Shown: positions 1-19,585 of the stretch, piece by piece
Layout of the letters: each line of letters begins with the position of its first letter
Numbering within the stretch: position 1 is the first letter of the stretch
Origin: a bacterium
Lineage (GTDB): Bacteria; Sysuimicrobiota; Sysuimicrobiia; Sysuimicrobiales; Kaftiobacteriaceae
Length of the DNA stretch: 19,585 bases
Assembly: GCA_044868695.1 (NCBI GenBank)
Contig: JBIOWP010000139.1
Span: 1 to 19,585 of the forward strand
Reading direction: 5' to 3'
Translations under genes and position numbers: made by a program
Notes under the pieces: generated by a model
The model's database searches: none
Seen by the model: the letters and a program-made list of their open reading frames with translations, nothing else
Told to the model about the DNA's origin: nothing

Positions 1-182
1 GCGATTTTGACACGCGGGTGCGGCTGGACCGGAAGAGTTTTGAGCGCGGGACGCTGGCGGCCAACTACCACCTGTGTCCCCACTGCGGCCGGCAGATGAC
101 GTACCGCAAGGTCGACTATCGCGTACAGGAAGAGCCTGCCGGGGGCAGAACCCCCTCCGGTAAGGAGCCCCCCTGGTGGTAG
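1..182 (+). CDS. 5'-truncated small protein with a CxxC motif (probable zinc ribbon)
   Basis: Frame from position 3 reads DFDTRVRLDRKSFERGTLAANYHLCPHCGRQMTYRKVDYRVQEEPAGGRTPSGKEPPWW, stop TAG 180-182. Not in the ORF track. Overlaps the start of the next ORF. Confidence 0.6.
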   Translation, partial: DFDTRVRLDRKSFERGTLAANYHLCPHCGRQMTYRKVDYRVQEEPAGGRTPSGKEPPWW

Positions 183-343
183 AGAAAGCGCTCAGTTGTC
201 CGAACTGTGATACCGTGATGGTCCTCCGCGTCGAACCGGACGAGGCCGAGGGACTGTGGTACGAGTGTACGATCTGCGGCCACCGGATCCGCGCCGACAC
301 CGTGCAGACCGAGGCGGAGGGCGTTGTGTGGAACTCCCGCTGA
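176..343 (+). CDS. 55-aa zinc-ribbon protein (CPNC...CTIC)
   Basis: GTG 176 is 8 nt after AAGGAG (162-167). Translation MVEKALSCPNCDTVMVLRVEPDEAEGLWYECTICGHRIRADTVQTEAEGVVWNSR, stop TGA 341-343. Missed by the ORF track. Confidence 0.7.
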   Translation: MVEKALSCPNCDTVMVLRVEPDEAEGLWYECTICGHRIRADTVQTEAEGVVWNSR

Positions 344-489
344 CCGCCCCCTGCCCGCAGTGTGGATCGGAGATGGAACCGCGCGGACAATCGCGCCGTG
401 GGCGGGCCGTCTATGTCTGCCCCGAATGTGGGTTCGAGATGGAAGCGGGAGACGAGGAAGACCGCCCGGCCGACGAGGACGAGGGTTAG
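328..489 (+). CDS. 53-aa zinc-ribbon protein with acidic tail (CPQC...CPEC)
   Basis: GTG 328 is 7 nt after GGAGG (316-320). Translation MELPLTAPCPQCGSEMEPRGQSRRGRAVYVCPECGFEMEAGDEEDRPADEDEG; C-terminal part of track ORF 256..489. Confidence 0.72.
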   Translation: MELPLTAPCPQCGSEMEPRGQSRRGRAVYVCPECGFEMEAGDEEDRPADEDEG

Positions 490-2102
490 CCGGACCACCC
501 AGGGCCGGCGTAGACGACCTCCCCACCGATTATCGTCGCCACCACGTGCGACTTTGGCAGATCATCAGGCTCTCCGCGCATGATGTCGCGGTCCAGGACG
601 GCGAAGTCGGCGTAGCGGGCCGCGCTGAGCGACCCACGCGCGTCCTCCTCCCCGGACGCAAACGCGGCGCCGGTGGTGTAAGCTCGGAGGGCCTGCTCGA
701 CCGTCAGGGCCTCTTCGGGGTACCAGGGTGCGGCGCGGGGCTCATCCGCGCGCGTGCGTGTCACCGCAGAATGCAGCCCCACAAAGACATCAGGCGACTC
801 GACCGGTGCATCGGAGCCAAACGCCAGCACCGTCCCCTGCTCGAGCAGCGACCGCCAGGCATACGCGAATCTCCCGCGCGTTCCCCAGTACCGGCCGGCG
901 ATGTCGCGATCGCTGGTCGCGTGAATAGGTTGCATCGATGCCACCAGCCGGAGCCTCGCGAGGCGGGGGAGGTCGGCGGGGTGCAGCAGCTGTACGTGCT
1001 CGATGCGGTGGCGGGCGCCCAGCCGTAGCGACGCCTCGGCGTGCGCCTCGAACGCGTCGAGCACCCAGCGGTTTGCCCGGTCGCCGATGGCGTGGACGGC
1101 GCACCAAAACCCCGCGGCCACCGCCCGGCCGACCATTGCGGCCAGCTCGTCCCGCGTGTAGATGGCGATCCCGGTATTATGAGGCTGGTCTTCGAAGGGC
1201 TCGAGCATGCTGGCGGTCTGAGACCCCAGCGTCCCGTCGGCGAAGATCTTCACCGGCCCCACGCGCAGCCACTCGTTCCCGAAACCGGTGCGCAGCCCCA
1301 CGCCACTTGCGTCCTCCAGTGCGCTCACCGGCAGCGTCGCCCAGACGCGCAGCCGCAGGGCGCGGCGGGCGGACAGCCGCTGAAATGCCGCGAACGACAC
1401 CGCGCCCTCGTAAGCTTCCGTCCCGACGAAACTGTGCACGCCGGTAATCCCCAAGCGGTGCATGGCGGCGGCCGCCGCAAGGATCCCCTGCTCGACCGTG
1501 GCGTCGTCAACCGGCGGCACGACGGCCCAGATGCGCTGCTTCGCCTCTTCCTTGAAAACGCCCGTGGGTTCTCCGTGCGGATCGCGCGTGATCTCTCCGC
1601 CGGCAGGATCCGGTGCGCGGCGGTCGATCCCGGCCAAACGCAGCGCGACGGAGTTGACCCACAGCAGGTGACCGTCCTTGCTGCTCAGCACGACCGGGTG
1701 GTCCGGACTGACCGGGTCCAGATCGGCCTTCGTGGGAAAGCGAGCCTCGGGCCAGAGATTCTTGTCCCATCCCCGTCCGCGCACCCACTCGCCCGGCCGC
1801 GCCCGGCGAGTGGCCTCCTCCACCAGGTCCACGGCGTCCCGCAGCGAGCGCGCCGCGGTCAGATCGACCCGAGACAGGTTGATGCCATACGACGGCAGGT
1901 GGATGTGGCTGTCGATAAACCCTGGAACGACCGTGCGGCCACCAAGATCCAGACGCCGAAACGTGGAGAACGCATCGTGCAGCTCGGCGGTTCGCCCGAC
2001 CGCTACGATGCGGCCGTCGCGGACCGCGATGGCTTCGGCGAGGGGCAAGGAGGGGTCAAGCGTGTAGACGCGCCCGTTTGTGAACAGCGTCTCGTCCATC
2101 AC
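486..2102 (-). CDS. Amidohydrolase, YtcJ-like (amidohydrolase_3 family)
   Basis: PGFIDSHIH, VKIFADGTLGSQTA, AVHAIGDRAN, RHRIEHVQ, ASMQPIH, FGSDAPV, YTTGAAFA and ADFAVLD motifs. Start is GTG 2102 or ATG 2099. Confidence 0.92.
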   Translation of the reverse strand: MMDETLFTNGRVYTLDPSLPLAEAIAVRDGRIVAVGRTAELHDAFSTFRRLDLGGRTVVPGFIDSHIHLPSYGINLSRVDLTAARSLRDAVDLVEEATRRARPGEWVRGRGWDKNLWPEARFPTKADLDPVSPDHPVVLSSKDGHLLWVNSVALRLAGIDRRAPDPAGGEITRDPHGEPTGVFKEEAKQRIWAVVPPVDDATVEQGILAAAAAMHRLGITGVHSFVGTEAYEGAVSFAAFQRLSARRALRLRVWATLPVSALEDASGVGLRTGFGNEWLRVGPVKIFADGTLGSQTASMLEPFEDQPHNTGIAIYTRDELAAMVGRAVAAGFWCAVHAIGDRANRWVLDAFEAHAEASLRLGARHRIEHVQLLHPADLPRLARLRLVASMQPIHATSDRDIAGRYWGTRGRFAYAWRSLLEQGTVLAFGSDAPVESPDVFVGLHSAVTRTRADEPRAAPWYPEEALTVEQALRAYTTGAAFASGEEDARGSLSAARYADFAVLDRDIMRGEPDDLPKSHVVATIIGGEVVYAGPGWSG

Positions 2103-2109
2103 AAACTAC

Positions 2110-2190
2110 GGGACCGGGGACCGGGGACCAGGGACCAGACGATCATCTCGAAACTCAGTTTCCGGTCCCAGGTCCCGGGTCCCTGGTCCC
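2110..2190. repeat. Inverted array of heptamers: 4x GGGACC(G/A) facing 4x NGGTCCC (REP-like hairpin)
   Basis: GGGACCG GGGACCG GGGACCA GGGACCA (2110-2137) versus CGGTCCC AGGTCCC GGGTCCC TGGTCCC (2163-2190). It fills almost the whole ribU-amidohydrolase gap. Confidence 0.9.
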
Positions 2191-2194
2191 TGCT

Positions 2195-2743
2195 TCACCA
2201 GGCCGCGCGATCGCCGATCCACTCGTACAAGTACACGCGGACCCGCTTGTAAACGTAGTAGGTGATTACCGAACTGATGGCTCCCTTCAGGAGATTGAAC
2301 GGCAGCAGGGCCGGCAGCACGAGCGCAATCACCTGCTGGCGCGGGATCCCAAAGAAGATGGGCGTGAGGAAGATGTTCGCGGCGATCATGACGCCTGTCA
2401 TCGCGAGGATCCCCAGACCGAGCGATCTGACCGCGCCCGCCTTCGTGTGATCGACCGTGTAGTAGACACCGGCCACGCCCACCAGCGTCGCGCCTGCCAG
2501 GAAGTTCATGAAGATCCCGAACGGTCCTCCGGCGGTGCCGGACCGCAGGATCTGGATCAGCAGAGCTTTGATCGCCTCGACTGCGACGCCGTAGGTCGGC
2601 CCCAGCGCGAATGTCGCGATCAGCGCCGGAACCTCGCTGGGATCGTACTTTAGGAATGCCGGAAACGGCGGAATGGGAAAGTCGAAGTACATGAACGCAA
2701 AGGCCACTGCCCCGAGGACTGCGACCTGCGTAAGCCGTCTCAC
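2195..2743 (-). CDS. ribU: ECF transporter S component, riboflavin-specific
   Basis: GTG 2743 after AGGAGGGG. MRRLTQVAVLGAVAFAFMYFDFPIPPFPAFLKYDPSEVPAL...PFNLLKG, hydrophobic multi-TM protein directly downstream of an FMN riboswitch. Confidence 0.9.
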   Translation of the reverse strand: MRRLTQVAVLGAVAFAFMYFDFPIPPFPAFLKYDPSEVPALIATFALGPTYGVAVEAIKALLIQILRSGTAGGPFGIFMNFLAGATLVGVAGVYYTVDHTKAGAVRSLGLGILAMTGVMIAANIFLTPIFFGIPRQQVIALVLPALLPFNLLKGAISSVITYYVYKRVRVYLYEWIGDRAAW

Positions 2744-2745
2744 CG

Positions 2746-2777
2746 CTGCCCCTCCTGATAACGACCTGAAGGGGCAG
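2746..2777 (-). promoter_or_regulatory. Hairpin sequestering the ribU Shine-Dalgarno
   Basis: In the mRNA CUGCCCCU pairs with AGGGGCAG, which contains most of the RBS just upstream of GTG 2743. Confidence 0.6.
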
Positions 2778-2780
2778 GAC

Positions 2781-2853
2781 ACAAAACGGCGGGATCAGGG
2801 AGTAGGGAGCAGGGATTAGTTACTGATCCCTAATCCCGGATCCCGTATCCCGC
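2781..2853 (-). terminator. Terminator-like hairpin built from 4+4 heptamer repeats in the riboswitch expression platform
   Basis: GGGATCA GGGAGTA GGGAGCA GGGATTA (2791-2818) versus TGATCCC TAATCCC GGATCCC GTATCCC (2824-2851), closed by GC/GC. On the minus strand it is followed by CGTTTTGT. Confidence 0.5.
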
Positions 2854-2866
2854 AGTTTCGCGGCTA

Positions 2867-3020
2867 ACCTTCTCCCATCCGGACTGTACCGTCGGCCCCG
2901 GCATCACACCGGATCCACCGCTACCGTAAGTACGGCTGCGGGTCGCGGGCTCCCCCGTTCACGTGAACGAAGTTACCGCCGGTCGGGAATTGGCGTATGC
3001 CTCACCCTGCCCCGAAGGTC
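2867..3020 (-). ncRNA. FMN riboswitch (RFN element)
   Basis: Minus strand reads CTTCGGGGCAGGGTGA...AATTCCCGACCGGCGGT...AGCCCGCGACCC...GGATCCGGTG...CCGGGGCCGACGGTACAGTCCGGATGGGAGAAGG, matching the RFN consensus; lies upstream of ribU. Confidence 0.96.
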
Positions 3021-3042
3021 GCGTATGTGGTTGTCAAGATTC

Positions 3043-3072
3043 ATGCTAGCATGGACACGGAGAAGGGGTCAA
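3043..3072 (-). promoter_or_regulatory. Putative sigma70 promoter for the riboswitch-ribU transcript
   Basis: Minus strand TTGACC (3072-3067), 18-nt spacer ending in TGC, then TAGCAT (3048-3043). The -10 lies in the palindrome CATGCTAGCATG (3042-3053). Confidence 0.45.
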
Positions 3073-3073
3073 C

Positions 3074-3478
3074 GTGAAACGCGTCGTGTTCGTCTGAGTC
3101 GGCAACAGCGCCCGCTCCCAGATGGCGGAAGGCCTCTTCAACGCGAGGGCGCCTGAAGGTTGGCGGGCGAGCTCCGCGGGAACGGAGCCGGCAAAGAGCC
3201 TTCGGCCCGAGGCGATCGCCGCCATGCGGGAGATCCAGATCGACATCTCCGGCCAGCGGCCCAAGGGGCTGGCGGACGTCCTGGGCCCTGACGTGGCGCT
3301 CGTTGTCGGGTTGTGCGCTGAAGAAGCCTGTCCGGTCGTGCCCGGCGCCCGCAGCGAACACTGGCCGCTTCCTGATCCCGCGGGCACGAAGGATCCTCAA
3401 TTCTACCGCCAGATCCGCACTGAACTCACCCGGCGCATTGACGACCTCATCGGGCGCCTGCCCAGCGCCGGCGCCTAG
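3074..3478 (+). CDS. arsC: Arsenate reductase (LMW-PTP fold, thioredoxin-coupled type) with in-frame TGA at the catalytic Cys; probable selenoprotein
   Basis: GTG 3074 after purine-rich GGAGAAGGGG. MKRVVFV-[TGA 3095-3097]-VGNSARSQMAEG...SAGTEP...GLCAEEACPVVPG...HWPLPDPAG. The TGA occupies the C of the CX5R P-loop. The track ORF 3122..3478 lacks the P-loop. Confidence 0.8.
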
Positions 3479-3487
3479 CCGCCCATC

Positions 3488-4318
3488 ATGGAACGCCGAC
3501 CCTTTGGACCCAAGGGCACCCTCGTCCCGGCCATCGGGCAGGGCACGTGGAACATGGAGCGCAACCGCGCGGCGTCGATTGCCGCGCTGCGGCGCGGCCT
3601 GGACCTGGGGATGACGCACATCGACACGGCTGAGATGTACGGGAGCGGAGCGGTCGAGGAGCTCGTAGGAGAAGCGATTGCCGGGCGGCGCGCCGAGGTG
3701 TTCCTCGTCTCCAAGGTGCTTCCGGAGAACGCGTCGCGCAAGGGTACGCCCGCCGCGTGCGAGCGCAGCCTCCGCCGTCTGCGCACCGATACCCTGGACT
3801 GCTGCCTCCTCCACTGGCCCAGCCGGCATCCTCTCGCCGACACCATCGCGGCGTTCGAGCAGCTCATTCGCGATGGGAAGATCAGGAGCTGGGGCGTGTC
3901 CAACTTCGATGAAGGAGCCATCGAGGAAGCCGTGCGCATCGCGGGGCCGGATCGCGTCGCTTGCAACCAGGTCCTCTACCATTTGGGTGAGCGGACGATC
4001 GAGCACTTTGTCCTGCCCGCGTGCACACGTCACCGCGTCGCAGTCGTCGCGTACAGTCCATTCGGCCAGGGCCGCTTCCGGCCGCACCCCGTGCTGGAGG
4101 AGATCGCCCGGGCGCACGCCGTGACTCCCGCGCAGGCGGCGCTGCGCTTCCTCGTCCGCGATCCCAACGTGTTTGCCATCCCGAAAGCCTCGAGCCTGCG
4201 GCACGTCGAAGAAAACGCCGGCGCCGGAGCGTTGACATTGAGCGCGGACGAGATCCGGCGCATCGAGGACGCCTTCCCGACCCGGGCACCCCGGCGGGGG
4301 CATCTGCCCGTCCTCTGA
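3488..4318 (+). CDS. Aldo/keto reductase
   Basis: IGQGTW, IDTAEMYGSG, LVSKV, LLHWP, GVSNF, NQVLY, AYSP and IPKAS motifs. Confidence 0.95.
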   Translation: MERRPFGPKGTLVPAIGQGTWNMERNRAASIAALRRGLDLGMTHIDTAEMYGSGAVEELVGEAIAGRRAEVFLVSKVLPENASRKGTPAACERSLRRLRTDTLDCCLLHWPSRHPLADTIAAFEQLIRDGKIRSWGVSNFDEGAIEEAVRIAGPDRVACNQVLYHLGERTIEHFVLPACTRHRVAVVAYSPFGQGRFRPHPVLEEIARAHAVTPAQAALRFLVRDPNVFAIPKASSLRHVEENAGAGALTLSADEIRRIEDAFPTRAPRRGHLPVL

Positions 4319-4323
4319 CGCGC

Positions 4324-5550
4324 ATGCGCGAATTCCACCTGGCCCTCAATGACCCGGGATTTATCTTCGACCCCTACCCGCTGCTCGCCGAGCTCCGCGA
4401 GAGCAGCCCGGTGTTCTTCGATCCCGTCTGGAACAAGGTATTCTTCGCCCGTTACGACGACATCTCGGCCCTGCTGCGCGACCGGCGATTGGGCCGATCG
4501 ATTCTCCACGTCCTGTCGCGCGACGAGCTGGGCTGGCCGCCTCCCAACCCGCTCACGGCCGACTTCGACCACTTTCAAAGCAACCACATGCTCGACAACG
4601 AGCCACCAAAACATACGAGGCTGCGGGGACTGATGCTGCGGGCCTTCACCTCCGCACGGGTCGAGGGCCTCCGCGGGAAGATCACCCGAATCGTCAACCA
4701 GCTCATCGACCGCATGCACGACCACGGGCACCCGGATTTGCTCGCGGACTTCGCGGCGCCCCTGCCCGTGGCCGTCATCGCCGAACTGCTCGGCGTTCCC
4801 GAGGAAGATCGGCCGCTGCTGCGGCCCTGGTCGGGGGCGATCGTGAAGCTCTATGAATTAGGCTACAACGATGATCAGGCGCGCGCGGCCAACCGCGCCG
4901 TCGTGGAATTCTCGGGCTACATCAACGACCTCGCGAGGGACCGGCGCACCACGCCCCGCGACGACCTCATCTCGGCGCTCGTGCGCGCGGAAGAAGAAGG
5001 CCAGAGGCTCAGCGAAGACGAGCTGGTAGCCAACTGCATCCTGCTGCTCAACGCCGGCCACGAAGCCAGCGTGAACGGCACCACGCTGGGTCTGCTGTCA
5101 CTGCACCACCATCCGGACCAGATGGCCCTCGCCCGGGAGGCGGCCCGAGCGGACGACACCGCGTTCTTCACATCCGCCGTCGAGGAACTCCTGCGGTACG
5201 ATACTTCTCTGCCGATGTTCGAGCGCTGGGTGCTCCACGACATGGACTTCAACGGGGTCCGGCTGGCCCGCGGCACGGAAGTCGGCCTGCTCTATGCCGC
5301 CGGCAATCGCGACCCGCGCCGCTTCGCCGACCCGGACCGGCTCGACCTCACGCGCAAGGACAACCCGCACCTCACCTTCGGTCTCGGGATCCACTACTGC
5401 GTCGGCGCACCGCTGGCGCGGCTCGAGCTGCAGATCTCGTTCCTGACCCTGCTGAAACGCCTCCCCGGAATCCGGATCGCGCGCGAACCAGTGGAATACG
5501 CCGGAGGGTTTGTGATCCGCGGCCACAAGGCGATGCCGGTCGAATTCTAG
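4324..5550 (+). CDS. Cytochrome P450 (CYP107-like)
   Basis: ATG 4324 (MREFHLALNDPGFIFDPYP). PPKHTRLR, I-helix NAGHEAS, EELLR (ExxR), NRDP, heme motif FGLGIHYCVG. Confidence 0.95.
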   Translation: MREFHLALNDPGFIFDPYPLLAELRESSPVFFDPVWNKVFFARYDDISALLRDRRLGRSILHVLSRDELGWPPPNPLTADFDHFQSNHMLDNEPPKHTRLRGLMLRAFTSARVEGLRGKITRIVNQLIDRMHDHGHPDLLADFAAPLPVAVIAELLGVPEEDRPLLRPWSGAIVKLYELGYNDDQARAANRAVVEFSGYINDLARDRRTTPRDDLISALVRAEEEGQRLSEDELVANCILLLNAGHEASVNGTTLGLLSLHHHPDQMALAREAARADDTAFFTSAVEELLRYDTSLPMFERWVLHDMDFNGVRLARGTEVGLLYAAGNRDPRRFADPDRLDLTRKDNPHLTFGLGIHYCVGAPLARLELQISFLTLLKRLPGIRIAREPVEYAGGFVIRGHKAMPVEF

Positions 5551-5566
5551 GGGCGCCGGAGATGTG

Positions 5567-6679
5567 CTAGGGTCGGAGCGGCGCGCCGTTGGCGGTCACC
5601 ATTCGCAGCGTCTGCTCGACACGTGTGACCAGGCTGCGGGGCAGCGGCACATAGAGCAGCGCGGGCGCGTACTGCTGCCCCGTGTGCGTGGCCCACCAGA
5701 GAAAGTCGACAAGCGCCCTCCCCTTGAACTCGTCGGGCTGCTCGGCGGTGATCACGATCCACGTGAACCCCGCGATCGGGTACGCGTCCAGCCCCTCCGA
5801 GTTGGTGAAGAACAGCCGGTAGTCCTGCGGGATGGCGGAGAGGATAATTTCCATGGCCTTTGTCGTCGTCGTCAACGAGGGGATGACGTACCGCCCGGCT
5901 TTGTTGCGGACGTTCGCGATCGTCATCCGGCCGCTGACCGCGTACGCCAGCTCCACGTACCCCACGGAGTTCGGGGTCTTTTTCACCATCTCGATGACGC
6001 CCGCGCTGCCCACGGCGGCAATGTGCTCCGCGGGCCACCGGACCGCCAGGCCCTCGCCGACCTGCTGCTTCCACTCGGGGCTGACCTTGCTGAGGTAGTT
6101 GGTGAGGATGGCGGTGGTGCCGGACGCGTCGGCGCGCCGGACGACTTTGATGGGCGCCTCCGCCGGCAGGGTGAGCTGCGGATTCAGTTCGACAATCCGC
6201 GGGTCATCCCACTTGGTGATGGTGCCGAGCAGGACCGCCGCCAGGACCTCGGGGGTGAAGTTCAACCCGGTAGGAATCTTCCGTGGTTCACTCGGTCGAG
6301 GTTCACTCGGCGCTCCGGGGGTGGGCGGCGGCCGGTTCTCCTCGATGCGGTAAACGAAGGCAACCGCGCCTGCGACCATCGGCAGATGCAGCACGCCCCC
6401 CGCCTGAAACGCCTGGTCGTCGGTCAGCGGGCTGTCGGTGCCGGCGAAATCCACTGTCCGTTGGAGAAACTGCTCGATGCCGGCGCCTGACCCCACGGGG
6501 CGGTACAGGACCCGCGCGCCCTTCTCCGCCGCGTAGGCCTGCAACCACCGCGAGTACAGCGCAAACGGAAACGTCGCGCCCGCCCCCGACAGAACTGCCG
6601 GCTGCGCCTGGACCGCCGACGCCGCCAGCAGCGCCGCCGCGCCCACCGCCGCAGCCGCCGTCACCCACGTCCTGCCCAT
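5567..6679 (-). CDS. pstS: Phosphate ABC transporter substrate-binding protein
   Basis: Signal peptide; GAGATFP, GSGAG, VDFAGTD, RADASGTT, GYVELAYA, YPIAGFTW; AGGAGG RBS. Confidence 0.9.
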   Translation of the reverse strand: MGRTWVTAAAAVGAAALLAASAVQAQPAVLSGAGATFPFALYSRWLQAYAAEKGARVLYRPVGSGAGIEQFLQRTVDFAGTDSPLTDDQAFQAGGVLHLPMVAGAVAFVYRIEENRPPPTPGAPSEPRPSEPRKIPTGLNFTPEVLAAVLLGTITKWDDPRIVELNPQLTLPAEAPIKVVRRADASGTTAILTNYLSKVSPEWKQQVGEGLAVRWPAEHIAAVGSAGVIEMVKKTPNSVGYVELAYAVSGRMTIANVRNKAGRYVIPSLTTTTKAMEIILSAIPQDYRLFFTNSEGLDAYPIAGFTWIVITAEQPDEFKGRALVDFLWWATHTGQQYAPALLYVPLPRSLVTRVEQTLRMVTANGAPLRP

Positions 6680-6699
6680 AAGTCTCCTCCTGGATCTTG

Positions 6700-7833
6700 C
6701 TACCGGCCCACGACGCGGTACACCGTGCCCTGGTGGTCCACAACGTAGATCTCGCCCTGCTCGTCCTCGCCGAACGAACTGATCCGCGCGCCGCTGCCCA
6801 GCAGGGGCGCCATCACCCAGCGGCCGGACTGCTCGGACAGCGTCCAGATCTGTCCGCTGCAGTAGTCCCCGAAGACGTAGCGGCCGGCCAGATCAGGGAC
6901 GGCCTTGCCGCGGTACACGAACCCGCCGGTGACGGAGCAGCCCAGCGACGTTTGATATTCCGCGATGGGAGGCGTTAATCCCGCGGACGGGCACCCCCGC
7001 GCGGGGATGTGGCAGTGGGCGCCCTCCATGATGCGCCAGCCGTAGTTGCCGCCGCGTTCAATCAGGTCGACTTCCTCCCACGCATTCTGTCCCACATCGG
7101 CCAGGAGCAGCCGTGCGGTGGCGCGGTCGAACGAGAAGCGCCATGGATTGCGCAGGCCATAGGCCCAGATCTCGCCGCGCGCGCCGGACCGCCTGACGAA
7201 TGGGTTGTCGGCAGGGATGCCATACGGAGCGTCGGCGTCCACGTCGATCCGCAGGAGCTTGCCCAGCAGCGCATCCAGCCGCTGGCCGTTGTTGAACGGA
7301 TCCCTCGCGGAGCCGCCGTCGCCCATCCCGACATACAGCATGCCGTCCGGTCCAAACAGGTTGAGACCGCCGTTGTGGTTGCGGAACGGCTGAGGAATCT
7401 CCAAGAGCGTCCGCTCCCGGCGGTCGGCGGCGTCAGGGGATTCAGGCAGGACACGGAACTCCGAGATCACCGTGCGCAGCCCGCCCGGCTCGGTCGTGTA
7501 GTTGACGAAGAAGCGGCCGGTGCTCGCGAACCGGGGATGGAACGCCACGCTCAGGAGCCCCATCTCGCCGCCGGCGGTGACCCGGTCGCGGATGTCCAGA
7601 AACGGCGCCGGCTCGAGCCGCCCGTTGCGGATGATCCGGATCACCCCGGCCTGCTCGACGACGAACAGGCGGCCGGAGCGGTCGCCGCTGTGCGTGACGT
7701 ACACGGGGGCGGACAGGCCCGATGCGATCCGCTCGAGCTGGACGGCCGCCGCCGCCGACGTGACGACATCCGGCACACCGAGCGGCCCCGCGCCGGCCAG
7801 GAAGACAATCGCAAGAACGACTATCCGCTGCAT
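6700..7833 (-). CDS. Secreted PQQ-dependent sugar dehydrogenase (glucose/sorbosone dehydrogenase family)
   Basis: Signal peptide; GEMGLLSVAFHP, NHNGG, FGPDGMLYVGMGDGG, LGKLLRID, YGLRNPWRFSFD, GGNYGW. Confidence 0.92.
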   Translation of the reverse strand: MQRIVVLAIVFLAGAGPLGVPDVVTSAAAAVQLERIASGLSAPVYVTHSGDRSGRLFVVEQAGVIRIIRNGRLEPAPFLDIRDRVTAGGEMGLLSVAFHPRFASTGRFFVNYTTEPGGLRTVISEFRVLPESPDAADRRERTLLEIPQPFRNHNGGLNLFGPDGMLYVGMGDGGSARDPFNNGQRLDALLGKLLRIDVDADAPYGIPADNPFVRRSGARGEIWAYGLRNPWRFSFDRATARLLLADVGQNAWEEVDLIERGGNYGWRIMEGAHCHIPARGCPSAGLTPPIAEYQTSLGCSVTGGFVYRGKAVPDLAGRYVFGDYCSGQIWTLSEQSGRWVMAPLLGSGARISSFGEDEQGEIYVVDHQGTVYRVVGR

Positions 7834-7849
7834 CAGTCACGTGCCTCCA

Positions 7850-8323
7850 TCACATCGCTTCGCGCAGTTCGACGACGACACCGTCCGTCAGGCGCTGCAG
7901 GACCCGCGGCTCGATCGGGAACACACTGCTGGGAGTTCCCGCGGCCGCGTACACGACGTCGAACCCCATGAGATCGCGGTCGATGAACACCGGCAGCGTC
8001 CGCGCGTGTGCAACCGGCGGGACGCCGCCGATTGCGTACCCGGTCGCGTCTTGGACCGCGGATGCGCCGGCCTTCTGTACGGTCTGGACGCCGGCGGCGC
8101 GCGCCAGCTTGGCCGTATCCACCCGGTTGGCGCCCGACGCCAGCACGAGCACCGGACGGCCGTCTGCCAGAAACACGAGCGACTTCACGATCTGGGCGAG
8201 GGTCGTCCCGACCGCCGCGGCGGCGTCGCGGGCGGTCCTGGTGCCCTGCGGGAACTCGAGAACCTGCACATTCACGCCGGCCTGACGCAGGACGGCTGCG
8301 ACGCGATCGGACGGAGACGGCAT
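7850..8323 (-). CDS. YbaK/EbsC family aminoacyl-tRNA deacylase
   Basis: TRTARDAA, QIVKSLVF, TGYAIGGVPP and YAAAG motifs. Confidence 0.92.
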   Translation of the reverse strand: MPSPSDRVAAVLRQAGVNVQVLEFPQGTRTARDAAAAVGTTLAQIVKSLVFLADGRPVLVLASGANRVDTAKLARAAGVQTVQKAGASAVQDATGYAIGGVPPVAHARTLPVFIDRDLMGFDVVYAAAGTPSSVFPIEPRVLQRLTDGVVVELREAM

Positions 8324-8349
8324 ACGGTGACTCTCATGATATCATTGGC

Positions 8350-8378
8350 TTGACGAACTTACGTCAGAATGGTACAAA
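8350..8378 (+). promoter_or_regulatory. Putative sigma70 promoter with overlapping palindromic operator
   Basis: TTGACG (8350-8355), 17-nt spacer ending TGG, TACAAA (8373-8378). Inverted repeat TGACG-N6-CGTCA (8351-8366) covers the -35. Confidence 0.5.
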
Positions 8379-8391
8379 AGGTTCCAATACT

Positions 8392-8472
8392 ATGCGCGAT
8401 TCCCGCTATGCCCCACGAAGCTGCATCTGTCTTCGGCGGAGGCAGACGATGCCTTCGCTGCGGCCCGCCTAG
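8392..8472 (+). CDS. Putative 26-aa leader peptide containing Cys-Ile-Cys
   Basis: ATG 8392 to TAG 8472: MRDSRYAPRSCICLRRRQTMPSLRPA. It lies in the long 5' leader of the downstream operon; the RBS is weak. Confidence 0.35.
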   Translation: MRDSRYAPRSCICLRRRQTMPSLRPA

Positions 8473-8547
8473 CCCCGCGAAGTTCCGTCTGCATTCCGCA
8501 TCCCGCTAGATCTTCTACCGGATAGAACATCTGTCTGGTTCACCAGA
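8416..8547 (+). promoter_or_regulatory. Structured 5' leader with mutually exclusive hairpins (attenuator-like)
   Basis: Helix A 8416-8457 (CGAAG/CTTCG, GCATC/GATGC, inner stem). Competing helix B 8436-8499 (GCGGA/TCCGC, GCAGACG/CGTCTGC, CTTCGC/GCGAAG). Further hairpins at 8508-8532 and 8534-8547. Confidence 0.5.
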
Positions 8548-8576
8548 TCGTTTGTCACACGCTGAGGAGGGTTCCC

Positions 8577-9116
8577 ATGTCCAGGGCGTCGCACTCGCTC
8601 AACGGCGTCGACGTTACCACCGTGGTCAACCTGGCCGCCCGGATGGATACCGACCCACAGGCCGCCCGGGAACTGTCGGCGTACGCGCGCGGGGTCCGGG
8701 TGCGCTGGATCTCCGGCCTGCACAGCCAGGCGTACACCCGGGACGTGCCGCCGCACGCCTACGACGAGCCGCAGTGGCTGGGCGGGACGAACCGCGCGAT
8801 GGCGGCCAGCGAGGCCCTCCTCGGGGCGATCGGCGGCTGTATCGCCGTGGGTTTCGCGGCCAACGCCTCTCTGCGCGAAGTGCCCGTGCATGAGCTCGAG
8901 GTCGAAGTCGAAGGGACGATCGACCTCCCGTCATTTTTCGGCATCCGCGAAGGGAATCCGGGGTACACGCAGATCCGCGTCACGATCTTCACGCGCTGCG
9001 ACGCTCCGCCGGCGCTGCTAGACGAGATCGCCTACCGCGCGGTCCAGCTCTCGCCGGTGGCCAACACGGTGCGCCGCCCGGTCGACGTGCAGTACACAGT
9101 CCGCCCCACCACCTGA
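8577..9116 (+). CDS. OsmC-like family protein
   Basis: AGGAGG RBS; LNGVDV N-terminus, DEPQWLGGTN, EALLGAIGGC, VEVEGTIDL, NPGYTQIRV, SPVANTVRRPV. Confidence 0.88.
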   Translation: MSRASHSLNGVDVTTVVNLAARMDTDPQAARELSAYARGVRVRWISGLHSQAYTRDVPPHAYDEPQWLGGTNRAMAASEALLGAIGGCIAVGFAANASLREVPVHELEVEVEGTIDLPSFFGIREGNPGYTQIRVTIFTRCDAPPALLDEIAYRAVQLSPVANTVRRPVDVQYTVRPTT

Positions 9117-9127
9117 GGAGGACATCG

Positions 9128-10192
9128 ATGGACGCTCACGACCAGAGGCCGGACGGCAAGACGGGGACGGTAAACGGGGAGCAGGCCGCGCCGGCCGGAC
9201 GCGAGGCCGCGCGGTTGGAGCCCGACGGCAGCCTGCTCCTCACCGGACTGCCGCTGCCGCCGGTGCCGGCCCGCGTGCAACCGGAGGGGATCGTCTTCCG
9301 CGGGGCGCCCGGCCCGGCCACCGGCCTCGTGATGCCGTACTCGATCACCCAGCGTGAACTGGTCTGGGCGGACAACCTCCATGAGCTCATTGAGCGCGCC
9401 AAGCGGCGCCAGTGGAACGCCAGCACCGATATCCCGTGGGAGGAAGGGCGGAAGGTCGCCCCTGATCTGGAGGAGGCGCTGGCCCGCGTGCTCACGTGGA
9501 TGCTGCAGCAGGAGTACGCGGCCTGGTACCTGCCGGCCAAGTTCGTGGGGCAGATCCACCCGGCGTACACTGAGGTCGGACTGTTCCTCTCGACACAGGT
9601 CGTCGACGAAGCTCGCCACGTCGAGGCGTTTCTTAAGCGGCTGTACCTCAACGGCGCGGGGCTGCGCGAGGTGACCGCCGGCACGGAGAGCTCCATCAAG
9701 GGGCTGCTCATGCAGGACGATTTCGCCCGCGCCAGCTTTCTGCTGCACGTGCTGGGCGAAGGGACCTTCACGGATCTCTTCCACCTGCTGATTGAGATCG
9801 CCCCGGATGAGGCGACGCGCCAGATCATGGTGCGCGCCCTGGAGGACGAGGCCCGCCACGTGGCCTACGGCGTCGGCCGCCTCTCCACGCAGCTGGCGGC
9901 GCAGCGCGACCCGGATGTCCTCGGACAGCAGTTCGTTGAAGCGCTGGAAGCCCGCCTCTCATTTACCTACGAGGTCTCCGGGCTGCCTCCGAACGTGCAG
10001 GAAGCGCTGGTGATCCTGGCCGGCGGCGGCCGGGGTCCGATGGCGGTGGCCCGGGGCGTGGGCCGCGTGCGCCAGTTCATCGATGAGCTGAACCGCAACC
10101 GCAAGCAGCGGCTGCTTCAGTCGGGCTTCAGCGAGCAGATCGCCGAGCACATCTCCACCCTGCACGTCCGCAGCAGCGGAGGACTGATGTGA
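9128..10192 (+). CDS. Ferritin-like di-iron carboxylate protein
   Basis: AGGAGG RBS; QWNASTDIPW, QQEYAA, DEARHVEAF, LGEGTF and EDEARHVAYG give the E...ExxH...E...ExxH ligand pattern. Confidence 0.85.
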   Translation: MDAHDQRPDGKTGTVNGEQAAPAGREAARLEPDGSLLLTGLPLPPVPARVQPEGIVFRGAPGPATGLVMPYSITQRELVWADNLHELIERAKRRQWNASTDIPWEEGRKVAPDLEEALARVLTWMLQQEYAAWYLPAKFVGQIHPAYTEVGLFLSTQVVDEARHVEAFLKRLYLNGAGLREVTAGTESSIKGLLMQDDFARASFLLHVLGEGTFTDLFHLLIEIAPDEATRQIMVRALEDEARHVAYGVGRLSTQLAAQRDPDVLGQQFVEALEARLSFTYEVSGLPPNVQEALVILAGGGRGPMAVARGVGRVRQFIDELNRNRKQRLLQSGFSEQIAEHISTLHVRSSGGLM

Positions 10193-10653
10193 GCACGTCA
10201 CCGGTCGGCGCCGCGATCGCCGCCGACGAACGGACGCGGATCCGCTGGGTGCTGGAGCACTGCAAGACCGTCGCCGTGGTCGGGCTCTCCAGCAACGCCT
10301 TCAAGGACAGCTACATCGTGGCGCATCATCTCCATCGAAACGGCTACGACGTGATCCCGATCAACCCGACAGCACCGGCCATCCTGGGGCGGCCGGCGTA
10401 CCCGGCGCTCTCGGCGCTGCCCGCCGATGTCGCGGAGCACGTGCAGCTGGTGCTCGTCTTCCGCCCGAGCGACGAGGTCCCGGGGATCGTGGACGCTGCG
10501 CTCACGCTCCCCCATCTGCTCGCCATCTGGACGCAGAAGGGCATCGTCCACGAGGCTGCGCTCGCGCGGGCCCGCGCGGCGGGGCGCATCGTCATTGTCG
10601 ACCGCTGCATCCGGACCCAGCATCTGTTCATGAAGTTCGGCGAGGCTGTGTAA
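10189..10653 (+). CDS. CoA-binding protein (YccU-like)
   Basis: GTGA overlap with the upstream stop; TVAVVGLS, VIPINP, VFRPS, IWTQKG, DRCI. Confidence 0.88.
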   Translation: MSTSPVGAAIAADERTRIRWVLEHCKTVAVVGLSSNAFKDSYIVAHHLHRNGYDVIPINPTAPAILGRPAYPALSALPADVAEHVQLVLVFRPSDEVPGIVDAALTLPHLLAIWTQKGIVHEAALARARAAGRIVIVDRCIRTQHLFMKFGEAV

Positions 10654-10655
10654 GC

Positions 10656-11846
10656 GTGCACGTTCAAACGCTGGTCGGACTGCTGGTGATCTCCGGACTA
10701 GGTGTCCTGACGTTGGCTGGCAGCCGCGTTGATCCGGCGTTCGGGATATTCGCTGCGCTGGGCATCGGCATCGGGGCCACGCTCCAGCGCAGTCGCTTTT
10801 GCTTCAATTCCGCCTTCCGTGACTTGATCCAGTTTCGGTCGGGCCGGACGATGAAGGGCGTCATCGTCGGTATGGCCGTCGCGACCGCCGGGTTTGGGGT
10901 CCACATGCGCAACCTCCTGCCGAACGCGTCGCTCGGTCCGATCGCTCCAGAGGCGCACGCCGTCCCCCTCAGCATTGCACTCCTCGCCGGCGGGCTGCTC
11001 TTCGGGATGGGGATGGTGATTGCCGGCGGCTGCACATCGGGATCCCTGTACCGCATCGGCGAAGGTTACCTGGCGTCCTGGGTCAGCCTTGCCGGCATCC
11101 TCGCCGGCCTGGTCCTGGTCAGCCACCACTGGAACTGGTGGTGGCAGCACGTGATCCGCGGTGCGCCGGTGGTGTGGCTGCCGCGGTATCTCGGATATGG
11201 CGGAGCGGTGGCCACAACGCTCGTGGGCCTCGCGTTGGCGTATGGTCTGGTGTTGTGGATTGAATCCCTCGGCGGTGTCGGCGTGCAGGACTACGCGGCG
11301 CCTGCTGGCGCTCGAACGTTCCACGAGAAACTCCATGAGATTGTGGCCGGCGTCTTCGGCCGCGGGTGGCCTGCGCCGGTGGGCGGCGCCGCCCTTGGGT
11401 TCCTGAACGTGCTGTCCTACAATGCACATATGCCGTGGCGCGTCGTCGGCGAACTGTCCCGGTGGGGCAATGCCGCGGCGGCTGCGGTCGGCCTGGGGCC
11501 CGGCACGCTACAAGGGACCGAAGAGTTGTCTGCCTGCGTGGTGACGACCGGCGGCGGGGTGCTGACGCACGGCTTCCTGCTCAACGTCGGCCTCGTCGGT
11601 GGCTCACTCTCTGCCGCATTGCTGGCGCACGAGTTCAAGTGGCGCGTGGCGCGCCGCCCCATCCGCTACGTGCAGTCTCTGGGAGGCGGCGTGCTGATGG
11701 GGTACGGATCCGGGCTGGCGCTGGGCTGCACCGCGGGAGCATTGTTCTCCGCGGTACCGTCGCTGGCGGTCAACGGCTGGGTCTTTGCGGCGACGCTGGC
11801 CGCCGGTGCGTGGATCGGCGTGCGCGTGATTGAGAGAATACCGTGA
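10656..11846 (+). CDS. YeeE/YedE family sulfur/selenium-compound transporter
   Basis: Multi-TM protein; LQRSRFCFNSAFRD, FGMGMVIAGGCTSGSLYRIGEG, GGVLMGYGSGLALGCTAG (three conserved Cys motifs). Confidence 0.93.
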   Translation: MHVQTLVGLLVISGLGVLTLAGSRVDPAFGIFAALGIGIGATLQRSRFCFNSAFRDLIQFRSGRTMKGVIVGMAVATAGFGVHMRNLLPNASLGPIAPEAHAVPLSIALLAGGLLFGMGMVIAGGCTSGSLYRIGEGYLASWVSLAGILAGLVLVSHHWNWWWQHVIRGAPVVWLPRYLGYGGAVATTLVGLALAYGLVLWIESLGGVGVQDYAAPAGARTFHEKLHEIVAGVFGRGWPAPVGGAALGFLNVLSYNAHMPWRVVGELSRWGNAAAAAVGLGPGTLQGTEELSACVVTTGGGVLTHGFLLNVGLVGGSLSAALLAHEFKWRVARRPIRYVQSLGGGVLMGYGSGLALGCTAGALFSAVPSLAVNGWVFAATLAAGAWIGVRVIERIP

Positions 11847-11871
11847 AGACCGAGGATGAGGAGGCGGCTCC

Positions 11872-12108
11872 GTGCTCCTGGATGTCCGGGGCGAGACCTG
11901 CCCGTATCCGATGAAGAAAGCCATGGAGGCGATGGAACGCCTGCCGGAGGGTGAAGTCCTCGACGTGCTGGTGGACCATCCGCCGGCCATCGACACAATT
12001 CGCATGGCCGCCAACCGCTATGGCTTTCGCATGGACGTGGAACCGGCCGGCAGCGGAGAGTGGCGGATCCGTCTCCAGCGACGAACCGGAAAGGGCGTGA
12101 GGACGTGA
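11872..12108 (+). CDS. TusA/SirA/YedF family sulfur carrier
   Basis: AGGAGG RBS; LDVRGETCPYP, GEVLDVLVDHPPA, GEWRIRL. Confidence 0.93.
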   Translation: MLLDVRGETCPYPMKKAMEAMERLPEGEVLDVLVDHPPAIDTIRMAANRYGFRMDVEPAGSGEWRIRLQRRTGKGVRT

Positions 12109-13121
12109 CGCGGATAATCGCGATCCTGACGGTAGCGTTGAGCCTGGCGCTTGTGGGCAGCGCCACGGGCCAGCGACCGGCGGGCGCGCAGGTGATTGTC
12201 CTGAGCAACTCCTCGCCGCATATCACCGTCATCGAGACGCGGGCGCATCAGGTGGTCCGCACCGCGGATCTCCCCCGGATGACCACGTGGACCTGGAACG
12301 ATGACAATAACACCTTCGACGGCAAGCATCTGTGGTTGGGGCTGCGCAATCCCGACACCAGCGACGTCGAGGTCATCCTGCTCGACCTCGATACGCTGGA
12401 GGTGAGCCGGCGGATCCCGCTGGGACAGGACCGCACCACGCTGTATATCGGCAAACCCTCCCGGCGCGGGACGGTCCTGGTCAGCAAGCACGCCTCGGGC
12501 GAGCTGGTCCGGATCGATGCTTCGAGCTTCGCCGTCGACACGGTGAAGCTGCCCGTGAACGACGGGGTCGCCTGCGTCATCGACGTTGTCACGACCGGGC
12601 CCGGGGCTCTGGAGCGCGCGTTTGTGCCGACCGACAACGGCAACACGGTTCTGAGCGTCGATACCGAGAGCCGGCAGGTGGTGGGCACGGTGCCGTTCGC
12701 CGGCAGCCGGCCGTTCATGCTGACCGCCTCGCCGGACGGCAGCCGCGTGTGGGTGCAGGAACGGGCGGGCAGCGCTATGACGGTGCTGAATGCCCGAACA
12801 CTGGACGTCGTCAAGCGCATCCCCACGGCGCAGACGCCCATCATCGGGACCTTCAGTCCCGACGGCAGGGTGCACTACACGGGACACGCGGGAGACGTGA
12901 CCGTCATCGCGCACGACACGGCGACGTTCAGAGAACTCTGGCGGGCGCGCGTGGGCAGTAACCCGGATAAGGTCGGCGTCCATCCCAGCGGCGCCTTTGT
13001 GTACGCGACCGTGTCCCGGGAAGGCCAGCTGGCGGTGATTGAAGCCCGGACAGGCAAGGTGGTGGCGCGGGTCCCACTCGGCACGAACCCATCCGGCCTC
13101 TTCGTCCGGCGGCTCCCCTAA
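12105..13121 (+). CDS. Secreted YVTN/YncE-type beta-propeller protein
   Basis: GTG 12105 overlaps the upstream TGA; signal peptide MTRIIAILTVALSLALVG; blades SPDGSRVWV, FSPDGRVHYT, HPSGAFVYAT, VPLGTNPSG. Confidence 0.85.
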   Translation: MTRIIAILTVALSLALVGSATGQRPAGAQVIVLSNSSPHITVIETRAHQVVRTADLPRMTTWTWNDDNNTFDGKHLWLGLRNPDTSDVEVILLDLDTLEVSRRIPLGQDRTTLYIGKPSRRGTVLVSKHASGELVRIDASSFAVDTVKLPVNDGVACVIDVVTTGPGALERAFVPTDNGNTVLSVDTESRQVVGTVPFAGSRPFMLTASPDGSRVWVQERAGSAMTVLNARTLDVVKRIPTAQTPIIGTFSPDGRVHYTGHAGDVTVIAHDTATFRELWRARVGSNPDKVGVHPSGAFVYATVSREGQLAVIEARTGKVVARVPLGTNPSGLFVRRLP

Positions 13122-13122
13122 C

Positions 13123-13803
13123 ATGAAGTGGCGGACGCGGTGGCTGGTCCTCGTGCTCCTCGCGCTGGCCGTTGGTCTGGGGGCTCAGGTCATGATCGCG
13201 CGGTCTCACATTGCCGCGCTCGACCAGGACCGCGCGGTGCTGGAAGCGCGGGTGCGCCGGCTCTCGTACAACACCGCGTCAGGCGGCGGGGTGAACGTCA
13301 AGATGATGCCCGATCCCGTGCCGGGCCAGCCGGCGGTGCCGCTGCCGGAAGTGTTCAGCTTCGACCGGAACCACGCGATGTGCCGGGTGGACACCAACCC
13401 ACGTGCCTTCAAGATGGCCACGTTTCAGCGGGGCGAGGTCGTCGTCCCGGCGGGCCGCTTCTTCATGTCCATGGCGGCCACGACCATTGAGCAATACGCC
13501 GTGTCGACGCATCCGGACGGCCGGCGGACGGTGCGGATGCGCGGAGGGGTAAGTTGTGCCACAGAGGTCGGGCAGGCCAACGTCACCATCGGATCGCGCG
13601 GCGCGTCAGAACACGCGACCTATCTCATCGAGGCGATCGACGCGGGGATCGGAGGCGGTCAGGCCGGGGATTCGTTCGCGTTTACCGTGTTCTTCGATCC
13701 CGCGGAGGCCCCGGTCAATTACAGCCTGTTTGGACCGAAGTTTACCTTCACCGGCCAGATGGTGGAGGGCGAGATTACGATTGTTGACCCGACCATGCCC
13801 TAA
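13123..13803 (+). CDS. Hypothetical exported or membrane-anchored protein
   Basis: ATG 13123 is 1 nt after the upstream stop; N-terminal hydrophobic helix, short coiled-coil-like segment, then a beta-rich Met-rich domain with two Cys. Family not recognised. Confidence 0.75.
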   Translation: MKWRTRWLVLVLLALAVGLGAQVMIARSHIAALDQDRAVLEARVRRLSYNTASGGGVNVKMMPDPVPGQPAVPLPEVFSFDRNHAMCRVDTNPRAFKMATFQRGEVVVPAGRFFMSMAATTIEQYAVSTHPDGRRTVRMRGGVSCATEVGQANVTIGSRGASEHATYLIEAIDAGIGGGQAGDSFAFTVFFDPAEAPVNYSLFGPKFTFTGQMVEGEITIVDPTMP

Positions 13804-13837
13804 GTGACCTAAGGGGCGACGGGACCGCGGGCGGCTC

Positions 13838-14248
13838 TCATCGCGCGGAGAGCGTGCGGTGGACCGAGCGCATGCAGGCACCCGCGACCGCGCGGAGCCC
13901 GGCGGCCTCGGCGCGCCCGGCAGCCTCTTCGTTCTCAGCCCCCGGCTGCATCCACACAATTTTGGCGCCGATCGCGATCGCGTCCTCAACGACGGCGGGG
14001 ACTTCTTCGGGTCGGCGGAAAATCTGCACCACATCAATGCGTTCGGGGACGTCGCGGAGGCTCTTGTACGCCTGCTCGCCGAGCACGGTCTGGATCTTCG
14101 GGTTGACCGGGATGATCCGGTATCCTGCCTGTTGGAGATAGCCCGCGATCTCGTAACTATCGCGGTCGGGGTTGTCAGAGAGCCCGACCACGGCGATCGT
14201 CGTCGTGCTCTTGAGGATCTCCCGCGCGGCCTCCCACGTCAGCTCCAC
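13838..14248 (-). CDS. CoA-binding protein (YccU-like)
   Basis: GTG 14248 is 7 nt after GGAGGT; TIAVVGLSDNPDRDSY, IIPVNP, IFRRPE, VWMQPG, GACMR. Confidence 0.9.
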   Translation of the reverse strand: MELTWEAAREILKSTTTIAVVGLSDNPDRDSYEIAGYLQQAGYRIIPVNPKIQTVLGEQAYKSLRDVPERIDVVQIFRRPEEVPAVVEDAIAIGAKIVWMQPGAENEEAAGRAEAAGLRAVAGACMRSVHRTLSAR

Positions 14249-15428
14249 TTCGCCCACCTCCTAGCTCCATCGCACGCACCGCATAGATATACAGGCCCGC
14301 GTTCCACGCGAACGGGACCTCCGCCTGATAGAAACGCCGGTTCAGCATCATCCCATCAGATTCAAACACCTCGGCCACCGCGTTGCGAGCCGCGTACCAG
14401 CCCCCAATCCGGGCGAGGTCGGCCATGGCCGCATCCCGTTGTCCCCGGCGAAACTTGTTGATGGCGTGCAGCGTGCCCAACCAGGGCCAGATCAGCGTGC
14501 GATGATAGTCCGGGATGCCGGCCAGAAAGTAGAAGGGAAACACCTGCCAGACCGGATACACCGGGTCGCACGTCCGCAGGGGCGTGTCGCGGTCAAGGCC
14601 TCGCGTTTCGATAAATCGCAGGATCGACGCGGCCTCCGCATCCGTTGCCACACCGAACAAGATGGCCAGCACGTTGCCGTCTGAGCAAAAGCCGCCGTGC
14701 CGCGATCCCCGGATCCAGTCGGCAAAATACGTCCCGTTCCAAAATACCCTGCGGAGCGCCTCCGCCGTCGCCGCGGCCGCGTCTGCAAATCTGCGGGCAT
14801 CAGACGCATGCCCGAGCCACTCTTTGATGGCCATACACGCCCGCAGGCCCTCGTAGTAAGTCACATTCAGGTAGAAGACTTTGTCCTTCTTTAGGATTGA
14901 ATCCATCCACCCCGCCAGGTAGCGGCTCTCCACCAGGCCATCGTGGTCGCGGTCCTGCCTCATCAGCCAAGCCATGGCGCGGTCCATCGCCGGTTCAAAG
15001 TGAGCGCAGAAGTCCATGTCGTGTGTACGCGCAAAATACTCGCGCGCCGCGATGACAAAGAGCGCGCTCGGGTCAAGCGGATCGGCAAAGACCGTTCCCG
15101 CGCGGAACAGCGCCTTCGGGTGCAAGAGGCGGGTGTGATAGTGGCCGAAGGTGTGGCCGAGAAACTCGACGCGCACGGGAAGTTCGCCCGAGGCCGTCTG
15201 AAAGCGGGTGAACGTCTCGAGATGCGCCCTCACCTGTTCGACGTCCCCGAGCGCCAGCGCGCCCAGCGATGCCCAGAACCCATCGCGCGCCCAGTAGGCG
15301 TTGAAGTGCAGGCGGCCCGCGACAATACCGTCGGGATTGTAGCAGGCACGCAGATCGCGGACGGCGATCCGGTAGGCTCGCTGGATCGTGTCGAGCGCGC
15401 CCGTCGCTGGCGCCGCAGGTGCTCTCAC
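14175..15428 (-). CDS. (alpha/alpha)6 glycoside hydrolase, glycogen-debranching / amylo-alpha-1,6-glucosidase-like
   Basis: GTG 15428 overlaps the pgl stop (GTGA); HFNAYWARDG, DRDHDGLVE, WMDS, YHRTLIWPW, FAWNAG. The track's N-terminal extension to 15791 lies inside pgl. Confidence 0.8.
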   Translation of the reverse strand: MRAPAAPATGALDTIQRAYRIAVRDLRACYNPDGIVAGRLHFNAYWARDGFWASLGALALGDVEQVRAHLETFTRFQTASGELPVRVEFLGHTFGHYHTRLLHPKALFRAGTVFADPLDPSALFVIAAREYFARTHDMDFCAHFEPAMDRAMAWLMRQDRDHDGLVESRYLAGWMDSILKKDKVFYLNVTYYEGLRACMAIKEWLGHASDARRFADAAAATAEALRRVFWNGTYFADWIRGSRHGGFCSDGNVLAILFGVATDAEAASILRFIETRGLDRDTPLRTCDPVYPVWQVFPFYFLAGIPDYHRTLIWPWLGTLHAINKFRRGQRDAAMADLARIGGWYAARNAVAEVFESDGMMLNRRFYQAEVPFAWNAGLYIYAVRAMELGGGRSGADVGGRAGDPQEHDDDRRGRAL

Positions 15429-16207
15429 GACGGTGGTGAGGGCGCGCGGACCGCGGGCCCGAGGAACGTTGCCGCGGCCTCGTCCACCCACCAGATCACC
15501 TCTCCCGCCGCAGGCCGGACCCCCGCAGCCGGGCAGGCCACCGGATCGCCCGGCTCCACGAGCGCGCGGTGGACCGCGCCCGCCTTCCCCTTCCCGGCCA
15601 CCAGGAAGAACACGGCGGCCGCGTGATTGATGACCGGCAGCGTCACCGTCAGCCGTCGAGGCGGGTCGGCCGGCACAGTCACCGCGGCCACGCGGCGGTC
15701 GGTGATCGTGATTGCCGGCGCCCCGGGGAACAGCGACGCGATATGCCCGTCCGCGGCCAACCCGAGCAAGAGCACATCGAAGCGCGGCCACGGGCCCACA
15801 AACCGCTTTGCCAGCAGCGCATCGTAGGCCCGCGCCGCCTCCTCGGAATCGGCGGGCGCGGTGGACATCGGGTGCACGTTGGTCACGGGGATCGGGACGT
15901 GCGCGATCAGCGTCTCCTTCGCCATGGCGTAGTTGCTGCGCGGGTCATCCGGCGGCACGTAACGTTCGTCGCCCCAGAAGAGGTCCACTTGTCCCCAGGG
16001 AACCCGCGCGGCGAAATCCCTGGCCAGGAACCGGTACAGCGTCCGCGGGGTGGTCCCTCCCGACAGGGCCACCGCGCACCGGCCCTCCGCTTCCACCGCC
16101 GTGCGCGTCCGCGCGACCAGCGCCCGCGCCGCGGCGCGGCTCAGCGTGTCCACATCCGGATAGACGTACACGGCCGGCTTGGACGGGGCAGGCGGCCGCT
16201 GCGTCAC
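15425..16207 (-). CDS. pgl: 6-phosphogluconolactonase
   Basis: GTG 16207 overlaps the gnd stop; ALSGGTTP, FWGDERYVP, SNY, LLGLAADGHIASLFP, RLTVTLP. Confidence 0.93.
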   Translation of the reverse strand: MTQRPPAPSKPAVYVYPDVDTLSRAAARALVARTRTAVEAEGRCAVALSGGTTPRTLYRFLARDFAARVPWGQVDLFWGDERYVPPDDPRSNYAMAKETLIAHVPIPVTNVHPMSTAPADSEEAARAYDALLAKRFVGPWPRFDVLLLGLAADGHIASLFPGAPAITITDRRVAAVTVPADPPRRLTVTLPVINHAAAVFFLVAGKGKAGAVHRALVEPGDPVACPAAGVRPAAGEVIWWVDEAAATFLGPAVRAPSPPS

Positions 16208-17112
16208 GTGACCCGCTTGACCTCGTGCCCCCCGAACTGCTCTCGCATCACCGCGAGCAGCCGGTCGGCATACGAGTACGTGTCGCGGGAACGCAGCCGC
16301 TGCAGCAGCGCCAGCGTGATCACCGGCGCCGGGCTGTCCAATTCGATCGCCTCGGCCACCGTCCAACGGCCTTCGCCGGAGTCGGCCACCTGTGGGACGA
16401 CATCGGCCAGATCCTGATTATCTTTCAGCGCGGCGGCGGTGAGGTCGAGCAGCCACGACCGCACCACGCTCCCTGAACGCCAGATTTCGGCGATCTGGTG
16501 CAGGTTGAGGGCAAAGTCCGTCTTGCGTTTCATCAGCGCGAACCCCTCGGCCAGCGCCTGCATCATGCCGTACTCGATGCCGTTGTGCACCATCTTCACG
16601 AAGTGCCCCGCCCCGTGCGGCCCGACGTGACCCCACCCGCGGTCCCGGGCCGGTGCGAGCGCTTCAAAAATCGGCCGCAGGCGTTCCACGGCGACGCGCT
16701 CTCCTCCGACCATCAGGCTGTAGCCCTCCGTCCGGCCCCAGATGCCGCCGCTCGTGCCGACGTCGACGAACTCCAGCCCATGTTCCGACAGCAGCGCGGC
16801 GCGGCGGAGGGTGTCGCGATAGTACGAGTTGCCGCCGTCGACGACGGTGTCCCCGCGCGCCAGCAGGGCGAGCAGCGCCTGCAGCGTCTGGTCGACCGTG
16901 CGGCCCGCTGGAATCATCAGCCAGATGATCCGCGGCGCGGGGAGCCGCTCCATCAGGTCCTGCAGGGACGTCGCCGCCTCCGCGCCGACCTGGATCGCGC
17001 GCTGCCGCGACTCCGCGGAGCGGGCGTACCCGACGACGTGGTGCTGCGCCCGCACCAGGCGCTCGGTCATGTTCGCGCCCATGCGCCCAAGCCCGATCAT
17101 GCCAAGGTCCAT
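16204..17112 (-). CDS. gnd: Decarboxylating 6-phosphogluconate dehydrogenase (short YqeC type)
   Basis: ATG 17112 after AAGGAG; GMIGLGRMG, DGGNS, DVGTSGG, GHFVKMVHNGIEYG, DSGEGRWT, FGGH. Confidence 0.95.
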   Translation of the reverse strand: MDLGMIGLGRMGANMTERLVRAQHHVVGYARSAESRQRAIQVGAEAATSLQDLMERLPAPRIIWLMIPAGRTVDQTLQALLALLARGDTVVDGGNSYYRDTLRRAALLSEHGLEFVDVGTSGGIWGRTEGYSLMVGGERVAVERLRPIFEALAPARDRGWGHVGPHGAGHFVKMVHNGIEYGMMQALAEGFALMKRKTDFALNLHQIAEIWRSGSVVRSWLLDLTAAALKDNQDLADVVPQVADSGEGRWTVAEAIELDSPAPVITLALLQRLRSRDTYSYADRLLAVMREQFGGHEVKRVT

Positions 17113-17152
17113 GGTCCGTGTGCTCCTTTGAGGGCAATCTACATCAACGGTT

Positions 17153-17527
17153 CTATGTGAATAGGAACGCCACAAAGATGGCCGCGGTGAGGGCTGCAGA
17201 CGTCAGGCACCAGTTGCACAGCGCCTGCAGCACGAAGACCTGCAGGTAGGTGAGGTAGAGGTAGAGGATCAGCGCCGTCGAGGTCACGAGGACCGCGAGG
17301 GGCCGCAAATCCGGCAGCCGCGCGTCGAGCAGCGGTGTGAGGGCCACTGAGAGGAAGTAGGCGACGCCGAGCGCGCCGTTTGGAATACCCATGAGCCGGC
17401 CGAAACGGCTGCGAATCACTTCGGCGCAGCCTGTGCCCAAACACAAGACCGGGCCGCTGGTGACCTGCTTGTACCAGACGTAAGCGCTGATGAGCAGACC
17501 GGCCACGCCCAAGACGACGAAGAGCAT
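17153..17527 (-). CDS. Vitamin K epoxide reductase (VKOR) family protein
   Basis: Four hydrophobic segments; loop CLGTGCAEVIRS, GIPN, active-site CNWC. Confidence 0.9.
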   Translation of the reverse strand: MLFVVLGVAGLLISAYVWYKQVTSGPVLCLGTGCAEVIRSRFGRLMGIPNGALGVAYFLSVALTPLLDARLPDLRPLAVLVTSTALILYLYLTYLQVFVLQALCNWCLTSAALTAAIFVAFLFT

Positions 17528-17596
17528 CTCCGGCTCGCCACCCCCGCCTCCATCATCCCCTCAAACGGTGCCGGCGGCAACACTCTTCTCGCCGCG

Positions 17597-17641
17597 GTGG
17601 GCGGAAGGGATGTGGGCGGAAGGGATGTGGGCGGAAGGGAT
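17597..17641. repeat. Perfect 15-bp tandem repeat x3 (GTGGGCGGAAGGGAT)
   Basis: Read directly from the sequence, in the divergent VKOR / M20 intergenic region. Confidence 0.95.
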
Positions 17642-17674
17642 GGTGCAAAAGCCCGGGGAACACTCTGCCCACTC

Positions 17675-18949
17675 ATGGCTGCGCGACCGAGCGTTTCTCT
17701 GCACCGTCTCCGAGAACGTCTGGAGCGGTTAGGCGCTATCGGACGGGATCCCGCGGGCGGCGTGACTCGTGTCCCCTTCTCACCTCCGCATGTCGAGGCA
17801 GTGCGGGCCGTCTCCCAGATGATGCGTGAGGCCGGGCTGGAACCGGGTGTGGACGAGTTCGGCAACCTGATCGGCACTCGCGCAGGCGAGCGCACCGCGG
17901 CGGTCCTGGCAGGCTCGCACCTCGACACCGTGCCTCAGGGCGGGATCTTCGACGGCGCCCTGGGCGTGGTGGCGGCCGTTGAAGCAGCCCAGGCGCTGCA
18001 CGACGCCGGCCGGACGCTCCGGCACAATCTGGCTGTGGTGGCGTTTGCCGATGAGGAGGGCCATGCCTTCGGCGTCGGCACCCTGTCGTCGCGGCTTCTG
18101 GTGGGAGAGGTTGACCGCAGCCGGGTCGACACGCTGCGCGACCGGACCGGACGGGCGCTGCGCGACGCCCTCAGGACGCGCGAGCACGGCCTGCCGCCAG
18201 CGCGCGTTCCTGATCGCGTGTCGGTGTATCTGGAACTGCATGTCGAACAGGGGCCGGTCCTGGAGCAGACGGGCCGCACCGTGGCTGCGGTGGAGTCTAT
18301 CGTCGGGATCGTCAGGACGACGGCGGTGATCGAAGGGGTCGCCTCGCACGCCGGCACGACGCCGATGACATCGCGGGCCGACGCGGTGGTGGGCGCGGCG
18401 GAGTTGGTCCTGGCGGTACGCGAGCTCGCGCTGGCGCAGCGCGGCCATGCGGTCGGGACCGTCGGCCAGGCGCGCGTGCTCCCGGGTGCCGCGAATGTCA
18501 TTCCCGGCCGGGTCGAGCTCAGTGTGGAACTGCGGAGTGTGAGCGATCAAACCCTCGACGCGCTGCGGCGCGCTGTGGAGGACCGGGCGCAGGACATCAC
18601 CCGCCGCAGCGGCCTGAAAATTACGCTTGCACCGTGGGACCACTCCCCCGCGGTGCCGATGGACCCCGGCGTGCGCGAGGCCGTGCTCGGAGCCATCGAG
18701 CGGTCCGGCCATCCACGGGTGACGCTGCCCAGCTGGGCCGGCCATGACGCCGGCGTCCTAGCGCGCCATGTGCGGGCGGGGATGATCTTTGTCGTTAGTG
18801 CCGGCGGTCTCAGTCACTCACCGCGGGAATCTACACGCTGGGAAGCCGTCGAGACCGGTGCGCAGGTGCTGCTCGAAACGTTGATTGCTCTCGATGCGAA
18901 CGACGGGAAGGACCGCGGCCTGCCGCTGGCCTACGCGGCGCGCCGATGA
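17675..18949 (+). CDS. M20 family Zn-dependent amidohydrolase (allantoate amidohydrolase / N-carbamoyl-amino acid hydrolase)
   Basis: GSHLDTVPQGGIFDGALGV, DEEG, ELHVEQGP, HAGTTPM, GHDA, GGLSHSPRE. Start placed at ATG 17675. Confidence 0.93.
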   Translation: MAARPSVSLHRLRERLERLGAIGRDPAGGVTRVPFSPPHVEAVRAVSQMMREAGLEPGVDEFGNLIGTRAGERTAAVLAGSHLDTVPQGGIFDGALGVVAAVEAAQALHDAGRTLRHNLAVVAFADEEGHAFGVGTLSSRLLVGEVDRSRVDTLRDRTGRALRDALRTREHGLPPARVPDRVSVYLELHVEQGPVLEQTGRTVAAVESIVGIVRTTAVIEGVASHAGTTPMTSRADAVVGAAELVLAVRELALAQRGHAVGTVGQARVLPGAANVIPGRVELSVELRSVSDQTLDALRRAVEDRAQDITRRSGLKITLAPWDHSPAVPMDPGVREAVLGAIERSGHPRVTLPSWAGHDAGVLARHVRAGMIFVVSAGGLSHSPRESTRWEAVETGAQVLLETLIALDANDGKDRGLPLAYAARR

Positions 18950-19420
18950 CCCGTCTCGCCGACCGCATCGCCGCGGCCAACGCCGGCGCGCTGGACCGGA
19001 TCGCCCATGCCTCTCCGGTCCTCGCCGGCGTCCGCGGGGCGGGAGCGCTGATTCCCGCGCTGTCCGGCCGCGTCCTGCTGCACGCAGGACCGCCGGTGGA
19101 GCCGGCCGCGATGTGCGGGCCGATGCGCGGCGCCGCGGTCGGGGCGATCCTGCTGGAAGGGTGGGCGCGCTCGCCGGAGGAGGCGGCCTCACTGCTGGAC
19201 GCCGGCAAGATCACCCTGCACTGCACCCACGACCACGGCGCGGTCGGGCCGATGGCCGGCGTCATCTCGCCGTCGATGCCGTTGTTCGAGGTGCGCGACG
19301 CTGCGACCGGCGCGTCGGCCGGCTGTCCCATCAACGAAGGCATCGGCGCCGTGCTGCGGTTCGGCGCGAACGATCCTGCGGTCCTGGATCGGCTACGGTG
19401 GATCCGCGACGTGCTGGCCC
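18946..19420 (+). CDS. DUF1116 / YlbE-like protein, N-terminal part, interrupted by an inversion
   Basis: ATGA overlap with the M20 stop; LLHAGPP, MCGPMRGA, HGAVGPMAGVISPSMP, NEGIGAVLRFGA. Not in the ORF track. Confidence 0.8.
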
Positions 19421-19585
19421 GCGCCATCAGCGGCAGGAGCGGCAGGCCATCCGCCCGCCGCAGCGCCGAGTCCAGCGCCGGGGCCAGCACGTCGCGGATC
19501 CACCGCAGCCGGTCCAGGACCGCAGGATCGTTCGCGCCGAACCGCAGCACGGCGCCGATGCCTTCGTTGACGGGACAGCCGGCCG
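19316..19585. repeat. 105-bp fold-back inverted duplication with 60-nt spacer at the window end
   Basis: 19481-19585 is the reverse complement of 19316-19420 with 3 mismatches (19330, 19389, 19395). Confidence 0.95.

Follow-up and report, generated by a model that had tools for sequence, protein, structure and literature searches.

Does a TGA codon at the catalytic cysteine of an arsenate reductase-like gene encode selenocysteine (Sec), and if so, how is it decoded and what does the enzyme do? These questions are raised by a small gene (Table 1) in a stretch of 19,585 nucleotides (the window) from an uncultured soil bacterium. The frame from GTG3074 to TAG3478 contains a single in-frame TGA, and read-through of this codon gives a product that starts MKRVVFV-U-VGNSARSQMAEG. 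Without read-through, the list of open reading frames offers only a 118-residue product from Met17. A first-pass annotation of the window had proposed a selenoprotein with Sec at the nucleophile position of the CX5R motif, behind a GTG start and a ribosome-binding site. All of these elements are present, there is no second in-frame stop, and the downstream cysteine pair (Cys81 and Cys86) is intact. The comparisons described here support this main claim, a Sec as catalytic nucleophile in the CX5R motif of an ArsC of the low-molecular-weight protein tyrosine phosphatase (LMW-PTP) fold, and suggest that the UGA at codon 8 is almost certainly decoded as Sec. The reading of the locus that we prefer, with a probability of roughly 0.6, is that this decoding occurs, likely by way of two RNA helices (P3 and P1), and that the product is a thioredoxin-recycled arsenate reductase using Sec8, Cys81 and Cys86.

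Table 1. Positions of features in the window and, in the last row, of other candidate Sec genes in the source genome (contig:position).
Feature	Position	Strand	Remarks
ECF S-component gene	2195-2782	-	divergent from the Sec gene
FMN riboswitch (RF00050, 95.6 bits)	2863-3023	-	ahead of the ECF S-component gene
Ribosome-binding site GGAGAAGGGG	3059..3068	+	purine-rich, 5 nt upstream of GTG
LMW-PTP-fold ArsC-like gene, predicted selenoprotein, 134 aa	3074..3478	+	GTG start, TAG stop; PF01451 E 1.8e-20
In-frame TGA, codon 8, predicted Sec	3095..3097	+	aligned to nucleophile Cys10 of S. aureus pI258 ArsC
P-loop U-x2-N-x2-R-S	3095..3118	+	N11, R14 and S15 invariant across 22 aligned orthologues
Helix P1, 5' arm	3110..3119	+	+13 to +22 after UGA
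Helix P1, 3' arm	3159..3168	+	+62 to +71; P1 encloses ~40 nt of variable structure
Hairpin P3, candidate displaced SECIS	3171..3188	+	6 bp (+74-79 with +86-91); loop CGGGAA 3177-3182 (+80 to +85)
Cys81-x4-Cys86 (CAEEAC)	3314..3331	+	aligned to resolving Cys82/Cys89 of pI258 ArsC
D101-P102, equivalent of Asp105	3374..3379	+	D 21, N 16, S 1, G 1 among 39 orthologues
Aldo-keto reductase (AKR), then cytochrome P450	3488-5550	+	AKR starts 9 nt after the stop of the Sec gene
Lone pstS	5567-6679	-	opposite strand to the Sec gene
Other in-frame TGA redox-motif genes of the source genome, including selD	C84:53135, C16:1719, C63:23908, C96:1054, C52:19372, C146:10011	-, +, +, +, -, +	

The only Pfam match of the read-through protein is PF01451 (LMWPc), with 74.1 bits against a cut-off of 23.2. 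The AlphaFold model, with Cys replacing Sec, has a pLDDT of 92.8. Its best Foldseek matches are the B. subtilis and pI258 ArsCs (TM 0.82-0.85, 36-41% identity), and the matches to PTPs or YwlE have lower identity (15-29%). Residues U8, R14, C81, C86 and D101 are aligned to C10, R16, C82, C89 and D105 of pI258 ArsC.

The protein shares with the thioredoxin-coupled ArsCs of this fold (pI258, 1LJL/1JF8; B. subtilis, 1JL3; T. thermophilus TtArsC; TIGR02691) the P-loop x-x2-N-x2-R-S, the two downstream cysteines, the DP position and roughly 40% sequence identity. There are differences, however. The nucleophile is predicted to be Sec, the resolving cysteines have a CX4C rather than a CX6C spacing, the Asp residue is often Asn, and the gene is located outside an ars operon, usually beside pst, phoU, pit or ppa genes. 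The nucleophile in x5R and the two resolving cysteines, the hallmarks of TIGR02691, are thus present with altered spacing, but the score for this model is 85.9 bits against a curated cut-off of 174.3. The protein can therefore be said to work like pI258 ArsC, without being a member of that equivalog. No model in NCBIfam 20.0 is above its cut-off for the protein. Neither PF03960 nor NF041106 is matched in Pfam or NCBIfam at E 0.001, and the motif is Ux5R, not UxxS or UxxC.

The LMW protein tyrosine and arginine phosphatases (Wzb, PtpA, YwlE) have the same fold and a CX5R-type P-loop. In these enzymes the Asp in the DP loop is the general acid. In contrast, the Sec clade keeps the resolving cysteine pair, Cys81-x4-Cys86 being present in all 39 distinct Sec genes, and does not keep the general acid throughout. 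The first-pass annotation was correct that the DP motif is intact in the window gene, but the Asp is shared by just 21 of the 39 orthologues; in the metagenome set described below it is found in 25 of 51, four of which could not be scored. An invariant cysteine pair together with a variable Asp101 favors a reductase over a phosphatase.

Close orthologues have TGA at codon 8 and distant ones have Cys, which settles the TGA-versus-TGC comparison suggested earlier. A homologue is present in 53 of the 61 genomes of the order. Among the best 30 loci, the codon is TGA in 23 of 23 with at least 58% identity and TGC or TGT in 7 of 7 with 42-50% identity; the agreement among the 23 exceeds what chance would give. 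GTDB species genomes, with loci that partly overlap the 61-genome set, contribute 57 loci (40 with TGA, 14 with Cys and 3 lacking the N-terminus), and in 94 genomes of the phylum TGA is found in 25 of 25 strong hits, spread over three families. The TGA loci are from Ca. Calidihabitans, Fervidifonticultor, Geohabitans, ANGP1 and 'Armatimonadota', equivalent to CSP1-3/Sysuimicrobiota. Viral contigs gave no match to the gene.

Exclusion of duplicate, short and N-containing genes leaves the 39 distinct Sec genes (58-75% identity), every one of them keeping the TGA, the seven residues upstream and the full frame. They form one clade (SH-aLRT 97) in a quick maximum-likelihood tree of 135 rows and 133 columns, which includes the best 70 of 150 library hits. 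The clade encloses one Cys protein, P0016, and its sister group in this tree (support 87) is the CX6C thioredoxin-type ArsC. Closest Cys relatives include ArsR-ArsC fusions. P0016 and two other full-length Cys proteins, P0152 and P0163 (60-71% identical, outside the tree), are likely Sec-to-Cys reversions, judging from their sequences. There is no in-clade Cys gene among the 61 relatives of the order or the 94 phylum genomes. One genome with 9% contamination (G017) carries the gene three times (on C111, C66 and C47), each copy with a TGA.

As had been predicted, gene callers shorten this protein. Among the best 120 of 193 database proteins, 112 start at or after Met17 and 5 at residue 9, so that 117 of the 120 are headless; the other three are two proteins with Cys and one whose start was mis-called. 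None of the 120 contains U. In annotation, this lineage, found in deep soils, groundwater and hot springs, has a headless ArsC only, so that its coupling of arsenic and selenium is misread.

The source genome (G000; 2.59 Mb, 95% complete) carries the full Sec machinery that the first-pass annotation had named as a check. The selA, selB and tRNA-Sec genes are clustered on contig C84, all above curated cut-offs. The tRNA-Sec has the anticodon UCA and scores 78.3 bits (cut-off 47), and it is the only UCA tRNA in the genome at the default threshold. The selD gene is also above its curated cut-off and has its own in-frame TGA. Of 1265 long ORFs, 602 end in TGA, more than in either of the other stop codons, so the genetic code is not 4/25. 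In the 61-genome set, selA is present in 22 and selD in 21 of the 23 TGA genomes, each of which has one or the other; with selA in 50 and selD in 53 of the 61 genomes, this is a matter of consistency rather than a test.

Besides selD, five other Sec candidates were found in the source genome by motif, which we take to be Prx (TxxU), Grx-like (UxxC), OsmC, AhpF-N-like and GrdB/UGSC-like (UxxC) proteins. Four of them have a clear hairpin near the UGA, Prx less so. The ab-initio scan for Sec genes missed the ArsC-like gene at its strict thresholds, and its list represents a partial selenoproteome.

Could the UGA be something other than a Sec codon, namely an inherited nonsense codon (in a pseudogene or in the gene of a headless Met17 protein), a sequencing error, or a codon for a Cys or Trp tRNA? 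Nonsense copies do exist in the family: 15 of 21 TGA hits from metagenomes that fall outside the clade stop within 70 codons, as expected for such copies, and two loci within the clade (L102 and L103) are degraded. There is also an in-frame ATG at codon 17, but the protein starting from it would be without the entire P-loop. A nonsense codon is hard to reconcile with 39 intact genes that maintain the TGA, the residues before it and the frame after it, and a Cys or Trp tRNA with a sole UCA tRNA that is the tRNA-Sec beside selA and selB. With respect to sequencing error, long near-identical contigs from four public DNA runs of two studies show no other letter in the codon, including its last position, which had been singled out for checking. 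No RNA run was listed as carrying the sequence. This sample consists of assembled contigs rather than raw reads; two runs that are possible sources of the assembly were excluded, and two of the four used share a study with them. A codon other than Sec is largely refuted by these observations, and we consider it very improbable.

A hairpin with a CCGC/GCGG core at 3110-3133 had been put forward, with reservation, as the SECIS. It is paired at 88% in the 39 genes, the same as in shuffles, and no pair is changed on both sides. On these grounds it was rejected as the SECIS. The sequence of its 5' arm is paired with 3159-3168, and hairpin P3, farther downstream, is the best SECIS candidate. No consensus structure is found in +1 to +45 after the UGA in the 39 genes. 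An Rfam search finds the FMN riboswitch only.

The synonymous sites reveal where the RNA is constrained. The codons of Ser34 (TCC), Ala35 (GCG) and Thr37 (ACG) are identical in all 39 Sec genes, and that of Arg14 (CGC) in 38, while no other codon of these types is invariant in the gene. In 20 Cys genes, on the other hand, the codons of Ser34, Ala35 and Thr37 vary freely. These three codons contribute to P3, with its loop CGGGNA. Pair 75:90 of this hairpin is maintained in 39 of 39 genes (CG 25, GC 10, AU 2, UG 1 and UA 1), and a change at position 90 alters the amino acid (E/D). Pair 15:69 of the long-range helix P1 is maintained in 38 of 39 (CG 31, GC 7, CC 1). The switch in this pair has four independent origins, with both sides changing on the same branches of a tree based on the downstream portion of the gene, outside the helices.

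Taken over the 39 genes, P1 and P3 are 93.8% paired, as compared to 33-47% for controls in slid registers. The covariation is 0.177 versus 0.054 for shuffled alignments (0 of 500), shuffle counts that are overstated because the sequences are related. In 7 of the 39 genes, two pairs of P1 are broken. For the window sequence alone, the MFE and centroid structures both correspond to P1 and P3, with no excess stability (z 0.37). RNAalifold gave P3 and a 3-bp helix only, with P1 absent; P1 was derived from averaged pair probabilities and covariation in the same data, and the held-out check came afterwards. An inner helix, P2, was rejected, its fixed register not being conserved.

In that check, four held-out TGA loci score 103-107 bits, compared to 50.5 bits or less for Cys loci, with a model that scores sequence and structure together. 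In metagenomes, a scan that selected on the UGA/P-loop pattern only gave 100 stretches, 72 of them distinct. By protein motif, 51 belong to the clade, 44 of these being non-identical to the training genes. P3 has all six pairs in 48 of the 51 and five in the other three, and P1 has five to seven of its seven pairs; one member has the P3 loop CCGGAA in place of CGGGNA. The 21 outsiders have at most four of six pairs in P3 and four of seven in P1. A SECIS-like RNA structure is therefore present 3' of the UGA, in which P1 and P3 covary and which is restricted to the Sec clade. Six single LMWP loci outside the clade (L171, L206, L216, L218, L228 and L229) have TGA at the nucleophile and at least 100 open codons after it, with no P1 or P3, and would be either nonsense mutants or independent Sec forms.

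The bSECIS model calls for a loop of 3-9 nt with a G in its first two positions, a stem of 4-16 bp, an MFE of -7.5 or lower, and an apical loop 16-37 nt from the UGA, and the same review describes some bacterial SECIS elements as lying outside the model (PMC13188914). P3 passes the loop, stem, G-position and MFE rules (6-bp stem, -9.3 kcal/mol). It fails the spacing rule, as its loop starts at +80, a linear spacing of 79 nt. Like the consensus element of the E. coli fdhF type, P3 is located in the coding region 3' of the UGA and has a 6-nt loop, a 6-bp stem, and, in the loop, a G at position 2 with another G after it. The differences are the distance from the UGA and the covarying long-range helix that precedes the hairpin. 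The selD genes of this lineage (31 genes) have an ordinary SECIS, with the loop at +33.

P3 is probably a displaced SECIS, and it is quite probable, from the pattern of conservation, that its loop is the site for SelB. The upper stem of the E. coli SECIS begins 11 nt from the UGA (PMC8659212), and P1 begins after 12 nt. P1 would thus start just beyond the ~11-12 nt under the ribosome, and pairing of +13-22 with +62-71 would loop out ~40 nt, so that the G-rich P3 loop is offered to SelB near the ribosome. The path from the UGA around P1 to P3 would be ~20 nt, inside the canonical 16-37. We infer that the element is displaced because the P-loop codons (NSARSQMAE) can hardly be changed to accommodate a SECIS at the normal position. 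If this is true, the spacing of a bacterial SECIS has to be counted along the folded RNA instead of the linear sequence, and selenoproteins of other families in which the active site is constrained may have escaped detection on the same account. Such an RNA element would break the 16-37 nt rule underlying SECIS-based searches, would explain Sec at sites with fixed downstream codons, and could be used to introduce Sec at constrained sites.

Sec is found in place of the catalytic Cys in other named arsenate reductases (TIGR00014/PF03960/COG1393 and NF041106). These presumably have the thioredoxin-like ArsC/Spx fold, in contrast to the protein here, with its PF01451 match and Ux5R motif. Two such 'arsenate reductases', TIGR00014 (UxxS) and NF041106 (UxxC), are listed among the 119 families in Table 1 of a 2026 review, which has no PF01451 entry and no Ux5R motif (PMC13188914). 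Earlier papers tie the known Sec-ArsCs to COG1393/PF03960/cd03032 (PMC1088965, PMC2398784). The main text of deep-Sep mentions arsenate, ArsC and phosphatase nowhere. In the printed sources consulted, the only Sec-bearing ArsC of the LMW-PTP fold is an engineered B. subtilis ArsC, U89, in which Sec was introduced at the resolving Cys89 via UAG as a mass-spectrometry reporter only (PMC4150793); this Sec is artificial and is not at the nucleophile. In the full-text literature searched, neither a natural Sec LMW-PTP or ArsC nor a distal bacterial SECIS was found. The odds are somewhat better than even that no natural selenoenzyme with the phosphatase (CX5R P-loop) fold was known before this one and that its decoding relies on a bacterial SECIS of a new architecture, with a long-range helix. 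The selenoproteome would gain a fold and the Ux5R motif, with a Sec nucleophile in the P-loop attacking an oxyanion. The family would also allow a direct test of Sec versus Cys in a well-studied mechanism, with the natural in-clade Cys revertants as controls.

Arsenate is likely the main substrate of the enzyme, as judged from the active site and the genome content. The arrangement of three redox residues fits the relay of the thioredoxin-coupled ArsC cycle, as described in two reports (PMC6193951, PMC8949286). By analogy with the pI258 and B. subtilis enzymes, the selenolate of Sec8 would attack arsenate bound by Arg14 and the P-loop. Arsenite would be freed by Cys81 through formation of a Sec8-Cys81 bond, Cys86 would resolve this bond to give a Cys81-Cys86 disulfide, and thioredoxin and thioredoxin reductase would reduce the disulfide. 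Arsenate may enter with phosphate through Pst or PiT, the genes of which are the usual neighbors of the Sec gene.

This neighborhood was surveyed at 36 Sec loci with 4-kb flanks, giving 97 gene clusters of which one representative each was scanned with Pfam. None of the 36 loci has arsR, arsB, acr3 or arsM within 4 kb (97 neighbor clusters), in agreement with the first-pass annotation, which had seen no arsR or arsenite exporter adjoining the window gene. In comparison, 27 of the 36 loci have a phosphate gene near the Sec gene (PhoU in 17, PstB in 13, PstA/C in 12, DUF47 in 9, PstS in 7 and PiT in 7). In 10, the Sec gene is followed immediately by a co-oriented pyrophosphatase gene, and several loci are a co-directional run pstSCAB-phoU-arsC-ppa. 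The Cys forms of one family (f4) are likewise near pstB.

The main rival to arsenate reduction is suggested by this organization: a selenoprotein with its principal task in phosphate control, where it would work alongside PhoU, Pst, PiT or the pyrophosphatase as a Sec-nucleophile phosphatase or a redox switch, arsenate reduction being a side activity. Measurable phosphatase activity of thioredoxin-type ArsCs (PMC8949286) is also consistent with it. The window gene itself, however, sits between the FMN riboswitch-ECF gene and the AKR, with pstS, 2 kb off, as the only phosphate gene. The active site is another difficulty, as Asn, Ser or Gly at position 101 in 18 of the 39 proteins is difficult to reconcile with a phosphatase, the resolving cysteine pair is invariant, and the fold is nearer to ArsC than to the PTPs and YwlE. 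Moreover, arsenate enters cells via phosphate transporters, and the same neighbors would double as its entry route. On balance, a primary role in phosphate control is possible and rather unlikely.

The substrate could also be another oxyanion, for example if the Sec enzyme prefers antimonate, an organoarsenical or a selenium oxyanion, or is involved in the handling of molybdate/tungstate. Genes for ModA/ModB-like proteins are found at 5 of the 36 loci and a MOT1 molybdate transporter gene is directly upstream at 3, and the CX4C spacing sets the clade apart. Molybdate neighbors are a minority, however, the P-loop matches that of ArsC, and we know of no LMW-PTP-fold reductase of antimonate, a selenium oxyanion, molybdate or the like. 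We regard a preference for another oxyanion as improbable.

The doubt expressed in the first-pass annotation about arsenate as the substrate was a fair one, but there is an arsR-arsN2-arsM cluster, without arsC, elsewhere in the source genome (contig C56), and no other ArsC was found there. Searches of the genome gave no LMWP gene besides the Sec gene and no ArsC of PF03960. The genome also has a MIP channel, two thioredoxins and two thioredoxin reductases. No acr3, SBF or arsB gene was found in this 95% complete assembly, and it is therefore proposed that arsenite would leave mainly by ArsM methylation or through the MIP channel. In the 23 TGA genomes, Acr3 is above the cut-off in just 3 and an arsM-like gene is present in 22; as arsM-like genes are found in 55 of the 61 genomes of the order, their co-occurrence with the Sec gene is weak evidence. 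In five relatives without the Sec gene (G001, G007, G023, G040 and G052), a Cys homologue adjoins arsM, and the Sec gene may fill the same role. Many relatives have two arsM-like paralogues, the second of which contains a single in-frame TGA (for example on G027:C32, G045:C1 and G012:C1). Sec-ArsM is a known family.

Several other neighbors of these genes were observed. The ECF gene next to the window gene also adjoins 12 of the 36 orthologue loci, and the AKR and the P450 adjoin the Sec gene in 4 and 3 other loci, respectively. At one of the 36 loci (L057:4409-5726, minus strand), an ArsP-family permease and a small thioredoxin are tail-to-tail with the Sec gene, the sole arsenic-linked neighbors in the survey. 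In the source genome, a heavy-metal cluster recognized by eye (C16:2879-10934), with a P-type ATPase, an ArsP-family permease, MerA-like and MerB-like proteins and an ArsR-family protein, is near the Grx-like Sec gene. Finally, the window encodes at 10656-12108 (plus strand) a membrane protein followed by another protein, also recognized by eye, which we take to be YeeE/YedE-like and TusA/SirA-like and which may be a sulfur or selenium uptake pair.

Follow-up and report, generated by a model that had tools for sequence, protein, structure and literature searches.

Two separately conserved gene modules behind a Cys-Ile-Cys leader: a probable sulfur-scavenging operon of a soil bacterium

What is the function of a gene cluster that joins a ferritin-like and an OsmC-like protein to a YeeE/YedE-family membrane protein, a TusA-family protein and two exported proteins? 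The cluster lies in a stretch of 19,585 nt (GCA_044868695.1 JBIOWP010000139.1:1-19585; here called the window) of a soil bacterium, whose phylum is dominant in deep soils (PMC11962464). A preliminary description had proposed that the seven genes make up one dedicated pathway: a sulfur or selenium compound is captured by the exported proteins, YeeE imports it, TusA holds the sulfur or selenium and the di-iron/OsmC pair processes it. Our analysis points instead to two conserved blocks behind one promoter and one Cys-Ile-Cys leader, which probably form a sulfur-scavenging operon that would be induced by ribosome stalling at low cysteine.

Results

Architecture of the locus

The following features were found, all on the + strand:

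8350..8378, +, predicted sigma-70-type promoter (-35 box 8350-8355, 17-nt spacer, -10 box 8373-8378)
8392..8472, +, leader ORF of 26 codons with Pro-Arg-Ser-Cys-Ile-Cys, a predicted cysteine-sensing attenuator peptide
8423..8570, +, leader RNA with mutually exclusive helices, up to the Shine-Dalgarno motif at 8564-8570
8577..9116, +, module A gene 1, OsmC-like protein (Pfam OsmC, 55 bits)
9128..10192, +, module A gene 2, uncharacterised ferritin-like protein, predicted di-metal ligands complete
10189..10653, +, module A gene 3, CoA_binding_2 protein (Pfam, 110 bits)
10656..11846, +, module B gene 1, YeeE/YedE-family membrane protein (Pfam Sulf_transp, 201 bits)
11872..12108, +, module B gene 2, TusA-family protein (Pfam TusA, 65 bits; CPYP)
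12105..13121, +, module B gene 3, predicted exported YVTN/YncE-like beta-propeller
13123..13803, +, module B gene 4, predicted membrane-anchored protein with an N-terminal helix and a beta-barrel-like domain

The seven ORFs within 8577..13803 have the boundaries given in the preliminary description, and their spacing (11, -4, 2, 25, -4 and 1 nt, in gene order) agrees with the co-directional arrangement with overlaps or gaps of at most 25 nt that it had reported. Its family calls for the OsmC-like, CoA-binding, YeeE/YedE, TusA and propeller proteins were likewise reproduced, as the Pfam models OsmC, CoA_binding_2, Sulf_transp, TusA and Cytochrom_D1/YNCE scored above cut-off. The two DEARH motifs of gene 2 and the CPYP motif of the TusA protein are present, and the propeller and gene 7, described as exported, each have one N-terminal hydrophobic segment. 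The ferritin-like assignment of gene 2 stood with regard to its fold and its two DEARH motifs, but not by Pfam, since the Ferritin and DUF455 matches were sub-threshold only. The junction between genes 3 and 4 (CoA-binding and yeeE) is spanned by contigs from two other runs, which share one study with the possible source run: the X2 contig covers 10456-11441 with 1 difference, and the X4 contig covers 9329-11270 with 37 differences.

A cysteine leader upstream of sulfur genes

The preliminary description had overlooked the 26-codon leader ORF. The -35 and -10 boxes upstream of it align in the window and in the related loci L003, L004 and L006; a strict promoter consensus scan did not pick up the promoter at 8350..8378. 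In the window, the inferred transcript start lies some 7 nt upstream of the ATG of the leader, and the ORF begins 3-7 nt after the predicted start in window-like copies. The leader pattern Pro-Arg-x-Cys-Ile-Cys occurs in 87 of the 94 phylum genomes; it was matched 246 times, and the reversed control pattern 67 times. Upstream of osmC in L004, the leader is deleted.

Downstream of the 31 leader copies that a DNA search recovered, the adjacent gene encodes a DUF4395 protein in 13 cases, a rhodanese in nine, OsmC in four, a sulfite reductase in one and other proteins in three, while one copy lies at a contig end (identities by Pfam on one representative of each type). Among 18 close yeeE loci with upstream DNA that were picked by protein, 12 have the leader, two further loci have Cys-Ile-Cys in different codons, and four lack it; the same tripeptide in other codons stands upstream of yeeE in G007 and G001. 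Five of 12 sulfite-reductase loci picked by protein match the leader RNA model (E <0.03). An ATP-grasp gene without a clear sulfur role follows six of 16 ORF-like copies and is also found in L083. Altogether, the leader stands upstream of sulfur genes, namely rhodanese, DUF4395, sulfite reductase, SsuA-like and yeeE genes, and this placement favours sulfur over selenium. The Cys leader is independent regulatory evidence for the link to sulfur that had been proposed.

Module A: a predicted di-iron family and an OsmC-like protein

The ferritin-like protein has the predicted four-helix core and the E...ExxH...E...ExxH ligand pattern of ferritin-like di-iron carboxylate enzymes. The predicted di-metal ligands (E129, E161, H164, E211, E241 and H244) are all invariant in 37 close homologues, and each is kept in 37-43 of the 43 proteins of a wide alignment. 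The model (pLDDT 91.6) matches R2lox (4hr0; Z 21.6, rmsd 3.2, 254 aligned) and an aldehyde-deformylating-oxygenase-like protein (6d9f; Z 21.5), with small ferritins and Mn-catalases at Z of about 11. It has the helical fold and the set of four Glu and two His ligands in common with 4hr0 and 6d9f, but identity is 17-19% and the gene contexts are different. The hallmarks of R2lox are a Mn/Fe cofactor, a fatty-acid ligand and a Val-Tyr crosslink; the NCBIfam R2lox model PRK08326 scored 28 bits, below its cut-off of 194.

The protein's own family has 327 representatives at E <=1e-10. Genes of a clade with 55% identity adjoin rhodanese and/or DUF4395-thioredoxin genes and, in two genomes, lie inside a CysM/CBS/MoaD/MoeZ/Rrf2 cluster. 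A clade with 47% identity occurs with a cupin and a zinc dehydrogenase and has no leader. Distant homologues follow an FadE16/Rv1679-like acyl-CoA dehydrogenase and an Rv1680-like binding protein in 28 of the 34 loci with enough upstream DNA, and no Cys-Ile-Cys leader was found at the loci of these homologues. Because of these other contexts and the missing leader, a tie to sulfur does not hold for the entire family. PF01206 matched 14 of 56 scanned distant homologues at E <=0.001, three of them at or above cut-off, and CPxP was present in 0 of the 14 aligned TusA-like domains.

Two-cysteine peroxidases of the OsmC/Ohr type use a peroxidatic cysteine and a resolving cysteine before a C-terminal PV motif. 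In 32 sequences of the OsmC-like protein (nearest solved structure 2opl), Cys88 and Ser159 are invariant and Cys141 is present in 28. Position 159, which we take to be the place of the resolving cysteine, is thus a serine, and the peroxidatic-resolving pair is incomplete; Cys141 might replace the resolving cysteine. Alternatively, module A could be an oxidative-stress kit of an OsmC-type peroxidase and a di-iron peroxidase or oxidase that is induced at a low thiol pool and releases no sulfur. Gene 1 does belong to the OsmC family, the predicted carboxylate-bridged site is complete, and the accessible part of a Pelagibacter study reports osmC as one of the transcripts most strongly induced by sulfur limitation and reads it as a peroxidase (PMC5069961). 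Nevertheless, we regard this explanation as unlikely in view of the serine in all sequences, a fold nearer to the R2lox and aldehyde-deformylating-oxygenase-like proteins than to small ferritins or Mn-catalases, and the uptake system that follows module A in several genomes.

The seven-gene set is not conserved

Module A (osmC-ferritin-CoA-binding) and module B (yeeE-tusA-propeller-unknown) are each conserved separately in the genomes compared. In the survey of the 94 phylum genomes, the ferritin gene was found in 21 and yeeE in 28, and among the loci read they are adjacent only in the genome of the window. Nine other genomes contain both the ferritin gene and a close yeeE, on different contigs every time; modules A and B lie on different contigs of one genome in G007 and G013, and two genomes with module A, G005 and G015, gave no match to yeeE. 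The CoA_binding_2 gene comes after the ferritin gene in loci L001-L008, and the propeller gene lies 3' of tusA in ten other loci. The slot behind module A contains, in relatives, an SsuA-family ABC transporter (L001, L002 and L006), nothing, or unrelated genes; the gene after the CoA-binding gene in G013, G007 and G001 is ssuA or a tRNA. The flanks of the locus are syntenic in L004 and L006.

The full set was present in no other genome read, and the neighbourhood comparison recovered the two modules only apart. Lack of conservation in other genomes, which the preliminary description itself had named as a refuting outcome, leaves the dedicated pathway unsupported, and as first proposed it is not a conserved system at the level of genome comparison. 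The tight spacing of the co-directional genes speaks for it, as do the TusA-like domain on some distant ferritin homologues and the occurrence of modules A and B behind the same leader in other genomes, which therefore points to a common condition. However, the separate contigs, the ssuA or tRNA in the slot, the genomes with module A alone and the missing CPxP of the fused domain make one seven-gene pathway improbable.

Module B: probably sulfur rather than selenium

Cys49, Cys126 and Cys358 of the YeeE/YedE-family protein align with cysteines of 6leo (RICF, AGGC, GGCN), the three relay cysteines of Spirochaeta YeeE in the accessible text of PMC11073785; Cys294 is additionally conserved. The TusA-family protein has 78 aa and a single cysteine, in CPYP, and CPxP is present in 20 of the 21 listed alignments of TusA homologues; one of these alignments begins beyond the motif. 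With relay cysteines and CPxP kept, the earlier reading of YeeE-TusA as an import pair gains support. Gene 7 has 624 homologues, and its Cys87 and Cys145 are invariant; a Pfam search of it returned no family, and its model (pLDDT 86) gave weak matches to eight-strand barrels (best Z 8.7).

Module B might instead import selenium for the Sec machinery. It shares the membrane family with the YedE/YedF proteins, which are linked to SelD in the accessible part of PMC5322559, and the best NCBIfam scores were those of YedE/FdhT (159 bits) and YedF (50), above TsuA (127) and YeeD (26). Yet the YedE/YedF models remained far below cut-off (159/350, 40/200, 50/79 and 32/110 bits), and the TusA protein has no DsrE-like domain, the YedF signature according to the same source; the TsuA/TsuB cut-offs were not reached either (127/400, 80/645 and 26/147.5 bits). 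The genome G000 contains selA, a Sec-containing selD and tRNA-Sec, and SelD was found in five of five genomes tested, but its presence does not discriminate because selA occurs in 77 of the 94 genomes, compared with 28 for yeeE. Moreover, G090 (83% complete) has a close yeeE and no match to selA, we noticed no sel gene in the ORF lists of the yeeE loci, and most yeeE operons are preceded by the Cys leader. Selenium import is therefore quite improbable; from the earlier alternative of a sulfur or a selenium compound, the sulfur half stood.

Leader RNA and mode of control

The leader RNA contains the Cys-codon segment (8423-8431) and segments 2 (8436-8448), 2b (8450-8460) and 3 (8486-8499). Helix 2:3 covaries: its pairing reaches 91.5%, with 15 double-sided changes, and none of 500 shuffles scored as high. 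The RNAalifold consensus corresponds to helix 2:2b, and helix 1:2 is conserved without covariation. Modelled Shine-Dalgarno accessibility on stalling went up in 12 and down in three of 25 leaders; that of the window barely moves (0.51 free, 0.63 stalled, 0.62 at the stop). Because there was no consistent rise, the direction of control was taken from gene content. Terminator-like sites between 8300 and 13900 numbered 0, compared with 2.6 expected in shuffles, and control would therefore be translational or Rho-dependent. A ribosome paused at the leader Cys codons would mask segment 1, favour helix 2:3 and free the osmC ribosome-binding site.

Cys-Ile-Cys is kept in 30 of 30 leader copies, whereas consecutive Cys codons, as in mycobacteria, are not found. 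The second Cys codon is TGT in all 30; in the long ORFs of G000, TGT makes up 491 of 3,133 Cys codons. The nucleotide invariance of the Cys codons could stem from RNA pairing or from the DNA-based selection of copies. A ligand-binding RNA or an operator, of which the Cys-Ile-Cys frame would be a by-product, is a highly improbable alternative for this element: its core nucleotides, including the Ile and second-Cys third positions, are nearly invariant and its helices conserved, but an in-frame start and a stop within 20 codons were found in 47 of 50 distinct copies (one and two of the 50 when read in the other frames), third positions vary in the Pro and Arg codons that lead into the Cys pair, the tripeptide is re-encoded before yeeE in G007 and G001, shortened copies keep the peptide and lose most of the RNA, and Rfam had no family at gathering threshold at the leader position.

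Discussion

The leader ORF, the paired RNA segments, the placement before sulfur genes, the two modules and the exchangeable slot are established at the sequence level. In the proposed sulfur-scavenging operon, YeeE would work as it does with YeeD and pass thiosulfate, or a different sulfane-sulfur compound, on to the cysteine of TusA, and the two exported proteins would act outside, replacing the rhodanese with a predicted signal peptide of other yeeE operons of the phylum. Sulfite reductase (PF01077) was found in 0 of 22 genomes of the bacterium's family, whereas the families concerned are described as commonly encoding assimilatory sulfate reduction (PMC11962464). Reduced sulfur is therefore the likely target and, as no sulfite reductase was found, the imported sulfur would feed the genome's CysM/CBS cluster (on contig C107). 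Sulfonate utilisation of the ssuEADCB/tauABCD type would call for SsuD or TauD plus a sulfite reductase; relatives with ssuABC in the slot showed neither SsuD over cut-off nor TauD in five of five genomes (77-95% complete), and no PF01077 match was found in the family.

The most speculative step, which we put forward only tentatively, is that the di-iron protein cleaves a C-S bond oxidatively in a small thiol or thioether, and that a cysteine carrier takes over the released sulfide or sulfane sulfur. This carrier would be Cys88 of the OsmC-like protein here and the rhodanese in the sister clade, and the di-iron protein would act parallel to YeeE, not necessarily downstream. The widest reading, an undescribed family for oxidative C-S cleavage to an OsmC-like or rhodanese carrier that yields cysteine without sulfite reductase, within a phylum-wide cysteine ribulon under one mobile Pro-Arg-x-Cys-Ile-Cys leader, is doubtful.

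The leader offers a sequence-level readout of the sulfur-starvation regulon in an uncultured phylum, and it may assign a condition to orphan genes, i.e., those for the di-iron family, DUF4395, the ATP-grasp protein, the propeller and the anchored barrel. The proposed switch can be assayed by reporter, and the di-iron family is a defined, foldable enzyme family with a reaction to be assigned and a short list of candidate substrates. If the proposal is true, ribosome-based cysteine sensing, tested in mycobacteria, would extend to a Cys-x-Cys motif with switchable helices.

Among known systems, YeeE-YeeD (TsuA-TsuB) thiosulfate uptake likewise has the three relay cysteines and an adjacent CPxP TusA-family partner (PMC11073785, accessible text); here, Cys294 is added, an exported propeller and an anchored beta-barrel-like protein follow, and the substrate is putative. 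Predicted Cys-codon leader ORFs have been described in Actinobacteria (PMC1262725) and before cysS in Rhodobacterales (uORFC-8-2; PMC8632094); as far as the accessible parts of these papers go, the latter has tandem Cys codons, a U-rich terminator and one gene, whereas our leader has no U-tract and many targets. The experimental precedent for cysteine-responsive leader attenuation is the mycobacterial Cys ribulon of polycysteine leaderless sORFs, e.g., Ms5788A before Ms5788-cysA2 (bioRxiv 10.1101/834739). There too, according to the accessible text, a short Cys-codon ORF at or near the transcript start recurs upstream of several sulfur operons, that of a rhodanese among them, without an intrinsic terminator and with RNA pairing near the downstream ribosome-binding site. 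In contrast to its consecutive cysteines, the leader described here, from a different phylum and known from sequence alone, has a fixed Pro-Arg-x-Cys-Ile-Cys and three alternative helices, and it appears as one homologous element copied before many operons, including yeeE-tusA and an uncharacterised di-iron family.

Operon and host genome

The operon belongs to a genome (G000) of 2.59 Mb that is 95% complete and has a GC content of 67%. It consists, as stated in the preliminary description, of seven co-directional open reading frames, which are separated by gaps of 11, −4, 2, 25, −4, and 1 nt. Pfam names five of the seven genes above cut-off, whereas the 354-aa protein yields a sub-threshold ferritin-like match only and gene 7, encoding a predicted membrane-anchored protein, yields none. 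The following features of the window are relevant:

8392-8472 (+), 26-codon leader ORF, predicted to encode a cysteine-sensing attenuator peptide
8577..10653 (+), module A: osmC, ferritin-like di-iron protein gene (9128..10192), CoA-binding gene
10656..13803 (+), module B: yeeE, tusA, propeller gene, gene 7
13838-14257 (-), second CoA_binding_2 gene, convergent with the end of the operon, sharing 39% identity with gene 3 and syntenic in loci L004 and L006
18831-19585, contig end with near-identical sequence on both strands and mirror-image ORFs (18946-19584 (+), 18831-19583 (-)), possibly an assembly fold-back

The junction between the CoA-binding gene and yeeE is spanned by contigs from two further sequencing runs (X2 and X4) of the same study as the possible source run; X4 represents a different strain, with 37 differences. 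A plasmid collection returned four matches, all weak and partial. The ferritin-like protein is about 80% identical in Armatimonadetes bacterium 13_1_40CM_64_14 and Bacillati bacterium ANGP1. Family 13-1-40CM-64 is assigned to phylum CSP1-3 (PMC11962464), a phylum called Sysuimicrobiota in PMC11604079, and G000 would accordingly belong to it.

Two modules under one leader

The proposal that the seven genes form a dedicated, conserved system is not supported, because modules A and B recur apart and, among the loci read, yeeE adjoins the CoA-binding gene only in G000. In a neighborhood analysis of 80 metagenome loci seeded with the ferritin family, osmC was present only at L133 and a CoA-binding neighbor only at L133 and L142, both close relatives, and yeeE, tusA, and gene 7 at none. 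Module A is complete in seven loci (L001-L007), and L008, at a contig start, carries the ferritin and CoA-binding genes only. The genes that follow it vary.

Genes behind module A
L001, L002, L006: SsuA-family ABC system (L001 and L006 exceed the SsuA_fam cut-off)
L004: nothing
L005, L008: thiolase-like gene (identity by reading of the sequence only)
L007: aminotransferase, opposite strand

Since L004 and L006 share the flanking genes of the window, the position behind module A is one exchangeable slot. The SsuA-family transporter (L001:2349-4252, L006:8513-11204) occurs in genomes with no detected SsuD, TauD, or sulfite reductase. Loci L044-L047 and L049 carry module B but not module A; in genomes G007 and G013 (L044:3052-3138, L045:1837-1923), module B begins directly after tRNA-Leu(CAG). 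Across 94 genomes of the phylum, the ferritin is present in 21, a yeeE match in 28, and gene 7 in nine, and in nine genomes besides G000 the ferritin gene coexists with a close yeeE, the two lying on separate contigs; most of the phylum loci read reach only 1.5 kb to either side, and the genomes are incomplete. Each module sits under the same leader elsewhere, and G000 has merged both under one leader copy; the seven-gene set is a lineage-specific merger. For homologues of OsmC (P0409, 93%) and gene 7 (P0289, 72%), the longest contig listed is 224,620 bases in both cases, and the two may lie together on one contig elsewhere.

Occurrence and translation of the cysteine leader

In an alignment of the DNA upstream of osmC, the promoter is conserved, as is a block that corresponds to the leader ORF with its Pro-Arg-Ser-Cys-Ile-Cys motif. 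A DNA search found matches in 40 of the 94 phylum genomes; the searches for the leader covered this phylum and the 80 metagenome loci. For 31 copies (30 loci and contig C154 of G000), the downstream gene was identified by Pfam on one representative each: DUF4395 (13), rhodanese (9), osmC (4), and, once each, sulfite reductase, a URO-D-like gene, ATP-grasp, and an unknown ferritin-cluster gene, with one copy at a contig end. The codon pattern Pro-Arg-x-Cys-Ile-Cys itself occurs in 87 of the 94 genomes, with 246 matches compared with 67 for the reversed control. Among 21 further matches hand-picked from the 150 listed, 16 were leader-like and five were background (including one on C93 of G000); behind the 16 lie ATP-grasp (6), rhodanese (3, plus one further downstream), NMT1/SsuA-like (3), DUF4395 (2), and family-5 binding protein (1) genes. 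An unnamed ATP-grasp protein is often encoded first behind the leader (L242:302-1291, L083:1644-2705, and others); at a guess, its product might be a thiol or gamma-glutamyl peptide.

G000 has three more leader copies, near 5466 (-) on C154 before DUF4395, at 966 (+) on C119 before an ATP-grasp/RimK-like gene, and at the start of C85 (-) at a contig end, the latter two with a hairpin inserted after the Cys codons. At L004 (7340-7447), osmC retains the promoter but has lost the entire leader, a natural variant predicted to be constitutive.

In 47 of 50 distinct copies, the Cys frame has an upstream start and a stop within 20 codons, compared with one and two of 50 for the other frames. The Pro and Arg residues are encoded with varying third bases; the second Cys codon is TGT in 30 of 30 copies, with TGT accounting for 491 of the 3,133 Cys codons of G000. 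Because the first copies had been selected by DNA likeness, loci chosen by protein were also tested, namely, 22 close yeeE loci outside G000, of which four had no upstream DNA and 18 were scored. The leader was present at 12 of the 18, directly before yeeE at four and before rhodanese-yeeE-tusA at eight; two loci encode Cys-Ile-Cys with different codons in the yeeE reading frame, and four have neither. Met-Arg-Cys-Ile-Cys is in frame with yeeE in G007 and G001 and is lost in G013. An RNA model of the leader matched five of 12 sulfite reductase loci at E < 0.03; 18 distant-clade metagenome loci, four selA/selD loci, and five cysK/cysM loci gave no match.

A candidate RNA switch

Segment 2 of the leader RNA (8436-8448) has three alternative partners, with energies in the window of −12.2 kcal/mol for the Cys codons (segment 1, 8423-8431), −18.9 for the leader tail (2b, 8450-8460), and −35.6 for segment 3, after the stop (8486-8499). 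In helix 2:3, pairing reaches 91.5% and 15 changes are double-sided, higher than in any of the 500 shuffles or any slid control, subject to the tool's caveat on sequence relatedness; helix 1:2 showed no covariation, and RNAalifold favors helix 2:2b. The promoter/terminator scan gave no match, and no U-tract terminator was seen. Rfam assigned no riboswitch to the leader; the only one in the window is an FMN riboswitch (RF00050, 2863-3023 (-)) ahead of an ECF-type RibU-like gene at 2195-2782. Among 25 modeled copies, stalling made the ribosome-binding site downstream more accessible in 12 and less accessible in three; in the window the change was slight (0.51 free, 0.63 stalled, 0.62 at-stop). 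A switch in the leader RNA is plausible, and because the accessibility modeling is weak and mixed, its direction would follow from the target genes and by analogy with the mycobacterial precedent for cysteine leader control, as presented in 10.1101/834739.

Source of the sulfur

None of the host family's 22 genomes gave a PF01077 sulfite reductase match, and PAPS reductase had no match in G000 and marginal matches only in three of five genomes searched. SsuD was not over cut-off and TauD was not found in five genomes tested; the persulfide dioxygenase model NF040641, also 0 of 5 over cut-off, was uninformative. G000 does have a CysM/CBS cluster (C107 49900-55500; also L025:11140-16268) comprising a cystathionine gamma-lyase/synthase, a MoaD-like carrier, CBS, an SbnI-like serine kinase, CysM, a Mec+-like gene, and an Rrf2 regulator, which suggests that cysteine is made from free O-phosphoserine. 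Together, these negative results and the cluster point to reduced or sulfane sulfur as the probable source. They are at odds with PMC11962464, according to which assimilatory sulfate reduction is common in these families. As to selenium, YeeE and TusA score best in NCBIfam against YedE/FdhT and YedF, models linked to selenium, with every score under cut-off; G000 encodes selA, selD, and tRNA-Sec, but selA is present in 77 of the 94 phylum genomes.

The di-iron protein and its partners

The structural model of the ferritin-like protein (pLDDT 91.6) has two equally good matches at 17-19% identity, an aldehyde-deformylating-oxidase-like protein (Z 21.5) and R2lox (Z 21.6, rmsd 3.2, 254 aligned); by NCBIfam the protein is not R2lox itself, and a PDB sequence search gave nothing at E < 0.1. 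All of 37 close homologues retain E129, E161, H164, E211, E241, and H244. The family, with 327 representatives at E up to 1e-10, keeps different company in different clades.

Partners of the ferritin family
Window's own clade: OsmC-like and CoA-binding
55%-identity clade: rhodanese and/or DUF4395-thioredoxin, plus cupin; twice inside a CysM/CBS/MoaD/MoeZ cluster
47%-identity clade: cupin and zinc dehydrogenase
Distant loci: FadE16-like dehydrogenase and Rv1680-like binding protein in 28 of 34 with enough upstream DNA

Many distant forms have a degenerate TusA-like domain without CPxP and no leader. Given these other partners and the missing leader, the link to sulfur is firm only for the two closer clades. 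The distant loci (L108:3996-7146 and 27 other metagenome loci) constitute a widespread operon of a FadE16/Rv1679-like acyl-CoA dehydrogenase, an Rv1680-like binding protein, and a TusA-like/ferritin fusion, followed by selB in five loci; no functional paper on it was found in the open-access literature.

The likeliest single reaction of the di-iron protein, still an improbable one by our estimate, would be oxidative C-S cleavage with transfer of the sulfur to a cysteine carrier. We prefer it because sulfite would be unusable without a reductase and because the fold relatives are O2-using enzymes acting on small or hydrophobic ligands. A role in peroxide defense is about equally probable. Substitution for sulfite reductase is unsupported, PF01077 being present in seven of the 21 ferritin genomes. 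In the OsmC-like protein, Cys88 and Ser159 are conserved in 32 of 32 aligned sequences and Cys141 in 28.

Exported proteins and comparison with known systems

In 10 other loci, tusA is followed by the propeller gene, and some genomes with the propeller (G004, G010) have no gene 7. Gene 7 has 624 homologues, with two invariant cysteines across 36 aligned, and no name in Pfam, NCBIfam, or Atlas; its predicted structure combines a helix with a beta-barrel-like domain, with fold matches at background level only. From their position, the two proteins may capture or convert a compound outside the membrane.

No published description of the seven-gene set or the leader was found in the open-access literature. 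Compared with YeeE-YeeD, as described in PMC11073785, the operon YeeE keeps the three relay cysteines and the operon TusA keeps CPxP. The apparent novelty lies in one Cys-x-Cys leader family marking a sulfur regulon across the phylum, with an unassigned di-iron family inside it.
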